Shown here in pieces: positions 1 through 64,000 of a stretch of 64,000 nucleotides of DNA; positions within the stretch are counted from its first letter, which is position 1, and the number at the start of each line of letters is the position of its first letter. The stretch comes from Shigella phage ESh18. Position numbers and translations under genes: made by a program. The notes under the pieces were generated by a model. That model was not told the DNA's origin and searched no databases. It was given only the letters and a program-made list of their open reading frames with translations. The stretch is taken from the sequence record ON528728. One strand, given 5' to 3'.

Positions 1-888
1 AAAATTAAACAACTTTGGGAAGCGGGAGATTGGGGTGGATTGACAGCAGCTATTGTTGAAGGACTCGGAAGTGTTCTTTTTAATTTAGGTGAACTTATTC
101 AATTAGGTATGGCTAAATTATCTGCAGCAATTCTTCGAGTCATTCCTGGTATGAAGGATACTGCTGATGAAGTAGAAGGAAGAGCATTAGAAAATTTCCA
201 AAATTCTACTGGAGCATCTCTCAATAAAGAAGACCAGGAAAAAGTTGCAAATTATCAAGATAAACGAATGAACGGAGACCTTGGTCCGATAGCAAAAGGA
301 TTAGATAAAATTGCTAATTGGAAAACTCGTGCATCTAATTGGATTCGTGGGGTTGATAATAAAGAAGCACTAACTACCGACGAAGAACGTGCAGCAGAAG
401 AAGAAAAATTAAAGCAACTTTCACCTGAAGAAAGAAAAAATGCTTTAATGAAGGCTAATGAAGCTCGGGCCGCGATGATTCGTTTTGAAAAATATGCTGA
501 TTCGGCTGATATGAGTAAAGACTCAACGGTTAAATCAGTTGAAGCTGCTTATGAAGACCTTAAAAAACGAATGGATGACCCGGATTTAAATAATTCACCG
601 GCAGTTAAAAAAGAACTTGCTGCTAGATTTTCTAAAATTGATGCTACTTATCAAGAGCTCAAGAAAAATCAGCCTAATGCCAAACCTGAAACTTCTGCTA
701 AATCGCCAGAAGCAAAACAAGTCCAGGTAATAGAAAAGAACAAAGCACAGCAAGCTCCTGTTCAACAAGCATCTCCTTCAATCAATAATACTAATAATGT
801 TATTAAGAAAAATACTGTCGTTCATAATATGACACCCGTAACGAGCACGACTGCTCCTGGTGTATTTGATGCGACTGGAGTTAATTAA
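1..888 (+). CDS. 29: baseplate hub/tail-length protein gp29, C-terminal part (5' end outside window)
   Basis: Frame open from window edge to stop at 886-888; lies immediately upstream of gp48-gp54 as in T4 late block; ORF track starts it at 40 only because the true start is upstream. Confidence 0.55.
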   Translation, partial: KIKQLWEAGDWGGLTAAIVEGLGSVLFNLGELIQLGMAKLSAAILRVIPGMKDTADEVEGRALENFQNSTGASLNKEDQEKVANYQDKRMNGDLGPIAKGLDKIANWKTRASNWIRGVDNKEALTTDEERAAEEEKLKQLSPEERKNALMKANEARAAMIRFEKYADSADMSKDSTVKSVEAAYEDLKKRMDDPDLNNSPAVKKELAARFSKIDATYQELKKNQPNAKPETSAKSPEAKQVQVIEKNKAQQAPVQQASPSINNTNNVIKKNTVVHNMTPVTSTTAPGVFDATGVN

Positions 889-896
889 GGAATAAT

Positions 897-1991
897 ATGG
901 CAATTGTTAAAGAAATAACTGCTGATTTAATTAAAAAGTCCGGTGAGAAAATTTCAGCCGGACAGAGTACTAAATCAGAAGTAGCAACTAAAACATACAC
1001 TGCCCAGTTTCCAACTGGGCGTGCTAGTGGTAATGACACTACAGGGGACTTCCAGGTAACAGATCTATATAAGAATGGATTATTATTTACTGCATACAAT
1101 ATGTCATCTAGGGATTCTGGAAGTCTTAGATCGATGAGATCTAACTACTCTTCTTCATCTTCGAGTATTTTAAGTACAGCTAGAAACACTATTAGTAGTA
1201 CAGTATCAAAACTATCAAATGGATTAATATCAAATAACAATTCAGGAACAATAAGTAAAGCTCCTGTCGCAAACATTCTTTTACCGAGATCTAAATCTGA
1301 TGTTGATACATCATCACACAGATTTAATGATGTTCAAGAAAGTCTTATCAGCAGAGGCGGAGGTACTGCTACTGGTGTGTTAAGTAATATTGCTTCAACT
1401 GCAGTGTTTGGGGCACTGGAAAGTATAACACAAGGTATAATGGCTGATAATAATGAACAGATTTATACGACAGCCAGAAGTATGTATGGTGGTGCTGAGA
1501 ATAGAACTAAAGTGTTTACATGGGATTTGACTCCACGTTCAACAGAAGATTTGATGGCTATTATTAATATCTATCAATATTTTAACTATTTTTCTTATGG
1601 TGAAACTGGTAAATCTCAATATGCTGCTGAAATAAAGGGGTATTTAGATGATTGGTATCGTTCTACGTTAATTGAACCTTTATCTCCGGAAGACGCAGCT
1701 AAAAATAAAACACTATTTGAGAAAATGACATCAAGTTTAACTAACGTTTTAGTAGTTTCAAACCCGACAATTTGGATGGTGAAAAACTTTGGCGCAACAT
1801 CTAAGTTTGATGGAAAAACGGAAATATTTGGTCCATGCCAAATACAGAGCATCAGATTTGATAAAACGCCTAATGGTAACTTTAACGGATTAGCTATTGC
1901 TCCAAACCTCCCTAGTACATTTACTCTTGAGATTACTATGAGAGAAATTATCACGTTAAACCGTGCTTCTTTATATGCGGGGACTTTTTAA
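897..1991 (+). CDS. 48: baseplate tail-tube cap protein gp48
   Basis: 364-aa ORF, same length as T4 gp48 as I recall; conserved 29-48-54 order. Confidence 0.8.
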   Translation: MAIVKEITADLIKKSGEKISAGQSTKSEVATKTYTAQFPTGRASGNDTTGDFQVTDLYKNGLLFTAYNMSSRDSGSLRSMRSNYSSSSSSILSTARNTISSTVSKLSNGLISNNNSGTISKAPVANILLPRSKSDVDTSSHRFNDVQESLISRGGGTATGVLSNIASTAVFGALESITQGIMADNNEQIYTTARSMYGGAENRTKVFTWDLTPRSTEDLMAIINIYQYFNYFSYGETGKSQYAAEIKGYLDDWYRSTLIEPLSPEDAAKNKTLFEKMTSSLTNVLVVSNPTIWMVKNFGATSKFDGKTEIFGPCQIQSIRFDKTPNGNFNGLAIAPNLPSTFTLEITMREIITLNRASLYAGTF

Positions 1992-2956
1992 TGTATTCTT
2001 TAGAGGAATTTAATAATCAAGCAATAAACGCAGATTTTCAACGTAATAATATGTTTAGCTGCGTTTTTGCGACAACTCCATCAACTAAAAGCTCTTCGTT
2101 GATAAGTTCAATTAGCAACTTTTCTTATAATAACTTGGGTCTAAATTCAGATTGGTTAGGATTGACTCAAGGCGATATTAATCAGGGAATTACCACGCTA
2201 ATTACTGCTGGCACACAAAAACTGATAAGAAAATCAGGGGTTAGTAAATATCTTATTGGTGCCATGAGTCAACGTACAGTTCAAAGTTTATTGGGTTCAT
2301 TTACAGTTGGTACATATTTAATTGACTTCTTTAATATGGCATATAATTCATCTGGATTGATGATATACTCTGTAAAAATGCCAGAGAATAGATTATCCTA
2401 TGAAACTGACTGGAACTATAACTCTCCTAATATTCGTATAACTGGGAGAGAATTAGACCCTTTGGTTATTTCATTTAGAATGGATTCAGAAGCTTGTAAC
2501 TATCGTGCAATGCAAGACTGGGTTAACGCTGTTCAAGACCCAGTAACTGGACTGCGTGCTTTGCCACAAGATGTTGAGGCAGATATTCAGGTTAATCTTC
2601 ATGCTCGTAATGGATTACCTCATACTGCAGTGATGTTCACCGGATGCATTCCAGTGTCAGTGAGCGCTCCTGAGCTATCATATGATGGAGATAACCAAAT
2701 AACTACATTTGATGTTACTTTTGCGTATAGAGTCATGCAGGCTGGGTCGGTTGATAGACAAGCTGCGCTTGAGTGGCTTGAATCTGCTGCTATAAATGGC
2801 ATTCAAAGCGTTCTCGGAAATAGTGGAGGTGTTACTGGACTATCTAATTCGCTTTCACGACTTAGTAGATTAGGAGGAACTGCGGGAAGCATTTCAAACA
2901 TTAATACTATGACGGGAATTGTCAATTCGCAAAGTAAAATATTAGGAGCAATATAA
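1991..2956 (+). CDS. 54: baseplate tail-tube initiator gp54
   Basis: 321-aa ORF overlapping gp48 stop (ATGTA... coupling); T4 gp54 is ~320 aa; followed by strong terminator. Confidence 0.8.
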   Translation: MYSLEEFNNQAINADFQRNNMFSCVFATTPSTKSSSLISSISNFSYNNLGLNSDWLGLTQGDINQGITTLITAGTQKLIRKSGVSKYLIGAMSQRTVQSLLGSFTVGTYLIDFFNMAYNSSGLMIYSVKMPENRLSYETDWNYNSPNIRITGRELDPLVISFRMDSEACNYRAMQDWVNAVQDPVTGLRALPQDVEADIQVNLHARNGLPHTAVMFTGCIPVSVSAPELSYDGDNQITTFDVTFAYRVMQAGSVDRQAALEWLESAAINGIQSVLGNSGGVTGLSNSLSRLSRLGGTAGSISNINTMTGIVNSQSKILGAI

Positions 2957-2960
2957 CAAT

Positions 2961-2990
2961 GGGGACCTTTCGGTCCCCATATTTTTATTT
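2961..2990. terminator. bidirectional intrinsic terminator hairpin GGGGACC-TTTC-GGTCCCC with flanking T/A runs
   Basis: Perfect 7-bp GC stem seen at 2961-2978 between convergent gene 54 (+) and 96-aa ORF (-). Confidence 0.7.
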
Positions 2991-3275
2991 ACGGAATGAA
3001 ATAAAAGCAGCAACTGAAGCAACTAAACTGTCTTCAATATAAACTTCAATTTTTACCGGAGCTTCTGACTCAAATTTACCTGTTACTACACCTTGGAAAA
3101 TGCTTTCAGTCTGCTCTGGCTTTGAAAAATTTTCAGAAGGAAAAATTCCGAACTTTTTATCTGTTCCAAAAATTTTGATAAATTCATCATAAACTGCTTC
3201 ATTAAAAGCATTATCAGCAGGAATAACGCCTTCAACTACAAGTTCTTGACCTAAAAAGCGCAAAGAAGATTTCAT
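2985..3275 (-). CDS. hypothetical protein (alt-downstream small ORF)
   Basis: 96-aa ORF with GAGGA RBS 7 nt upstream of ATG and its own early-promoter cassette (3282-3336). Confidence 0.6.
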   Translation of the reverse strand: MKSSLRFLGQELVVEGVIPADNAFNEAVYDEFIKIFGTDKKFGIFPSENFSKPEQTESIFQGVVTGKFESEAPVKIEVYIEDSLVASVAAFISFRK

Positions 3276-3281
3276 TTTGTG

Positions 3282-3336
3282 TTCCTCATGTTATGTCAGT
3301 AAAACTATTGTAACACAACACGAGGGACTTGTAAAC
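3282..3336 (-). promoter_or_regulatory. early promoter plus leader cassette (GTTTACA -35, TGtTACAAT extended -10, GAGGA RBS); copy A of a 54-bp repeat
   Basis: Sequence read directly; near-identical copy at 18629-18684. Confidence 0.5.
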
Positions 3337-5393
3337 TACATCTTGAACTTTTTAGACATTCCGTTGATGTTAACCAAAGAAGCCAAGATTTGAGAAACTT
3401 CGTTTTCCTCTTCTTTTGATTCTTCTACAAGGAATTGATTAAACCCAGCCATTGGACGAACTTCACCAGTTTCCATTAGATGATCGCCATCATATACCGA
3501 TTCTTCTAATTGTTCAGAAGGAGGAACGATTGTGCCTTCGATTAGATACTTATTATAAGCAGTTTCTTTCATCATGTACGTGCTCACTTTATTAATCTTC
3601 AGCAAAATTCCACGCGGTAAAATAACTTCAGCTTCTGATGGAAATCCTGATAAATGACCTGGAACGATAACTTTGATTCGCTCAGCCCCTTTAATTACCA
3701 TACCTACGCTAGTTTCAGCGTCTTCATTCGCATAAGCAGAGTGACTACCCATATGCATTAAATCTTCAGCATCAACAGAACCTTCTCCTTCACCAGAAAA
3801 TACTGCACCGGAATCATCTAGAGCCATATAGTTTTTACCATGCTCACCGAAGATGTTTGGTTTAAGCGACGTGGATACAAAGTTCTTGAAATAGAACATT
3901 TTGTTTTCAATATTATGACGTAAAGTTTTAAAAGTAACTTCTTGTCCACGATAAAGCGTAGTTCCTGGAGGAAGAACTGAACCTTTAGCGAATGCAGAAT
4001 CCATTGTCTCGATGTGTTTAATAGCTCGTTCCATGTATTCTTCACGGGTAGAATCTGGTTTACCCAAGAGGAACGAGTTCATTTCAACATATGAATCTGC
4101 ACAATAATCTTCAATTACATCAGACTCAGCCTGAGTTAATCCTTTTGGAGTTACTTCGGTGCTTGCATATTCATATGCCTGGGCAGCAGATTCATTAATC
4201 AATTTATAAATGCCATTCATGACAAATTGAATAATAGCTGTCTTTTCATCTGGCGTAGCTTTAGAACCTTTAACTAAATCATTAATAATTTTCTTAATAA
4301 CATCAAAGCTATTAGAAATATTAATGTCAGCAAGATCGCTTAAAATTTTATCAGTTTTATAATCAAAGAATTCTTTATTCTTTAAATATTCTTGAGAACC
4401 TTGATATGTTATATCGCTCTGCAACTTGATAGATGGATCACGTAAACGTGCATGGGCCAATGCAATATGATTTCGGAAGTTTTCTAGTTCATAATCGCTA
4501 GATTTAAAACGAGAAGCACTCCTCATACCACCGATAGCTCCTTTGCTGAAGTTTGAACCAATCTGGATAACGCCAGAGTTCATCGGACCTTCTGCTTTAT
4601 ATACCGGAACTTTAGATTCAAACTCTTGATATTTCTTAGCAGCGAAGCTATCACCCTGAAGTGAAGCATCGACAGTAGAATATTGAGCTTGTGCTGCTAA
4701 TCGACGACTAATTTTAGTTTTTTGAATAACAGCTTGATCCGTGCGCTTATCATTTTCTAAAGCAATAGAAGCAGCAACAGCGACAGCTTTAGGAACAGCA
4801 TTACCTGTTTTAACATCTACATAAACATCACCGACCTTCGATTCAACTTTTGTGAATAACTCAGTTGAAATAGGAGGTACACCTGGAATGTCTTCTAAAT
4901 TGGCATTTTTACGGTAAACCATAATATATGCATACTTTTTATCATAGTCCCAGATTTCCTTTAAAAGAACATATCGACCTGCTCCTTTAGTACGTACTAA
5001 ACGGTCAGCAATAACTTGCATTTGACGAGCAGCGCCATTTGTTTTACTTTTTAGTACGCGGAATAGGCATGCGTCAATTTTATACTGTTTCATTGTTTGA
5101 AGAGCAGTATCAAAAACAGCATTAATGACGCCAATTGGATTTCCACCCAAGTTTCTAAGCTTAACCAGCGATAATTTCTCGTTGACACCTATCATTACGA
5201 TATGCATCATTTTATCGCCTGGCTTAACGTTTTTATTCGTATCACCGCCAGAGGTGTATGTACAAAATCTAAATCCAGGAAGCACGCTTTCTTCACCGGC
5301 TTGAATAGCAAAAATTTGTGGTATTTTATGCTTAGGATTTAAGTTAACAACCGGCGCCGAAGCGCCGTCAAATAATTCTGTAATAAGTTCCAT
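3336..5393 (-). CDS. alt: Alt-family ADP-ribosyltransferase (downstream paralog)
   Basis: 685 aa (T4 Alt ~682 aa as I recall); R-S-E type ART motifs YRGQ ... FVSTS ... EAEVILPRG in C-terminal third; N-terminal ~230 aa closely similar to neighbouring paralog. Confidence 0.75.
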   Translation of the reverse strand: MELITELFDGASAPVVNLNPKHKIPQIFAIQAGEESVLPGFRFCTYTSGGDTNKNVKPGDKMMHIVMIGVNEKLSLVKLRNLGGNPIGVINAVFDTALQTMKQYKIDACLFRVLKSKTNGAARQMQVIADRLVRTKGAGRYVLLKEIWDYDKKYAYIMVYRKNANLEDIPGVPPISTELFTKVESKVGDVYVDVKTGNAVPKAVAVAASIALENDKRTDQAVIQKTKISRRLAAQAQYSTVDASLQGDSFAAKKYQEFESKVPVYKAEGPMNSGVIQIGSNFSKGAIGGMRSASRFKSSDYELENFRNHIALAHARLRDPSIKLQSDITYQGSQEYLKNKEFFDYKTDKILSDLADINISNSFDVIKKIINDLVKGSKATPDEKTAIIQFVMNGIYKLINESAAQAYEYASTEVTPKGLTQAESDVIEDYCADSYVEMNSFLLGKPDSTREEYMERAIKHIETMDSAFAKGSVLPPGTTLYRGQEVTFKTLRHNIENKMFYFKNFVSTSLKPNIFGEHGKNYMALDDSGAVFSGEGEGSVDAEDLMHMGSHSAYANEDAETSVGMVIKGAERIKVIVPGHLSGFPSEAEVILPRGILLKINKVSTYMMKETAYNKYLIEGTIVPPSEQLEESVYDGDHLMETGEVRPMAGFNQFLVEESKEEENEVSQILASLVNINGMSKKFKM

Positions 5394-5396
5394 GAT

Positions 5397-7493
5397 TTAT
5401 CCTTGAACGAACTTGTAAGGCATGTTTGTAATATCTATGCAAGACGCAATAATTCCAAGAGATGATTCTACTTTCTGTTTAACATTTGATGAAACAAATG
5501 ATGCAAAGTCAACTCTGTCTTCTATTTCAATATCACCTGTCATTGCAACTACTTCGCCGGTTTCCATTAAACGGTCACCGTCATAAATTACCGATTCGGT
5601 GAGTTCTTCGGTGGTCATAACTTCAGCTTGAATGAGTTTTGTATTATTAGACGTGGTTCCGTCATTATTAGAAGCATCAGTTATTTTATTAACTTTGACC
5701 ATCAATCCGCGCGGTAGAATAACTTCGGCTTCTGTTGCTATTCCGAGACTTCCTGGATATACAACATTAACTTTATGAGCTCCATCAATTGCCCATCCTA
5801 TTTGAACTTTAACGTATTCAGGATTTTCTTTATACGCTCTTATTTCGTTTGGATTAATAGTTATTCCTTCTTCATTTTTATCAACTGTTAATTCATTGCG
5901 AGCTTCTGGTTCTAAAAGACCAATACCAGCATGTGTAATTCCAAAACGTCCAAAAATGATAGGAGTTAAAGAAGTAGATACAAAATTTCTGAAATAGAAC
6001 ACTTTATTTTTAACTAGTGCTTCGTATATAGGAGCAGTCATACTTTGAGCACGATAAACTGTAATGCCTTCCGGTATGCGGTCACCATTTTCAAAAGCTG
6101 AATCTAAATTATTTATAGCAGATTCAATTTCTTTTTCACTCATTACATCATATCGTTCTGGATTGTAACGACCTAAAAGAAGATTATTAATGTCTGTATA
6201 TCCTGAACCACAATATTCTCTAATACCTCGCTTTTGTGATGGAGTATATTTAGAACCATCACGGGCAATAGTAATATCAATCATTGGACCAGCACCAATT
6301 CCAGAAAAGCTATAAATCATTCGTTTGAGGAATTTAGTTTTTGCTGCATTCCATGCATTTTTAGTTATTTCTCCCCAGACTTCATCTGGTTGCCCTTTAC
6401 GAGTTTTATTATGTTTATCAAGCCAATTATCTTTATATTCTTCAAAGAATTTATTAACAGCTGCTGCGTATTTCTCTAAACATTTTATTGAAGTAGTTGG
6501 TTCATTTTTGATTGCGTTAAAAATTACATCTTTAATTTTTTCTGAAACTTCATCAACCTCACTTTTTGAAAAGAATTTATAGTCATAGTGAAGTTCATTC
6601 GCAGTTCCTTCGGCAATAATTTTTGCTGCCTTAGTTTTAGAAGCTAACGAATTAATTCCAAGCTTCATTTCTTCTGCTTCGGGAATTAAAGGAGCGGTAG
6701 CAGGTTTATTGAAATTAGCTGCGGTAGATTCATACTTCTGGAATAATTCACTTTCAAATCTAGAAGATTCCAATGATTGACTTTGCGCAATTGCTCTACG
6801 TGAAATTTTAACTTTAACGATTACAGCTTGGTCAGAACGTTTATCATTTTCTTGCGCAATAGATGCTGCAATTGCCTCATTTTTAGTTACTTGAGCTCCA
6901 GTATCTTTATTGATATAAACATCACCGACCTTCGATTCAACTTTAGTAAAGAGCTCGGTACTAATTTCCGGAACTCCTGGAATGTCTTCTAGTGATACAT
7001 TTTTGCGATGTATAAGAATATATGCATACTTTTTATCGTAATCCCAGAGTTCCTTAAGAAGGACGTATCTGCCACCTGAACGACTGCGGATAAGTCTATC
7101 AGCAATAAGTTGAATTTGACGAGCTTGACCAGCAGTTTTAGACTTAAGAATACGGAGCATGCAGGCATCAATTTTATACTGACGCATCGTTTGCATTGCA
7201 ACAGTAAAAACTGAATTGATATAATTAATTGGGCTTGGACCAAGACCTTTTAATTTAGCAATTGAACCTTTAGCAGTTAATGTAAAAGGAACAATATGCA
7301 TCATTTTATCGCCCATCTTTAAATCACGATTAGTATCACCTCCAGATGTATAGGTACATAAACGAAAGCCTGGTTGTTCAATTGCATCATCAACATGAAC
7401 TGAAAAAATTTGTGGTATTTTCTTCTTTGGATTTAAGTTTGTAATCGGAAGAGTAGTATCTTCGTCAAATAATTCTGTAATAAGTTCCATCAT
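5397..7493 (-). CDS. Alt-family ADP-ribosyltransferase (upstream paralog)
   Basis: 698 aa; shares MELITELFD... N-terminus and YRAQ ... FVSTS ... EAEVILPRG catalytic motifs with 3336-5393; central region divergent; late-promoter motif just upstream. Confidence 0.7.
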   Translation of the reverse strand: MMELITELFDEDTTLPITNLNPKKKIPQIFSVHVDDAIEQPGFRLCTYTSGGDTNRDLKMGDKMMHIVPFTLTAKGSIAKLKGLGPSPINYINSVFTVAMQTMRQYKIDACMLRILKSKTAGQARQIQLIADRLIRSRSGGRYVLLKELWDYDKKYAYILIHRKNVSLEDIPGVPEISTELFTKVESKVGDVYINKDTGAQVTKNEAIAASIAQENDKRSDQAVIVKVKISRRAIAQSQSLESSRFESELFQKYESTAANFNKPATAPLIPEAEEMKLGINSLASKTKAAKIIAEGTANELHYDYKFFSKSEVDEVSEKIKDVIFNAIKNEPTTSIKCLEKYAAAVNKFFEEYKDNWLDKHNKTRKGQPDEVWGEITKNAWNAAKTKFLKRMIYSFSGIGAGPMIDITIARDGSKYTPSQKRGIREYCGSGYTDINNLLLGRYNPERYDVMSEKEIESAINNLDSAFENGDRIPEGITVYRAQSMTAPIYEALVKNKVFYFRNFVSTSLTPIIFGRFGITHAGIGLLEPEARNELTVDKNEEGITINPNEIRAYKENPEYVKVQIGWAIDGAHKVNVVYPGSLGIATEAEVILPRGLMVKVNKITDASNNDGTTSNNTKLIQAEVMTTEELTESVIYDGDRLMETGEVVAMTGDIEIEDRVDFASFVSSNVKQKVESSLGIIASCIDITNMPYKFVQG

Positions 7494-7513
7494 AGCCTCT
7501 CTAGTGTTTATTC

Positions 7514-7521
7514 TATTTATA
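7514..7521 (-). promoter_or_regulatory. T4-type late promoter TATAAATA (minus strand) upstream of Alt paralog
   Basis: Reverse complement of tatttata at 7514-7521, about 20 nt upstream of start codon at 7493. Confidence 0.5.
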
Positions 7522-7528
7522 AAATTAA

Positions 7529-7543
7529 AGGCCCGAAGGCCTT
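7529..7543 (-). terminator. intrinsic terminator hairpin GGCC-cgaa-GGCC followed by T-run on minus strand
   Basis: Seen directly after stop of 62-aa ORF. Confidence 0.5.
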
Positions 7544-7731
7544 TAGTAATCTAGTGGTAAGAGAGTACGATATATTTCAAACTTTGGTCCTTTTTCATAG
7601 GCATCAAATGTTTCTGTAAATTTATTATAAGCGTATGCATCTACAAATTCGAGAATGACTTGTGATACAGAAGTAGAAACATCTCCGCCTTCTTTTTGAG
7701 CAATGACAATTGTTTCTAAGTAAGCTTTCAT
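7543..7731 (-). CDS. hypothetical small protein
   Basis: 62-aa ORF overlapping ligase stop (coupled). Confidence 0.5.
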   Translation of the reverse strand: MKAYLETIVIAQKEGGDVSTSVSQVILEFVDAYAYNKFTETFDAYEKGPKFEIYRTLLPLDY

Positions 7732-9191
7732 AAACCAGTTACCTCATGAAAATCACCAAATACATCCTCGAATGTATTAGCTTTAGTTTTATCTTCACGT
7801 AAACGAATCGCAATCGGAAGAAATAATTTAACGTAATCAGTGCGGCCATCAGATTTTAACCAACCGTTGCATTCGCACTCTAGAATTTTTCCAATATAAT
7901 AATTTTGGTTTTCCATAATGCGAGTACGGTCAAGTTCATGTGATTTTACGCCGGCTTTGTCTTTTAAGCCTGAACCAGCATTTACTTTAATTTTTCCACA
8001 CTCTGACTCAAGAATAAATCCACCTGCTTTAGTAGGGTCTTTACGGTGAGGATAAATTCCTACAATTTTTAAATCAACATCAATTACTTCTTTAAATTTA
8101 TAGAGATTTTTTGAACGGGCATTTTCCCATAACCCATCAACGTTTTTGAGAATAATACCTTCAAGACCTTGATCAATATACTTTTTGTAAATTACCTTAG
8201 CTTCATCTAGGTTATTTACTACCTGGTTTTCAATTAAAATTACTTTATCATATCCTGATGTCATTTGTTCTAGTTTAGAAAAACGTACATCATATTTTAA
8301 ACGAAACGCCGGAAGACCGTATATTTCTACCAACGGTACATAATCCCAGACCTGAAACTTCATGCATTGTGCTTCTTTTTCAGAAATGGTTCCCTTTAAA
8401 GATTTATTGGCGATGCCATTAGATGCAGTACGAGATTCAGCTACTTCGGCGAATTCTTTAGCTTTACTAATTTCAGGATAAGCATCAAAAAGAAAATCTA
8501 GGCCTTCTGGCTCCTTTTTAACTTGCTCATGGTATACCAATTCGCCATCAATTAACACACCTTCTGGATGAATCTGGCGGGCTTCAGCGGTCATTTTGAT
8601 TAACTCTTCTTTGAGAAGGTCTAATCCTAGATATTCATTACCAGCTCGTGATAAAAGACGAACATCATCTAATTCATCACCTCTGACTTCGGCAAAACAC
8701 CGAGCTCCATCAGCTTTTAATTGGGCAAAGGCTGGAAATTTGATATTCTTATTAATGCCTTTTTCATCATAAGAACTTGCCAGCATTTGAGGTTGTTCAG
8801 GAATTAAACCTGGCCAAACTTTGTTTGCAATAGATACTGAAGCACCGCATTCAAGGTCTCGCATCATCACCCGACGCAAAACTTCAACATCATCCTTTTT
8901 ACCATCGGTGATATATCCAGTTAATTCTTCAATTGCCGCATTTCCAGTCAATTTCCGAGTAGCTAATGTGAATTCAATGAAGTCAAGCATATCGGTAAGA
9001 GTCAACATTCCAAAACTCTGGGTAGCAATACCAGGTTTAGGCCATTTCTTGATATAATACTGTAACCCACGAGAATAAGTTAGACGATATACTCGTTTAA
9101 GCAATTCATTATCTTTATTCTTTTCAAGAATTGCTTGCTTCTGCTTAGTTGAACCAATAGATGCTATTTCGTTCAGAATTTTAAGAATCAT
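7728..9191 (-). CDS. 30: ATP-dependent DNA ligase gp30
   Basis: 487 aa, same as T4 ligase as I recall; active-site lysine context AQLKADGARC (KxDG motif). Confidence 0.9.
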   Translation of the reverse strand: MILKILNEIASIGSTKQKQAILEKNKDNELLKRVYRLTYSRGLQYYIKKWPKPGIATQSFGMLTLTDMLDFIEFTLATRKLTGNAAIEELTGYITDGKKDDVEVLRRVMMRDLECGASVSIANKVWPGLIPEQPQMLASSYDEKGINKNIKFPAFAQLKADGARCFAEVRGDELDDVRLLSRAGNEYLGLDLLKEELIKMTAEARQIHPEGVLIDGELVYHEQVKKEPEGLDFLFDAYPEISKAKEFAEVAESRTASNGIANKSLKGTISEKEAQCMKFQVWDYVPLVEIYGLPAFRLKYDVRFSKLEQMTSGYDKVILIENQVVNNLDEAKVIYKKYIDQGLEGIILKNVDGLWENARSKNLYKFKEVIDVDLKIVGIYPHRKDPTKAGGFILESECGKIKVNAGSGLKDKAGVKSHELDRTRIMENQNYYIGKILECECNGWLKSDGRTDYVKLFLPIAIRLREDKTKANTFEDVFGDFHEVTGL

Positions 9192-9457
9192 TGTTCATCC
9201 TTTAGAGTTTGGTTTACAGCTCTATTATAAATCAATTCATCATTAAGCTCAGTCAAAGACCTATGATATGTAGTTCTAACTTTATTTCCTTGCATCCAGT
9301 GCTTGATATAAATGAAACCTTGCTCTACACATTTTTTAAAAATTCGTTCGTCTTTTTGAGCTCGGAATTCTGGATTGCATCTAAAAAATTGATTTACGTG
9401 ACCATAATCACGTGTAGTATTACCTTCATTTTCATAAATAGTGTGAACGACAAACAT
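9188..9457 (-). CDS. hypothetical protein (30.1-position)
   Basis: 89-aa ORF, overlapping neighbours. Confidence 0.5.
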   Translation of the reverse strand: MFVVHTIYENEGNTTRDYGHVNQFFRCNPEFRAQKDERIFKKCVEQGFIYIKHWMQGNKVRTTYHRSLTELNDELIYNRAVNQTLKDEQ

Positions 9458-10320
9458 TAGAATGCTCCTTGGAAAATATTATCACCACTAGTAAATCTAT
9501 TAAAATACCCTGCATCACCAGGCTTAGTATAACTCCACGTATGGAATGGATTCATATGATACGGGTGTGTATAATATGGATTATATGGATGTGTATAATA
9601 TGGATTATACGGATTAAATCCAGGAGTTCTCCAGGTAGTGTTCCAACGAAAAGAATCGTTTTTAACCATCTTCTCAATTACATCTTTTATAGCTTTTTCA
9701 CTATCAAAACTTTCTTTATTTTCCTTCGGTGAAAAAAGCTTATTTTCTACATCATTCCATGTATAAACTCGCTGCGCAGTTTTTGGAATATTGTCACGCT
9801 CTCCTCGAGCCATCCAATAAACCGGAACATTTAATATTTCACTCGCATGATCGCAGTGGTGAGCAAGATCGTCAATATAACAAATTACGTTATATTTCTC
9901 TTTTGCCTTTTTGAATAACTCTTCTTTTGAAGAATCATGACCACACATCATTACTTCTGAGAAGGCACCAGGAAAAAGAGCATTCAAATTAAATTGACGA
10001 TTCAACAGAGCGTCAATAGAATCACCCAATGCTGTAACAGCTACAAAATTATAATCTTCTTTTAATTTGTTAATTACACACAGAGCATCTTTATACGGAG
10101 ACAAGTAACGAATAAAATCTGAACGATTGTATTTTTCAATTAACTTGACGCCAAGTTCTTCATCACAATTAAATAGTTTACCTGGAGAAATAAATTTCTC
10201 ATCTTGGATCATTTTTAAAATATGTTCTAACGGAAGATTATATTTCTGAGCAAAATAAGGAAGACCTGATTGCCAGCTTAAACATACTCCATCAATATCA
10301 GTTAAAATAGTAGGCTTCAT
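9457..10320 (-). CDS. HAD-superfamily hydrolase-like protein (putative phosphatase/nucleotidase) with repeat-rich Tyr/Pro/His C-terminal tail
   Basis: 287 aa; N-terminal LTDIDGV motif resembling HAD motif I (DxDG[TV]); C-terminal NPYNPYYTHPYNPYYTHPY encoded by 24-bp tandem DNA repeat. Confidence 0.55.
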   Translation of the reverse strand: MKPTILTDIDGVCLSWQSGLPYFAQKYNLPLEHILKMIQDEKFISPGKLFNCDEELGVKLIEKYNRSDFIRYLSPYKDALCVINKLKEDYNFVAVTALGDSIDALLNRQFNLNALFPGAFSEVMMCGHDSSKEELFKKAKEKYNVICYIDDLAHHCDHASEILNVPVYWMARGERDNIPKTAQRVYTWNDVENKLFSPKENKESFDSEKAIKDVIEKMVKNDSFRWNTTWRTPGFNPYNPYYTHPYNPYYTHPYHMNPFHTWSYTKPGDAGYFNRFTSGDNIFQGAF

Positions 10321-10781
10321 AGAGAGTCTCTTAATAGGTTTAACACATCAATAAATTCAGCTTCGGTTAGTATTGTATCATCTTTTGTTAGACCACTAGC
10401 CATGCTGTGCTTCAAAACTTTTCCTTTCGAGGCTAGTAATGCATCACGAAAGCCCTTGTTTTGAATCGCTGCTTCAAAATATGCATTTGTGTATAATTCT
10501 TTCCACGCCGGGGAGTATCTTGAAAACGGAACTCCGAGCCAGAAGAGGGTCCCACGGTCCTGAGCTCTTGCATAAGACCTTCCAGCTTGCTGTGCGGCAA
10601 GCCCGGATAACCCAAATATACGACGTTGTTGTTCAACATTTTTCACCTTACACCCTTGGAGGAATCCTTCGAGACCTCCAAATTGAATACCATCCATGAC
10701 GAAAGGCCATTGGGCGAAATTACTTAATGCACATGATGGCCACCTAAAATTGCTTCTAATCTCTAACTCAGACATTTTCAA
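10317..10781 (-). CDS. NADAR (YbiA/DUF1768-like) domain protein
   Basis: 154 aa; motifs SNFAQWPF..DG and LEGFLQGCKV, FRDALLAS resemble the E. coli YbiA/NADAR signature as I recall it. Confidence 0.55.
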   Translation of the reverse strand: MKMSELEIRSNFRWPSCALSNFAQWPFVMDGIQFGGLEGFLQGCKVKNVEQQRRIFGLSGLAAQQAGRSYARAQDRGTLFWLGVPFSRYSPAWKELYTNAYFEAAIQNKGFRDALLASKGKVLKHSMASGLTKDDTILTEAEFIDVLNLLRDSL

Positions 10782-10974
10782 TGCTTATAATTTCAACATC
10801 AGCCCAATGACCATAGCAAGGAAGACGAAATTCAACTGGCCAGTTAGGGTCCTTTTCTAATATAATAGACTTAACTTGTGGTTCTTCATGTTCATCAGTA
10901 TATGGATTTTTATCTGTTACTTTATATGTGACCTTAATGTACTGAATTCCAAAAATCTTATTAATTATATTCAT
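10768..10974 (-). CDS. hypothetical protein
   Basis: 68-aa ORF in 30.x cluster. Confidence 0.45.
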   Translation of the reverse strand: MNIINKIFGIQYIKVTYKVTDKNPYTDEHEEPQVKSIILEKDPNWPVEFRLPCYGHWADVEIISIENV

Positions 10975-11168
10975 ACTAATTCCTTTAATCCGTAAATAGG
11001 AGATAATTCATCACCCATGCGAAGGTCTTCATTTCCATCTACCCAGGAAACAATATAAGCCTCTTTTATTTGAATACCACTCCATTTAAATGGAGGTAGA
11101 ACCTTAGAAATTAATCCAGGTATACCAATTCCCTTTAATTCAACAGTTTGACCTAAAAAGAATTTCAT
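10971..11168 (-). CDS. hypothetical protein
   Basis: 65-aa ORF, coupled to neighbours. Confidence 0.45.
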   Translation of the reverse strand: MKFFLGQTVELKGIGIPGLISKVLPPFKWSGIQIKEAYIVSWVDGNEDLRMGDELSPIYGLKELV

Positions 11169-11455
11169 TAGAACCTCATCTGAAAACCGTGCGATTTAAC
11201 ATTACCGCCGCCAATATCAGAAATGTTAATTTCACGCGCAATTGAAGGGTCAATGTCAATTTCGCGATTGAGTTTAGTGATAGCTAAAGTATCGCGCCCA
11301 TTTACAGTACGAAACTCTAAAGGACAAACCACATCAACGTAGTTTTTAATCGATTCGCTAGTAGGTTGCAAATGTGCAGGAAGGTCTTTAGGCGCCTTAG
11401 AGAAAACCACTTCACAGAAGTTTTTACGAGTATCAAAATAAGTAGTCATAAACAT
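11168..11455 (-). CDS. hypothetical protein
   Basis: 95-aa ORF. Confidence 0.5.
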   Translation of the reverse strand: MFMTTYFDTRKNFCEVVFSKAPKDLPAHLQPTSESIKNYVDVVCPLEFRTVNGRDTLAITKLNREIDIDPSIAREINISDIGGGNVKSHGFQMRF

Positions 11456-11496
11456 AGTATTTTCCTCAGCAAGGGGCCGAAGCCCCTCATTTTATT

Positions 11497-11874
11497 TTAA
11501 ATATCAAATTCGTTAAGAACTACATCAAAGATTGCTTCAAGATGCTCAGGTTTAGCTCTATTACTCAGAATATGACGAATCCAAGTTTTAACCAAAAGCT
11601 TGCGATTAGCACCATTCCAGCAAGGATGAGTCCCTAAATCACGTTGACGAAAATCATCATCCAGAGCGATTTTGAAGTTTGAACCTTCCATTGTGATTGA
11701 AACCGTGATTCCATTTTCAAATCGCATATAAACGTAGTTAGGAGTCATATACTGTTCAATTTCGCATACTGATCCATTTTGATGTTTCCAAAGGCAGATA
11801 GTATCAATAGAACCTGCAATACCATTAGAAACATATTTACGTTCAAAGTTGATGTAGTTCATTTTATTCTCCAA
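11497..11874 (-). CDS. hypothetical protein
   Basis: 125-aa ORF with upstream early-promoter-like sequence. Confidence 0.5.
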   Translation of the reverse strand: MENKMNYINFERKYVSNGIAGSIDTICLWKHQNGSVCEIEQYMTPNYVYMRFENGITVSITMEGSNFKIALDDDFRQRDLGTHPCWNGANRKLLVKTWIRHILSNRAKPEHLEAIFDVVLNEFDI

Positions 11875-11931
11875 GATGTTTAATTGCGGTACAGGTATAT
11901 AATATCATATCCTGTACCAAAGTAAACTATT

Positions 11932-12300
11932 TTATGCAACTTTAATCCAATTATCTAAATTTAATTCACCTTTGGCTTTCATTTTTTCAATCAAGAGGTC
12001 AGCGGTAATACGACCATTTTGATACCACGTAACATCTTCAGAGTAACCAGTTTCTTTATCTTCATAAGTCTCACAACGAATTTTACCAATAATCAAAGTT
12101 TTCAATTCGTATGTATCTCCAGTAAAAAAGTTAGTTAACATTATTTTCCAAGAGAAATCATCAGAAGGACCTTCAGGAGTCATGCAACTTACAAATTCAA
12201 ATTGTTCTTTGTATAAGTGCCACTGAAGTTCTTTAGTTTCGATAGCTTTATAGCCGTCGTGATCTTTACCTTTGATGTATGAGTTAAGATTGATTTTCAT
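11932..12300 (-). CDS. hypothetical protein
   Basis: 122-aa ORF preceded by GTTTACA / extended -10 promoter at 12305-12361. Confidence 0.5.
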   Translation of the reverse strand: MKINLNSYIKGKDHDGYKAIETKELQWHLYKEQFEFVSCMTPEGPSDDFSWKIMLTNFFTGDTYELKTLIIGKIRCETYEDKETGYSEDVTWYQNGRITADLLIEKMKAKGELNLDNWIKVA

Positions 12301-12304
12301 TTTA

Positions 12305-12361
12305 TTCTCCTTTGTTTGTGTAAGATAATACTATCACAAAGGAACTATACTGTAAACAACT
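12305..12361 (-). promoter_or_regulatory. early (sigma70-type) promoter: GTTTACA -35, TG-n-TAGTAT -10
   Basis: Read on minus strand upstream of 122-aa ORF. Confidence 0.45.
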
Positions 12362-12387
12362 TTATGCAATCTTTGGAAAATAAAAAA

Positions 12388-12407
12388 GGACTCCCGAAGG
12401 AGTCCTC
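12388..12407 (-). terminator. intrinsic terminator GGACTCC-cgaa-GGAGTCC followed by T-run (minus strand)
   Basis: Perfect 7-bp stem directly after stop of small basic ORF. Confidence 0.6.
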
Positions 12408-12410
12408 AAC

Positions 12411-12629
12411 TTATGCTTTCTGCTTACCAAAACGAGAAGCATCATCTCGAAGAACCGCACGTGCTCGGCGCATGATCTTCTCAACAGTTTGATTGATACG
12501 AGAGTTCGACCCACGCTTGTAGCCAGCGCGTTTAGAATCACCAACTTTCTTTTCAACTGCTTTCTTTGCTTTAACTTGTTTTGCCATTATAAATTCTCTT
12601 TTAAATGAAAATGCAGGACTTATTGGCAT
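12411..12629 (-). CDS. small highly basic protein (likely starts at internal Met, MAKQVKAKK..., about 58 aa)
   Basis: Lys/Arg-rich ORF; good RBS before internal ATG near 12587. Confidence 0.5.
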   Translation of the reverse strand: MPISPAFSFKREFIMAKQVKAKKAVEKKVGDSKRAGYKRGSNSRINQTVEKIMRRARAVLRDDASRFGKQKA

Positions 12630-12831
12630 TGCCTGCGCAAGCCCTCAAGGGGGTACTTAGGTTTTGTATATTTACCGACAGGATAACCATAAACCCGTCA
12701 TCATTCACATTCAAGAGGTACACCGTAAAACTGCCGGGGTCTTAAAACTATAATGATTCGCAAATCATTAATCAGACAGTTCGACGGCTCCTCGATTTTA
12801 GCTCACACTAAGGCAGTGAATCTCCAATAAA

Positions 12832-13080
12832 TTACTTCAGTGTTACCACAAAGTGACGAACTGCTTTTCGTGCAGCAGAAGCCAGAGGCTTAGCATATTT
12901 AAGTTCATCTTTTTCCTGAAGCTCAGCAGCTAATGCAGTTTGAGCAGGATTCAGATGTTTAAAATAACGCAGGATTTCAAGAGCTTCGGCTTCAACATCA
13001 ATAGATGCGCCATAGTTTTCGTGACCATTATTCCATGCGTTTCGTTGCAGTTCAAGAGCGTGTTGTAATTGTTTAATCAT
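12832..13080 (-). CDS. rIII: lysis-inhibition accessory protein rIII
   Basis: 82-aa ORF at the position and size of T4 rIII, between the 30.x cluster and gene 31. Confidence 0.7.
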   Translation of the reverse strand: MIKQLQHALELQRNAWNNGHENYGASIDVEAEALEILRYFKHLNPAQTALAAELQEKDELKYAKPLASAARKAVRHFVVTLK

Positions 13081-13227
13081 TTAAAAATTCTCGTTAGAGA
13101 TTAAAACTCGGTAGTCACGTTCTTCTGAATTTCATCTTCTTTCGACAGATCTCTCAGTTGTAGACTACCACATAGAATTGTTCGGTTAACTTATTATTCC
13201 GACACCCAATTCATATTATTATTTATA

Positions 13228-13563
13228 TCACTTATAAAGACACGGAATAGCTTTATAGTGACAGGTAACGAATTTTTGCTTAATTTCTTTTGGCTGCTTA
13301 AGACCCAGAGCTACAAAAGGATGTGGAACGTTTCGAATTTGACCAACTGGAAGAGAAGTCAAATCACCAACTTCACAGAAACCTTCAGGAACATCAGGAC
13401 CAACAGAGTGAATTACACACAGTTCAGGAACTTCACCTTGAACACGTTTACCGATAATAAGTCCTGATTCTGTAACTTCTTCATCACCGGCTTGTGCAGG
13501 TTCAGAAACTAAAATAACATATTCACCGACAGCACGAATTGGTAGCTGTTGTACTTCAGACAT
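13228..13563 (-). CDS. 31: co-chaperonin gp31 (GroES-like)
   Basis: 111 aa, same as T4 gp31 as I recall; mobile-loop-like Gly/Glu-rich segment. Confidence 0.8.
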
Positions 13564-13574
13564 CGTTTTTCCTT

Positions 13575-13620
13575 TTTGTTAACAGATGAATTAATAATAA
13601 CAAATAATTCTTAAAGCATT
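13575..13620 (-). promoter_or_regulatory. candidate middle promoter with MotA-box-like TGCTTTA upstream of gene 31
   Basis: Reverse complement of taaagca at 13612-13618 followed by TATTAT-like -10. Confidence 0.3.
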
Positions 13621-13928
13621 TATTTACCAATAAATTGAAGCAAATGCTCAACTTTCATACCATTAACGGAAATCAATTTGTCAATAGAAAAACCTCGCCA
13701 CGCACCAAGCTCAACATCAAATACTGGAATCATGTCAGTAGATTCTTTCCGAGTAGATTCAGTCAATTTACCAGTTTGCATGGTTGGCATAAAGTCTGCA
13801 TCACGAGTACCTTTCATAGTACGAATAGTACCGTCAGACTTTTCAAAAACTACGTTTGAAACACCCATGGACAGTTTAGTTTTCAAAATTTCACGAATTG
13901 CTACTTTCTGCTCAGTTGTCAGTTTCAT
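13620..13928 (-). CDS. hypothetical protein (31.1-position)
   Basis: 102-aa ORF. Confidence 0.5.
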   Translation of the reverse strand: MKLTTEQKVAIREILKTKLSMGVSNVVFEKSDGTIRTMKGTRDADFMPTMQTGKLTESTRKESTDMIPVFDVELGAWRGFSIDKLISVNGMKVEHLLQFIGK

Positions 13929-14165
13929 TTATTTACCTATTACAGTTTTAATATGAGTTGTTCCACGTTCTTTAAGGGTGGAAAGTAATTTTTGGCATTT
14001 TTCTAAATCAGATTTCCAACTATACGGTCTATCAATACTAGTCCAATCAGTTTTATAATACTGTTTCCATTTAGAGAAAAAATATTTCTTATACTCTACA
14101 GCAAATGAGATGTTCTCGTTAGAATAAGAACTAATTGCTGTAAGCTTTACCAAACGAAATTTCAT
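13929..14165 (-). CDS. hypothetical protein (31.2-position)
   Basis: 78-aa ORF. Confidence 0.5.
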   Translation of the reverse strand: MKFRLVKLTAISSYSNENISFAVEYKKYFFSKWKQYYKTDWTSIDRPYSWKSDLEKCQKLLSTLKERGTTHIKTVIGK

Positions 14166-14746
14166 TATTCACCACAGAATTCGTTGATATTTTCCCAATT
14201 TAACTTATTCAAGTTTTTCTTAGGAACATTAAACACTTCAATACCTGCATTTCGCAGAATATCATCCCAGCCAGGTTTATTTTTATCATATGTTTCGCAA
14301 TAAACCAGCTTTTTAATACCAGATTGAGCTATTGCTTTTGCGCAATCTGGGCAAGGAGAAAGTGTTACATACATAGTAGCACCTTCAATAGAAGAACCAT
14401 TTCGTGCAGCAAACAAAATTGCATTTAGTTCAGCATGAATTTCATTTTTAGACGACCATTCAGAGTGAGCGCTACGATGTTCTTTCGCCAAAACAAAACG
14501 ATCAGTTGAACCAAATGATACGCATTCAGGCTTATGACCTTGAATGATAGTGTGTTTAGGCTTATTCAACAACCAACCTTGCTCAGCAGCATAATCACAA
14601 CAGTTCACACCCCCTGCTGGGGAACCATTATACCCAGTAGAAATAATACGTCCATTCTTTTCAATTACTGCTCCTACCTTCCAGGAGCAACATTTTGATT
14701 CCTGTGATACTAAATATGCAATTTGAAGTACTGTACTCGCTTTCAT
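14165..14746 (-). CDS. cd: dCMP deaminase
   Basis: 193 aa; zinc-binding deaminase motifs HAE...PCxxC (HAELNAI, SPCPDCAKAI). Confidence 0.85.
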   Translation of the reverse strand: MKASTVLQIAYLVSQESKCCSWKVGAVIEKNGRIISTGYNGSPAGGVNCCDYAAEQGWLLNKPKHTIIQGHKPECVSFGSTDRFVLAKEHRSAHSEWSSKNEIHAELNAILFAARNGSSIEGATMYVTLSPCPDCAKAIAQSGIKKLVYCETYDKNKPGWDDILRNAGIEVFNVPKKNLNKLNWENINEFCGE

Positions 14747-15081
14747 TTCATAATCACCAGATAAGCAGATTTAGCAGTTTCAACACGATAAATTTCGTGA
14801 CGAAGTTTAGTTATACTTTTAATAACAGAACTAATTATATTCTGCCCATCTTTAAAGCGGTTTTTCTTATCAATAAAAATTGCGCCAACCATCTTTTTGT
14901 GAAGCTCAACTGGATACTTCGTCACAATAATAGCATCATACACAGAAGGATGAATACTATTCACCAGAGTATCATTCATTAAAGTTATTCTAATGAACTG
15001 TGCTGTTTCAGAATCAAGCGCTCTATGATCGCCAGCATCATTTTCAAGACAATTATCAATTATATCAGTTAAATTCATCAT
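14743..15081 (-). CDS. hypothetical protein (cd.x cluster)
   Basis: 112-aa ORF. Confidence 0.5.
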   Translation of the reverse strand: MMNLTDIIDNCLENDAGDHRALDSETAQFIRITLMNDTLVNSIHPSVYDAIIVTKYPVELHKKMVGAIFIDKKNRFKDGQNIISSVIKSITKLRHEIYRVETAKSAYLVIMK

Positions 15082-15317
15082 AGTACGCCATACACCCTTT
15101 GTGCTTCAACTAATCCATCAAAATCCAATTTAAGATGCGATATTTGATCGCCATCACCTGGATTCACAATTACTAATACTGAACGAGGAGTTTCGGTAAT
15201 AACACGAACCGATGTTTCAGGAAATCGTTCAGAAACCTTATTTACTAATTCCTGCGCAAATAGTTTAACTTTTTCTTGGAATTCTTTAACAGTAATTGGT
15301 TTTTCACTTAGCAGCAT
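15078..15317 (-). CDS. hypothetical protein (cd.x cluster)
   Basis: 79-aa ORF. Confidence 0.5.
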   Translation of the reverse strand: MLLSEKPITVKEFQEKVKLFAQELVNKVSERFPETSVRVITETPRSVLVIVNPGDGDQISHLKLDFDGLVEAQRVYGVL

Positions 15318-15378
15318 TTTGTTTTCCTCATTTGTTTGGTAGAGCTATAATATCACAACTCTACCGTAAAGTAAACTA

Positions 15379-15654
15379 TTAAATTGCTTTGAATTCTGCT
15401 GTCTGCGATTCAAAACGAATGTCGCCTTTGATAACTAACTCAGCATCAAGACCGAATACAACAATGATATGCGCGGAACCTGGATATAGCGTAATTGCAA
15501 TAGAATCCACCTGGTCTGGAAGCAAAGTGTTCAATACATGAGTCACTTGAGCATGAATTCGAAGCTCGGCTGCGTTATCAAGCTTTTCAAACATATTATT
15601 AGCAATAATTTGGCTAAACACTACTTCTACGATTTTAGAATAAGTCGGAAACAT
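15379..15654 (-). CDS. hypothetical protein (cd.x cluster)
   Basis: 91-aa ORF. Confidence 0.5.
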   Translation of the reverse strand: MFPTYSKIVEVVFSQIIANNMFEKLDNAAELRIHAQVTHVLNTLLPDQVDSIAITLYPGSAHIIVVFGLDAELVIKGDIRFESQTAEFKAI

Positions 15655-15656
15655 AT

Positions 15657-15849
15657 TTACCTCACATAATTTTCTTCAAGCCAATCAATAACATCCAATG
15701 CATTATCAAAAGTTGAACCATCTACTTTGTCTTCTGTTTCATAATCAAGAACATCTAGGCCTAATCTTCCGTTAACAATAGGCCATAGACAAAATAGATA
15801 TTTCTTTTCTTTTTCAATTTTATCACAAAGACGATAAATCTTTTCTAGG

Positions 15850-15857
<8 letters not shown>
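15657..15857 (-). CDS. hypothetical protein (cd.x cluster)
   Basis: 66-aa ORF. Confidence 0.45.
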
Positions 15858-17254
<1,397 letters not shown>

Positions 17255-17482
17255 TTATTTTTCCTCAACCAATGATTGAATATAATCATACAGGTCTTTA
17301 GATGCTTTACCCCACTTATTTTGATATTCATTTTTGAGATTAGCACGTGATTGAGCTAATAAAACATCATTAGTTGGAGGTAAAGATTCTAACCGCTGAA
17401 TCTGGCGTCCATAAATCATTGCAGCCATCTCGGATTCATAAATCAATCCTTTGAGATGTTCAAATTGATGCCATGAAATCAT
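17255..17482 (-). CDS. hypothetical protein
   Basis: 75-aa ORF. Confidence 0.5.
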   Translation of the reverse strand: MISWHQFEHLKGLIYESEMAAMIYGRQIQRLESLPPTNDVLLAQSRANLKNEYQNKWGKASKDLYDYIQSLVEEK

Positions 17483-17778
17483 TTACATTTATCCTCTTTT
17501 AACTCTTGACGATAATAGCATATCATAGTTTTCTGGTCATGTACATATCGTTTTACATCATTAAGCCAAATACGAAATTCCTGAGAATCTTCAAATGGCA
17601 TACCGACCCAAGCTTTACCATCGATAACTTTAACTTGCCAAGATAGTTTAGCTTCGTCATATGACTTTATTTGTACAGGCCAATTAGGATGAACTGTTTC
17701 TTTCTTTACTTCTAGAGGCTTTGTAGAACAACCAACTAGAAGACCAATAGATAATATTACTGCTGATAGTTTAATCAT
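17479..17778 (-). CDS. pseT.2: outer-membrane lipoprotein, o-spanin (Rz1-equivalent)
   Basis: 99 aa; signal peptide with lipobox LLVGC; adjacent to i-spanin-like gene; matches T4 pseT.2/pseT.3 spanin pair. Confidence 0.65.
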   Translation of the reverse strand: MIKLSAVILSIGLLVGCSTKPLEVKKETVHPNWPVQIKSYDEAKLSWQVKVIDGKAWVGMPFEDSQEFRIWLNDVKRYVHDQKTMICYYRQELKEDKCK

Positions 17779-18128
17779 TTAGAAAGGTCCTGGATGTCTT
17801 CTGCGAACTTGTTGAAGGAGTTGTTGATTTGTTTTTCAACCAATCCTGGCTTATGAGCCACCACATCCGCCTTCTTTGCGTCTTTGCGCAGTTTTTCATT
17901 TTCACGCTCAATAGCAGCAATTGCCTCACGATTTTTATTATTCATCGCATCAATATAATTATACTGAATTCGCAAATTATTTAATGCTAAGGCGTTTTCA
18001 TTGGCCGTTTTTGTAATTTCAGTAACCGATGTTTCTAATCTTTCTACCTTATTTTTTAAAATAATAGATGTTCCGCCAAATACTATTACAAGTAATAGCA
18101 AACCTGCTGTCGTATTACTTAATTGCAT
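17775..18128 (-). CDS. pseT.3: inner-membrane i-spanin (Rz-equivalent)
   Basis: 117 aa; N-terminal TM helix (GLLLLVIVFGG) followed by coiled-coil-like periplasmic domain. Confidence 0.65.
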   Translation of the reverse strand: MQLSNTTAGLLLLVIVFGGTSIILKNKVERLETSVTEITKTANENALALNNLRIQYNYIDAMNNKNREAIAAIERENEKLRKDAKKADVVAHKPGLVEKQINNSFNKFAEDIQDLSK

Positions 18129-18625
18129 AAAGTTTTAATAACCTCTATAATATCGTCTTGAGAAAGACCGTTAATTAAAATATGATGTTCAGCAGGAGAT
18201 TTAGAAATTTTAAAGCATGCCTCAACATCTTCTGCCATATCCGATGCGCTACGATTTGGATTACTAATTCCAAGACGATGTTTTCCCGTTAAAGGATTAA
18301 CGATGATATAGCATTTACAGTTGTTAATATGAACATTAGGTTGAGTCTGATTAATGAACACATCACAATCATACTTAGCGAGTTGATTTTCTAAAAAGAC
18401 TTTCATCTCTTCAACCGCATCAGGAAGCATATCACGAGCTTGCTCAAGACGACGATTTCGATATTCTTTAATGGTCGTTTTCCGCTTGACTTGCTTAGCT
18501 AAATCTTTCTTAAGATCGGTGATATATCCAACTCGACGATTTCCTTTGAATACAGAAATCCCATCTGTAGTATCACCGTATGCTTCAACGACCATTTCAG
18601 TAGTAATAAGCTGCAAATCCATCAT
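18119..18625 (-). CDS. alc: Alc, host-transcription unfolding/termination protein
   Basis: 168-aa ORF (T4 Alc 167 aa as I recall) between spanins and rnlA. Confidence 0.7.
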   Translation of the reverse strand: MMDLQLITTEMVVEAYGDTTDGISVFKGNRRVGYITDLKKDLAKQVKRKTTIKEYRNRRLEQARDMLPDAVEEMKVFLENQLAKYDCDVFINQTQPNVHINNCKCYIIVNPLTGKHRLGISNPNRSASDMAEDVEACFKISKSPAEHHILINGLSQDDIIEVIKTLCN

Positions 18626-18628
18626 AAA

Positions 18629-18684
18629 GTCCTCATGTTATGTCAGTAAGACTACTATAACACAACACGAGGGACTTGTAAACA
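18629..18684 (-). promoter_or_regulatory. early promoter plus leader cassette, copy B of 54-bp repeat (see 3282-3336)
   Basis: About 51/54 nt identical to copy A including GTTTACA and GAGGA RBS. Confidence 0.5.
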
Positions 18685-18686
18685 GC

Positions 18687-20298
<1,612 letters not shown>

Positions 20299-20301
20299 TC
20301 C

Positions 20302-21480
20302 TTAAAAATATTTTTTAAAACTCATCATAACTTTATCATCAACATCATTATCAATCTGTGCAACAAGATAAGATGACAGTTCTACTTCTTGTGGCGCGGA
20401 TTGAACATTATCAGAATTAAGATATTCACGAATCCAAGGATATGGATGTTTAACCGGAGCATCGGTAATTGGGCATGGAAGACCACACTGTTTCATACGA
20501 GATACAGTTAAGTAATCAATAAAGCTCCACATGCTATTTGTATTTAATCCAGGAACATCGCCATCTTTAAATAAATGAACCGCCCAATCTTTTTCTTGGC
20601 GGTTAACTTCCATGAAAATATCAACTGCTTCTTGTTCACACTCTTGAGCAATTTTAACCCATTCATCACCATCAGTACCGGATTGAAGCTGACGAATAAT
20701 ATATTGAGTGCCTTTAAGGTGAAGTTGCTCATCGCGCGCAATGAACTTCATAATCTTGGCATTACCTTCCATGATTTCCATGTTTTTATGGAAGTTAAAG
20801 GTACATGCGAAAGATACATAAAAACGAATAGCTTCCAATGCGTTGATTACATGCAAACAGAGGTAAAGAGATTTCATTAGCTCATGCTTCCAATATGTCT
20901 CATGCTCAATAGCATCTTCAATAACGTCTTCGTCTGCATTAATTTCTTTTTGGTATTTGATATCAGCTTTAGCGTTTTCCCAATAACGAGTTTTAATCAG
21001 AACATCATCATAATAACGTCCAATGGATTCAGCACGTTTCATAATAGCTTCATCTAATACAATCTCATCAAACACCTTCGATGGATCAGTATAAAGATTT
21101 CGCATGATATGTGTATATGAACGGCTGTGAATAGTTTCACTAAAAGTCCACGTAGCAACCCATGTATCAAGGCTTGGGTCTGAAATTAATGACATAAGTA
21201 CAGCAGACGGCGCACGACCCTGAATGCTATCCAAAAGTGATTGATATTTCAGATTATTAGTAAAAATATTTTTCTGATACTGAGGAAGCTTATTAAACTG
21301 TGCAGCATCCATCATCAAGTTTACTTCTTCAGGACGCCAGAAAAATGATAATTGCTTTTCGGTTAAATCTTCAAAAACTTTATGACGTTGAATATCATAA
21401 CGCGCAATACCAAGACCTGAACCAAAAAACATAGGTTCTTTTAAAACATCAACTGGATTTGTATTAAAAACTGTGCTCAT
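20302..21480 (-). CDS. nrdB: ribonucleotide reductase small subunit (uninterrupted)
   Basis: 392 aa, class Ia R2-like, single continuous ORF (no intron). Confidence 0.85.
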   Translation of the reverse strand: MSTVFNTNPVDVLKEPMFFGSGLGIARYDIQRHKVFEDLTEKQLSFFWRPEEVNLMMDAAQFNKLPQYQKNIFTNNLKYQSLLDSIQGRAPSAVLMSLISDPSLDTWVATWTFSETIHSRSYTHIMRNLYTDPSKVFDEIVLDEAIMKRAESIGRYYDDVLIKTRYWENAKADIKYQKEINADEDVIEDAIEHETYWKHELMKSLYLCLHVINALEAIRFYVSFACTFNFHKNMEIMEGNAKIMKFIARDEQLHLKGTQYIIRQLQSGTDGDEWVKIAQECEQEAVDIFMEVNRQEKDWAVHLFKDGDVPGLNTNSMWSFIDYLTVSRMKQCGLPCPITDAPVKHPYPWIREYLNSDNVQSAPQEVELSSYLVAQIDNDVDDKVMMSFKKYF

Positions 21481-21531
21481 AAATTTTCCGCTTAGTTAAT
21501 AGTTGGTGACTCGTCCGTGAGTCAAATTATA

Positions 21532-23796
21532 TCATAATTTACAGGATGAACAATCTTCAGCTTTTGGAGTTTCTATTTCATAATCATCAGTACCAGAACC
21601 ATCACGGGTATTATGATAATAGAAATTTTTTCCGCCAAAATACCAAAAATACAAAAGGTCATCAATCATTATTGACATTGGAACCTTTCCTTTTGGAAAA
21701 ATCTGCGGGTCATAGTATGTATTCGCCGAAGCTGATTGACAAACCCATTTCAGCATAATAGCTACCTGCGTAAGATAAGGTTTATTACCTTTCTTAGCTA
21801 ATTTCCATGTATAATCATAGAGGTCTATGTTATGCTCAATATTGGGCACGACTTGATTAAAGGAGCCCTCTTTTGATTCTTTAACAGAGACTGGTCCACG
21901 TGGAGGCTCGATACCGTTTGTACTGTTAGAAACTTGGGAAGATGACTCACATGGCATAAGTGCTGATAATGTGCTATTACGGATGCCAAAGAGCTTAAGG
22001 TCTTCCCGCAGCGACGACCAGTCACAAACGTATTTTGGAGCTGCGATTTGGTCAATCTTTTTATTGTACCAGTCGATAGGTAATTCGCCTCGAGACCAAC
22101 GAGTGTCTGAATAATATTCGCAAGGTCCTTTTTCTTTGGCGAGATTAATGGATGCTTTAATGAGTCCATACTGTAATCTCTCAAATAGTTCATGTGTTAA
22201 ATCGTTAGCATCTTCATAAGAAGCAAAGTTACTTGCCAGCCAAGCTGCATAGTTAGTAACACCTACACCAAGGTTTCGACGCTTTTTAGCTTTTTCTGCT
22301 TCAGGAACTGGATATCCTTGGTAATCCAAAAGATTATCAAGAGCACGAACTTGAACTTCTGCCAATTCATTAATTTTATCTTGGTCTTGCCAATCGAAGT
22401 TATCCAACACAAATGCAGAGAGAGTACACAACCCAATTTCAGCATCAGGGCTATTCACATCATTTGTTGGAATAGCAATTTCACAGCACAAGTTACTTTG
22501 ACGAATAGGTGCCTTTTCACGAATAAACGGAGTATAGTTATTCGTATTATCAATGAACTGTACATAAATCCTTGCTGTTCCTGAACGTTCAGTCATGAGC
22601 AATTCAAATAGTTCACGGGCTTTAATACGCTTTTTACGAATATTAGGGTCTTTTTCTGCTGCTTCGTATAATTCACGGAAACGGTCTTGGTCTTTAAAAT
22701 AAGAATAATAAAGCTCGCCACCCATTTCATGCGGACTGAACAAAGTAATGTAATCGTTCTTTCCAAATCGTTCCATCATCAAATCATTCAACTGAACACC
22801 ATAATCCATATGACGGATGCGGTTTTCTTCTACGCCTTTGTTATTTTTCAAAACGAGAAGATTTTCAACTTCCAAATGCCAAATAGGATAATAAGCAGTA
22901 GCAGCGCCGCCACGAATTCCACCCTGTGAACATGATTTAACTGCAGTCTGAAAATGTTTCCAAAAAGGAATAACACCAGTATGGCGTACTTCACCCATGC
23001 CAATCTTAGAACCTTCGGCACGAATCATACCAACATTAATACCAATTCCAGCGCGTTTAGAGATATATTCAACAATTGAAGCGGAAGCCTTATTGATAGA
23101 CTTCAACGAATCTCCTGCCTCAATAACAACACATGAACTGAACTGTCGAGTCGGAGTACGACAACCAGCCATAATAGGAGTTGGCAATGAAATCTGTCGG
23201 GTTGATACTGCTTCATAAAAACGGATAACATGTTTTAATCTATCAACAGGTTCATCTTGATGCAGTGCCATTCCAATAGCCATAAACGCAAACTGTGGAG
23301 TTTCATAAATTTGACCAGTGGTTTTATCTTTAACTAGATATTTTTCTTTTAATTGCATCGCCCCGGAATAAGTAAATTCCATATCCCGCTCGTGCTTAAT
23401 TTTTGATTCTAAAAATGTAATTTCTTCTGCTGAATATTTTGACAATAATTCAGGGTCATATTTACCTTCATTTACACAGTAAGAAATATGGTCAATAAAT
23501 GAACGCGGTTCATACTGCCCGTAAACATGCTTACGAAGAGCAAACATTAAACAGCGTGCAGCTACATATTGATAATCAGGTTCTTCAACCGAAATAGAAT
23601 TCGCAGCAGCCTTAATGACAATAGTCTGAATATCATCAGTTGTCATTCCATCACGGAGATAAGATTTAATGTTTTCATATAATTCATAAGGATCTACTGA
23701 TGTTCCTTCAGCTGCCCAAGATAAAACTTTAATAATTTTTTGCGGGTCAAAGCTCTGAGAAACACCACTACTTTTGATAACATTAATTAATTGCAT
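21532..23796 (-). CDS. nrdA: ribonucleotide reductase large subunit
   Basis: 754 aa, same as T4 NrdA as I recall; C-terminal CSSCKL-type tail; ATP-cone-like N-terminus. Confidence 0.85.
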   Translation of the reverse strand: MQLINVIKSSGVSQSFDPQKIIKVLSWAAEGTSVDPYELYENIKSYLRDGMTTDDIQTIVIKAAANSISVEEPDYQYVAARCLMFALRKHVYGQYEPRSFIDHISYCVNEGKYDPELLSKYSAEEITFLESKIKHERDMEFTYSGAMQLKEKYLVKDKTTGQIYETPQFAFMAIGMALHQDEPVDRLKHVIRFYEAVSTRQISLPTPIMAGCRTPTRQFSSCVVIEAGDSLKSINKASASIVEYISKRAGIGINVGMIRAEGSKIGMGEVRHTGVIPFWKHFQTAVKSCSQGGIRGGAATAYYPIWHLEVENLLVLKNNKGVEENRIRHMDYGVQLNDLMMERFGKNDYITLFSPHEMGGELYYSYFKDQDRFRELYEAAEKDPNIRKKRIKARELFELLMTERSGTARIYVQFIDNTNNYTPFIREKAPIRQSNLCCEIAIPTNDVNSPDAEIGLCTLSAFVLDNFDWQDQDKINELAEVQVRALDNLLDYQGYPVPEAEKAKKRRNLGVGVTNYAAWLASNFASYEDANDLTHELFERLQYGLIKASINLAKEKGPCEYYSDTRWSRGELPIDWYNKKIDQIAAPKYVCDWSSLREDLKLFGIRNSTLSALMPCESSSQVSNSTNGIEPPRGPVSVKESKEGSFNQVVPNIEHNIDLYDYTWKLAKKGNKPYLTQVAIMLKWVCQSASANTYYDPQIFPKGKVPMSIMIDDLLYFWYFGGKNFYYHNTRDGSGTDDYEIETPKAEDCSSCKL

Positions 23797-24113
23797 AAGT
23801 CCTCAACTTGAAAATCGTCTTTAAACAATCGGTTAACTATATGAGCTATTATATCACCATGACACGGCTTTGGTTTACATGTGCATCCTAGCCTCATTCC
23901 ACGTAAAGGCTCTAAATGTGCTTTAGTTATTTCTCCGGATTTAATTCGACGTATAAAATCTTTTTTGAATAATTCAATGGCAGCCTCCCGGCTGCCAGCA
24001 TCTTTACCGACGTAATTTCCCCAAAATGTACCACGGTGAATATTAACATCAAAGTCGGATTTGTATTTATTCACTACCCGGCATAGACGGCCCACGCTGG
24101 AATAATTCGTCAT
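23787..24113 (-). CDS. hypothetical protein (nrdA.x)
   Basis: 108-aa ORF with Cys/His cluster [11 protein letters not shown]. Confidence 0.5.
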
Positions 24114-24342
24114 ATTGTTTTTCCGTTAATACAGTAATATCATAGTAACAATCGGAAGAAGTTTTAACTGTGGAAATTTTATTATCAAAATACTCACGAG
24201 TCATTTTATGAGTATAGTATTTTTTACCATAAATGGTAATAGGCTGTTCTGGTCCTGGAACTTCTAACTCGCTTGGGTTAGGAAGTGTAAAAAGAACAAC
24301 GCCAGAAGTATCTTTAAATCGTAAAATCATATATCCTCGCAA
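24067..24342 (-). CDS. hypothetical protein (nrdA.x)
   Basis: 91-aa ORF. Confidence 0.5.
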
Positions 24343-24350
24343 TAATAAAA

Positions 24351-25211
24351 TTACACCGCCATCTTTCCTTTAATAGGAGGGTGTGATTCATAGTTGTTAA
24401 GAACAAAATTATGCGGCTTTGCGAATTGACTCAACCAAAATACCTGCGACTCTGTGTCCCATTCATCAAATTCATCTGGAAATTTTAATTGCAATTCGCA
24501 TAAATCCATAGGTTCACGACGTAAAATTTCTTTACATTGTTCTACGTGATTCATATAGATATGAGTATTACCGCCAGAAAATATCAAATCTCCCGGAATA
24601 AGATTACACATCTTAGCTACAATATGAACTAACGTAGCATATGATGCAATATTAAATGGAAGACCGAGGAAAACATCTACCGAACGTTGATACCACTGGA
24701 GGTCAAGGTATCCGTTACGAACATTAAATTGATAGAACATATGACAAGGCGGTAATGCCATATATTTAAGTTCAGCTGGATTCCATGCAGAAACAATTTG
24801 ACGCCTATCATTTGGCAGTTTTTTAATACGATCAATAACTTCTATAATTTGGTCTACACCGCCAAAATCACGCCACTGTTTTCCATAAATTGGACCAAGT
24901 TCACCACTATGATATCCTAGGTCTTTAGCCTGGTTTTCATAGTTATCGTCCCAAATAGTTTTACCTTGAATAAGACTACCATGAGTGCGAAGACGTAAAT
25001 CATTAACATTGGTAGAACCGGAAATAAACCATAGAAGCTCAGCAATACATGCATTCCAGGCGAGCTTCTTAGTTGTTACTGCAGGAAAACCTTTAGTTAA
25101 ATCCCAGCGTAATTTAGTACCGAACAAAGCAATTGTTCCTGTGCCTGTTCGGTCATCGGTTTCATAACCATTTTCAAAAATGTCTTTAATTAAATCTTGG
25201 TATTGTTTCAT
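24351..25211 (-). CDS. td: thymidylate synthase (uninterrupted)
   Basis: 286 aa continuous ORF; ThyA motifs (active-site Cys in [11 protein letters not shown]). Confidence 0.9.
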
Positions 25212-25255
25212 TTAGTACCTTATATAAATTATAATACATTTTATGAAGCTAATAA

Positions 25256-25615
25256 TCAATACGGTTTAGCATCAAATTTTCTCTCAATTTCAGGCGTGAA
25301 ATATAATTCTTTACCGCGTTTGGAAAAGCGACCAATAATATGATAATTATTCTCATCAAACGTAATATTACCAATATCCATAGCTTTCAACCAAATATCG
25401 ATATTTCTATCCAGCTTTATGTCAAAATTCCAATACGGAGAACTATTACCGAAAATACTGCAAGCGGATTCAGTGAAACAACTGCTATAAATCTTGTCTT
25501 TAGGAACTACTAATTGATAGACACCTTTAATAAACTGAGGACCCTGCCACTTTGGCTGTTTCGCGTCTTTTTCTAATAGAATAGGGTAATAATTAAAATT
25601 CATATTTTCCGCCAC
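25256..25615 (-). CDS. hypothetical protein inserted between frd and td
   Basis: 119-aa ORF filling the frd-td junction, which overlaps in T4 as I recall; no motif recognised. Confidence 0.55.
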   Translation of the reverse strand: MAENMNFNYYPILLEKDAKQPKWQGPQFIKGVYQLVVPKDKIYSSCFTESACSIFGNSSPYWNFDIKLDRNIDIWLKAMDIGNITFDENNYHIIGRFSKRGKELYFTPEIERKFDAKPY

Positions 25616-25623
25616 GCGTTATT

Positions 25624-26444
<821 letters not shown>

Positions 26445-26453
26445 TATATTTCC

Positions 26454-26696
26454 TCAAACAGACTTTTTCACAATTTTCCAATCAGCTTTAAACTGCTCGA
26501 CGTCAGAATGGTAAATCCAAAATCCTGCGCTTTCTCCGTCTTCATAAAGAGGACATCCATCGCATTCATCTTCCCATCCCATGTCACGTAAAAGATGTTC
26601 AGCTTTTTCAACGAGATCAGAATCTTTACCGATGATATTAAAATACCATTTACCTCTAACTTCTGAATCTTTGATGCTCTGGCGTTGTAATCTCAT
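26454..26696 (-). CDS. hypothetical protein (frd.x)
   Basis: 80-aa ORF. Confidence 0.5.
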   Translation of the reverse strand: MRLQRQSIKDSEVRGKWYFNIIGKDSDLVEKAEHLLRDMGWEDECDGCPLYEDGESAGFWIYHSDVEQFKADWKIVKKSV

Positions 26697-26834
26697 TTTA
26701 TTCTCCTTAGCAAGCTTTAATCAAAAGATATAAACAGACCAACATAACTGCTGCCATAATATAAGGTGCGAACATTTTCTTTTCTCCATTAGTTTTGATA
26801 GGGTAATAGTATCACACTACTACCCTACTGTAAA

Positions 26835-27215
26835 CTACTTTTTGAAAGTTTTTTGCAAAAGTTCAATGATTTCATCTACATTGTTTTCGTCAACAATGCA
26901 GTGAATTTTTGTTACGCCAGAAACCTTGTCTTTGACTTCATCTTCTTCAGAAGTCGGTTCTTTATACTCACGAAAACAATGAAATTCATCTTCGCAAATT
27001 TCTAAAAGTCTATCTTTGAGGTAAAAATGCTTTCCATTTGCGCATTCAATGTGTTTTACTGCTTTATATCCATTAGCGACGGAAACTTCTTTAACTTCAA
27101 ACCATCCGCCATTATCTCGAATAGCTTTAACGATTGATGAATTAGAACGTGGGCTATAATTAATAAATGTATCAATAAGTCTTGGAACAAGTTCATACTT
27201 TTTGCCAATATACAT
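26835..27215 (-). CDS. hypothetical protein (frd.x)
   Basis: 126-aa ORF. Confidence 0.5.
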   Translation of the reverse strand: MYIGKKYELVPRLIDTFINYSPRSNSSIVKAIRDNGGWFEVKEVSVANGYKAVKHIECANGKHFYLKDRLLEICEDEFHCFREYKEPTSEEDEVKDKVSGVTKIHCIVDENNVDEIIELLQKTFKK

Positions 27216-27258
27216 TACGTTTCCTCATTTTGATAGGGGCTTAATAGCCCCTTGATAA

Positions 27259-27549
27259 TTATTGTTCAATCAATCCCATGTAAAATTCTGCGTCTTCAGA
27301 ATCCATACCATCACAATATTCATTAGCCATAAAGCGGGTGAGGTCTTCAAGAGGACCTTCAATAACGATTTGAATACTCCAAAACTTAGAATCTTGTACG
27401 CTTGTGATACTAAGTTCAGGATAACGATTACGAATAATCTCTTCAATATATTCAAAATCAACGATGTCAATATCAACTTTAGCCATATTATTTTCCTCTT
27501 TAATCATCAGCAGTATTGCCGATAGTTGTATAGTACCATGGAAGGACAA
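27259..27549 (-). CDS. hypothetical protein (likely starts at internal MAKVDIDIV...)
   Basis: 96-aa ORF; 5' extension overlaps promoter cassette. Confidence 0.45.
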
Positions 27550-27580
27550 GGATGTAAACCGTTTTGTGAAAAAAATTTGA
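27511..27580 (-). promoter_or_regulatory. early-promoter cassette (GTTTACA -35, TGgTACTAT -10), PeSL-like, paired with hairpin at 27591-27609
   Basis: About 70-bp module repeated at 43881-43950, 47025-47085, 47530-47595. Confidence 0.5.
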
Positions 27581-27590
27581 AATAAAAAAG

Positions 27591-27609
27591 GGGACCTCTA
27601 GAGGTCCCC
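27591..27609 (-). terminator. intrinsic terminator GGGGACCTC-ta-GAGGTCCCC plus T-run downstream of gene 32
   Basis: 9-bp perfect stem followed by TTTTTTATTT on minus strand. Confidence 0.7.
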
Positions 27610-27631
27610 AATTAATTAGTAATATAATCTA

Positions 27632-28540
27632 TTAAAGGTCATTCAAAAGGTCATCTAGGTCCGTGTCATCAGCACTAGATGAACTGCCAGAGCTTGAGCT
27701 CATAAAATCATCTTCAGTTTTTGTATTGAAGTCATCAACATTGAATGCATCCAAATCATCAGCAACTTTATCAGCTTTCTTAGCAGCAGTTGCTGCCGCA
27801 CCGCCCATCACAGCAGTTCCCATAATTTGACCGAATTTAGTGCTCAGTTCTTCAAATGATTTGAATTTATCTTTAGAAGTCATTTCAGAAAGGTCAACCA
27901 TTTGTTCGAACAGTTCTTTCTGGAAAGATTCATCATCAATGTTTGGAATCGCAGATTGATTCAGGAATTTAGATTCGTCGTAGTTACTAAATCCAGAAAC
28001 CTGTTTAACTTTCAGTACAAAGTTAGCACCTTCCCACGGACAAGTTACATCAACCGGAGTTTCACCCATTTCAACATCAACCGCAATCATCGCGTTGATT
28101 TTATCCCAGATTTTCTTACCGAAACGATATTTAAATACTTTACCTTCATTTTCTGGAGCAGCTGGGTCTTTTACAACAAGAATATTAGCCCAGTAAGAAG
28201 TTTTACGTTTAACAAGACTGTACTCTTTATTGTCAGTGTTGTACAGATCATTTTTACTAATGTATTGACATACTGGGCAAGAATCGTAATCACCGTGGGT
28301 AGATGAACAGTTTTCAATATACCATTTACCATTTTTCTTGAAACCGTGATTTACAAGAATTGCGAATGGTGCTTGTTCATCATTTTTAGACGGAAGAAAA
28401 CGAATTACTGCTTGACCGTTACCCGCATTGTCGAGTTTCAGTTTCCACTCGCCTTTATCTTCAGAAGAAAAACCACCTTTATTTCCAGCCAGTTTAGCCA
28501 TTTGTGCAGCGAGTTCAGCAGTAGATTTACGTTTAAACAT
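27632..28540 (-). CDS. 32: single-stranded DNA-binding protein gp32
   Basis: 302 aa (T4 gp32 301 aa as I recall); acidic Asp/Ser-rich C-terminal tail; zinc ligands CxxC.. Confidence 0.9.
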
Positions 28541-28639
28541 TTTTATTTCCTTTTTAATTTAATTAACAGTTGGTGCTATGACGATGTATGACCTCATAGC
28601 TGGTCAGTGAGATAATTATAATCTATTTATAATAAGCAA

Positions 28640-29293
28640 TTAATACTTACAAGATTTCACAGTTTCAATGAAAACACTTTTAGCTTTCTGTGAATCAATA
28701 TTTAAAATTTTTCTATAAGCCTTTAACTTTATAGAATAATTATTCCAGACTAAATTATCAGTCTGTTCATCGTGTTTATCAATTATATTTAAAAATGAAT
28801 CAAGCAAGATAAACGTCTCAAACGAAATTATGTTCGATTGCAGAAGTTTAAAAATATAACTTGACTGAACTTTTGGATTATACTCAAAAATTTCTTTAAA
28901 AGCAGAAACTTCAACTTTTTTACTAAAATAATAAATGTTGCGAATATCTTCTTCAAACTTAAATTTAATTTGCTTTAAGCGTCCGATATATTCACGATAA
29001 AACACAAGTGCATCAGCGTCAGAGATGTCACCAATCCAAGCATCTTGGTTAGCAACCAAATTACTTATAAAGATTAAAGCAAGTTCCTTTAATTTATATT
29101 TTTCTGATAACTTCTGGAAAAAATACTTATCCCTTCGCTTTTGATAAGCGGCATCAGACACCCGCATGCACCAATTATACTTAATTACATCATACTTTCC
29201 ATTCATATGTTGTTTTATCATTAAGTATAATTTATAAACTGATTTACCATCAATGTATCTTTCACCACCAGCAGGCATGCGGAGTTTAATCAT
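28640..29293 (-). CDS. 59: helicase loader gp59
   Basis: 217 aa, same as T4 gp59 as I recall; conserved 32-59-33-dsbA-rnh order. Confidence 0.8.
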   Translation of the reverse strand: MIKLRMPAGGERYIDGKSVYKLYLMIKQHMNGKYDVIKYNWCMRVSDAAYQKRRDKYFFQKLSEKYKLKELALIFISNLVANQDAWIGDISDADALVFYREYIGRLKQIKFKFEEDIRNIYYFSKKVEVSAFKEIFEYNPKVQSSYIFKLLQSNIISFETFILLDSFLNIIDKHDEQTDNLVWNNYSIKLKAYRKILNIDSQKAKSVFIETVKSCKY

Positions 29294-29637
29294 AGTAGAA
29301 AATCTAATGTATTAGTTTTTTCACAACGAACAACAGAAGGACGTAAAAGATTTTCGTCAATGGCTTCTGACTGAATTTTTTCAATTATACCCGAAGGAAT
29401 AAATTTAGCAAATTGAGTTTCAGGAATAGAATTTTCTTCCAAGAATGCTGTCGTAGCTTCAAGATAACTCATTCCAAACTCTTCTACCATTTTTTCAATA
29501 ATAAATCCATTTTCTTGACGATCAAGAAGCTTTGCTATTTCATCCTTTTCTTTCTTAATTGAAAGTTCTTTTTCTGAAAGACCGGTCTCATCGACCGGAC
29601 GAATATCATTTAGAGAAAACTGTGTCATAAAGTTCAA
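29290..29637 (-). CDS. 33: late transcription co-activator gp33
   Basis: 115-aa ORF (T4 gp33 112 aa as I recall). Confidence 0.7.
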   Translation of the reverse strand: MNFMTQFSLNDIRPVDETGLSEKELSIKKEKDEIAKLLDRQENGFIIEKMVEEFGMSYLEATTAFLEENSIPETQFAKFIPSGIIEKIQSEAIDENLLRPSVVRCEKTNTLDFLL

Positions 29638-29875
29638 CTACCTCTTCAGTTTCAGCTTCAAACACATCACGATTATCTTTATGATACAAAGCTAACAAAC
29701 GATTAAACATCTTACCATCAACGCCAAGTTCATCTTTGGCACGAATTCGAATATCTTTAATCAATTCATTATAACCAGAAATTTTCAGTTTATGATCAGA
29801 TGCTTCTTTAATAAATTTAGCCAAATCTTCGCCATGGATAGCTTCATCAAATTCAACCATTTCTTTTTTAGCCAT
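29606..29875 (-). CDS. dsbA: dsDNA-binding protein DsbA
   Basis: 89 aa, same as T4 DsbA as I recall. Confidence 0.7.
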   Translation of the reverse strand: MAKKEMVEFDEAIHGEDLAKFIKEASDHKLKISGYNELIKDIRIRAKDELGVDGKMFNRLLALYHKDNRDVFEAETEEVVELYDTVFSK

Positions 29876-29883
29876 TATTCACC

Positions 29884-30816
29884 TCAAAATTCATTAATGC
29901 TATTAGTTAATTTAGAAAGACCCGCTTTTACAAAATATGAATAAATTTTGCCACGCGGTGGTAATTTATATGAATTATAGTAATTCACAATGTTTGAAGC
30001 AATATTATCAGGAATATAATCAAAATCAATTAGAACTAAATTTTCTTTATAACGATTATATTCAGATTCTGTGAGAAGCACCTTAGCTTGCTCACGGTCA
30101 TTAGCAATAGCTTCAACGATTGAAGTTTTCATTGAAGGAGTTCGTTCACCTTCAACTTTGGTAAACCAAAAGTCAGATCGTACTTTAACTGAAGCAACGT
30201 TATCCTTTTTGTCGCCTTTAAGGATTTTAGTCATACAGTCAATTTCAGCAGAACCGCTTTTAATTTTAACCCATTTCTTGTGCATCGGTGACCATTGCTT
30301 AACATTTGGGTATTTGTGAAGCTGTGTAAAGTCACCATCCGACGAAATGATTAAAATCTTATGTCCTTCTAAAGAGAACTTTTTAACAAGAACAGCAATA
30401 TGGTCATCTGCTTCATACTTATCAATATCCATAACAATGTATGGCATATAAGCTTTCAATTCATCTATAACTTTATGGCTGGATTCAAAATAACCTTCCC
30501 AGTCCCAAGTAGATTCTTCTCGTGCTTTTCCACGGTTTTTCTTGTAATAATACGCAAAATCACGACGCCAGTATCCAGATTTCGCGTTATCAATACACAG
30601 TACAATTTTAGTGTATCCAAGCGTTTTTGCTTTTTTGACATTAAACTTAATTGAGTTCAATATCAAATGACGAACCATTGATAAATTAATTTTTTCTTTA
30701 TCTGGGAAGTTTACTAAAGCAGTTGAAAGCGCAATTTGACTAAAGTCAATAAAGCAAATTCCTTCTTTGTAATCTTCATCCAACATCATTTCTAAATCCA
30801 TATGAACCTCGTTCAA
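29884..30816 (-). CDS. rnh: RNase H (5'-3' exonuclease, FEN-like); probable start at internal MDLEMMLDE...
   Basis: 310-aa ORF (T4 RNase H 305 aa as I recall). Confidence 0.85.
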   Translation of the reverse strand: MNEVHMDLEMMLDEDYKEGICFIDFSQIALSTALVNFPDKEKINLSMVRHLILNSIKFNVKKAKTLGYTKIVLCIDNAKSGYWRRDFAYYYKKNRGKAREESTWDWEGYFESSHKVIDELKAYMPYIVMDIDKYEADDHIAVLVKKFSLEGHKILIISSDGDFTQLHKYPNVKQWSPMHKKWVKIKSGSAEIDCMTKILKGDKKDNVASVKVRSDFWFTKVEGERTPSMKTSIVEAIANDREQAKVLLTESEYNRYKENLVLIDFDYIPDNIASNIVNYYNSYKLPPRGKIYSYFVKAGLSKLTNSINEF

Positions 30817-30863
30817 TTAGTGAGATTTCTATTATATACCATCCAAATCTTAAAGTAAACAAG

Positions 30864-30871
30864 TATAAATA
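30864..30871 (+). promoter_or_regulatory. late promoter TATAAATA for gene 34
   Basis: Exact TATAAATA about 35 nt upstream of gene 34 start. Confidence 0.6.
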
Positions 30872-30905
30872 CTTATTATTGAAAACACAATAGGAGCCCG
30901 GGAGA

Positions 30906-33900
30906 ATGGCCGAGATTAAAAGAAAGTTCAGAGCAGAAGACGGTCTGGACGCAGGTGGTGATAAAATAATCAACGTAGCTTTAGCTGATCGTACCGTAGG
31001 AACTGACGGTGTTAACGTTGATTACTTAATTCAAGAAAACACAGTTCAACAATATGATCCAACTCGTGGATATTTAAAAGATTTTGTAATCATTTATGAT
31101 AACCGCTTTTGGGCTGCTATAAATGATATTCCAAAACCGGCAGGAGCTTTTAATAGCGGACGCTGGAGAGCATTACGTACCGATGCTAACTGGATTACAG
31201 TCTCATCTGGTTCATATCAATTAAAATCTGGTGAAGCTATTTCGGTTAACACTGCAGCTGGTAATGATATTACATTTACTTTACCATCTACTCCAATTGA
31301 CGGTGATACTATCGTTCTCCAAGATATTGGAGGAAAACCTGGAGTTAACCAAGTTTTAATTGTAGCTCCAGTGCAAAGTATTGTAAACTTCAGAGGCGAG
31401 CAAGTACGTTCAGTACTAATGACTCATCCAAAGTCACAGTTAGTTTTAATTTTTAGTAATCGTCTGTGGCAAATGTATGTAGCTGATTATAGTAGAGAAG
31501 CTGTAGTTGTAACACCAGCGAATACTTATCAAGCACAATCCAACGATTTTATCGTACGTAGATTTACTTCTGCTGCACCGATAAATATTAAACTTCCGAG
31601 ATTTGCTAATCACGGCGATATTATTAATTTCGTCGATTTGGATAAATTAAACCCTCTTTATCATACAATTGTTACGACATATGATGAAACAACATCAGTA
31701 CAAGAAGATGGAACTCATTCCATTGAAGGCCGTACATCGATTGACGGTTTCTTGATGTTTGATGATAATGAGAAATTATGGAGATTGTTTGACGGGGACA
31801 GTAAAGCACGTTTACGTATCATAACGACTAATTCAAATATTCGTCCAAACGAAGAAGTTATGGTATTTGGTGCAAATAACGGAACAACTCAAACGATTGA
31901 GCTTCAGCTTCCAACTAATATTTCTGTTGGTGATACTGTTAAAATTTCCATGAATTACATGAGAAAAGGACAAACAGTTAAAATCAAAGCTGCAGGTGAA
32001 GATAAAATTGCTTCTTCAGTTCAATTGCTGCAATTCCCAAAACGTTCAGAATATCCGCCTGAAGCTGAATGGGTGACTGTTCAAGAATTAGTTTTTAACG
32101 GTGAAACTAATTATGTTCCAGTTTTACAACTTGCTTATATAGAAGATTCTGATGGAAAATACTGGGTTGTACAACAAAACGTTCCAACTGTAGAAAGAGT
32201 TGATTCTTTAAATGATTCTACTAGAGCAAGATTAGGCGTGATTGCTTTAGCTACACAAGCGCAAGCTAATGTCGATTTAGAAAATTCTCCACAAAAAGAA
32301 TTAGCAATTACTCCAGAAACATTAGCTAACCGTACTGCTACAGAAACTCGTAGAGGTATCGCAAGAATAGCAACTACTGCTCAAGTGAATCAGAACACCA
32401 CATTCTCTTTTGCTGATGACCTTATCATCACTCCTAAAAAGCTGAATGAAAGAACTGCTACAGAAACTCGCAGAGGTGTCGCAGAAATTGCTACACAACA
32501 GGAAACTAATACAGGTACTGATGATACTACAATCATCACTCCTAAAAAGCTTCAAGCTCGTCAAGGTTCTGAATCATTATCTGGTATTGTAACTTTTGTA
32601 TCTACTGCAGGAGCTACTCCAGCTTCTAGTCGTGAATTAAATGGTACGAATGTTTATAATAAAAACACTAATAATTTAGTTGTTTCACCTAAAGCTTTGG
32701 ATCAGTATAAAGCTACTCCAACACAGCAAGGTGCAGTAATTTTAGCAGTTGAAAGTGAAGTAATTGCTGGACAAAGTCAGGAAGGATGGGCAAATGCTGT
32801 TGTAACGCCAGAAACGTTACATAAAAAGACATCAACTGATGGAAGAATTGGTTTAATTGAAATTGCTACACAAAGTGAAGTTAATACAGGAACTGATTAT
32901 ACTCGTGCAGTCACTCCTAAAACTTTAAATGACCGTAAAGCAACTGAAAGTTTAAGTGGTATAGCTGAAATTGCTACACAAGTTGAATTCGACGCAGGCG
33001 TCGACGATACTCGTATCTCTACACCATTAAAAATTAAAACTAGATTTAATAGTACTGATCGTACTTCTGTTGTTGCTCTATCTGGATTAGTTGAATCAGG
33101 AACTCTCTGGGACCATTATACCCTTAATATTCTTGAAGCAAATGAGACGCAACGTGGTACACTTCGTGTAGCTACACAAGTTGAAGCTGCTGCAGGAACA
33201 TTAGATAATGTTTTAATAACTCCTAAAAAGCTTTTAGGTACTAAATCTACCGAATCGCAAGAAGGTGTTATTAAAGTTGCAACTCAAGCTGAAACCGTAG
33301 CTGGAACATCAGCAAATACTGCTGTATCTCCAAAAAATTTAAAATGGATTGTGCAGAGTGAACCTACCTGGGCAGCTACTACTGCAATAAGAGGTTTTGT
33401 TAAAACTTCATCTGGTTCAATTACATTCGTTGGTAATGATACAGTCGGTTCTACCCAAGATTTAGAACTGTATGAGAAAAATAGCTATGCGGTATCACCG
33501 TATGAATTAAACCGTGTATTAGCAAATTATTTGCCATTAAAAGCAAAAGCTGCTGATACAAATTTATTGGATGGTCTAGATTCATCTCAGTTCATTCGTA
33601 GGGATATCGCACAGACGGTTAATGGTTCACTAACCTTAACACAACAAACGAATCTGAGTGCCCCTCTTGTATCATCTAGTACTGCTACGTTTGGTGGTTC
33701 AGTTTCGGCAAATAGTACATTAACTATTTCTAATACTGGAACGGTAACTCGTCTGATTTTTGAGAAAGGACCTCAAACTGGAACTAACCCAGCGCAGACG
33801 ATGACTATTAGAGTTTGGGGAAATCAGTTTGGTGGCGGATCAGATACAACACGTTCTACTGTATTTGAAGTTGGTGATGAAACATCTAATCACTTTTATT

Positions 33901-34775
33901 CTCAACGTAATAAAGCTGGTAATATTACGTTTAGCATTAATGGTACTGTGATGCCAATAAATGTTAACGCTTCCGGTTCATTGAATGCGAATGGCGTAGC
34001 AACATTTGGTAGTTCAGTTACAGCCAATGGTGAATTCATTAGCAAGTCTGCAAATGCTTTCAGAGCAATAAACGGTGATTATGGATTCTTTATCAGGAAT
34101 GATGGCGGCAGCACATATTTTATGCTTACTGCATCGGGTGATCAGACTGGCGGATTTAATGGATTACGTCCTTTAGCTATTAATAATGCATCTGGTCAAG
34201 TAACTATTGGTGAAAGCTTAATCATTGCCAAAGGTGCTACTATAAATTCAGGTGGTTTAACTGTTAACTCGAGAATTCGTTCTCAGGGCACTAAAACTTC
34301 TGACTTATATACCCGTGCGCCAACATCTGATACTGTAGGATTCTGGTCAATCGATATTAATGATTCAGCTACTTATAACCAATTCCCGGGTTATTTTAAA
34401 ATGGTTGAAAAAACTAATGAAGTGACTGGACTTCCATACTTAGAACGTGGCGAAGAAGTTAAATCTCCTGGTACATTGACTCAGTTTGGTAACACACTTG
34501 ATTCGCTTTACCAAGATTGGATTACTTATCCAACGACTCCAGAAGCACGTACCACTCGCTGGACACGTACATGGCAGAAAACCAAAAATTCTTGGTCGAG
34601 TTTTGTTCAGGTATTTGATGGAGGTAACCCTCCTCAACCATCTGATATCGGTGCTTTGCCATCTGATAATGCTACAATGGGGAATCTTACTATTCGTGAT
34701 TTCTTACGAATTGGTAATGTTCGCATTATTCCTGACCCAGTGAATAAATCTGTTAAATTTGAATGGATTGAATAA
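30906..34775 (+). CDS. 34: long tail fibre proximal subunit gp34
   Basis: 1289 aa, same as T4 gp34 as I recall; repeated fibre shaft motifs (ETRRGxAxIAT...TPKKL). Confidence 0.9.
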   Translation: MAEIKRKFRAEDGLDAGGDKIINVALADRTVGTDGVNVDYLIQENTVQQYDPTRGYLKDFVIIYDNRFWAAINDIPKPAGAFNSGRWRALRTDANWITVSSGSYQLKSGEAISVNTAAGNDITFTLPSTPIDGDTIVLQDIGGKPGVNQVLIVAPVQSIVNFRGEQVRSVLMTHPKSQLVLIFSNRLWQMYVADYSREAVVVTPANTYQAQSNDFIVRRFTSAAPINIKLPRFANHGDIINFVDLDKLNPLYHTIVTTYDETTSVQEDGTHSIEGRTSIDGFLMFDDNEKLWRLFDGDSKARLRIITTNSNIRPNEEVMVFGANNGTTQTIELQLPTNISVGDTVKISMNYMRKGQTVKIKAAGEDKIASSVQLLQFPKRSEYPPEAEWVTVQELVFNGETNYVPVLQLAYIEDSDGKYWVVQQNVPTVERVDSLNDSTRARLGVIALATQAQANVDLENSPQKELAITPETLANRTATETRRGIARIATTAQVNQNTTFSFADDLIITPKKLNERTATETRRGVAEIATQQETNTGTDDTTIITPKKLQARQGSESLSGIVTFVSTAGATPASSRELNGTNVYNKNTNNLVVSPKALDQYKATPTQQGAVILAVESEVIAGQSQEGWANAVVTPETLHKKTSTDGRIGLIEIATQSEVNTGTDYTRAVTPKTLNDRKATESLSGIAEIATQVEFDAGVDDTRISTPLKIKTRFNSTDRTSVVALSGLVESGTLWDHYTLNILEANETQRGTLRVATQVEAAAGTLDNVLITPKKLLGTKSTESQEGVIKVATQAETVAGTSANTAVSPKNLKWIVQSEPTWAATTAIRGFVKTSSGSITFVGNDTVGSTQDLELYEKNSYAVSPYELNRVLANYLPLKAKAADTNLLDGLDSSQFIRRDIAQTVNGSLTLTQQTNLSAPLVSSSTATFGGSVSANSTLTISNTGTVTRLIFEKGPQTGTNPAQTMTIRVWGNQFGGGSDTTRSTVFEVGDETSNHFYSQRNKAGNITFSINGTVMPINVNASGSLNANGVATFGSSVTANGEFISKSANAFRAINGDYGFFIRNDGGSTYFMLTASGDQTGGFNGLRPLAINNASGQVTIGESLIIAKGATINSGGLTVNSRIRSQGTKTSDLYTRAPTSDTVGFWSIDINDSATYNQFPGYFKMVEKTNEVTGLPYLERGEEVKSPGTLTQFGNTLDSLYQDWITYPTTPEARTTRWTRTWQKTKNSWSSFVQVFDGGNPPQPSDIGALPSDNATMGNLTIRDFLRIGNVRIIPDPVNKSVKFEWIE

Positions 34776-34783
34776 GAGGTATT

Positions 34784-35899
34784 ATGGAAAAATTTATGGC
34801 AGAGTTTGGACAAGGATATGTCCAAACGCCATTTTTATCGGAAAGTAATTCAGTAAGATATAAAATAAGTATAGCGGGTTCTTGCCCGCTTTCTACTGCA
34901 GGACCATACGTTAAATTTCAAGATAATCCTGTTGGAAGTCAAACATTTAGCGCAGGTCTTCATCTAAGAGTTTTTGACCCTTCCACCGGAGCATTAGTTG
35001 ATAGTAAGTCATATGCTTTTTCGACTTCAAATGATACAACATCTGCTGCTTTTGTTAGTTTCATGAATTCTTTGACAAATAATAGAATTGTTGCTATATT
35101 AACTAGTGGAAAGGTTAATTTTCCTCCTGAAGTAGTATCTTGGTTAAGAACCGCAGGAACGTCTGCTTTTCCATCTGACTCTATATTGTCAAGATTCGAC
35201 GTATCATATGCTGCTTTTTATACTTCTTCTAAAAGAGCTATCGCATTAGAGCATGTTAAATTAAGTAATAGAAAAAGCACAGATGATTATCAAACTATTT
35301 TAGATGTTGTATTTGACAGTTTAGAAGATGTCGGAGCTACCGGGTTTCCAAGAAGAACGTATGAAAGCGTTGAGCAATTCATGTCAGCGGTTGGTGGAAC
35401 TAATAACGAAATTGCGCGTTTACCGACTTCATCCGCGATAAGTAAACTATCTGACTACAATTTAATTCCTGGTGATGTTCTTTATCTTAAAGCACAGCTA
35501 TACGCCGATGCTGATTTACTTGCTCTTGGAACTACAAATATATCTATCCGTTTTTATAATGCATCAAATGGATATATTTCCTCGACACAAGCTGAATTTA
35601 CTGGGCAAGCTGGGTCATGGGAATTAAAGGAAGATTATGTAGTTGTTCCAGAAAACGCAGTAGGATTTACGATATACGCACAGAGAACTGCACAAGCAGG
35701 TCAAGGTGGCATGAGAAATTTAAGCTTTTCTGAAGTGTCAAGAAATGGTGGTATTTCGAAACCCGCTGAATTTGGCGTCAATGGCATTCGTGTTAATTAT
35801 ATCTGTGAATCTGCTTCACCTCCGGATATAATGGTACTTCCTACGCAAGCATCGTCTAAAACTGGTAAAGTGTTTGGACAAGAATTTAGAGAAGTATAA
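34784..35899 (+). CDS. 35: long tail fibre hinge protein gp35
   Basis: 371 aa (T4 gp35 372 aa as I recall). Confidence 0.8.
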   Translation: MEKFMAEFGQGYVQTPFLSESNSVRYKISIAGSCPLSTAGPYVKFQDNPVGSQTFSAGLHLRVFDPSTGALVDSKSYAFSTSNDTTSAAFVSFMNSLTNNRIVAILTSGKVNFPPEVVSWLRTAGTSAFPSDSILSRFDVSYAAFYTSSKRAIALEHVKLSNRKSTDDYQTILDVVFDSLEDVGATGFPRRTYESVEQFMSAVGGTNNEIARLPTSSAISKLSDYNLIPGDVLYLKAQLYADADLLALGTTNISIRFYNASNGYISSTQAEFTGQAGSWELKEDYVVVPENAVGFTIYAQRTAQAGQGGMRNLSFSEVSRNGGISKPAEFGVNGIRVNYICESASPPDIMVLPTQASSKTGKVFGQEFREV

Positions 35900-35903
35900 A
35901 TTG

Positions 35904-35930
35904 AGGGAGCCTTCGGGTTCCCTTTTTCTT
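35904..35930 (+). terminator. intrinsic terminator GGGAGCC-ttcg-GGTTCCC plus T-run after gene 35
   Basis: Seen directly; followed by TTTTTCTTT. Confidence 0.6.
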
Positions 35931-35938
35931 TATAAATA
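35931..35938 (+). promoter_or_regulatory. late promoter TATAAATA for genes 36-37
   Basis: Exact motif about 24 nt upstream of gene 36 ATG. Confidence 0.6.
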
Positions 35939-35961
35939 CTATTAAAATAAAGGGGCATACA

Positions 35962-36627
35962 ATGGCTGATTTAAAAGTAGGTTCAACAACTGGAGGCTCT
36001 GTCATTTGGCATCAAGGAAATTTTCCATTGAATCCAGCCGGTGACGATGTACTCTATAAATCATTTAAAATATATTCAGAATATAACAAACCACAGGCTG
36101 CTGATAACGATTTCGTTTCTAAAGCTAATGGTGGTACTTATGCATCAAAGGTAACATTTAACGGTGGAGTTCAAGTTCCGTATGCTGTAAACAACACAAA
36201 CCCATGCGGTGTTTATCCAGGTAACGGTGATAATGCTACTTTTGCTGTAGCAAATATCGATATTGTTTCGTGGAATGGTATTGGTTTTAAATCATCACAA
36301 GGTTCAGCAGCTCGAACTGTTGTAATTAATGCACGTAATGGTGATATTAGTACAAAAGGCGTTGTGTCGGCAGCAGGTCAAGTAAGAAGTGATGCGGCTG
36401 CTCCTATAGCAGCGAATGACCTTACTAGAAAGGACTATGTTGATGGAGCAATAAATACTGTTACGGCAAATGCAAACTCTAGGGTGCTACGGTCTGGTGA
36501 CACCATGATAGGTAATTTAACAGCGCCAAACTTTTTCTCGCAGAATCCTGCATCTCAACCTTCACACGTTCCACGATTTGACCAAATCGTAATTAAGGAT
36601 TCTGTTCAAGATTTCGGCTATTATTAA
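35962..36627 (+). CDS. 36: long tail fibre distal connector gp36
   Basis: 221 aa, same as T4 gp36 as I recall. Confidence 0.8.
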
Positions 36628-36635
36628 GAGGACTT

Positions 36636-39600
36636 ATGGCTACTTTAAAACAAATACAATTTAAAAGAAGCAAAACCGCAGGTGCACGTCCTGCTGCTTC
36701 AGTATTAGCCGAAGGTGAATTGGCTATAAACTTAAAAGATAGAACAATTTTTACTAAAGATGATTCAGGAAATATCATCGATTTAAGCATTTCTGCTGGT
36801 GGTAATATCAGTGGTAATATTACTCAAACTGGTGATTATACACAGACTGGAAAATTTAATTTAATTGGTCCGCAAATTGTAGAAAGCGGTGGATATATTG
36901 AGTTTAATTATCGTACTACTGGAAGTGGGGCTTGGTCCGGTCAACATACTGCGAAAGCTCCAATTTTTGTAGATTTAAGCTCAGCTACTTCCACATCTGA
37001 ATATAATCCTATAATTAAACAGCGCTTTAAAGATGGAACTTTTTCATTAGGTACTTTAGTTTCTGAAGGTTCGTTGAAGATTCATTATATCAATGAATCT
37101 GGCGATTCGAAATATTGGACGTTTCGACGTGACGGCGGATTTACTGTTGACGGTGGAGGTTTAGGAGTATCAGGAGGTAGTATAACTACATCTGGAAATA
37201 TTGCAGCTCTCGGAAATATTACTTCGCCTCAGATTAATACTAAAAATATTATTTTAGATACAAAAGCATTTGGACAATACGATTCGCAGTCATTAGTTCA
37301 ATATGTTTATCCTGGAACCGGTGAAGAAAACGGTATAAACTATCTTCGTAAAGTTCGAGCTAAATCAGGCGGAACTATTTACCATGAAATCGCTTCAGCT
37401 CAAACCGGTAAAAATGATGAAATTTCTTGGTGGACCGGAAATACACTTACTACTAAATTAATGGGTCTTCGTAATGATGGCGCAATGGTATTACGTCGTT
37501 CACTTGCTATTGGCACAATTACCACTGACGAAAATACTAACAACTATGGTTCTCCTACTCCAATGGGAGAAAGATATATTGCTTTGGGCGATGCTGCCAC
37601 TGGTTTAAAATACATTAAGCAGGGCGTTTATGATTTAGTAGGTAATTGGAATTCTGTTGCGTCTATTACTCCTGATAGTTTCCGTAGTACTCGTAAAGCG
37701 ATATTTGGACGTTCAGAAGACCAAGGCGGAACCTGGACAATGCCTGGAACGAACGCTGCCTTTTTATCAGTTCAAACACAGGCTGATGAAAACACTGCTG
37801 GAGACGGCCAGACGCATATTGGCTATAACTCAGGCGGAAAAATGAACCACTATTTCCGTGGTAAAGGCAAAACTAATATTAATACTCAGGAAGGTATGGA
37901 AGTTAATCCGGGTATTTTGAAATTGGTAACTGGCTCTAATAATGTAATGTTTTATGCTGATGGCGGTATTACATCTGTTAAGCAGCTTTCAATATATAAT
38001 GGCATATATTTAGCAGCTAATAATTCTACTGCTGGGCTAACATTCGCTCCAACTACTACAATTGATGGTACTAAGCAAATTTTGTGGGAAGGCGGTACTC
38101 GTGCTGGGCAGAATAAAAGCTATGTAACTGTTAAAGCGTGGGGTAATTCATTTAACGCATCTGGCGATCGTTCCCGTGAAACAGTTTTTGAGGTAGGTGA
38201 TGGGCAAGGTTACCATTTTTATTCTCAACGTGTAGCTCCTGCGCCTGGTTCGACTGTCGGGCCTATTCAACTCCGAGTTAATGGTGGTTTATTAACTTCA
38301 GGTAGTATTGTTGCTTCTGGTTCTATTACAACCGAATCTTCTTTGAGTGTTAATAATGGCATGTCAGTAAACGGACAAGCTAAATTCGGTGGAACTGCTG
38401 ATGCATTAAGAATTTGGAATGCCGAATACGGTGCTATTTTCCGTCGCTCAGAAACAGCATTACATATTATCCCGACTCCTAAAGATGCCGGTGAAAGTGG
38501 TGGAATAAGTAATCTCCGCCCACTTAGTATTAGTCTTAATAATGGTATGGTACAAATGCGCCATTCTGTTACGTTAGGCGATGATGGCGCTGGCGGTAAT
38601 ATGATTACTGTGGACAACGATACCAAACTTGTTGTTGTTACTAGTAATAGTCGCATTTCTCCTAATTACCGTATGCAGGTAGGACAAGCAGCTTATATTG
38701 ATGCTGAATGTACTGACACAGTTCGCCCGGCTGGTGCAGGGTCTTTTGCTTCACAAAATAATGAAAACGTTCGTGCTCCATTCTATATGAATATTAATCG
38801 CACAGATACAAGTACTTACGTTCCTATTTTGAAACAGCGATATGTCCAAGGAAACAGTTGTTATTCTCTGGGAACTCTAATTAACGGCGGTAACTTCAGA
38901 GTTCATTATCATGAAGGCGGCGATGGCGGTTCGACTGGCGCTATTATAAAGGATTTAGGTTGGGAATTTACCAAAAATGGTGATTTTATATCTCCTAAGC
39001 GTGTTTCTGCTGGGGGTTCAGTTTATTTAGGTACAGACGGCAATATTACAGGTGGTTCTGGCAATTTTGCTAATTTAAACAGTACAATTGAATCACTTAA
39101 AACCGATATTGTATCGAGTTACCCAATCGGTGCTCCTATTCCATGGCCAACGGATACTCCTCCTGACGGTTACGCTATTATGGAAGGCCAGACTTTTGAT
39201 AAGTCTGCATACCCAAAATTGGCTATGGCTTACCCATCTGGCGTAATTCCAGATATGCGCGGGCAAACTATTAAAGGTAAACCAAGTGGTCGAGCTGTAT
39301 TAAGCGCAGAAGCCGATGGTGTTAAGGCTCATAGCCATAGTGCATCGGCTTCAAGTACTGACTTGGGTACTAAAACTACGTCGAGTTTTGATTATGGTAC
39401 TAAGACGACAAGTAGCTTTGACTATGGCACTAAGACTAGCAATACCACAGGTAACCACTCTCATACTGTAAGCGGTACTACGAGTTCTGCTGGTGCACAC
39501 CAACATGCGCGCTCAGGTCCTCAGTTACAAGCCGGCATACCCAATAACATATTCTATGACGGATATAATAGTGTAGGTGCAAACGCCAACGCTAAAATCA

Positions 39601-39875
39601 CCGGATCTGTGAGCGGTGCTACTGCAGGGTCGAATATAGCCAAAACTTCTTCAGACGGTGCTCATACCCATACTTGGTCTGGTACTACAAGCACTACAGG
39701 TAACCATGCTCACACAGTAGGTATTGGTGCTCATACCCATACTGTAGGTATCGGTGCTCATACCCACACGGTAGCAATTGGCTCGCATGGTCATACTATC
39801 ACTGTAAATAGTACAGGTAATACAGAAAACACGGTTAAAAACATCGCTTTTAACTATATCGTTCGTTTAGCATAA
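36636..39875 (+). CDS. 37: long tail fibre distal subunit / receptor-recognising tip gp37
   Basis: 1079 aa; C-terminal His-box repeats (GAHTHT, GNHAHT, GSHGHT) and ...[11 protein letters not shown] end typical of T4-type gp37. Confidence 0.85.
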
Positions 39876-39880
39876 GGAGA

Positions 39881-39894
39881 GGGGCTTCGGCCCC
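39881..39894 (+). terminator. GC hairpin GGGGC-ttcg-GCCCC after gene 37 (attenuator/RNA-stability element overlapping gene 38 RBS)
   Basis: Seen directly; only a weak T-run, so termination efficiency uncertain. Confidence 0.35.
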
Positions 39895-39902
39895 TTCTGA
39901 AT

Positions 39903-40454
39903 ATGAAAATATATCATTATTATTTTGACACTAAAGAATTTTACAAAGAAGAAAATTACAAACCGGTTAAAGGACTCGGTCTTCCTGCTCATTCAACAAT
40001 TAAAAAACCTTTAGAACCTAAAGAAGGATACGCAGTTGTATTTGATGAACGTACTCAAGATTGGATTTATGAAGAAGACCATCGCGGCAAACGAGCATGG
40101 ACTTTTAATAAAGAAGAAATTTTTATAAGTGACATTGGAAGCCCGGTTGGTATAACCTTTGATGAGCCCGGCGAATTTGATATATGGACTGATGACGGTT
40201 GGAAAGAAGACGAAACATATAAACGCGTTTTAATTCGCAATAGAAAAATTGAAGAATTATACAAAGAATTCCAAGTTTTAAATAATATGATTGAAGCTTC
40301 TGTCGCGAATAAAAAGGAAAAATTCTATTATAAAAACCTTAAGCGGTTCTTTGCTCTTTTAGAAAAGCATGAGCATTTAGGTGGTGAATTCCCTTCATGG
40401 CCTGAAAAAGAACGGAAACCTTGGTATAAGCGTTTATTCAAGCATTACGTATAA
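39903..40454 (+). CDS. 38: tail fibre assembly chaperone gp38 (T4-type)
   Basis: 183 aa, same as T4 gp38 as I recall; directly downstream of gene 37. Confidence 0.8.
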   Translation: MKIYHYYFDTKEFYKEENYKPVKGLGLPAHSTIKKPLEPKEGYAVVFDERTQDWIYEEDHRGKRAWTFNKEEIFISDIGSPVGITFDEPGEFDIWTDDGWKEDETYKRVLIRNRKIEELYKEFQVLNNMIEASVANKKEKFYYKNLKRFFALLEKHEHLGGEFPSWPEKERKPWYKRLFKHYV

Positions 40455-40457
40455 ATA
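40450..40457 (+). promoter_or_regulatory. late promoter TATAAATA for holin t
   Basis: Exact motif about 18 nt upstream of t start. Confidence 0.55.
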
Positions 40458-40474
40458 TCTTAAAAGGAGGGTCT

Positions 40475-41131
40475 ATGGCAGCACCTAGAATATCATTTTC
40501 GCCCTCTGATATTCTGTTTGGTGTTCTAGATCGCTTGTTCAAAGATAACGCTACCGGGAAAGTTCTTGCTTCCCGGGTAGCTGTCGTAATTCTTTTATTT
40601 ATGATGGCGATTGTTTGGTATAGGGGAGATAGTTTCTTTGAGTACTATAAGCAATCAAAGTATGAAACATACAGTGAAATTATTGAAAAGGAAAGAAATG
40701 CACGCTTTGAATCTGTCGCCCTGGAACAACTCCAGATAGTTCATATATCATCTGAGGCAGACTTTAGTGCGGTGTATTCTTTCCGCCCTAAAAACTTAAA
40801 CTATTTTGTTGATATTATAGCATACGAAGGAAGATTACCTTCAACAATAACTGAAAAATCACTTGGAGGATATCCTGTTGATAAAACTATGGATGAATAT
40901 ATAGTTCATTTAAATGGACGTCATTATTATTCTGACTCAAAATTTGCTTTTTTACCAACTAAAAAGCCTACTCCCGAAATAAACTACATGTACAGTTGTC
41001 CATATTTTAATTTGGATAATATCTATGCTGGAACGATAACCATGTACTGGTATAGAAATGATCATATAAGTAATGACCGCCTTGAATCAATATGCGCTCA
41101 GGCGGCCAGAATATTAGGAAGGGCTAAATAA
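40475..41131 (+). CDS. t: holin T
   Basis: 218 aa; single N-proximal TM segment (VAVVILLFMMAIVWY) and large C-terminal domain, as for T4 holin. Confidence 0.85.
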   Translation: MAAPRISFSPSDILFGVLDRLFKDNATGKVLASRVAVVILLFMMAIVWYRGDSFFEYYKQSKYETYSEIIEKERNARFESVALEQLQIVHISSEADFSAVYSFRPKNLNYFVDIIAYEGRLPSTITEKSLGGYPVDKTMDEYIVHLNGRHYYSDSKFAFLPTKKPTPEINYMYSCPYFNLDNIYAGTITMYWYRNDHISNDRLESICAQAARILGRAK

Positions 41132-41404
41132 TTATTTGTTCGTATACATCTCTAGATATCGATATACACCCTCAAAACCCTCGTTGAATTCGTCGATGAG
41201 GGTTTTCTTATCTTCTTGAGTTAATTCAGAAACAATTTTACGGAATGAATTCTGATTTAATTTTCTACCTTCATGCGTTACTCCAATCTCATTCAGAAAT
41301 GCAATAAAATTAGCACGATTCTCAACAATATCTTCTCTGGAAAATTTAATCAAAATAGACGCAACGGTAATAATTTCACGAACTGTATCAATGTTTTTAT
41401 TCAT
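41132..41404 (-). CDS. asiA: anti-sigma70 factor AsiA
   Basis: 90 aa, same as T4 AsiA as I recall; convergent with t. Confidence 0.8.
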   Translation of the reverse strand: MNKNIDTVREIITVASILIKFSREDIVENRANFIAFLNEIGVTHEGRKLNQNSFRKIVSELTQEDKKTLIDEFNEGFEGVYRYLEMYTNK

Positions 41405-41565
41405 TAACTATACCACTCAATTAGTTGACTTTGTTATAATATCATCAGACGCTTGATTTGTAAACTGGTCTGTGTTATTTTCTTCAAAAATTTTTTCTAC
41501 GAATTCCTTGAACGACTTACGTTCCTGAGCTACATTATGCTCGATTACTTTTTCAAGATTATGAC

Positions 41566-41844
41566 TCATTCGAAATAATCTTCAATTTCATAATCATGGA
41601 CGTAAATCATTATAGTTTTTAATACATCATCAATACTTTTTCCTGGAGCTGGAATTACGTAGAAATATCCTGCTTTTGAGAGGTCTTTATAAGTTCCAAT
41701 CAAGAAATCATTATTCTCAAGATGTAGTTCTTCAACTAATTCATTAACAATTGAATGGTATAGGTTTGGTAGAAACTTATATAGCTTTTCTAGAATATCA
41801 ATTTTGATTGTGTATTGAACCACAGACTGAGAATCAATAATCAT
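41566..41844 (-). CDS. arn: anti-restriction nuclease Arn-like protein
   Basis: 92-aa acidic ORF at the arn position and size. Confidence 0.6.
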   Translation of the reverse strand: MIIDSQSVVQYTIKIDILEKLYKFLPNLYHSIVNELVEELHLENNDFLIGTYKDLSKAGYFYVIPAPGKSIDDVLKTIMIYVHDYEIEDYFE

Positions 41845-42128
41845 AGACCTTCCCCTTATGTTTCTGTTTGCGATTAGATTCTTTAAACGCTTTCTTCTTA
41901 TCCTTATGAACAGAAGCTTTATTAAAATTATGTTTTGCGACTAAATTGTTCATAGTGCTGAATTACCTCTCTCAAACATTTGCATGTGAATGAAAACTTT
42001 TAGCTACACCACATTCAAATATATGTTCTCTTAAATCACGTGTATCGGTATATCCCATCTCAACGATAAAATGCCGTATTAGATTTTTATCTTTATCATT
42101 GAGAGAATTAAAATAATCGGATTTTGAA

Positions 42129-42425
42129 TTAATTTCCCTGGCCAAATTGAATCACCTTCAGTTGACGTTTTAATTCTTTTATCATCTCTTCGTTCATCGC
42201 AATATAAAGATCGCGTAAAGCAGGTTTTAACATTCCATTTACTGGAGAACTAAATGGACATACATAATCTTTTCCTACGAGCTTTTTAGTGAATTCAATA
42301 TTACAGAACTGAAATGCCGGCTCATTGGTATAAATTCCCCAATTAGTTGACATCATTTTATTGGCATATTCCAGTGCCTGGATTTGATTCATAATTCCAT
42401 CAATTTGAAACTGTTTAATATTCAT
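42129..42425 (-). CDS. hypothetical protein
   Basis: 98-aa ORF. Confidence 0.5.
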   Translation of the reverse strand: MNIKQFQIDGIMNQIQALEYANKMMSTNWGIYTNEPAFQFCNIEFTKKLVGKDYVCPFSSPVNGMLKPALRDLYIAMNEEMIKELKRQLKVIQFGQGN

Positions 42426-42886
42426 TAGTAAAGGTCCTCAGAATAAAGTTCTTTTTCACTACCACCACGTTCAATACGTACTTGTCCAGCGTAAGTTGCA
42501 ATAATCATTGCTTCTTCACGTGTCCAATAATTACTATATTGGTCAATAAACCCTTGGTCATCATCACAAACTTGTTGAGTAACTAATTGAGGTTTAACTA
42601 CATCTAAAACTTCTGCCATATCTTTAGAATAATGACGAGCACCTGGAATAATAAGAGTTCGTCCATCTTTTAATTTAAAACGATTAGCTGCACAGACAAT
42701 TCGTCGTTGATACTTTTGGTTTTCATCCCAGTACGCAGTCTGCCAACAGATTTCAGGAACTTCTTTCAGAATATCTTCTTCTGTGCATTTATAACCATGC
42801 GCTTTAAATTTTTCAACAAGACTTTCTGGAGTCTCACGAGATAAAGGCACATTCAGCATTTTTAAACGATTAATAAATGGGTTCAT
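42425..42886 (-). CDS. hypothetical protein
   Basis: 153-aa ORF, coupled to neighbours. Confidence 0.5.
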
Positions 42887-43212
42887 TTAAACCATCCTTT
42901 AATACGCTGCCACAAAGTTTTCTGTTGAGCTCTGTTAACACCAATTGAACGAATAACTGGTTGAGATTCCTGGAATTCTTTATAATCGGCAAGGTAAATT
43001 TCGTAAGCTGCATCCGTAAATGAACTTATCGCTGCCATAAAATTATTGCGAATACCTACTGGAGCATCTTTACTTTCACGAATAATCATGTATTTACCAG
43101 TCTTAATCTTTACGATAGTTCCAAGATAAGCTCCGTGGTACCAAATATCCCAACCCTCTTGAGTAGGTTCTGCGCAACGACGAAGTTCATTAACAATTTC
43201 TAACTTGTTCAT
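42883..43212 (-). CDS. hypothetical protein
   Basis: 109-aa ORF. Confidence 0.5.
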
Positions 43213-43222
43213 TATTTATTCC

Positions 43223-43858
43223 TCACAGTTCAGATGCTACAGTGATTACTGCTTCAATGTTTTCTACTGAGCGTTTAATGTCAAGATACACATTACCGTT
43301 TTTAGCGATTTTACATGACATTCCGATGTCAGTAAATTTCTGAATATGATGTTCCATCATTTTGTATCCAAAAATTCGCATATTTCCGTTGTTATTAATT
43401 TCAAAATTGCGAATTCCGTGAGCGCGTTTTTCTAAAATAGCAAGATAGTTACTGCGGTAAGTTTCAACCTTTTTAAGAACAAATCCATTTTCATCTAAAA
43501 GATTTAACATGAAGTCTTTATCTTCTTCCATATCGGAAGTAATCTCACGAGCTTTACGAGTCGCTCGTTTTTTCAGTAGTTCAGGAGCATTTTCCTGTGC
43601 ATATAAAGTTGCCGCATTTGAAATAATATCCTGAGCTTCACCAGTAATGATTAATCCATCACCAGATTTCTCCACCAGGCCTTTTTTAATCAATACCCCA
43701 ATATTACTATTAACTACTGCGTTACCTAAATCTGGATGCACCTCACGAACTTCTGCAGCTGTAATGAAATCTTTCTTAGCAATGGTAATTAAAATCGCAG
43801 CAGTTTTTTCATTCAGAACATCGTTAGAAGCTTTGATGATGTAAGTTACTTTAGACAT
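43223..43858 (-). CDS. motA: middle-transcription activator MotA
   Basis: 211 aa, same as T4 MotA as I recall; early-promoter cassette directly upstream. Confidence 0.8.
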   Translation of the reverse strand: MSKVTYIIKASNDVLNEKTAAILITIAKKDFITAAEVREVHPDLGNAVVNSNIGVLIKKGLVEKSGDGLIITGEAQDIISNAATLYAQENAPELLKKRATRKAREITSDMEEDKDFMLNLLDENGFVLKKVETYRSNYLAILEKRAHGIRNFEINNNGNMRIFGYKMMEHHIQKFTDIGMSCKIAKNGNVYLDIKRSVENIEAVITVASEL

Positions 43859-43880
43859 TTTCTAATCTCCGTAATTCTGT

Positions 43881-43950
43881 ATCAGTAGTTGATAGTTGTA
43901 TAGTACCACAGTATGCTTTGGTTGTAAACCGTTTTGTGAAAAATTTTTAA
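43881..43950 (-). promoter_or_regulatory. early-promoter cassette (GTTTACA, TGgTACTAT), PeSL-like
   Basis: Near-identical to modules at 27511, 47025, 47530. Confidence 0.5.
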
Positions 43951-43959
43951 AATAAAAAA

Positions 43960-43980
43960 GGGAGAGCCTCGGCTCTCCCT
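43960..43980 (-). terminator. intrinsic terminator GGGAGAGCC-tc-GGCTCTCCC plus T-run
   Basis: 9-bp stem read directly; TTTTTTATTT follows on minus strand. Confidence 0.65.
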
Positions 43981-43984
43981 AAAA

Positions 43985-44134
43985 TTACTGCATGACTGTG
44001 ATAACTGTCATGATAACACGTTGAATTCCGAACGCAAGAAGACCTCCTGCTACGGCTGGGACAACGCCTAAACCCGCCAGTAAAATGCTACCAGATACTA
44101 ATGCAGCGCTTGTGATACCAATGAATGGACTCAT
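43985..44134 (-). CDS. small hydrophobic membrane peptide (49 aa), below ORF-track cutoff
   Basis: ATGA start/stop overlap with gene 52; translation MSPFIGITSAALVSGSILLAGLGVVPAVAGGLLAFG... Confidence 0.45.
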   Translation of the reverse strand: MSPFIGITSAALVSGSILLAGLGVVPAVAGGLLAFGIQRVIMTVITVMQ

Positions 44135-45459
44135 TTGATTTCCTCTAAATCTTTGGTGTATTCGGTAACTACATCAGTAGTTTTCCAATATTCGTTTTCT
44201 TCTTTTTTAGCTTTAGCTTCTTCAGCAAGTTTCTTTGCTTCGTCGGAAGTCATATGAAAAATATTCATTCCAACTAGTTTATCAACATAAGAAGAATACA
44301 TATCGATTTTCGAAAGTTCTTCGGTCAGTTCTTTACGAGTTTTACCCTGTACAACAATTTCACCTGAAATTACTTTCTTAATGAAATGTGCCTTGGCAAA
44401 GGCTAAACGAAAAGCTGATTCAGTTTCTTTAATTTTGTTATCAATTCGTTTTTGGACATAAGTTTTACGAACTTCAACAAAGTCTTTAATTAAATCGACT
44501 ACGTTATCATAAACTTGCAGCTTTCCTTTCTCATTAATGACGGTAATATTCTGAGAACGACGCTCAATCAACCCGAAGTCTTTCATAATTTTTGCATGGC
44601 GTTCTTCTTCATTATCGCTCAAAGAATATTCTTTACGGAATTTAACTTTGAATCCAAAACCATGCTCACCGCAAGCATCATCCCATGTAATGAAGCCTTT
44701 ATCTTCAAGTGGGTCTAAGATTTTACTCACATAAGTTTCACGATCATACTTATACGGAATCTCAGTGATATGCATTTGAGTTCGTGAAGTAAACTTATAT
44801 GTTCCACGAATTTCATATTGACCGTCAATCTCAACGACTTCACCACGAAATTCTGGGAATTCTACCTTCGGTTTAGTTACTTTCTTTCCTTGAAGAGCTT
44901 GTAGTACAGCTTTCTTGACAGAAGAAACACTATGAGGAAGAATGTAAGTTGCATAACCAGTTGCAATACCGGAAACACCATTAAGAAGAACAGTAGGAAT
45001 AATAGGCAAATAGAAAGCAGGCGGAATGTGTTCTTTATCTTGATGTACCGGAGCATATTCAGTATCTTTATATACGTTATAGAAATTTTTACTTACACGA
45101 GCAAAAATATAACGACTTGCTGCTGCTTTTTGAACGGTACGAGAACCGAAATTTCCTTGACCATCTAACAGAGGAAAGTTATTATTCCAAGTGTTAGCCA
45201 TCAAAGCACCTGCGTCTTGCGCAGAGTTTTCACCATGATGATATCCAAGGTCTGCTACACCACCTGCAATAGAAGCAAGTTTGTGAAACTTATCTTTATT
45301 TCCTCGCGCCAAATCAAGAGCTCGAGCAATAACAAATCGTTGAACTGGCTTAAATCCATCAATCATATTTGGGATAGCACGATTTTCAACCGTGTACATA
45401 GCATAAGCCAATGCTTCATTATCAATGATACTTTTTAAATCGCGATTATTCAGTTGCAT
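44131..45459 (-). CDS. 52: DNA topoisomerase II medium subunit gp52
   Basis: 442 aa, same as T4 gp52 as I recall; GyrA-like breakage-reunion region. Confidence 0.85.
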   Translation of the reverse strand: MQLNNRDLKSIIDNEALAYAMYTVENRAIPNMIDGFKPVQRFVIARALDLARGNKDKFHKLASIAGGVADLGYHHGENSAQDAGALMANTWNNNFPLLDGQGNFGSRTVQKAAASRYIFARVSKNFYNVYKDTEYAPVHQDKEHIPPAFYLPIIPTVLLNGVSGIATGYATYILPHSVSSVKKAVLQALQGKKVTKPKVEFPEFRGEVVEIDGQYEIRGTYKFTSRTQMHITEIPYKYDRETYVSKILDPLEDKGFITWDDACGEHGFGFKVKFRKEYSLSDNEEERHAKIMKDFGLIERRSQNITVINEKGKLQVYDNVVDLIKDFVEVRKTYVQKRIDNKIKETESAFRLAFAKAHFIKKVISGEIVVQGKTRKELTEELSKIDMYSSYVDKLVGMNIFHMTSDEAKKLAEEAKAKKEENEYWKTTDVVTEYTKDLEEIK

Positions 45460-45463
45460 AAAT

Positions 45464-45604
45464 TTACCATACTAGTGAATGTAGTGCCATAATAACATCA
45501 GAAATGAAAAGCACGACTTGAATTAATCCGAACATTACTCCGTAATATAGTGCTACCAATAAAGTAGCAAGGGCTAATGAATAGCCCAAGATTTTCTTAA
45601 TCAT
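45464..45604 (-). CDS. small hydrophobic membrane peptide (46 aa), below ORF-track cutoff
   Basis: MIKKILGYSLALATLLVALYYGVMFGLIQVVLFI... read on minus strand; coordinates +/-2 nt. Confidence 0.4.
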   Translation of the reverse strand: MIKKILGYSLALATLLVALYYGVMFGLIQVVLFISDVIMALHSLVW

Positions 45605-45755
45605 TAGTAGATAACAACACAAATGTTAAATATGCACACATACCCTGGGCTAAAGCTTGTGAAAACACACTGCTAGCATCGATACAGATAGTTAAAACAC
45701 ATGCTACTATCCAACAAATAAATGAAATAACTCCTAATAATTTTGCGATATTCAT
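45597..45755 (-). CDS. small membrane peptide, ac-like (52 aa), below ORF-track cutoff
   Basis: MNIAKLLGVISFICWIVACVLTICID...; position between stp and 52 matches T4 ac; coordinates +/-2 nt. Confidence 0.4.
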   Translation of the reverse strand: MNIAKLLGVISFICWIVACVLTICIDASSVFSQALAQGMCAYLTFVLLSTND

Positions 45756-45762
45756 ATTTTCC

Positions 45763-45843
45763 TCACTGGCGTCCGAAGACGCCTTTGGTTTTAAGATTGT
45801 TACGATAGAACTGCATCACATGTTCATTATGGAAATTACTCAT
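45763..45843 (-). CDS. stp: Stp peptide (26 aa; activator of host PrrC anticodon nuclease in T4)
   Basis: Translation [26 protein letters not shown] read directly; start overlaps ndd stop; coordinates +/-2 nt. Confidence 0.6.
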
Positions 45844-46349
45844 TAATATGCCTGCAAAACAAATTTAAAGTTATCAGCCAACATACGGTTCATTTCTTCA
45901 AGTGTTTGATACTCAGAATGATGATTACGAGTAAATGCCAAAGCTAACTGACCTTTACCAAATCCTGTCGTCAGAGGTTTCATCTTAGAAGCAGGCAGAT
46001 AAAATACTGTGTATGGAACATTGTTATTTGCAATAGTACGCGCAAGCTGAGACCGACGCTGACGAATATGACTTAGAACCGCACTGAATCCTTGCTTAGA
46101 ACGCTGATTACCTACATAAAATCGTGCGGACACGCATGGATTACTAAATGGACGACCATCTAATTTACTCACTAAAAAGTAAAATCCAGGTTTAGATAAA
46201 ATGTCTTTATGTGGAGTTCCCAAAAACCACTCACCGCCCTTGATTGTACCAATAACAGTAGCGCCTGCATTATTCAGATCAGTAACAGTCATATATTTCA
46301 TATTAATTTCCTCTAAATTATTTTCTACTCCAAGGCCGCATGAATACAT
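45843..46349 (-). CDS. ndd: nucleoid disruption protein Ndd (likely start at internal MKYMTV..., about 151 aa)
   Basis: ORF size from internal Met and position match T4 ndd. Confidence 0.7.
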
Positions 46350-46361
46350 ACGGCCATTAAA

Positions 46362-46577
46362 TTAATCGTCGCAGTCGACGCTCAATTCCCAGAATTCTTC
46401 TACAGTATAAGTTTCAGTATCATTTTCAATACAGAAACGTTCATTACTGTTATTTGCTAAAGTAGCATTAACTGTCGGTTTCTCGCTAGTGCTCTTAAGA
46501 GGTGAAATACGAATTAACTGATCACCGTTATCTAAACAGAAAATTTCACCAACTTTTACATCTTTAAAACTTTTCAT
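46362..46577 (-). CDS. hypothetical protein
   Basis: 71-aa ORF. Confidence 0.45.
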   Translation of the reverse strand: MKSFKDVKVGEIFCLDNGDQLIRISPLKSTSEKPTVNATLANNSNERFCIENDTETYTVEEFWELSVDCDD

Positions 46578-46692
46578 AATTCACCTCAAGGAGTATAAAA
46601 TCCAAACGCAGTTGTTGACCATCCCATCCAATATGGGAAATTTGCACCAATGTAAAACATAAGAATATAAAACCAAATGTTTAATAAATTCA

Positions 46693-46911
46693 TCATTTTA
46701 CACCATTCCAAATTGTTTCAACTACGGATTTTAAACCATTTTGATGAATATCCATTCCGACTACCGCCATCAAATAGATTCCAACTACAACTGAACCTAA
46801 GGCAAAAATCAGCATGAAAATGAATAAAGCCGGAAAAATATTATCGAAAAACCATTCAATAAATGTAAAAGCACTGCGTTTACGCTTCATATTTTCCTCA
46901 CATAAATCCAA
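46693..46911 (-). CDS. hypothetical small membrane protein
   Basis: 72-aa ORF with hydrophobic core. Confidence 0.45.
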   Translation of the reverse strand: MDLCEENMKRKRSAFTFIEWFFDNIFPALFIFMLIFALGSVVVGIYLMAVVGMDIHQNGLKSVVETIWNGVK

Positions 46912-47011
46912 AGTAAACGTTTAATACATCAATCATTAAAACGATTGGGAATATACTCAAAACTACTAGTATTATAACTACATTCCATATAGCTTTAACA
47001 ATCTTTTTCAT
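46898..47011 (-). CDS. small membrane peptide (about 37 aa; ORF-track version 46898-47146 over-extends into promoter cassette)
   Basis: Internal ATG at 47011 with GGAGG RBS; hydrophobic MKKIVKAIWNVVIILVVLSIFPIVLM... Confidence 0.4.
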   Translation of the reverse strand: MKKIVKAIWNVVIILVVLSIFPIVLMIDVLNVYFGFM

Positions 47012-47024
47012 TTTGTGTTCCTCC

Positions 47025-47085
47025 GTAGTTGATAGTTGTATAGTACCGCAGAGGAACAGTCTTGTAAACAACTTTTTTAAAAATA
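47025..47085 (-). promoter_or_regulatory. early-promoter cassette (GTTTACA, GGTACTAT)
   Basis: Repeat-family member. Confidence 0.45.
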
Positions 47086-47257
47086 TTCGTAATAAATGTG
47101 AATACCAATCACCACTGCCGAAACCTGTGCAACCCACCACGCACAAGCAATAAGTACAGAATTCAAAATTTTCATAATAACCTCATCACAAAAGTAAATG
47201 TTAAACAAATTACTGGAATACTAATTAACCAAACAAAACACCACCACCACAATGAAC

Positions 47258-47521
47258 TCATAGTTCAATCTCAGCGATTTTCATTTCATTACTATTAATA
47301 GCCGCTTTAAGACTATCTGAAAGAATTACACACCAGTGGTCATTCATATGACCATTAACTAAGCGTGTAATTTCTTCGGGAGTTGAAAAATAAGGCGTAT
47401 CAGACTCCCAATGCGATAATCCCAAGCGAGTATAAATCATACCTTCATCATCGCTAGAATATTCAACTGACACAAACTCATCAGTTATTTTATGTTTAGC
47501 GTAATAAAATTTAAATTTCAT
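47258..47521 (-). CDS. hypothetical protein
   Basis: 87-aa ORF downstream of promoter cassette 47530-47595. Confidence 0.5.
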   Translation of the reverse strand: MKFKFYYAKHKITDEFVSVEYSSDDEGMIYTRLGLSHWESDTPYFSTPEEITRLVNGHMNDHWCVILSDSLKAAINSNEMKIAEIEL

Positions 47522-47529
47522 TTTTACTC

Positions 47530-47595
47530 CTCCGTAGCTGATAGTTGTATAGTACCACAGTCCTTGTGGTATGTAAACCGTTTTGTGAAAATTTT
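47530..47595 (-). promoter_or_regulatory. early-promoter cassette (GTTTACA, TGGTACTAT)
   Basis: Repeat-family member. Confidence 0.45.
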
Positions 47596-47596
47596 T

Positions 47597-48154
47597 TTAA
47601 ATGGAAAGATACCATCCGTTGTAGTTGCTTTTTCTTACAACCTTACGAAGGTCTTCTCTATCACCGATGAACTTCGGAGTGTACTGGATGACACCTGGAT
47701 GAATTTCTTTAGTGTTGAATATAATTATACAGTCAGCGACCTGATGATTCAGAATAGGCCCTAGATTTATTCCAGAACCGTATGGATACTCTCCGCTGCA
47801 TCCTGTTGTTACAGAAATCCAACGTGAGTCAGTTTGATGTGTCTTAACTTCTACACGAAGCCCGCAGTATCTTGGATGCGCCAATACATCCCATGCGTAT
47901 GTATACGGGTCATTAACATCCTCTTGGCCTTTGTTAACATACCCGCTTAGCCAATCTGCTACAAAAAACTCTGCGTACACCGCGATACGACATCTTTCGA
48001 TAACTTCTGCTTTATCCTGGTTCGGGTTTTGTTTTAAAGAGTATCTTGCTGTATCAGCAATTTTGACCTTCATTTCACTAGTCAAGTCACTGTTCGATAG
48101 GGTAAATGTCGGAATCTGAAATAGTCTCTGTAAACCCGGATTCGTTTTCTGCAT
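47597..48154 (-). CDS. denB: endonuclease IV-like (DenB)
   Basis: 185 aa, same as T4 DenB as I recall; position between rIIB and ndd. Confidence 0.6.
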   Translation of the reverse strand: MQKTNPGLQRLFQIPTFTLSNSDLTSEMKVKIADTARYSLKQNPNQDKAEVIERCRIAVYAEFFVADWLSGYVNKGQEDVNDPYTYAWDVLAHPRYCGLRVEVKTHQTDSRWISVTTGCSGEYPYGSGINLGPILNHQVADCIIIFNTKEIHPGVIQYTPKFIGDREDLRKVVRKSNYNGWYLSI

Positions 48155-48416
48155 TTAGACTTTCCTTTTTACCGCTGAGATAAGCGTTATATACTTTAAG
48201 AGTGCCGTAATAAATTCGGTCATTTTCATCTAAAGACTCACGATCAAGTTCATCGAGTTCCTTTTTATCCATGACTATAATATCATTGCAGTAAAGAAAC
48301 CCAAGTTTTTCGTGACCAAACTCAAATTTATTGCAGTACACAATATTAGCGTGATGGTTTCCGTGCAGTTTAATCTCTTTTATGTCGGAATCACCGATAT
48401 TCATACAATAAATCAT
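48087..48416 (-). CDS. hypothetical protein
   Basis: 109-aa ORF. Confidence 0.45.
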   Translation of the reverse strand: MIYCMNIGDSDIKEIKLHGNHHANIVYCNKFEFGHEKLGFLYCNDIIVMDKKELDELDRESLDENDRIYYGTLKVYNAYLSGKKESLNAENESGFTETISDSDIYPIEQ

Positions 48417-48454
48417 AATTTTTCCTTAAAACAAAAGGGCCGAAGCCCCTTATT

Positions 48455-48649
48455 TTATTTGAATTGTGCAATTCTTTTCTCTAGACATTCAGCATAAGAT
48501 TTCATTGAGATGAACTGTGAAAGTAGCAGTTCTTGCTCAACTGCACTAACTGTTAGAAACTTTGCGCTTTCTAAAAATTTACTCAGTGCATTAATTTTGA
48601 GCATTAATTGATCGTATTCTTCTTTTACTCGTGCTTGATAACCTAACAT
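48455..48649 (-). CDS. hypothetical protein
   Basis: 64-aa ORF flanked by hairpins at 48437-48450 and 48666-48680. Confidence 0.45.
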   Translation of the reverse strand: MLGYQARVKEEYDQLMLKINALSKFLESAKFLTVSAVEQELLLSQFISMKSYAECLEKRIAQFK

Positions 48650-48678
48650 AAATTTCCTTTAGTCAAGGGCCGAAGCCC

Positions 48679-49617
48679 TTATTTAAATTGCTCAGTAACG
48701 TCTTCAACTACTTCGTATTGGCAAGTACGCATTTTAGCATCGTTGTAATCAATCGGAATTGATACTACATCACGTGGATGTACTTTAACTTTTACAACTC
48801 GGCTAGTTGAACTACCAAAGTGACGAATATAAGATTTAGAACACACATGCAGACCACGAGAACAAGTTTGTGTATCATCGTCATTCACACGAGTACGTGG
48901 CATTTTAACTACTTTACCAGGACTGTTATCAAAGGTGTTTGAGTGACAGTCAAAGTAATTGCTGCGAACTACTTTCCAAGCATAGAAGTAACCATCTTCT
49001 GTAATTTCAATATCGTTTGCTACCAAGAAATCAAAGAGTCGAGATACCGCTTTTTGGCTTGGGTTTTCCAGCAGATTTTCCAAGAACGGGAAATAAAATT
49101 CAAAGTTTTCGCCTTTTTCCATCGAGTCAAGAATACGATCAACCAAACCAGACCGCAATTCGATATTTTGATAGAACAAGCTTCCACCTTCAATTCGAAC
49201 ATCGCCGGAAATATATTTTTCAACAGCACGGCGAACATTAATTTTTTGTGCAGCTTCTTCCAGCCTATCCGCTACAAGCAGATTAAGAATTTCCTGGAAG
49301 TTTGAATGAGTATTAGGAGTTGCGTTATAAGTTACACCGTCAACAGTAATTGAAATGAATTTTTTAGATGCATTCCAAATAATGTCAGATTTAGCAACTG
49401 GAGCAATAACTGCATCGCTATTAACTTTAACTGTAATATCACCGCTAATAGTAACTTTAGAGCGTTTAGCTTCTTCAGCATTTTTCAAAACACGACGGAT
49501 TGTGTCAACCGATACATCCTTCCAATAAGCTAATTCCTGTTGGGTATAATTACCACTTGAATACAGTTTAACAATTTCAGCTTGTTCGTTTTTGGTCAGG
49601 CATTTAATATTGTACAT
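48679..49617 (-). CDS. rIIB: rIIB protein
   Basis: 312 aa, same as T4 rIIB as I recall; immediately downstream of rIIA. Confidence 0.85.
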   Translation of the reverse strand: MYNIKCLTKNEQAEIVKLYSSGNYTQQELAYWKDVSVDTIRRVLKNAEEAKRSKVTISGDITVKVNSDAVIAPVAKSDIIWNASKKFISITVDGVTYNATPNTHSNFQEILNLLVADRLEEAAQKINVRRAVEKYISGDVRIEGGSLFYQNIELRSGLVDRILDSMEKGENFEFYFPFLENLLENPSQKAVSRLFDFLVANDIEITEDGYFYAWKVVRSNYFDCHSNTFDNSPGKVVKMPRTRVNDDDTQTCSRGLHVCSKSYIRHFGSSTSRVVKVKVHPRDVVSIPIDYNDAKMRTCQYEVVEDVTEQFK

Positions 49618-49628
49618 AATTTTCCTTA

Positions 49629-51806
49629 TTAGGCCGCAAGGGCCTTCATAGTTTTAGCGATTTGGGAAACTTCATCATCACTTAAAGAGTTGCGATAACC
49701 GATGAAGTCGGAAACAATACGGAATTTCTTGGTAAACTCAGCAACCATTTTATCACTATTTTTTGAAGCATTACGTGATAATTCATCAAAAAGATTAGTT
49801 ACCGTCCAGATGTCATGACCGATGGTATCTTTTCCACCATTAAAATATACACCGCGCAATGAACTAACTATATTAGCGAGTCGTGTATATTCTTCAGAAA
49901 CTTCATCTGTACTGAAGTACTTCATCATAAAATCTAGTTCAGGATGCTTGATAATTTTATCAATATATCGTTGAGCTGAACTTGAATAACCTACATACTT
50001 ATCATAATCTACATCATCAAAAGCATCTACATATAAATCACGCAAAGCTTCAAAAATACATTGGCACTGACCGAGCTCTTTTACCTTTTTCTGCAAAAGC
50101 GGACGAATAACATAAAATTCATTAATGCCAATAAGATTAGCCATACGAATCAAAATATTCATAGATGGATGACAAAGAGATGTAGTACCATCCATAGAGA
50201 AAATATCAGAACGATGCATATACGCTACATACCCAGTAATTTCATCTGCTTCTGATGTGAGCGTAAATAATTCCTCTTTTTCCCAGCGCCCGTCTTTAAT
50301 TTCAAACTTAAATGCAGTAGCAGCTTTAGGACGAGGAGCTTTACTTTTAACTGCCTTCGGAATATAACTTTTAACTAAAGCTTCAATTTCTGACAAATAA
50401 TGAATGTTAACTTCATCACTTTCAAACATTGCCATAATATCAGGGAGTAAATCAATCTGCGATTCTACTTCCGGATTAATAAACAGAAGACGCTCGTTGT
50501 GATGAATATTTAAAGTGTTATTAAATTCTTTATCATCTAACGCATGCGCTAATCCACGGACAATATTAACACGATTTTTAATATTATCAATAACGATATT
50601 AATTTTTGTTGTATTAATACCGAACAGACGATAACTTGATGCAATGGCTGAAGTTTCATGACTTTGCTTAATGCGCTTCAGTCGAGGGTCAAGATTTACT
50701 TCATACACAACTCCTGCATTACATAGTTTACTATCAGGTTCAAACATGCTTTGCATCTTCTTATATGACAGATTTTTAGTCGTAAATTTGACTGAATTAC
50801 TAATCATATAATCTCGAGCAGAATATCCCATCTTCATCAATTCGCGGTATGTATGACGAGGAGATGTAGATTCTTTAAATCGTTTTACATCTTCATTGAA
50901 TGCCTTCTCACTAAGCTCTTTAACACGCTCAATAATATTTTTACGGGTACGATCATCTAGTGAAAGAGCTTCGCGTGATGGAGCAATATCAAGTGAACCC
51001 ATTGGAAACTTAATGTAATTCACTTCATTGCGGATGCTTAACCAGTTACGGTCTCTAATAACACCATCAATAGGATAAACAATACCACCATAGATAGCAT
51101 ACAATCCACCACGATCTGGCCAATATCTTTCTGGATTTACGCCGTAATAGTCATCAAAATCCGGAAAATAATCAATTTCGCGGTCAAGACCATTAATGAT
51201 AGCCAAATCTTTGAATGGTCGCATGATATAAGAAACTTCATAAGCAAAGTTTCTAAAGTCTTTTTCTTCAACTGGAACTACAATTTCAATACCAGTTTTA
51301 TCGTCTGGACCCATTTCTTTTACGAATGTAGGTTTAATTTGCGGACCATCACCATCCATGTAAGCTACATAACCACGAATTTCGCCTTTATGATATGAAG
51401 TAATACTAAACGTATCAGTATAGCTAAACGGAGATTTAGAACCTAAACCAAATCCGCCAATGAAATCGTTAGATTCAGCCTTAGATGAACTAAAGTATGA
51501 ATTATACAACCCAGGAGAATTATCATCACCTTGAATATCAAAATCGCTCATACCCGGACCAAAATCTCGGCAAACAAATCGCGGATCTAATCGTCCTGGA
51601 ACTTGAATGATAAATTTTTCAGGATTTCCATTGAGAGCATGGGCATCAATCATGTTGGTAATCAATTCACGGACTACTGCGCGAATCTTGTTTGTATACA
51701 AATCAGATGACAGAATTTTAAATACTTTAGGAGATGCTGTGATGCTAAATGCTTTTGATTTAGAACCATTACCAAGAATTGTTTCTTTTTCAGTGGTGAT
51801 AATCAT
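49629..51806 (-). CDS. rIIA: rIIA protein
   Basis: 725 aa, same as T4 rIIA as I recall; N-terminal GHKL-like ATPase segment. Confidence 0.85.
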
Positions 51807-51816
51807 AATTTCCTCA

Positions 51817-52020
51817 TTAATTCATATTACGCTTAATAACTTCAGCAACTTCTAATAGTTCATCTTTAGTTGCACTGTCGGATTGAATTTTATCTCTAAT
51901 ATCTTTAAAGCGGTTTTTAAATTCTTCGGCTTCTCCCATATCGAAAAAGCGTTGAATGATTCTATATTCTCGATGAACTGCTTTATCAAAAAGTTCTAAA
52001 TTTACTTTATATGATTTCAT
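51817..52020 (-). CDS. hypothetical protein (rIIA.1-position)
   Basis: 67-aa ORF preceded by GTTTAC / TGGTATAAT promoter (52025-52070). Confidence 0.5.
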
Positions 52021-52024
52021 TTCA

Positions 52025-52070
52025 ATATCCTCATTTGCCCAATTAATTATACCACATCCTTGTGGTAAAG
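52025..52070 (-). promoter_or_regulatory. early promoter GTTTAC -35 / TGGTATAAT extended -10
   Basis: Read on minus strand. Confidence 0.5.
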
Positions 52071-52074
52071 TAAA

Positions 52075-53895
52075 CTACTGGCTCATCCATTCTTTACGAA
52101 GATCAGCATTATCTCCCATGAGCATTTCAAAAAGCTCTTTCCAGTTCTCAGGAAGTTTAACAACATCATATACTGGGTTTTGAATCATCTCACGATATTC
52201 AGATTTTTCCAAAGAGCCAAGTCCCTTAATATAACGGATGCTATGTTTAGGTAGAGCATCTTTAGCACTCTCATATTCAGCGACTGTATAAAACCATTCT
52301 TGTTTTTTACCGACCTGAGCGATGATTACAGGAGTTTTGACAAAGCGAATTCTTCCTTGCTCAAACAATTCTGGCCAATTACTAAAAAATCCGAGCAGAG
52401 AAGGATAAATGCTTCCTAGACCATCATGGTCAGCATCAGTCATAATAGCGATATTATGATAATTCAAGTTTTCAGCTTTTTCACCGAGAACTAATCCAGT
52501 GATTGCGCAAATATCAAATAGTTCTTTGTTTTTAAGCATATCTGCATAAGACATACCCCAACTGTTGAGAACTTTACCACGTAATGGATAACCACCATGA
52601 AGTTCTTTATCACGAACATCAATGAGATATCCAATAGCCGAATCACCTTCAGTCAAGAAAAGAGTAGTATCAGCATCTTTACCGCAAAGATTCGCTTTAA
52701 TATGTTTATGAACCTTAGCTTTAGAAGCCTTTTTAGCTGCTTTAGTTTCTGCTGCTTTTTCTGCCGCCAATTTACGAGCCAAAGCAGCTTCAATAATTGG
52801 CATTAAAATTGCTTCATTGTTTAAAATAGCGCGTGAAATCTTTTTAGCATCAAGCTGAATATGACTACGAATTTCACCAAATGGAGAAGTCAAACGCTCT
52901 TTAGTCTGAGAATCAAATCGCATGTTTTTCATATCACGAACAAACATGACGATAGTCAAACATTCTTTAACACGTGCTTTAGTTACATCAATTTTGAACT
53001 TGCGTTTGATTTGTGGAATAAGGTCTTCACAAATATCATCCATAACACAGTCAATATGATGGCCACCATTCTTAGTATGAATGTTATTGACGTATGTTAA
53101 TTGACGAAAACCATCCGGTGAACGACCAACCGCAATAGAACAATTTTCTTGTTCTTGAACGATAGCATGCTCATCATATTGGCGTGCATATTTCTTAAAA
53201 TTACCTTGAACCTTTTTACCATTAAATGTAAATTGAATATCAGGATAAACTACTGCAAGTGTCTGGAGACGATCCAATGTAATGTCAAGATAAACTTGAG
53301 ATAGCTCATTAGTTTCAAATGACATAAAATCAGGAATGAAAGTAACACGAGTTCCTTTCCATTTTCCAGGAATAGTTTCCCATGATTTATTTTCCATGCC
53401 ATTTGAACAACGAACTACAATATTATTTTGACCGTCGCCAGTTTCACCGACAAACATCACAGAAAAAATGTTAGTTAAACTAGAACCAACACCGTTCATA
53501 CCGCCAGTGACGCGTTCTTTATCATCACCGAAATTACCACCTGCTTTTGGAATAGTCCAGGCGGCAACAGGACCAGGAATTTCTTCACCAGTAGGTGTTT
53601 TAACCATCGCTTGTGGAATACCACGACCGTTATCTTCAACAGTTACTTGATTGTTTTTGATAGTAACATTAATTTTATTTGCGAATTTAAACTTAGTACG
53701 AATACCTTCATCGACTGAGTTATCGATAATTTCATCAATAAGCTTAACAAGACCAGGTACATACTGAACACTTTCCCATTTACCAAACAGAAAGCGCTCA
53801 TGCATTTCATTAGCAGAAGAGCCAATGTACATGCCACTACGCTTTTTGATATGTTCAATATCGCTCAGAATTTTAATTTCATTCTTAATCATCAC
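52075..53895 (-). CDS. 39: DNA topoisomerase II large (ATPase/Toprim) subunit gp39, uninterrupted
   Basis: 606 aa single ORF; GHKL motif (NGRGIP), Toprim EGDSA and DxDxDG motifs. Confidence 0.85.
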   Translation of the reverse strand: MMIKNEIKILSDIEHIKKRSGMYIGSSANEMHERFLFGKWESVQYVPGLVKLIDEIIDNSVDEGIRTKFKFANKINVTIKNNQVTVEDNGRGIPQAMVKTPTGEEIPGPVAAWTIPKAGGNFGDDKERVTGGMNGVGSSLTNIFSVMFVGETGDGQNNIVVRCSNGMENKSWETIPGKWKGTRVTFIPDFMSFETNELSQVYLDITLDRLQTLAVVYPDIQFTFNGKKVQGNFKKYARQYDEHAIVQEQENCSIAVGRSPDGFRQLTYVNNIHTKNGGHHIDCVMDDICEDLIPQIKRKFKIDVTKARVKECLTIVMFVRDMKNMRFDSQTKERLTSPFGEIRSHIQLDAKKISRAILNNEAILMPIIEAALARKLAAEKAAETKAAKKASKAKVHKHIKANLCGKDADTTLFLTEGDSAIGYLIDVRDKELHGGYPLRGKVLNSWGMSYADMLKNKELFDICAITGLVLGEKAENLNYHNIAIMTDADHDGLGSIYPSLLGFFSNWPELFEQGRIRFVKTPVIIAQVGKKQEWFYTVAEYESAKDALPKHSIRYIKGLGSLEKSEYREMIQNPVYDVVKLPENWKELFEMLMGDNADLRKEWMSQ

Positions 53896-53946
53896 TTATC
53901 CTCGTTTGGTTTCGGGAATATTATACTCCGGTAATCATAAAGCTAA

Positions 53947-53960
53947 AGGCCCGAAGGCCT
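53947..53960 (-). terminator. hairpin GGCC-cgaa-GGCC with T-run, followed by TATAAT-type promoter for gene 39
   Basis: Seen directly. Confidence 0.45.
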
Positions 53961-53961
53961 T

Positions 53962-54231
53962 TTATTTAAAACGAATAGTTGAATCCTTAAAGAACAACCC
54001 AGAACATACTGTTCCTTCTACTTTCTGCCCGGTAGGTCCAATAGCACGAAATCCAGTATGTTGGAAATCATTTTCAGAACAACCGAACCAGTTATATCCA
54101 GTGATTTCAATATTAGTAAAACCGCTTGAAGATAAAACTTTGGTTGCATTATCAGCATCAGTACATCCTACTAAAGACACTGTTAATACTAATGCTGCAA
54201 TAGAACGATTAATATATTTCATAATTTTCAC
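53962..54231 (-). CDS. putative lipoprotein
   Basis: 89 aa; signal peptide ending in lipobox LVGC. Confidence 0.5.
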   Translation of the reverse strand: MKIMKYINRSIAALVLTVSLVGCTDADNATKVLSSSGFTNIEITGYNWFGCSENDFQHTGFRAIGPTGQKVEGTVCSGLFFKDSTIRFK

Positions 54232-54599
54232 TTAAATTTAATGGCTTGAAGAAGACTAATAATTCTCAAGCGACTTCTTTCATCTTTAACTGTAAAAGAA
54301 AGAGGGTCACCAGATTTCATAGTAATAGTACATTCAAAATCAAAATCTTCGGAAACTTCTTTGAAGAAGTCAAATTCTTCATCATAAATTAGAACATTAC
54401 TCTGACAACTATGAAGAATTTTTCCATCATTTCCAGATGCTGTACTAATCATTGTAACATTATGACCTTTCATATCTTCAATGATAAATTCACTAGTCAA
54501 TATTACAGCATTAATAGAACTATTCCTATTACTAGCAGAAAGTAGATATTTCTGTTCTTCACCTTCACGAATGCAATATTTCTTACCGATTTTAAACAT
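54228..54599 (-). CDS. hypothetical protein
   Basis: 123-aa ORF. Confidence 0.5.
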   Translation of the reverse strand: MFKIGKKYCIREGEEQKYLLSASNRNSSINAVILTSEFIIEDMKGHNVTMISTASGNDGKILHSCQSNVLIYDEEFDFFKEVSEDFDFECTITMKSGDPLSFTVKDERSRLRIISLLQAIKFK

Positions 54600-54601
54600 A
54601 A

Positions 54602-54778
54602 TTATCCTTTAAGTAAGTCGTAAAATCCGCCATTCACATGCTTAGGAGCAGAAGGCCGACGAGTAGACAAACGATGACATTTAGGGCAAACATCATTTTC
54701 TCGTTCAGAAATCTTTTTAATTTTTTCATATTCATGCCCGCAATCTTCGGATTGGCATTTATAATCATACATTGGCAT
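54602..54778 (-). CDS. zinc-ribbon protein (FmdB-like CxxC...CxxC), 58 aa, below ORF-track cutoff
   Basis: MPMYDYKCQSEDCGHEYE...VCPKCH read directly. Confidence 0.5.
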   Translation of the reverse strand: MPMYDYKCQSEDCGHEYEKIKKISERENDVCPKCHRLSTRRPSAPKHVNGGFYDLLKG

Positions 54779-54780
54779 AA

Positions 54781-55206
54781 TTATTCCTTAAAGTGTGCTT
54801 TCAGCATTTGATACAAGGACCATGCCTGTTCATTATTTTCAATAGTAACTTTCATGACAGGAAATTCTGTGAAATCTTCTATTTGTTCTTGCTCTTTCTC
54901 TTCCTGCTCTTGCTCTTCAGCTGCCTGATATGGATTTTCCACTTCATCAAAGAACTCGGCTTCGTTAGTAGAGAGCCAGATAAAGTTTTCGTCAAGGATA
55001 TCACCATGTGTTGCATATCCAATTGTGCCAGTAAATGACATAATTTTAGTAGGACGACCAAGATGGTCAACATCTAAAATTTTAAAAGGATGCATACCTA
55101 AACGGCGTGCATAGATTCCGTTATCAGTATGATCTTTAATAAAATTTTCTTGAGCTTGTTTATTTTTAAATTGATACCATTTATTAACTTCAAATCTAAT
55201 AGCCAT
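54781..55206 (-). CDS. hypothetical protein with acidic [12 protein letters not shown] tract (goF-position)
   Basis: 141-aa ORF. Confidence 0.5.
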
Positions 55207-55421
55207 TAATAAATTTCCTTCCAGTAAGTTGTGCCATCTTCAGTAATTTCACGAAATACACCGTAAATTGGTTGTTTATCACCAACCTTTTCATACACAT
55301 AAACCGAAGTCAAGTGAGTAAACTTAACGGTATGTTCCTTTTGAACCACTACCAAATCTGGATCAAATAATACATCTTCAAATTCGTCATTAGTGCAATT
55401 CTGAACAATTTTACGTTTCAT
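55206..55421 (-). CDS. cef: Cef-like protein (modifier of suppressor tRNAs)
   Basis: 71-aa ORF at cef position and size. Confidence 0.5.
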
Positions 55422-55434
55422 TACAATTTCCTCA

Positions 55435-55716
55435 TTAATTAAACATTGGAGCGATACGTTTCAGAAGAGTAGCAGCACCTTTAGCGAATTTTACATCATG
55501 AAAAACAGTTTCTTCTTCTGTAACAACTCGAACTTTAATATTTTCACAATCCCAATTTTTACGAACAATCTTCAAAAGCTGCAGTAAATCTTTACATTCA
55601 GCAATATCGATAACACATCCACGAGAATCTTCCATTATCGCACGATAACCGTAAGCCATACCATAATCGTTAAAAGATTGCTCGATGATAATTAAGTTTT
55701 CCATTTTATTCTCCAA
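55435..55716 (-). CDS. hypothetical protein
   Basis: 93-aa ORF with promoter cassette upstream. Confidence 0.5.
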   Translation of the reverse strand: MENKMENLIIIEQSFNDYGMAYGYRAIMEDSRGCVIDIAECKDLLQLLKIVRKNWDCENIKVRVVTEEETVFHDVKFAKGAATLLKRIAPMFN

Positions 55717-55730
55717 GTTATTTTCTGTAT

Positions 55731-55790
55731 CAGTAGTTGATATTGATATAGTACCATAATCAACTACTGATGTATATAGTTTTATGAAAA
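55731..55790 (-). promoter_or_regulatory. early promoter region (divergent member of the cassette family)
   Basis: gtagttgata...tagtaccat core. Confidence 0.35.
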
Positions 55791-55811
55791 AATTTTAAAC
55801 TTTATGCAAAT

Positions 55812-56231
55812 TTATGCTAAAGCTGCTTCGCACCATTTTTTAATTTGGAATTCAGGAACTACCATGAACTGGCCTGCAAAAACAATATTGTAGAGCTTGA
55901 CACCATCTTCTACCCAACGGTCCGAAATAAAACCAGCGACTTGATTCGTTGTCCATGGAGTTCCATCTGTTGCCGCCGCAATTGTGAATTTATGGTCTTT
56001 TACAACTAAAACTGAAGAACAAAGTTTCCATTTAAATGCGCTTTCTTCTGGCTCAATGAACTGACTTGAGACATAACCAATGTTACCATCAGCGTCACGA
56101 ACTTTAACCTCGTTACGACCAAAAACTGGATCACTTACAGAAAGAACTTCAACCAGCTTTCCTGCAACTTTAGAACGAGAAGCAACGGATACATATACGT
56201 AATCACCAGTAGAGAGATTTGCAATATTCAT
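55812..56231 (-). CDS. MotB-region paralog 1 (shared C-terminal domain)
   Basis: 139 aa; motifs SVASRSKVAGKLVEV and GFISDRWVEDGVKLYNIVF shared with next gene. Confidence 0.55.
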   Translation of the reverse strand: MNIANLSTGDYVYVSVASRSKVAGKLVEVLSVSDPVFGRNEVKVRDADGNIGYVSSQFIEPEESAFKWKLCSSVLVVKDHKFTIAAATDGTPWTTNQVAGFISDRWVEDGVKLYNIVFAGQFMVVPEFQIKKWCEAALA

Positions 56232-56240
56232 AATAATTCC

Positions 56241-56759
56241 TTAAGCTTTACGAGGAGAAGCATAACGAGTGATTTCAGATTCTTCAACAACCCGGAAGTC
56301 ACCTAAGAATACGATATTGTAGAGATTTTCACCATCTTCAACCCATTGGTCTGTGATGAAGCCGCACATCCTATCAGTTTTACTTGGACCAGCGAAATCA
56401 TCAATATAATCGAATTCTTCATCAGTTACAAATTCAACGCCTTTACACAACGCCCATTTAAATTGTGCATTAGACTCAGTGGATTCAACTTCTTCAACAG
56501 AAGCAAAATGAGAGCTAACACGAGTTTCCAGAAATTTAGGACTTACGTAAGCGTACTGAGTTTCAGTTTTTCCAGAACCAGGAATGATTCGAACTTTAAC
56601 TTCTTTAACACGACCAGTACCATTAGTACGAAGTCCTACCACTTCAACTAGACGACCTGCAGCTTTAGAACGAGATGCAGACGATACACGCTTAATTTCA
56701 CCGATAGTAATCATAATTTTTCTCTCTTTGTTGTTAAGATTTATACTCCGCAGGACCAT
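56241..56759 (-). CDS. MotB-region paralog 2 (possibly MotB)
   Basis: 172 aa; SSASRSKAAGRLVEV and GFITDQWVEDGENLYNIVF. Confidence 0.55.
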   Translation of the reverse strand: MVLRSINLNNKERKIMITIGEIKRVSSASRSKAAGRLVEVVGLRTNGTGRVKEVKVRIIPGSGKTETQYAYVSPKFLETRVSSHFASVEEVESTESNAQFKWALCKGVEFVTDEEFDYIDDFAGPSKTDRMCGFITDQWVEDGENLYNIVFLGDFRVVEESEITRYASPRKA

Positions 56760-56786
56760 TATACTCTGGTCCCAAGAGTTTGTAAA

Positions 56787-57224
56787 CTAGCTTACACGAA
56801 CATTAATCACTGCGCTGCGAGGAACTACAGAGTACTCTCCAGCATGAACTACGTTCAGAAGTTCAACACCATCTTCAATCCACTGATCAGTCACCCATCC
56901 ACCCACAGGATTCGCGAATGGACGACGAATATAAACTGCCTTACACAGCAGATCAGTTGGATCTTCAGGTTTTTCAATTTCTGTCAATAGACTAAAATCT
57001 TTTTCATAAATAATAAGCGATGATACCATTCCATAATAGTTTCTAATTTCAATATACATCATACCGATAAGAATTCCGCTATTAACACTAATAACAGTAA
57101 AAGGATATCCGCCAGTTAAACCAAGAAGTTCACAAAACTTATTATGAGCTGTATTAGACAGTACCGAAAAATTCTTAATTTCATCAAATTTTTTCAATTG
57201 ATAAACAGCATTATTTTTAATCAT
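56787..57224 (-). CDS. MotB-region paralog 3 (C-terminal domain only)
   Basis: 145 aa; GGWVTDQWIEDGVELLNVVHAGEYSVVP. Confidence 0.5.
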   Translation of the reverse strand: MIKNNAVYQLKKFDEIKNFSVLSNTAHNKFCELLGLTGGYPFTVISVNSGILIGMMYIEIRNYYGMVSSLIIYEKDFSLLTEIEKPEDPTDLLCKAVYIRRPFANPVGGWVTDQWIEDGVELLNVVHAGEYSVVPRSAVINVRVS

Positions 57225-57234
57225 GATTTTCTCT

Positions 57235-57786
57235 TTAATCTAAAGTAATAAAGCCTTTTAATTCGGCATGCGATTTGCGGAACATTACTTGATGTCCGCC
57301 AATGATAACTTGGTCATCTGGCACTTCATAAATCGCAATGTACATTCCACGTTCTTTTAAGTCTTCACGCTCTTCTCGAGTGAACCATCTCATCATATCA
57401 TATTCACTAGCGAAAGCAAAATGATATAATGCAATAAACCACAATGGAATATAATTTTCAATTCGTGAATAATCTTTATTCCATTTAGTTTTAATAACAT
57501 CATTAGCATTTTCAACTAATAACTTATCATCGTGTGGAATAGGAATACTTTCATGGCTTTCATAATTATCGCTATGATGATGAAATGACGATGAATTAAT
57601 ACCGCAAAATTTTAGCCAAGTTCGAGTTTTCATAGAATCAAATCCACGATAAGGAGTTGATTGAACGCATAACTCTTGCCTAATTTTGACTATACCACTA
57701 TCATCATTTAATGCGCTAAACGATGATTCAACACGATAAATTTTCATTTTATTATCCTCAGTAGCTATGGTGTTATAATACCACAA
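57235..57786 (-). CDS. hypothetical protein (dexA.x)
   Basis: 183-aa ORF. Confidence 0.5.
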   Translation of the reverse strand: MWYYNTIATEDNKMKIYRVESSFSALNDDSGIVKIRQELCVQSTPYRGFDSMKTRTWLKFCGINSSSFHHHSDNYESHESIPIPHDDKLLVENANDVIKTKWNKDYSRIENYIPLWFIALYHFAFASEYDMMRWFTREEREDLKERGMYIAIYEVPDDQVIIGGHQVMFRKSHAELKGFITLD

Positions 57787-57813
57787 CTAACCGAGGAAGT
57801 AAACAACTTTTTA

Positions 57814-58494
57814 TCATTTTGTTGGAAGAGACAGAGGATCGCAATCTTCCTCTGACGGAGCATCTTCAAGACCCATAGCGTATCGCAAAGCATACTTCAT
57901 CATCAGGATGTCTTTCGCACAGTCATGAATAGAATCATGTGCAACGAATCCATCTAAAGTTCCTTTTGGAAGAGGACACGTGGTCATATCACGAACAAGC
58001 AGAAGTGCTTCAATTCTGGTACGAATATCACGCTGATTCCAGAATTTACATGGTTCTAACTTAAATGTATCAAGCTCATTCTCGGAAACGCCATTAAGAC
58101 GTTGAATATCGCGAATGAGATCGACTAAAATTGGAAAATCAAACGACATTCCACGGCACCAGCCTTGAGATTTCCAAGGATCGATATTATGTGCATTGAT
58201 GTAATCATTAAATTTCGCAATACCGTCGATAGTGCTTACATCTTCATCGGACGGTGCAATATTTTTTCGAGCTTCAGGAGATTGATTCTTCCACCATTCG
58301 ATAGTACTTTTAGTAAAAAGACGATGTCCTTTTTGACTTTTTAAGTCAAATTTAATTTTAATCCCACGTGAAACTAGTTCATCGAATGTTTCAACAACTT
58401 CTGGGTTAGGGTCAAAAGCAATTACAGCCAAATCAATAACAGCTGCTTTTTCACCGCTTCCCATTGTTTCAAAATCTATAATAAAATCAAACAT
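57814..58494 (-). CDS. dexA: exonuclease A (DEDD-type 3'-5' exonuclease)
   Basis: 226 aa; N-terminal DFETMG exo motif I. Confidence 0.75.
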   Translation of the reverse strand: MFDFIIDFETMGSGEKAAVIDLAVIAFDPNPEVVETFDELVSRGIKIKFDLKSQKGHRLFTKSTIEWWKNQSPEARKNIAPSDEDVSTIDGIAKFNDYINAHNIDPWKSQGWCRGMSFDFPILVDLIRDIQRLNGVSENELDTFKLEPCKFWNQRDIRTRIEALLLVRDMTTCPLPKGTLDGFVAHDSIHDCAKDILMMKYALRYAMGLEDAPSEEDCDPLSLPTK

Positions 58495-58769
58495 TAAATT
58501 TTCCTTGCTAAATCGCGAATTTGACCTACAGTATAATCTTGGATATAAACTTTATTAATAGGCTCATCAATAAATTTTGCCATAGATTCAATATCTTTTT
58601 GTATCTCTTCAAGACTGTATACTATCTTTAAAGCTTTTTCGCGAATAGTAATATTTTCAGGACTAGAATTTTCCTCAATGACAGCTTTAACATTTGTCAT
58701 AAGAGATTTAAACTGATGCAAACTTAATTCAATCATTAATAACCGCCTTATAAAGATGGCTAATTTCAC
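58494..58769 (-). CDS. hypothetical protein (small paralog a)
   Basis: 91 aa; LEEIQKDI...IQDYTVGQIRDL similar to next ORF. Confidence 0.45.
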   Translation of the reverse strand: MKLAIFIRRLLMIELSLHQFKSLMTNVKAVIEENSSPENITIREKALKIVYSLEEIQKDIESMAKFIDEPINKVYIQDYTVGQIRDLARKI

Positions 58770-58989
58770 CTAAAACATAATCACTGATTGTAACAGTTTT
58801 CACTTCGCCACAAAAGAATTCTAACGCAATTAAATCTCGTTCAATTTCTTCTAATTGAAGCATTAACTTTCCAGATTCAATTTTTACATTTCTACGATTT
58901 TTACTATAAGCTAATTCATAAATTTCGCTAACTTTATCTTGAAGCAGATAAAACTGGTCTTTAGTTATTTCCACGAATAGCTTCCTCAA
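58729..58989 (-). CDS. hypothetical protein (small paralog b)
   Basis: 86 aa; LEEIERDL...ISDYVLGEISHL. Confidence 0.45.
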   Translation of the reverse strand: MRKLFVEITKDQFYLLQDKVSEIYELAYSKNRRNVKIESGKLMLQLEEIERDLIALEFFCGEVKTVTISDYVLGEISHLYKAVIND

Positions 58990-58995
58990 ATTTAA

Positions 58996-60315
58996 TCATA
59001 CATAAAATACATCATAACGACCACGGGTAACACCAACATAAAGAAGTTGTTGGGCCAATTCAGCATCTGCATAATGAATACAAGGCGTATAAATGAAAGC
59101 ACGGTCTACAGACATACCCTGAGCTTTATGGAATGTTGATGCAGGAAGTGCTTTCACTTTACTGAACTGTGATTTAGCATCCCAAAAATCACTCCATGGA
59201 GCTTTTCCGCCTTTGTTCCAATTTTTATAAGTTTCTGCCGTTTTACCTAAAAATAGGTTAAACTTATATAGCTCTTCATCAGATGAAATTATTTTAATCT
59301 TTTCACGATAATATTCATCATCGCCGTAAGTTTCTACTGTTAAATCCCAATGACGAATTAAGTATTCTCCAGAAACACCACGAGCTTTAACAAAGGTTGA
59401 TGTATACTCTGCTTCTATAATACGAACTAATTGTCCGTTATTAAAAATAATTTCTGACACAGGCTTTCCATCAATTTTATATGTTTTAATTAATGGTTCC
59501 TGCATTACAATAATTTCACCGACAATAAAATCTTTATCAGTTTCAAAAATCTTTTTGCGAATAATGCTATTTAACTTGTCAACAGATTTATTCGTAAATG
59601 CCATTACGCGATTTTCAAACAAATCATCTAATGATTTTACGATTGAAAAATAATTTACCATAAAATCGCGTAAAGCGGTATCACCAGTAAATCCACGTAC
59701 TCCATGCCCGTCAACAACTTTATCATAAATCCACTTACCGTTGCGAACATCAGTAGCTACATCAATAATAGGAGCATTACTGCGTTTAACTTCAGTAAGT
59801 TCACACTGATAAAAATCTTTGTGTGTAAAGAATGGACTGATATAAGCAGTATTTTCTCCTGGATCAACAGGTCTAATTTGCTTATTATCGCCTATTCCAA
59901 TTATAGTACACCACGGCGGGATAGTTGAAAGCAGAATTTTGAATAGCTTTCTATCATACATTGACACTTCGTCGCAGATTAATACCCTGCATTTAGCTAA
60001 ATCCGGTACTTCCTTCTGTTCAAAAAGAACGTTTTCTTCATATGTTACCGGGTTAATTTTAAGAATACTGTGAATAGTACTCGCTTCTTTCCCCGACAGT
60101 TTTGAAAGAATCTTTTTAGCTGCATGTGTAGGAGCTGCCAAAATGATACCAGTTTCACCCGTAGATATTAAAGCTTCAATGATGAATTTGGTAAGAGTAG
60201 TCTTACCGGTACCAGCAGGTCCATTAATAGTTACATGATGTTTCTTTTCTTTAATAGCCTTCATAACGATGTTAAAGGCATTTTTCTGGCCTTCGGTCAA
60301 ATCATCAAATGTCAT
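58996..60315 (-). CDS. dda: Dda DNA helicase (SF1B)
   Basis: 439 aa; Walker A GPAGTGKTT. Confidence 0.85.
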   Translation of the reverse strand: MTFDDLTEGQKNAFNIVMKAIKEKKHHVTINGPAGTGKTTLTKFIIEALISTGETGIILAAPTHAAKKILSKLSGKEASTIHSILKINPVTYEENVLFEQKEVPDLAKCRVLICDEVSMYDRKLFKILLSTIPPWCTIIGIGDNKQIRPVDPGENTAYISPFFTHKDFYQCELTEVKRSNAPIIDVATDVRNGKWIYDKVVDGHGVRGFTGDTALRDFMVNYFSIVKSLDDLFENRVMAFTNKSVDKLNSIIRKKIFETDKDFIVGEIIVMQEPLIKTYKIDGKPVSEIIFNNGQLVRIIEAEYTSTFVKARGVSGEYLIRHWDLTVETYGDDEYYREKIKIISSDEELYKFNLFLGKTAETYKNWNKGGKAPWSDFWDAKSQFSKVKALPASTFHKAQGMSVDRAFIYTPCIHYADAELAQQLLYVGVTRGRYDVFYV

Positions 60316-60623
60316 CGTAAATTCCCTGCAATTGGTATACTAACAATACGCCCAGTATCTAAAATTCGCTGATATAATCTTTGTGTGTCTACGTCAGGCT
60401 TAACATGTTTAACTTCTATTTTATTAAACCAAAATTTACGTGGAGTCTCAACTAATCTTGGAATTCCCTTACCTAAAGCTAGTTGATACTGCTCTTTAAG
60501 AGTGGTAAATACTTTATCAGCAATCTTCCATTCAAAAAATACAGCAGGACGATGTTCATCAAGCGGAACTGGCGCCGTAAATCCGTCTTTGTCTCGGTAA
60601 ACTATCGCGTATACATAAACCAT
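60312..60623 (-). CDS. hypothetical protein (dda.1-position)
   Basis: 103-aa ORF. Confidence 0.5.
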   Translation of the reverse strand: MVYVYAIVYRDKDGFTAPVPLDEHRPAVFFEWKIADKVFTTLKEQYQLALGKGIPRLVETPRKFWFNKIEVKHVKPDVDTQRLYQRILDTGRIVSIPIAGNLR

Positions 60624-60624
60624 A

Positions 60625-61371
60625 TTATCCTCGGATAAGTTTAAAAATTGAACAATTTAGCGGATATCCTCTTTTCAGTTTAAGTTTATCAATAAAAGAC
60701 AAGTTTTGATACCGCTCTACACCTTGAATAATTTTATCACACATATCATATTGCATTTCTGCTTCTGACAACTTTTTCACAATTTTCCAATCCGAACCTT
60801 TAAGAAGAACGTTCAGTTTAACAACTTCAGCGCCTTCTGCTATGCGAGAACCGTCAATACGAGCTTTAAGTGCTATAATTCTTAGCTTAATGTCAGAGGT
60901 CTGTTTTGATTTAGAAAGCTGAGAAATGTGTTCAATTCGGTTTTCACGTTTTTTCTGTATAGCTTTAATTTGATTATAAGTCTTTTTGATTTTAGCCCAT
61001 TTCTTTTCATCTAAATTTAGTTTATGAACTTTTTTCGCAGATGAACGACCAATTCGCAAAGCAAATAAATCACGCTTTTCAATTAACTCTTCTAAAGTAT
61101 AATCAGAACGAAATGTATTATACTTTTTCTTTACTGCAATAACATTCCCTTTAATGTATCCAACGTTATTATCAAAACGTTCTAATGATAATTTCTCTCC
61201 TTCAATACGATTATCAAAAGGTTCTCCCGAGTAAGCGCAAACTTTCTGATCTAAAATGTTCTTAATGTAATTGAAGTCTAAGTTAAAATCTTTAGAACGT
61301 CTTTTTGCAGATGCCTGAGTATGCTCTAGACGACGTTTAATTTTACGAATTTGGTTATTAGACAGCTTCAT
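60625..61371 (-). CDS. srd: Srd-like protein
   Basis: 248-aa basic ORF between dda and modA. Confidence 0.5.
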   Translation of the reverse strand: MKLSNNQIRKIKRRLEHTQASAKRRSKDFNLDFNYIKNILDQKVCAYSGEPFDNRIEGEKLSLERFDNNVGYIKGNVIAVKKKYNTFRSDYTLEELIEKRDLFALRIGRSSAKKVHKLNLDEKKWAKIKKTYNQIKAIQKKRENRIEHISQLSKSKQTSDIKLRIIALKARIDGSRIAEGAEVVKLNVLLKGSDWKIVKKLSEAEMQYDMCDKIIQGVERYQNLSFIDKLKLKRGYPLNCSIFKLIRG

Positions 61372-61494
61372 ATTTTTCTCACATCTTACGGACGGTTAAC
61401 TACTTATACTATAACATTTTTACCTTAACTTGTAAACAACTTTATGTAAAAATGCTTTAAAACTTTCATGGTATAATGAATCTAAGTCCTTCCA

Positions 61495-62097
61495 TTATAG
61501 ATTAAATCCTTCAAATTCAAGAGTATAGATAGTGTATGTTGAATACTTTTTGTACTCGTATCTATCTGCAATTCTAAATACACTTCCAGCTGGTATCATT
61601 ACTTCTTGTTCATCTGAAACTAATTCCATATTACGATAACGATGGCTATCCGGAAACTTAAAGTTTGGATTATATTCTTTGCAGCGTAGAGCTTTTATAG
61701 CATACTCCTGGAAATTGAATACCATAGGAGCTTTGAATTCAAAAATAACTTGTGTGTTATACTCTAAACCGGAAGCAAAATGTAGAGCTATATTTTTATC
61801 ATATGAAGCTGATACGACTTTATCAAATGTAATAATATCAATTCCTTGATTTAATACTTGCTTAGTCTCAGCTGGAACACCTCTCCAAAGAGGTTTATCG
61901 TTTGGAACCAAACGAGATTTGATTATTTCATTTAACCAAGTATGGTCATCTGGTTTGTTGGTAATACAATGAATTAAAAGTTCAATTTCAGATAAATTAA
62001 ACCCTTCAGAAAGTAATTCTTCACGAATAGAAGCACGCACCGATGCATCCATTGATTTTATTTTAAAATCTTTTAGTTGCATTACTGAGTATTTCAT
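61495..62097 (-). CDS. modA: ADP-ribosyltransferase ModA
   Basis: 200 aa; R-S-E motifs (LWRGV, SAS, EQEVMIP). Confidence 0.75.
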   Translation of the reverse strand: MKYSVMQLKDFKIKSMDASVRASIREELLSEGFNLSEIELLIHCITNKPDDHTWLNEIIKSRLVPNDKPLWRGVPAETKQVLNQGIDIITFDKVVSASYDKNIALHFASGLEYNTQVIFEFKAPMVFNFQEYAIKALRCKEYNPNFKFPDSHRYRNMELVSDEQEVMIPAGSVFRIADRYEYKKYSTYTIYTLEFEGFNL

Positions 62098-62717
62098 TCA
62101 ACTACCTCAATATCATAAACTTTAAATGTTCCAAATGAATCGTGTAATTTTTCTTTTGAAATAGAAGTTATTCTATACTTTCCAATTGGAATCATCCATT
62201 CTTGTTCACGCACAATCATCATTAAGTTATCAGTACGCTCTGAATCTAGCCCATCAGTATCTTCATACGTGTACTTAAACTCAGTATTAGGAGAAGAAAG
62301 TATAATATCGCTGATATGGTCAGAATAATTAAAAGCTTTATCAGTTTTTAAGCGAAGTACTATTTCAGTGAAATATTCAGCATAAGAAAAAGAACACGCT
62401 GTATGCAAACTAGTAGTAAATGAATCTACCCTGTTCGTTGAAAACACTTCTCCAACTTGCAAATCTTTAATAAGTTCTTTTGTCGATTTTGATATACCAC
62501 GATATAATTGATAAGGCGATTTAGTTAAATGCTTTTTAATGATTTTATTCAACTGTCTGTGAAGAGCTTCATTCTTTTTTGCTTCCATACATTGCCAAAG
62601 AATTGACTGCTCAAAGTCAGTAAATTTTTCACAGACTTTTTTATACATATCATATTGAAAATCAACGCTTTCAGCTTTTATAGATAACTGTTCAACATCT
62701 GCAAGATTAATAATCAT
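62094..62717 (-). CDS. modB: ADP-ribosyltransferase ModB
   Basis: 207 aa; R-S-E motifs (LYRGIS, STNRVDSFTTS, EQEWMIP); paralog of modA. Confidence 0.75.
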   Translation of the reverse strand: MIINLADVEQLSIKAESVDFQYDMYKKVCEKFTDFEQSILWQCMEAKKNEALHRQLNKIIKKHLTKSPYQLYRGISKSTKELIKDLQVGEVFSTNRVDSFTTSLHTACSFSYAEYFTEIVLRLKTDKAFNYSDHISDIILSSPNTEFKYTYEDTDGLDSERTDNLMMIVREQEWMIPIGKYRITSISKEKLHDSFGTFKVYDIEVVE

Positions 62718-62784
62718 GATAGCCTCCGTATACTTCAGAAGCTATCATATCATCGTTAGAAAGGAAAGTAAACAACTTTTTGAA

Positions 62785-62967
62785 TTATTTTGCCCAGGGA
62801 GCCCAGGGCGGAGGGTCAAGATGGTATGAAGCTAGTTCTTCTAGAAGAGCATCTGGGGCTTCAATTCCATAATTCTGTAATACTATACGGTACTCTTTCT
62901 TATAATCACTAGAATCATTCTGGATATTCGTAGAATGATTATCTTCTAACATCTCAAATAAATCCAT
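62785..62967 (-). CDS. hypothetical protein
   Basis: 60-aa ORF. Confidence 0.4.
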   Translation of the reverse strand: MDLFEMLEDNHSTNIQNDSSDYKKEYRIVLQNYGIEAPDALLEELASYHLDPPPWAPWAK

Positions 62968-62975
62968 ATTAATTC

Positions 62976-63446
62976 CTAGCGATAAAAACCAAAATGACGA
63001 TTAGCTTCAGCAATCTTTCTTTCTTCTTCGGACATTCTCCAGCGTAATCCAACGTCAAAATGAGCCCAGACCATCTTAACAAATGCATTTATATCTTTAA
63101 TATCTTCAATAATGAATGTTTTACTTTTCGAAGGTTGACTCGCTAATTTAACTTTATCATCTTCAAACAGGTCAAAAAGACCATATTCATGAGCTCTTTT
63201 ATAGCCTTTAATAGTTAAAGCTTCGGAAGAAGAAAACGGTGAATCAGTATTTTGCAAAATATCTTCAGTATGCTTTATAATTAGAATAATATTTTCTGGA
63301 TATTTTCTTTCTTTTATATCTTTAATTAAAAAATCCGGATTTTCTGCTAAAGGAATAATTAATGAGCAGTTTTTATCAAGCGTATTTACTGATTTACCTT
63401 CTTTAGACATAAATTCTATTGAATAATGTTTTGCTACTTCAATCAT
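62976..63446 (-). CDS. hypothetical protein
   Basis: 156-aa ORF. Confidence 0.5.
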
Positions 63447-63599
63447 GTGATTTCCTTTTGCCTACTAATGGACCGTCGGGAATTTTGTTTTCCTGGATAT
63501 ATTTCTCATTTTCTTCCATCATTTTACTACCAATTTTAAGAAGCAAATCCATTGCTTCATTTGCTTTTGCTTTGGCCTCTTCTAACGTCATATCTTTGC

Positions 63600-63803
63600 T
63601 CATGATTTATCACCGTAAATATCTCTCATTAATTTAAGAGCTGAGCGCTCTAATTTCTTTTCTTTCTCAGCACTAATCATTGATTTCATCCATTCTTCCG
63701 ATTCGTTCTGCATTTCTTTATTTGCCTGTTCAACCCAACCATCATCAATATACATTGAGTTTGGTCTATTGAACCATTCAAGCATTTTCTTCAGAACTTT
63801 CAT
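63600..63803 (-). CDS. hypothetical protein (may start at internal Met near 63785)
   Basis: 67-aa ORF. Confidence 0.4.
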
Positions 63804-64000
63804 TTGTTTTACCTAAAACGATAGTATGGACACCGTCAAATTCATGAATTTTTAGCAAATTTGGATTTAAATTATTCCATAAAGAGGTAATAAAATATGA
63901 TAGCGCACTTTCGTCCGTAATTATAAATTTATTTCCTTTATCTATTTTCCAATCATATATTGAATCGTATGAATAGAAGGATAACGGTTTATTATTATAG
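63778..64000 (-). CDS. hypothetical protein, 3' part (start lies beyond window end)
   Basis: Minus-strand frame open from 64000 to TGA at 63778-63780. Confidence 0.35.

Follow-up and report, generated by a model that had tools for sequence, protein, structure and literature searches.

The tandem genes alt and alt.-2 (Alt2) of Shigella phage ESh18, an Alt-family ADP-ribosyltransferase pair of T4-like phages

Alt of phage T4 is the textbook case of an enzyme that a phage injects together with its DNA in order to reprogramme the host. This protein (gpAlt, NP_049811) is a head-packaged NAD+:arginine mono-ADP-ribosyltransferase whose known targets in the literature include the host RNA polymerase alpha subunit, and recent work implicates it in escape from MazF and from the Mokosh type I defence. 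Approximately 40 copies are present in the phage head and are injected along with the DNA (PMC9958956, PMC9026906). T4 Alt is cleaved at ITE-6 and LTE-619, as mapped by mass spectrometry, with cleavage at the latter site removing 63 aa (PMC5694885). A duplication of alt has already been noted (PMC1524935, PMC4177764), and the resulting gene pair is known and annotated in relatives under several names, namely alt.-2 in RB32, Alt2 in Bas37 and alta/altb in JS98 and IME08; other annotations of Alt2 genes read ‘hypothetical protein’ or ‘Alt-like RNA polymerase ADP-ribosyltransferase’.

Gene pair and upstream region

The window analysed here (64,000 nucleotides of phage ESh18, record ON528728) is that of a Tequatrovirus, with identities of 99.7% to Shigella phage ESh17 and 97% to RB32 and Bas37. 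Two tandem ORFs of 698 and 685 aa, separated by 3 nt, had been reported in a first-pass annotation and were confirmed on the minus strand (5397-7493 and 3336-5393, respectively). They follow DNA ligase (gene 30)/alt.1 and precede alt.-3/gene 54, an order that matches that of T4. The features of the genes and of the upstream region are as follows:

5397-7490, minus strand: alt (upstream copy, ‘altU’), 697 aa from the second ATG; corresponds to RB32 alt and Bas37 bas37_0033
3336-5393, minus strand: alt.-2/‘Alt2’ (downstream copy, ‘altD’), 685 aa; corresponds to RB32 alt.-2 and Bas37 bas37_0032
7514-7521, minus strand: TATAAATA, T4 late-promoter consensus, 21 nt ahead of the first alt ATG; putative promoter
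7526-7545, minus strand: G+C-rich hairpin with T-run, terminator-like, after alt.1 and directly upstream of the alt promoter motif (terminator scan and sequence)

The upstream gene probably starts at its second ATG (7490), for a product of 697 aa, rather than at 7493 where the mechanical ORF begins, as a GAGG Shine-Dalgarno sequence is located 5 nt away and T4, RB32 and ECO4 are annotated in this way. Alt2 possesses its own Shine-Dalgarno sequence (AAGGA), 7 nt (TAAATC plus spacer) ahead of its ATG, and the junction between the two genes is conserved among the phages compared.

The late motif that had been claimed ahead of the upstream copy is present and is positionally conserved before alt in five Tequatroviruses, with CATAAATA at this position in two Dhakaviruses. 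TATAAATA is not enriched in the window (eight found against 9.6 expected), and its weight comes only from this conserved position, not from the motif alone. The hairpin is also kept in T4, RB32, JoYop, ECO4, Bas37, JS98 and IME08. Motif and terminator scans of the window showed no separate promoter motif for Alt2, and its co-transcription with alt is thus assumed.

Domain architecture, catalytic residues and processing sites

Both proteins are predicted to have a five-part layout, consisting of a 6-aa N-terminal propeptide with a prohead-protease site at its end, a family-specific N-domain of ~235 aa, a variable helical region, a C3/iota/Vis-like mono-ADP-ribosyltransferase (ART) domain and, behind a second protease site, a C-terminal propeptide of 54-65 aa:

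7473-7490, minus strand: alt N-terminal propeptide MELITE, contains the gp21 prohead-protease site ITE↓L (from translation)
6771-7472, minus strand: alt conserved N-terminal alpha/beta domain, aa 7-240 (Pfam PF26846 Tevenvirinae_ADPRT, a label precomputed on close homologues and not scored on the window proteins; AF2 secondary structure)
6261-6770, minus strand: alt variable all-helical region, aa 241-410 (helicity predicted)
5595-6260, minus strand: alt ART domain, aa 411-632; R480 at 6051-6053, S-T-S at 5970-5978, E-A-E at 5724-5732
5397-5594, minus strand: alt C-terminal propeptide, 65 aa plus stop, after LTE↓S; LTES motif at 5592-5603
5376-5393, minus strand: Alt2 N-terminal propeptide MELITE (from translation)
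4680-5375, minus strand: Alt2 conserved N-terminal domain, aa 7-238 (sequence comparison)
4164-4679, minus strand: Alt2 variable all-helical region, aa 239-410 (sequence comparison and predicted structure)
3501-4163, minus strand: Alt2 ART domain, aa 411-631; R482 at 3948-3950, S-T-S at 3867-3875, E-A-E at 3627-3635
3336-3500, minus strand: Alt2 C-terminal propeptide, 54 aa plus stop, after LEE↓S; LEES motif at 3498-3509

PF03496 (ADPrib_exo_Tox) is matched by alt (2e-37) and Alt2 (2e-20), and phrog_802 (‘Alt-like RNA polymerase ADP-ribosyltransferase’) covers the full length of both (3e-272 and 5e-256, respectively). The R-S-E signature claimed for the two copies (YRAQ/YRGQ, FVSTS, EAEVILPRG) was verified by translation, with catalytic residues at R480, S505-T-S507 and E587-A-E589 of alt and at R482, S507-T-S509 and E587-A-E589 of Alt2; the Arg, S-T-S and E-x-E residues are invariant in alignments of 18 diverse homologues. 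By sequence, both genes are assigned to the Alt family of ADP-ribosyltransferases with their catalytic residues intact. The same motif order (Arg, S-T-S, (Q/E)-x-E) occurs in the R-S-E ARTs of the C3-like, Vis and binary-toxin (iota, VIP2, CPILE-a) groups, and F-P-S-E-A-E of Alt2 follows the aromatic-Pro-x-(Q/E)-x-E pattern, comparable to Y-P-G-Q-Y-E of the C3-like ART 4xsg. Profile alignment places E-A-E against Q-x-E of the C3-like ART; C3 enzymes, with Q-x-E, target asparagine, whereas alt and Alt2 possess E-x-E, and the best structural match is the arginine-specific Vis. Unlike the Alt pair, these enzymes are secreted bacterial toxins that lack the phage N-domain and propeptides, and sequence identity to them is 14-24%.

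The N-domain appears to be largely restricted to this family. An exhaustive search of 1.84 billion representative proteins yielded only 69 representative clusters possessing it, almost all of them Alt-like proteins of ~600-710 aa in which the domain is N-terminal, and most of the distant N-domain proteins examined also possess PF03496. When a GNAT (acyl-CoA N-acyltransferase) fold was considered for this domain, no Pfam or PDB sequence match emerged even at E<=10, and in a candidate acetyl-CoA motif A (Q/R-x-x-G-x-G/A) only R112 and G120, and not the final G/A, are conserved among 61 diverse N-domains.

MELITE↓L and L-x-E↓SV(I)YDGD occur at homologous positions of the two copies (LTE↓S in alt and LEE↓S in Alt2). 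These motifs coincide with both cleavage sites mapped in T4 Alt, and actual cleavage of the two proteins is a prediction only. Low pLDDT was observed across residues 652-689 of alt, within the C-terminal propeptide, and pLDDT falls below 50 across residues 629-685 of Alt2.

Paralogue divergence, loss in T4 and allele mosaicism

The two proteins are homologous over their full length (BLASTP identity 41%, E=1e-157). The first-pass annotation had described central regions swapped on a near-identical frame, with the N-terminal ~230 aa almost the same; instead, the N-terminal regions are 66-67% identical (153/231, 66%), with nucleotide identity of 55-78%, and only the first 31 nt (encoding MELITELFD) reach 97%. 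A difference in the central ~250 aa had also been claimed. An unalignable stretch does exist, although it spans ~170 aa (residues ~241-410, 15-19% identity), and the catalytic domain (34-35%) has diverged too, as has the C-terminal tail (42-43%), so that the paralogues differ along their whole length. On these comparisons, alt and Alt2 are old paralogues. The Dhakavirus phages JS98 and IME08 possess an alta-altb pair in the same tandem arrangement at the same locus, and Alt2 is nearer to altb (50%) than to the neighbouring alt (44%), alt in turn being nearer to alta (49%). The orthologous pairs with JS98 are Alt2-altb and alt-alta, placing the duplication before Tequatrovirus and Dhakavirus diverged. 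Strong purifying selection acts on each of the two genes (dN/dS of 0.025-0.048 for Alt2 and 0.025-0.063 for alt, at dS of 0.07-0.30), with the strongest constraint in the N-domain (dN/dS 0.02). Because differences exist in the helical regions, in the loops that link S-T-S with E-x-E and at the position three residues ahead of E-x-E (occupied by F in Alt2, by I in alt and by P in T4 Alt), the two enzymes most likely recognise different host targets.

The middle region of Alt2 is full length (coverage >=80%) in ~401 phage records and missing from T4 and at least 91 records, so that Alt2 is dispensable on common laboratory hosts. RB32, Bas37 (KarlGJung) and ~400 other Tequatrovirus records encode the same gene pair; for RB32 and Bas37 the region shows 97% nucleotide identity to the window with equal gene lengths and spacing, and nothing of substance differs apart from annotations. 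The Bas37 proteins are 96-100% identical to the window alt in every segment (bas37_0033) and 98-100% identical to Alt2 (bas37_0032). The possibility that the pair might be universal and already characterised in T4-like phages thus holds for its wide occurrence and annotation; no experimental characterisation of Alt2 function was found in the literature. The suspicion that the second copy corresponds to an uncharacterised alt.-x gene of T4 proved correct, as T4 alt.-1 and alt.-2 are 95-96% identical to Alt2 residues 1-56 and 62-116. The DNA of this remnant is that of the Alt2 gene (95% nucleotide identity), with a 1-nt deletion causing a frameshift and a 1,699-bp deletion, whose breakpoints in the window are:

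5046-5054, minus strand: 9-bp repeat CTAAAAAGT, left copy, 5' breakpoint of the T4 deletion
3347-3355, minus strand: 9-bp repeat CTAAAAAGT, right copy, 3' breakpoint of the T4 deletion

These indicate that T4 lost Alt2 through the frameshift and a microhomology-flanked deletion between the repeats. The RB32 record describes an ‘apparent insertion in alt.-2’; the breakpoints point to a deletion in T4 instead. The second gene would have gone unstudied because T4 lost most of it.

T4 Alt shares with the window alt its locus, five-part architecture, propeptides, protease motifs and R/S-T-S/E-x-E residues. Identity is 99% in aa 1-240 and 94% in the C-terminal propeptide, whereas the middle is a different cassette (30% in the helical region, 67% in the ART domain); the mosaic boundary is sharp and falls at aa 240/241. 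Alt2 and T4 Alt are 46% identical overall, and an intact Alt2 is absent from T4. True cassette replacement is found, at the level of sequence, when upstream-gene alleles from different phages are compared, the T4-type and window-type alleles differing only in the middle. The ART domain of IME08 alta is 95% identical to that of the window alt, whereas the Dhakavirus N-domains are just 44-47% identical to those of the window and the N-terminal propeptide ends LNE↓V in place of ITE↓L. JS98 alta contains yet another cassette, with 35% (helical) and 61% (ART) identity to IME08 alta between flanks that are 98% identical. Natural alt::alt2 hybrids retain only the Alt2 cassette. That Alt variants are functionally non-equivalent is shown by plating on a Mokosh type I strain, which is restored by T4 Alt and not by Bas37_0033 (bioRxiv 10.1101/2025.11.20.689424). 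The HIDEN-SEQ main text describes a phenotype for bas37_0033 and never names bas37_0032, the Alt2 gene.

Proposed role and alternative explanations

The preferred reading, to which a probability of roughly 0.7 is assigned, is that alt and Alt2 are complete paralogous Alt-type enzymes, which are expressed late, packaged, injected and ADP-ribosylate arginine on different targets, and that they arose from an old duplication, of which T4 has lost the second copy. As inferred from T4 Alt, a single late message covering both genes would start at the TATAAATA promoter ahead of alt, and Alt2 would be translated by way of a ribosome-binding site of its own. Again by analogy with T4 Alt, the two proteins would enter the prohead core, be trimmed by gp21 at both ends and be injected with the DNA. 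Arginines of host proteins would then be ADP-ribosylated, the Arg/S-T-S/E-x-E residues being typical of arginine-specific enzymes, one enzyme acting for example on RNA polymerase alpha, MazF or defence-system components and the other elsewhere. The enzymatic activity, packaging, cleavage and injection of Alt2 are all extrapolated from T4 Alt.

Redundancy is an unlikely alternative, in which Alt2 is active and packaged yet shares its main targets with Alt and is kept for dosage or robustness only. The common architecture, catalytic residues and processing sites would fit this, as would the tolerated natural loss of either cassette (the T4-type Alt2 deletion in at least 91 records; the alt::alt2 hybrids). 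Paralogues distinct since before the Tequatrovirus/Dhakavirus split, with such divergent helical regions and ART domains and with strong purifying selection on each copy's own sequence, argue against it, and against Mokosh type I even T4 Alt and Bas37 Alt, which are more alike, cannot stand in for each other. It is more improbable still that Alt2 is not a virion protein, acting late in the producing cell like ModA/ModB or being made in negligible amounts. No promoter of its own was seen and no virion proteomics reporting Alt2 was found in the literature; however, conservation covers the N-terminal propeptide, the family-specific N-domain and the L-x-E↓S site at the C-terminal end, the first 31 nt nearly match those of alt, and the N-domain is the most constrained part. 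ModA and ModB are not known to possess the propeptide, N-domain and C-terminal-site modules, which also counts against this explanation.

A further reading, considered very improbable, is that Alt2 modifies something besides protein arginine (RNA or DNA) or attaches NAD-capped RNA to proteins like ModB, given that R-S-E ARTs include nucleic-acid modifiers and RNA attachers (ModB; CmdT, DarT, RhsP2). The E-x-E motif and the match to Vis point to protein arginine, and Pfam and phrog matches revealed no nucleic-acid-binding domain. The fragmented remnant in T4 might suggest a decaying, functionless pseudogene, but this can be dismissed for Alt2, which has an intact 685-codon frame with all catalytic residues, is full length in ~401 records and is contradicted as a pseudogene by the selection analysis (dN/dS 0.03-0.05 at dS up to 0.30).

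Beyond the reading of two injected enzymes with different targets, it is tentatively suggested, as a possibility less likely to hold than not, that the alt locus is a system of exchangeable effector cassettes. Within each genus the delivery frame (propeptides and N-domain) would be kept while recombination swaps the middle, comprising helical target recognition and ART, even between genera. Alt2 would be a much less variable downstream injected effector acting on a separate host target, which could plausibly be a host factor or defence system that T4 is unable to deal with. Polymorphic toxin systems offer an analogy only: the ends of the Alt proteins are near-identical within a genus and the effector middle is replaced even across genera, but the alt locus lacks an immunity gene and delivery is by ejection from the phage head. 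No silent cassette array was seen at the alt locus.

A second intact, strongly conserved Alt-type enzyme is encoded in ~400 of roughly 500 T4-like coliphage records with this region. If the cassette reading is true, the loss in T4 hid Alt2 from 50 years of T4 genetics. Alt2 could prove to be a new injected effector, a significance that is practical rather than surprising, and the allele mosaicism of the upstream gene could help to explain the differing sensitivity to host defences among closely related therapeutic phages.

Gene order and expression signals at the alt locus

The stretch 2900-7800 (4.9 kb) has 99.7% identity to Shigella phage ESh17 and about 97% to phages RB32, Shfl2 and Bas37/KarlGJung. 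It is matched by 543 phage records, with at least 80% of its length covered in 340 of them. The window belongs to a Tequatrovirus, and the gene order of T4 is kept around the two large ORFs, which are 3 nt apart.

Genes at the alt locus of the window
gp48 and gp54, plus strand
2985-3275, minus strand: alt.-3
3336-5393, minus strand: Alt2, 685-aa ORF (downstream copy)
5397-7493, minus strand: alt, 698-aa ORF (upstream copy)
7543-7731, minus strand: alt.1
7728-9191, minus strand: DNA ligase

These two ORFs are named alt and alt.-2 in the record of RB32, and "ADP-ribosyltransferase Alt" (bas37_0033) and "Alt2" (bas37_0032) in that of Bas37, whose pair is 96-100% identical to that of the window in all segments.

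A late motif had been noted upstream of alt in the first-pass annotation, and it is present: TATAAATA lies at 7514-7521, immediately past a hairpin terminator, and GAGG stands 5 nt ahead of the second alt ATG, the start used for T4 Alt. The motif by itself is not enriched (8 in the window against 9.6 expected); the order of hairpin, motif and start is conserved in T4, RB32, JoYop, ECO4 and Bas37, with CATAAATA taking the place of TATAAATA in JS98 and IME08. A second exact TATAAATA occurs within the alt coding region (6110-6117, minus strand), some 720 nt ahead of the point where Alt2 starts. It fits chance, yet could drive late transcription of Alt2 from within alt. A promoter of Alt2's own was not otherwise supported, as sigma-70-like matches were weak and not above those of shuffled sequences.

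Several features of the neighbouring genes were also observed. The next gene after Alt2, alt.-3, encodes 96 aa (DUF5498/PF17602) and is preceded by a match to a T4-early-type promoter at 3307-3335 (minus strand; TTTACA, 17 nt, TACAAT, with TG upstream). Mutations giving T4 alt.-3 a C-terminal extension have been described to allow escape from the CmdTAC defence system, the wild-type protein being neither its trigger nor its inhibitor (PMC11618068). Gene 54 and alt.-3 converge, and between them a hairpin with a perfect 9-bp stem (ATGGGGACC...GGTCCCCAT, 2959-2980) has a terminator score on both strands. The 62-aa product of alt.1 has matches to Pfam PF24647 'Phage_blade' (2e-29) and to phrog_1976, a family without known function; its gene and the ligase stop overlap by 4 nt. 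Further along, the translated gene 30.2 homologue (9457-10320, minus strand) possesses a short tandem peptide repeat, NPYNPYYTHPYNPYYTHPYHMNPF, in its C-terminal part; it is 287 aa in length, while the 837-nt span of T4 gene 30.2 implies 278 aa.

Relationship of alt and Alt2, and the remnant in T4

The proteins of alt and Alt2 align end to end (41% identity, E=1e-157), and both match PF03496 and, over their full length, phrog_802 ("Alt-like RNA polymerase ADP-ribosyltransferase"); an NCBIfam search gave no match for either. Translation of the exact coordinates confirmed that the catalytic Arg, S-T-S and E-x-E are present in both, as had been proposed. These residues are invariant across 18 diverse homologues, and in the family profile E-A-E aligns with the Q-x-E of a C3-like transferase. 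Identity between the two is 66% in the N-terminal domain, 15% over the next ~170 aa, 34% in the catalytic domain and 43% in the C-terminal tail. The earlier description of near-identical N-termini is therefore overstated, 97% identity being limited to the first 31 nt. Recent gene conversion between the two genes in the window was rejected, since their N-domains share only 55-78% nucleotide identity, with no near-identical tract beyond those 31 nt.

The Dhakaviruses JS98 and IME08 carry a tandem pair, alta/altb, at the same locus. The nearest relative of Alt2 is altb (50%) and that of alt is alta (49%), with cross-comparisons at 35-39%, a pairing which indicates that the duplication is older than the split between Tequatrovirus and Dhakavirus. 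Pairwise Nei-Gojobori comparisons of the window, RB32, ECO4 and JoYop placed dN/dS at 0.025-0.048 in Alt2 and 0.025-0.063 in alt (dS 0.07-0.30), the N-domain being the most constrained segment; judged from these substitutions, neither gene is in decay.

It had been suspected that the second copy corresponds to an alt.-x gene of T4, and this proved to be the case. T4 Alt (682 aa) shares 70-72% identity with alt and 41-46% with Alt2, while T4 Alt.-1 (61 aa) is 95% identical to Alt2 residues 1-56 and T4 Alt.-2 (67 aa) 96% identical to residues 62-116. The remnant DNA has 95% identity to the Alt2 gene of the window. A 1-nt deletion in an A-run splits it into alt.-1 and alt.-2, and it has lost 1,699 bp by a deletion whose ends lie within a 9-bp direct repeat, CTAAAAAGT, both copies of which are found in the window (5046-5054 and 3347-3355). 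These breakpoints indicate that T4 lacks Alt2 by deletion and represents a derived state. The T4 annotation reads "old duplication of the first part of gene alt" and that of RB32 "apparent insertion in alt.-2", remarks which concern the same difference. A query spanning the junction identified the T4-type deletion in 91 records out of 499; about 401 records have the Alt2-specific middle region at full length.

Cassette exchange and the N-terminal domain

The nucleotide identity of alt to T4 alt is 92-100% through codon 240, falls abruptly to 42-68% and returns to 88-98% from about codon 616. The ART domain of alt (5595-6260) shares 95% amino acid identity with that of IME08 alta (L007 2947-5037), whereas outside it identity is 47-65% (47% for the N-domains). 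Likewise, alta of JS98 and IME08 are 98% identical at their ends and only 35% and 61% in their middles. Such sharp mosaic boundaries, together with the cross-genus ART match, mark the middle of the upstream gene as an exchangeable cassette that moves between genera. The pair had been read as having swapped central regions; the exchange is seen in the upstream gene and not between the two. Alt2 is comparatively uniform (93-100% nucleotide identity across Tequatroviruses), as is altb (92-98% amino acid identity between JS98 and IME08), and in JoYop a full-length Alt2 accompanies an alt of T4 type.

Additional cassette types were identified among metagenomic homologues (P0009, P0016 and P0018), as were three natural hybrids (P0003, P0005 and P0007) in which an alt-type N-terminus is joined to an Alt2 remainder, each at a different crossover point (about aa 45, 180 and 225). 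The genomic context was examined for one of the three, on a Logan contig (L008 4001-6055, SRR24155011): it is the sole alt gene at the locus, between alt.1 and alt.-3, as expected from unequal recombination between tandem N-domain sequences.

Searched exhaustively with the N-domain, a set of 1.84 billion representative proteins gave only 69 clusters, nearly all of them Alt-like, 600-710 aa long and with the domain N-terminal, which argues against a general delivery module carried on other effector types. PF03496 was found in seven of ten distant members checked. Three distant relatives, P0183 (485 aa), P0184 (541 aa) and P0185 (221 aa) (E 7e-8 to 8e-7), had no Pfam match outside this domain; an effector domain of another kind, or a strongly diverged one, might be present there. 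A conservative guess is that the N-domain targets the protein to the core or makes protein-protein contacts within the prohead.

Processing signals, putative specificity and significance of Alt2

Virion mass spectrometry has shown that the prohead protease gp21 trims T4 Alt at both ends, by six residues at the N-terminus (motif ITE-6) and by 63 at the C-terminus (motif LTE-619) (PMC5694885; reviewed in PMC9026906). Both alt and Alt2 begin with MELITE|L and possess homologous C-terminal sites, LTE|SVIYDGD and LEE|SVYDGD, respectively; the C-terminal tails of both have low confidence in predicted models. Retention of these motifs is the main argument that Alt2 would be packaged and processed like Alt, and by this analogy it is probably an injected enzyme.

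Described targets of T4 Alt are RNA polymerase alpha (PMC9958956) and the MazEF toxin-antitoxin system (bioRxiv 10.1101/2025.11.20.689424). According to the latter 2025 preprint, T4 Alt also helps the phage to evade Mokosh type I, a role in which Bas37_0033, essentially the alt of the window, cannot replace it; cassette differences therefore matter functionally. Its main text does not mention bas37_0032, and no functional study of Alt2 was found in the literature on alt.-2/Alt2, Tequatrovirus virion proteomics and phage ADP-ribosylomes. The specificity of Alt2 could be affected by its unalignable helical region, by indels between S-T-S and E-x-E, and by the position three residues ahead of E-x-E, which is occupied by F in Alt2, by I in alt and by P in T4 Alt. 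In C3-like enzymes, the corresponding loop takes part in substrate recognition.

The tandem pair is real but ordinary for this phage group and already annotated, and comparative papers have pointed out the alt duplication (PMC1524935; PMC4177764). Added here are the exact deletion behind T4 alt.-1/alt.-2, the constraint on both paralogues with both processing sites kept in each, and the assignment of cassette exchange to the upstream gene and not the pair. Most of the T4-like coliphage records examined carry Alt2, which, being uncharacterised, probably injected and widespread, is a reasonable experimental target, though no surprise.

What the first reader, a model, noticed from the sequence alone, without database searches (positions are those of the whole stretch)
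9457..10781. NADAR/YbiA-like gene coupled to a HAD-like hydrolase downstream of DNA ligase
The 154-aa ORF carries SNFAQWP...DG and FLQGCKV/FRDALLAS motifs resembling the NADAR (YbiA, DUF1768) family, whose members include N-glycosidases and ADP-ribosyl hydrolases that reverse ADP-ribosylation of guanine bases. It overlaps (coupled) a 287-aa ORF with a HAD-like DIDGV motif. The same window encodes four ADP-ribosyltransferases (two Alt-like, ModA, ModB). A phage NADAR could act as an ADP-ribose eraser, for example countering DarT-type DNA ADP-ribosylating defence, or could process nucleotide-derived metabolites.
Basis: partly seen in the sequence, partly recalled or inferred. Interest (0 to 1): 0.55.

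Follow-up and report, generated by a model that had tools for sequence, protein, structure and literature searches.

The report
Known T4 anti-DarT NADAR plus HAD
The small gene is the already characterised T4 enzyme AdfN (gp30.3), which strips defensive ADP-ribose marks off phage DNA, and its overlapping neighbour is an uncharacterised HAD-type phosphatase that published transposon data show is not needed for that job.

Summary
The window is a Tequatrovirus (T4-like) genome. The 154-aa ORF is T4 gene 30.3: Pfam Phage_30_3 at E 2.7e-70 and 150/152 residues identical to T4. Its likely true start is the ATG at 10775, giving 152 aa. It has the NADAR fold; the top three PDB matches are YbiA, PnNADAR and G. 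lovleyi NADAR. It keeps the catalytic E36, K43 and H123 and the C-terminal helix.

T4 gp30.3 has already been published as AdfN, a guanine-specific DNA ADP-ribosylglycohydrolase that defeats DarTG1.

The 4-base overlap with 30.3 is real but ordinary. All seven junctions from 30.6 to alt.1 overlap.

- Of 78 related loci with 30.2, 72 have DNA ligase just downstream and only 37 have the NADAR nearby.
- Of 80 loci with the NADAR, only 20 have 30.2 nearby.
- Published T4 Tn-seq on a DarTG1 host gives 30.3 a log2FC of -7.25 and 30.2 a log2FC of -0.12.

The two genes are not a functional pair for this defence. Both lie transcriptionally upstream of ligase, not downstream.

The parts
10317..10775 (-). 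Gene 30.3 / adfN, 152 aa from the ATG at 10775. It is a NADAR-superfamily DNA ADP-ribosylglycohydrolase of the phage gp30.3 class. The mechanical ORF runs to the TTG at 10781.
   Evidence: Pfam PF08010 at E 2.7e-70. 150/152 identical to T4 gp30.3. AF2 model pLDDT 92.7. Foldseek top three hits are 2b3w YbiA, 8bau PnNADAR and 8bat G. lovleyi NADAR. T4 and ESh17 annotate a 459-nt CDS.
10668..10670 (-). Codon GAA for E36, the catalytic glutamate of NADAR.
   Evidence: Read from the sequence. Invariant in 61 family members. The E36A mutant of T4 AdfN is inactive in vitro (PMC11825919). Equivalent to PnNADAR E43 and E. coli C7 E88.
10647..10649 (-). Codon AAG for K43, the phosphate-coordinating lysine of NADAR.
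   Evidence: Read from the sequence. At least 90% conserved. The K43A mutant of T4 AdfN is impaired. Equivalent to PnNADAR K50 and E. coli C7 K95.
10407..10409 (-). Codon CAC for H123. This last-strand histidine marks the phage gp30.3 class; YbiA has Glu and DarG1 has Asp at this position.
   Evidence: Invariant in the family alignment. It follows strand 120-122 in the model. The class-defining role is stated in PMC11125620 and PMC11543638.
10317..10362 (-). C-terminal helix of AdfN (residues about 138-152) plus the stop codon. It is intact here.
   Evidence: Helix 138-151 in the model. Full-length match to T4. The RB69 allele that lacks the last 15 residues is defective.
10317..10320 (-). ATGA overlap of the 30.3 stop codon and the 30.2 start codon.
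   Evidence: The same kind of overlap occurs at every junction from 30.6 to alt.1.
9457..10320 (-). Gene 30.2, 287 aa: a HAD-superfamily phosphatase-like protein of unknown substrate.
9736..10320 (-). HAD catalytic core with a helical C1-type cap (residues 1 to about 195). Motif I is D8-x-D10 (10291-10299), motif II is T96 (10033-10035), motif III is K132 (9925-9927) and motif IV is D150-D151 (9868-9873).
   Evidence: D8, D10, G11 and K132 are invariant; T96, D150 and D151 are at least 90% conserved in 59 homologues. Core pLDDT is mostly above 93. The motifs sit at the ends of strands 4-7, 91-96 and 145-150 and before helix 133-142. Codons were read.
9460..9735 (-). Variable C-terminal tail of gp30.2 (residues about 196-287): one helix followed by a disordered Pro/Tyr/His-rich stretch.
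   Evidence: pLDDT is below 50 for residues 249-287. Tail length and sequence vary among homologues, and many stop near residue 200.
9559..9614 (.). 24-bp tandem repeat, 2.3 copies, encoding the repeated YNPYYTHP. It is 30 bp longer than the same region in T4.
   Evidence: Tandem Repeats Finder score 98. DNA alignment with T4 shows a 30-bp in-frame insertion.
9188..9457 (-). Gene 30.1 (DUF3045), the next gene downstream in the same chain.
   Evidence: Pfam PF11243 at E 1.2e-64. T4 annotation.
7728..9191 (-). Gene 30, ATP-dependent DNA ligase. It is the conserved downstream partner of 30.2.
   Evidence: Pfam PF01068 at E 1.1e-32. A ligase lies just downstream of the 30.2 homologue in 72 of 78 IMG/VR loci.
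10768..10974 (-). Gene 30.4 (68 aa). Its stop codon overlaps the 30.3 start codon.
   Evidence: PHROG 2042. T4 annotation. Insertions in T4 30.4 are mildly depleted on DarTG1, most simply a polar effect on 30.3.

Best explanation
Region 9457-10781 holds two separate early genes of a T4-like phage.

Gene 30.3 is adfN, an orphan NADAR enzyme. When a host DarT1 toxin ADP-ribosylates guanines in phage DNA and blocks replication, AdfN hydrolyses the N-glycosidic bond between ADP-ribose and the guanine. E36, K43 and H123 form its active site. The intact base is restored, free ADP-ribose is released, and replication proceeds. This mechanism is shown experimentally for the 99%-identical T4 protein and is transferred here by near-identity.

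Gene 30.2 encodes a Mg2+-dependent HAD phosphomonoesterase with a helical cap. The cap suggests a small phosphorylated substrate, most plausibly a (deoxy)nucleotide. A disordered tail follows the catalytic core. The enzyme class rests on fold and motifs, and the substrate is inference only. Gene 30.2 is a near-core T4-like gene whose conserved neighbour is the DNA ligase gene. It is dispensable for growth on E. coli K-12 in LB, shows no fitness change in M9 medium, and is not needed for AdfN to defeat DarTG1. The stop/start overlap with 30.3 reflects the tight packing of this early gene chain, not a shared function.
For: Identity of 30.3:
- Pfam PF08010 at E 2.7e-70.
- 150/152 identical to T4 gp30.3.
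- E36 and H123 are invariant and K43 is at least 90% conserved in 61 homologues.
- AF2 pLDDT 92.7.
- The only meaningful PDB fold matches are the three NADAR structures 2b3w, 8bau and 8bat.
- A family profile finds only YbiA in the PDB, at E 0.016.

Published function of T4 gp30.3/AdfN:
- Genetics, E36A and K43A mutants, and an in-vitro dot blot (PMC11825919).
- In-vitro guanosine-ADPr hydrolysis (PMC11125620; PMC12945103).
- Tn-seq on a DarTG1 host: log2FC -7.25, adjusted p 0.

Gene 30.2:
- HAD motifs are conserved.
- The core model is confident.
- Weak Pfam HAD hits in 15 of 59 family members and NT5C hits in 11 of 59.
- A family profile finds mouse deoxyribonucleotidase 2jao as the top PDB hit, at E 0.045.

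No functional coupling:
- Only 20 of 80 loci with 30.3 carry 30.2 within 6 kb.
- Of 78 loci with 30.2, 72 have ligase just downstream and 37 have 30.3.
- Several genomes carry the two genes about 58 kb apart.
- T4 30.2 is non-essential, with 72/72 TA sites hit.
- 30.2 is unaffected by DarTG1 (log2FC -0.12, p 0.61) and by minimal medium.
Against: - No activity was measured for the proteins of this particular phage.
- The protein differs from T4 AdfN at two residues (L114, M125), which were not tested.
- AdfN from T4 does not neutralise DarT1 in uninfected cells or rescue T5 or Bas25. Something specific to T-even infection is still missing from the mechanism.
- For 30.2, no Pfam model reaches threshold on this sequence.
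- The structural neighbours of 30.2 span many HAD subfamily I enzymes with different substrates, so the nucleotide substrate is a guess.
- The Tn-seq result excludes only a non-redundant role of 30.2.
- Both genes occur in roughly the same 1,400-1,500 GenBank phages. Co-occurrence at the genome level therefore cannot be used either way.
Confidence: 0.86

Rival explanations
1. The NADAR and the HAD protein form a two-enzyme module. Either gp30.2 is the unknown T-even-specific factor that AdfN needs, or it processes the released ADP-ribose or ribose phosphate.
For: The two genes overlap by 4 bases. They are adjacent, or within about 1.5 kb, in 37 of 78 loci that carry 30.2. AdfN from T4 works fully only during T-even infection, and the authors suggest an additional T-even protein. 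RB69, which AdfN rescues in trans, has its own 30.2 at 87% identity.
Against: Insertions at 71 TA sites in T4 30.2 show no depletion on a DarTG1 host (log2FC -0.12, p 0.61), while 30.3 drops 150-fold. 60 of 80 NADAR loci have no 30.2 within 6 kb, and many genomes place the two genes about 58 kb apart. NADAR hydrolysis restores an intact guanine, so no follow-up repair chemistry is required. Overlapping junctions are universal in this gene chain.
Confidence: 0.04
2. gp30.2 is a DNA-end 3'-phosphatase that prepares nicks for the adjacent ATP-dependent DNA ligase. This would be analogous to the HAD phosphatase domain of T4 polynucleotide kinase working with RNA ligase.
For: A ligase gene lies immediately downstream on the same strand in 72 of 78 loci, often abutting or overlapping. 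The DxD catalytic motif is the phosphotransferase type. That HAD-type 3'-phosphatases heal ends is established knowledge of PNK/PNKP enzymes and was not tested here.
Against: The model shows a roughly 70-residue helical cap between motifs I and II. In HAD enzymes such a cap usually restricts the active site to small substrates, whereas polynucleotide phosphatases are capless. The nearest sequence-level relatives are deoxyribonucleotidases. Ligase is essential in T4 but 30.2 is fully dispensable. The adjacency may simply be inherited T4-like synteny.
Confidence: 0.1
3. The main substrates of the NADAR are soluble ADP-ribose derivatives or riboflavin-pathway intermediates, as for YbiA, rather than ADP-ribosylated DNA.
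For: YbiA, the best structural match, is an N-glycosidase of riboflavin intermediates. [quoted passage not shown]
Against: There is direct in-vitro removal of ADP-ribose from DNA by T4 gp30.3, plus genetic necessity and sufficiency against DarTG1. The class-specific His replaces the YbiA Glu.
Confidence: 0.05

Closest known systems
AdfN (anti-DarT factor NADAR) = bacteriophage T4 gp30.3; Pfam PF08010 Phage_30_3
   Same: 150/152 identical residues, the same length, the same E36/K43/H123, the same C-terminal helix and the same genomic position between 30.4 and 30.2.
   Different: Two conservative substitutions relative to T4 (Q114L, I125M). No experimental data exist for this particular phage.
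DarG1, the NADAR antitoxin of DarTG1 systems (for example G. lovleyi NADAR, PDB 8bat)
   Same: The same fold and the same Glu/Lys catalytic pair. The same reaction, removal of ADP-ribose from guanine N2 in DNA.
   Different: AdfN is an orphan with no DarT partner. It has His where DarG1 has Asp in the last strand and consists of the core domain only. The T4 protein cannot replace DarG1 in uninfected cells. Sequence identity is about 16%.
E. coli YbiA (PDB 2b3w; TIGR02464 / Pfam NADAR PF08719)
   Same: It is the best structural match (TM 0.68, E 6.5e-5). It is also the only PDB sequence found by the family profile, through the shared SNF...E..Q..K motif.
   Different: Identity is 18%. YbiA has Glu instead of His at the last-strand position. 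It is linked to riboflavin intermediates and swarming, not phage counter-defence.
5'(3')-deoxyribonucleotidases (NT5C/NT5M, Pfam PF06941; PDB 2jao, 2i7d, 3bwv), as comparators for gp30.2
   Same: HAD fold with a helical cap, a DxDGV motif I and a DD motif IV. They are the top PDB hit of the gp30.2 family profile, are among the best Foldseek hits (TM to target 0.63-0.70), and give weak PF06941 hits in 11 of 59 family members.

Membership tests
NADAR superfamily, phage gp30.3 class (AdfN) | Significant match to the family profile (Pfam PF08010 Phage_30_3) | tested here: met
   E 2.7e-70, 235 bits against a cut-off of 36, covering profile positions 1-138 of 138.
NADAR superfamily, phage gp30.3 class (AdfN) | Sequence-level link to canonical NADAR/YbiA models (PF08719, TIGR02464) | tested here: inconclusive
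   TIGR02464 gives E 0.17, below its cut-off. The family profile against the PDB finds only YbiA, at E 0.016. One family member (P0082) carries a precomputed PF08719 hit. Several JGI homologues are named YbiA/DUF1768 by their source.
NADAR superfamily, phage gp30.3 class (AdfN) | NADAR fold: a helical core flanked by small beta-hairpins | tested here: met
   AF2 model with pLDDT 92.7 and pTM 0.89. The Foldseek top three hits are the NADAR structures 2b3w, 8bau and 8bat with probability 0.97-1.00, and the next hit has probability 0.04.
NADAR superfamily, phage gp30.3 class (AdfN) | Catalytic Glu and Lys, plus a last-strand His specific to the phage class | tested here: met
   E36, K43 and H123 are present. 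E36 and H123 are invariant and K43 is at least 90% conserved. Their roles are taken from PMC11825919, PMC11125620 and PMC11543638.
NADAR superfamily, phage gp30.3 class (AdfN) | Intact C-terminal helix, which is lost in the defective RB69 allele | tested here: met
   Full-length 152 aa. Helix 138-151 in the model. The RB69 truncation is described.
NADAR superfamily, phage gp30.3 class (AdfN) | Guanine-ADP-ribose glycohydrolase activity and protection from DarTG1 | not testable with these tools
   Shown for the 99%-identical T4 protein in published work. It was not measured for this phage.
DarTG1 toxin-antitoxin system | NADAR gene paired with a DarT ADP-ribosyltransferase gene | tested here: not met
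   The flanking genes are 30.4 and 30.2, with no ART domain. The window's ARTs (Alt, Alt-like, ModA, ModB) are protein-targeting T4 enzymes located elsewhere. This agrees with the published description of AdfN as an orphan antitoxin.
HAD (haloacid dehalogenase-like) superfamily, phosphatase type (for gp30.2) | Rossmann-like HAD core fold | tested here: met
HAD (haloacid dehalogenase-like) superfamily, phosphatase type (for gp30.2) | Four catalytic motifs: DxDx(T/V), S/T, K/R and DD. The second Asp of motif I marks phosphotransferases. | tested here: met
   D8, D10, G11 and K132 are invariant. T96, D150 and D151 are at least 90% conserved in 59 homologues. They lie at the expected strand ends in the model.
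HAD (haloacid dehalogenase-like) superfamily, phosphatase type (for gp30.2) | Match to a curated HAD profile above threshold | tested here: not met
   No Pfam or NCBIfam hit for this protein, even at E 0.1-1. Only weak hits occur in some relatives: PF00702 in 15 of 59 (best E 3.5e-4) and PF13419 in 8 of 59.
5'(3')-deoxyribonucleotidase family (NT5C, PF06941) | Profile match and a specific structural affinity | tested here: inconclusive
HAD (haloacid dehalogenase-like) superfamily, phosphatase type (for gp30.2) | Mg2+-dependent phosphatase activity on a defined substrate | not testable with these tools
   No biochemical report on gp30.2 was found.

The most novel reading that the evidence does not exclude
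gp30.2 is an uncharacterised, near-core T4-like HAD phosphatase that is almost always encoded directly in front of the DNA ligase gene. Its disordered tail could tether it to the replication or repair machinery. It might hydrolyse a specific nucleotide, such as a damaged, modified or defence-derived nucleotide or a DNA 3'-phosphate end. That would make it a new conditional phage function visible only on hosts or conditions not yet screened. A weaker variant is that it is a redundant helper of AdfN.
Probability: 0.1. Interest if true: 0.5.

Novelty: already known. Interest (0 to 1): 0.14.

Why it matters
For the NADAR there is nothing new to claim. It is T4 AdfN, whose fold, catalytic residues, in-vitro activity and anti-DarTG1 role were published between 2023 and 2026.

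The practical value is annotation. GenBank still labels this gene 'hypothetical protein' in the closest record examined and in nearly all phage records listed by the searches.

The only open item is gp30.2. It is a well-conserved HAD phosphatase found in about 1,400 sequenced T4-like phages, it sits next to the ligase gene, and it has no known substrate or phenotype.

The analysis also removes an attractive candidate. gp30.2 is not, at least not on its own, the unidentified T-even-specific factor that AdfN requires.

Tried and rejected
- Single-sequence searches of the PDB gave only chance-level hits for both proteins. Family profiles were needed.
It was rebuilt without that row.
- The sigma-70 promoter scan showed no enrichment: 21 sites against 21.3 expected. 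It is not used. Only two terminator-like hairpins, at 12407-12386 and 7545-7526, are noted as possible bounds of the transcription unit.
- Literature searches for gp30.2 found nothing relevant.
- Genome-level co-occurrence of 30.2 and 30.3 was considered as evidence of coupling. It was rejected because both are near-core genes of T4-like phages with the same genus distribution.
- The contexts of the few distant 30.2 homologues without an adjacent ligase (L151, L155-L158) lie among other T4-like replication and early genes and gave no functional clue.
- A compensated frameshift in the 30.2 tail was considered. It was rejected because the DNA alignment shows an in-frame 30-bp repeat expansion plus point changes.
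- The idea that gp30.2 is the missing AdfN cofactor was considered seriously. It was rejected on the published Tn-seq data.

Full report
**What is there**

The window is a T4-like (Tequatrovirus) genome. Region 9100-11000 is 99.1% identical to Shigella phage ESh17 and matches 680 phage records.

On the minus strand the genes run 30.6, 30.5, 30.4, 30.3, 30.2, 30.1, 30 (DNA ligase), alt.1, exactly as in T4. The two ORFs of the finding are at the stated coordinates and share four bases, ATGA at 10317-10320.

Three details need correcting.
- The real start of the small gene is almost certainly the ATG at 10775, giving 152 aa. T4 and ESh17 annotate it this way, and it makes the residue numbers agree with the literature.
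- The pair lies upstream of the ligase gene in the direction of transcription, not downstream.
- Stop/start overlap is the rule in this chain, since all seven junctions from 30.6 to alt.1 overlap. It does not single out this pair.

There are two Alt-like proteins with the PF03496 domain, 41% identical to each other, plus ModA and ModB at 99% and 97% identity to T4.

**The small gene**

It matches Pfam PF08010 (Phage_30_3) at E 2.7e-70 and is 150/152 identical to T4 gp30.3.

Direct sequence links to canonical NADAR models are weak. TIGR02464 gives E 0.17. A profile of 62 homologues finds only E. coli YbiA in the PDB, at E 0.016, through the shared SNF...E..Q..K motif.

The structure settles the question. 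An AlphaFold model built on 61 homologues has pLDDT 92.7. Its only meaningful PDB matches are the three NADAR structures YbiA 2b3w, Phytophthora NADAR 8bau and Geobacter lovleyi NADAR 8bat. The fourth hit has probability 0.04.

In the family alignment E36 and H123 are invariant and K43 is nearly so. These correspond to three published residues: the catalytic Glu, the phosphate-binding Lys, and the last-strand residue. That last residue is Glu in YbiA, Asp in DarG1 and His in the phage gp30.3 class. The C-terminal helix, whose loss cripples the RB69 allele, is intact.

**What is already published**

T4 gp30.3 was placed in the NADAR superfamily bioinformatically. It was then shown to hydrolyse guanosine-ADP-ribose on DNA in vitro (PMC11125620; PMC12945103).

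It was named AdfN after genetic mapping, deletion, complementation, E36A and K43A mutants and a dot-blot assay. These showed that it removes DarT1-installed ADP-ribose from phage DNA and makes T-even phages resistant to DarTG1 (PMC11825919). A genome-wide transposon screen in T4 confirmed this: insertions in 30.3 fall by log2FC -7.25 on a DarTG1 host.

**The larger gene**

It is T4 gene 30.2, at 90% identity. The difference is concentrated in the tail, which carries a 30-bp in-frame expansion of a 24-bp repeat.

No curated profile hits this protein, and PHROG 420 is of unknown function. Even so, 59 homologues keep the four HAD phosphatase motifs:
- D8-x-D10-G11 (motif I)
- T96 (motif II)
- K132 (motif III)
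- D150-D151 (motif IV)

The model has a confident core covering residues 1 to about 195. A helical insert lies between motifs I and II, and the tail is disordered.

Weak sequence signals point the same way. The family profile's top PDB hit is mouse deoxyribonucleotidase at E 0.045. Pfam HAD and NT5C give weak hits in 15 and 11 of 59 relatives.

I conclude that it is a HAD phosphomonoesterase. A nucleotide-like small substrate is the most likely kind, but that is inference.

**Are the two genes a functional pair?**

I fetched 80 IMG/VR loci encoding gp30.3 relatives and 78 encoding gp30.2 relatives, then searched the flanks with family profiles.
- Only 20 of 80 NADAR loci have 30.2 within 6 kb.
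- 72 of 78 loci with 30.2 have the DNA ligase gene immediately downstream on the same strand, and only 37 have the NADAR upstream.
- Several complete genomes carry both genes about 58 kb apart, for example the contig behind L029 and L096.

Both genes occur in about 1,450-1,500 GenBank phages with the same genus spread. Genome-level co-occurrence therefore only says that both are near-core T4-like genes.

The decisive evidence is published Tn-seq.
- T4 30.2 tolerates insertions at all 72 TA sites.
- On a DarTG1 host it is unaffected: log2FC -0.12, p 0.61.
- It is also unaffected in minimal medium.

This matters because AdfN from T4 works fully only during T-even infection, and the authors suspect an unknown T-even helper. 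gp30.2 looked like the natural candidate. The data say that, at least on its own, it is not.

**Verdict**

The main point is already known, and the suggested coupling is not supported. What remains open is modest: the substrate and role of a widely conserved, dispensable HAD phosphatase that travels with the ligase gene.

Noticed in passing
window 9559-9614 (gene 30.2 tail): A 24-bp tandem repeat (2.3 copies) encodes a repeated YNPYYTHP. This phage has 30 bp more than T4 here. The tail is predicted to be disordered and varies widely in length among homologues.
   Followed up: partly
window 3336-5393 (-) and 5397-7493 (-): There are two tandem Alt-like ADP-ribosyltransferase genes (685 and 698 aa), 41% identical, both with PF03496. 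T4 has a single alt gene followed by the small ORFs alt.-1 to alt.-3 at this position. ESh17 has the same pair, with the second copy annotated as hypothetical.
   Followed up: partly
window 10433-10639 (-): A 68-aa ORF lies in another reading frame inside 30.3. It corresponds to the T4 annotation 30.3' (internal translation in a different frame). Whether it is expressed here was not examined.
   Followed up: no
window 10768-10974 (-), gene 30.4: In the published T4 Tn-seq, insertions in 30.4 are mildly but significantly depleted on DarTG1 (log2FC -1.79, adjusted p 0.014). The stop codon of 30.4 overlaps the 30.3 start codon, so a polar effect is the simplest explanation. A helper role of the 68-aa protein is not excluded.
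   Followed up: partly
window 7526-7545 and 12386-12407 (- strand): Two terminator-like hairpins with T runs bracket the chain of overlapping genes from 30.8 to alt.1. No such site lies between 30.3 and the ligase gene. These are pattern matches only.
   Followed up: no
IMG/VR loci L029/L096, L079/L100, L056/L101, L073/L103, L064/L114, L043/L115: In several complete T4-like genomes the NADAR gene and the 30.2-ligase pair lie about 58 kb apart. The NADAR has evidently moved, or been re-acquired, relative to the ligase neighbourhood during T4-like evolution.
   Followed up: partly
alignment A3, C-terminal columns (homologues of gp30.2): A subset of gp30.2 homologues shares a short C-terminal motif, roughly G-(T)-G-I-E-Y-L-x-x-Q-P-T. 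T4 has GGIEYLYNRPT, but this window has the diverged GDAGYFNRFT. The meaning is unknown.
   Followed up: no
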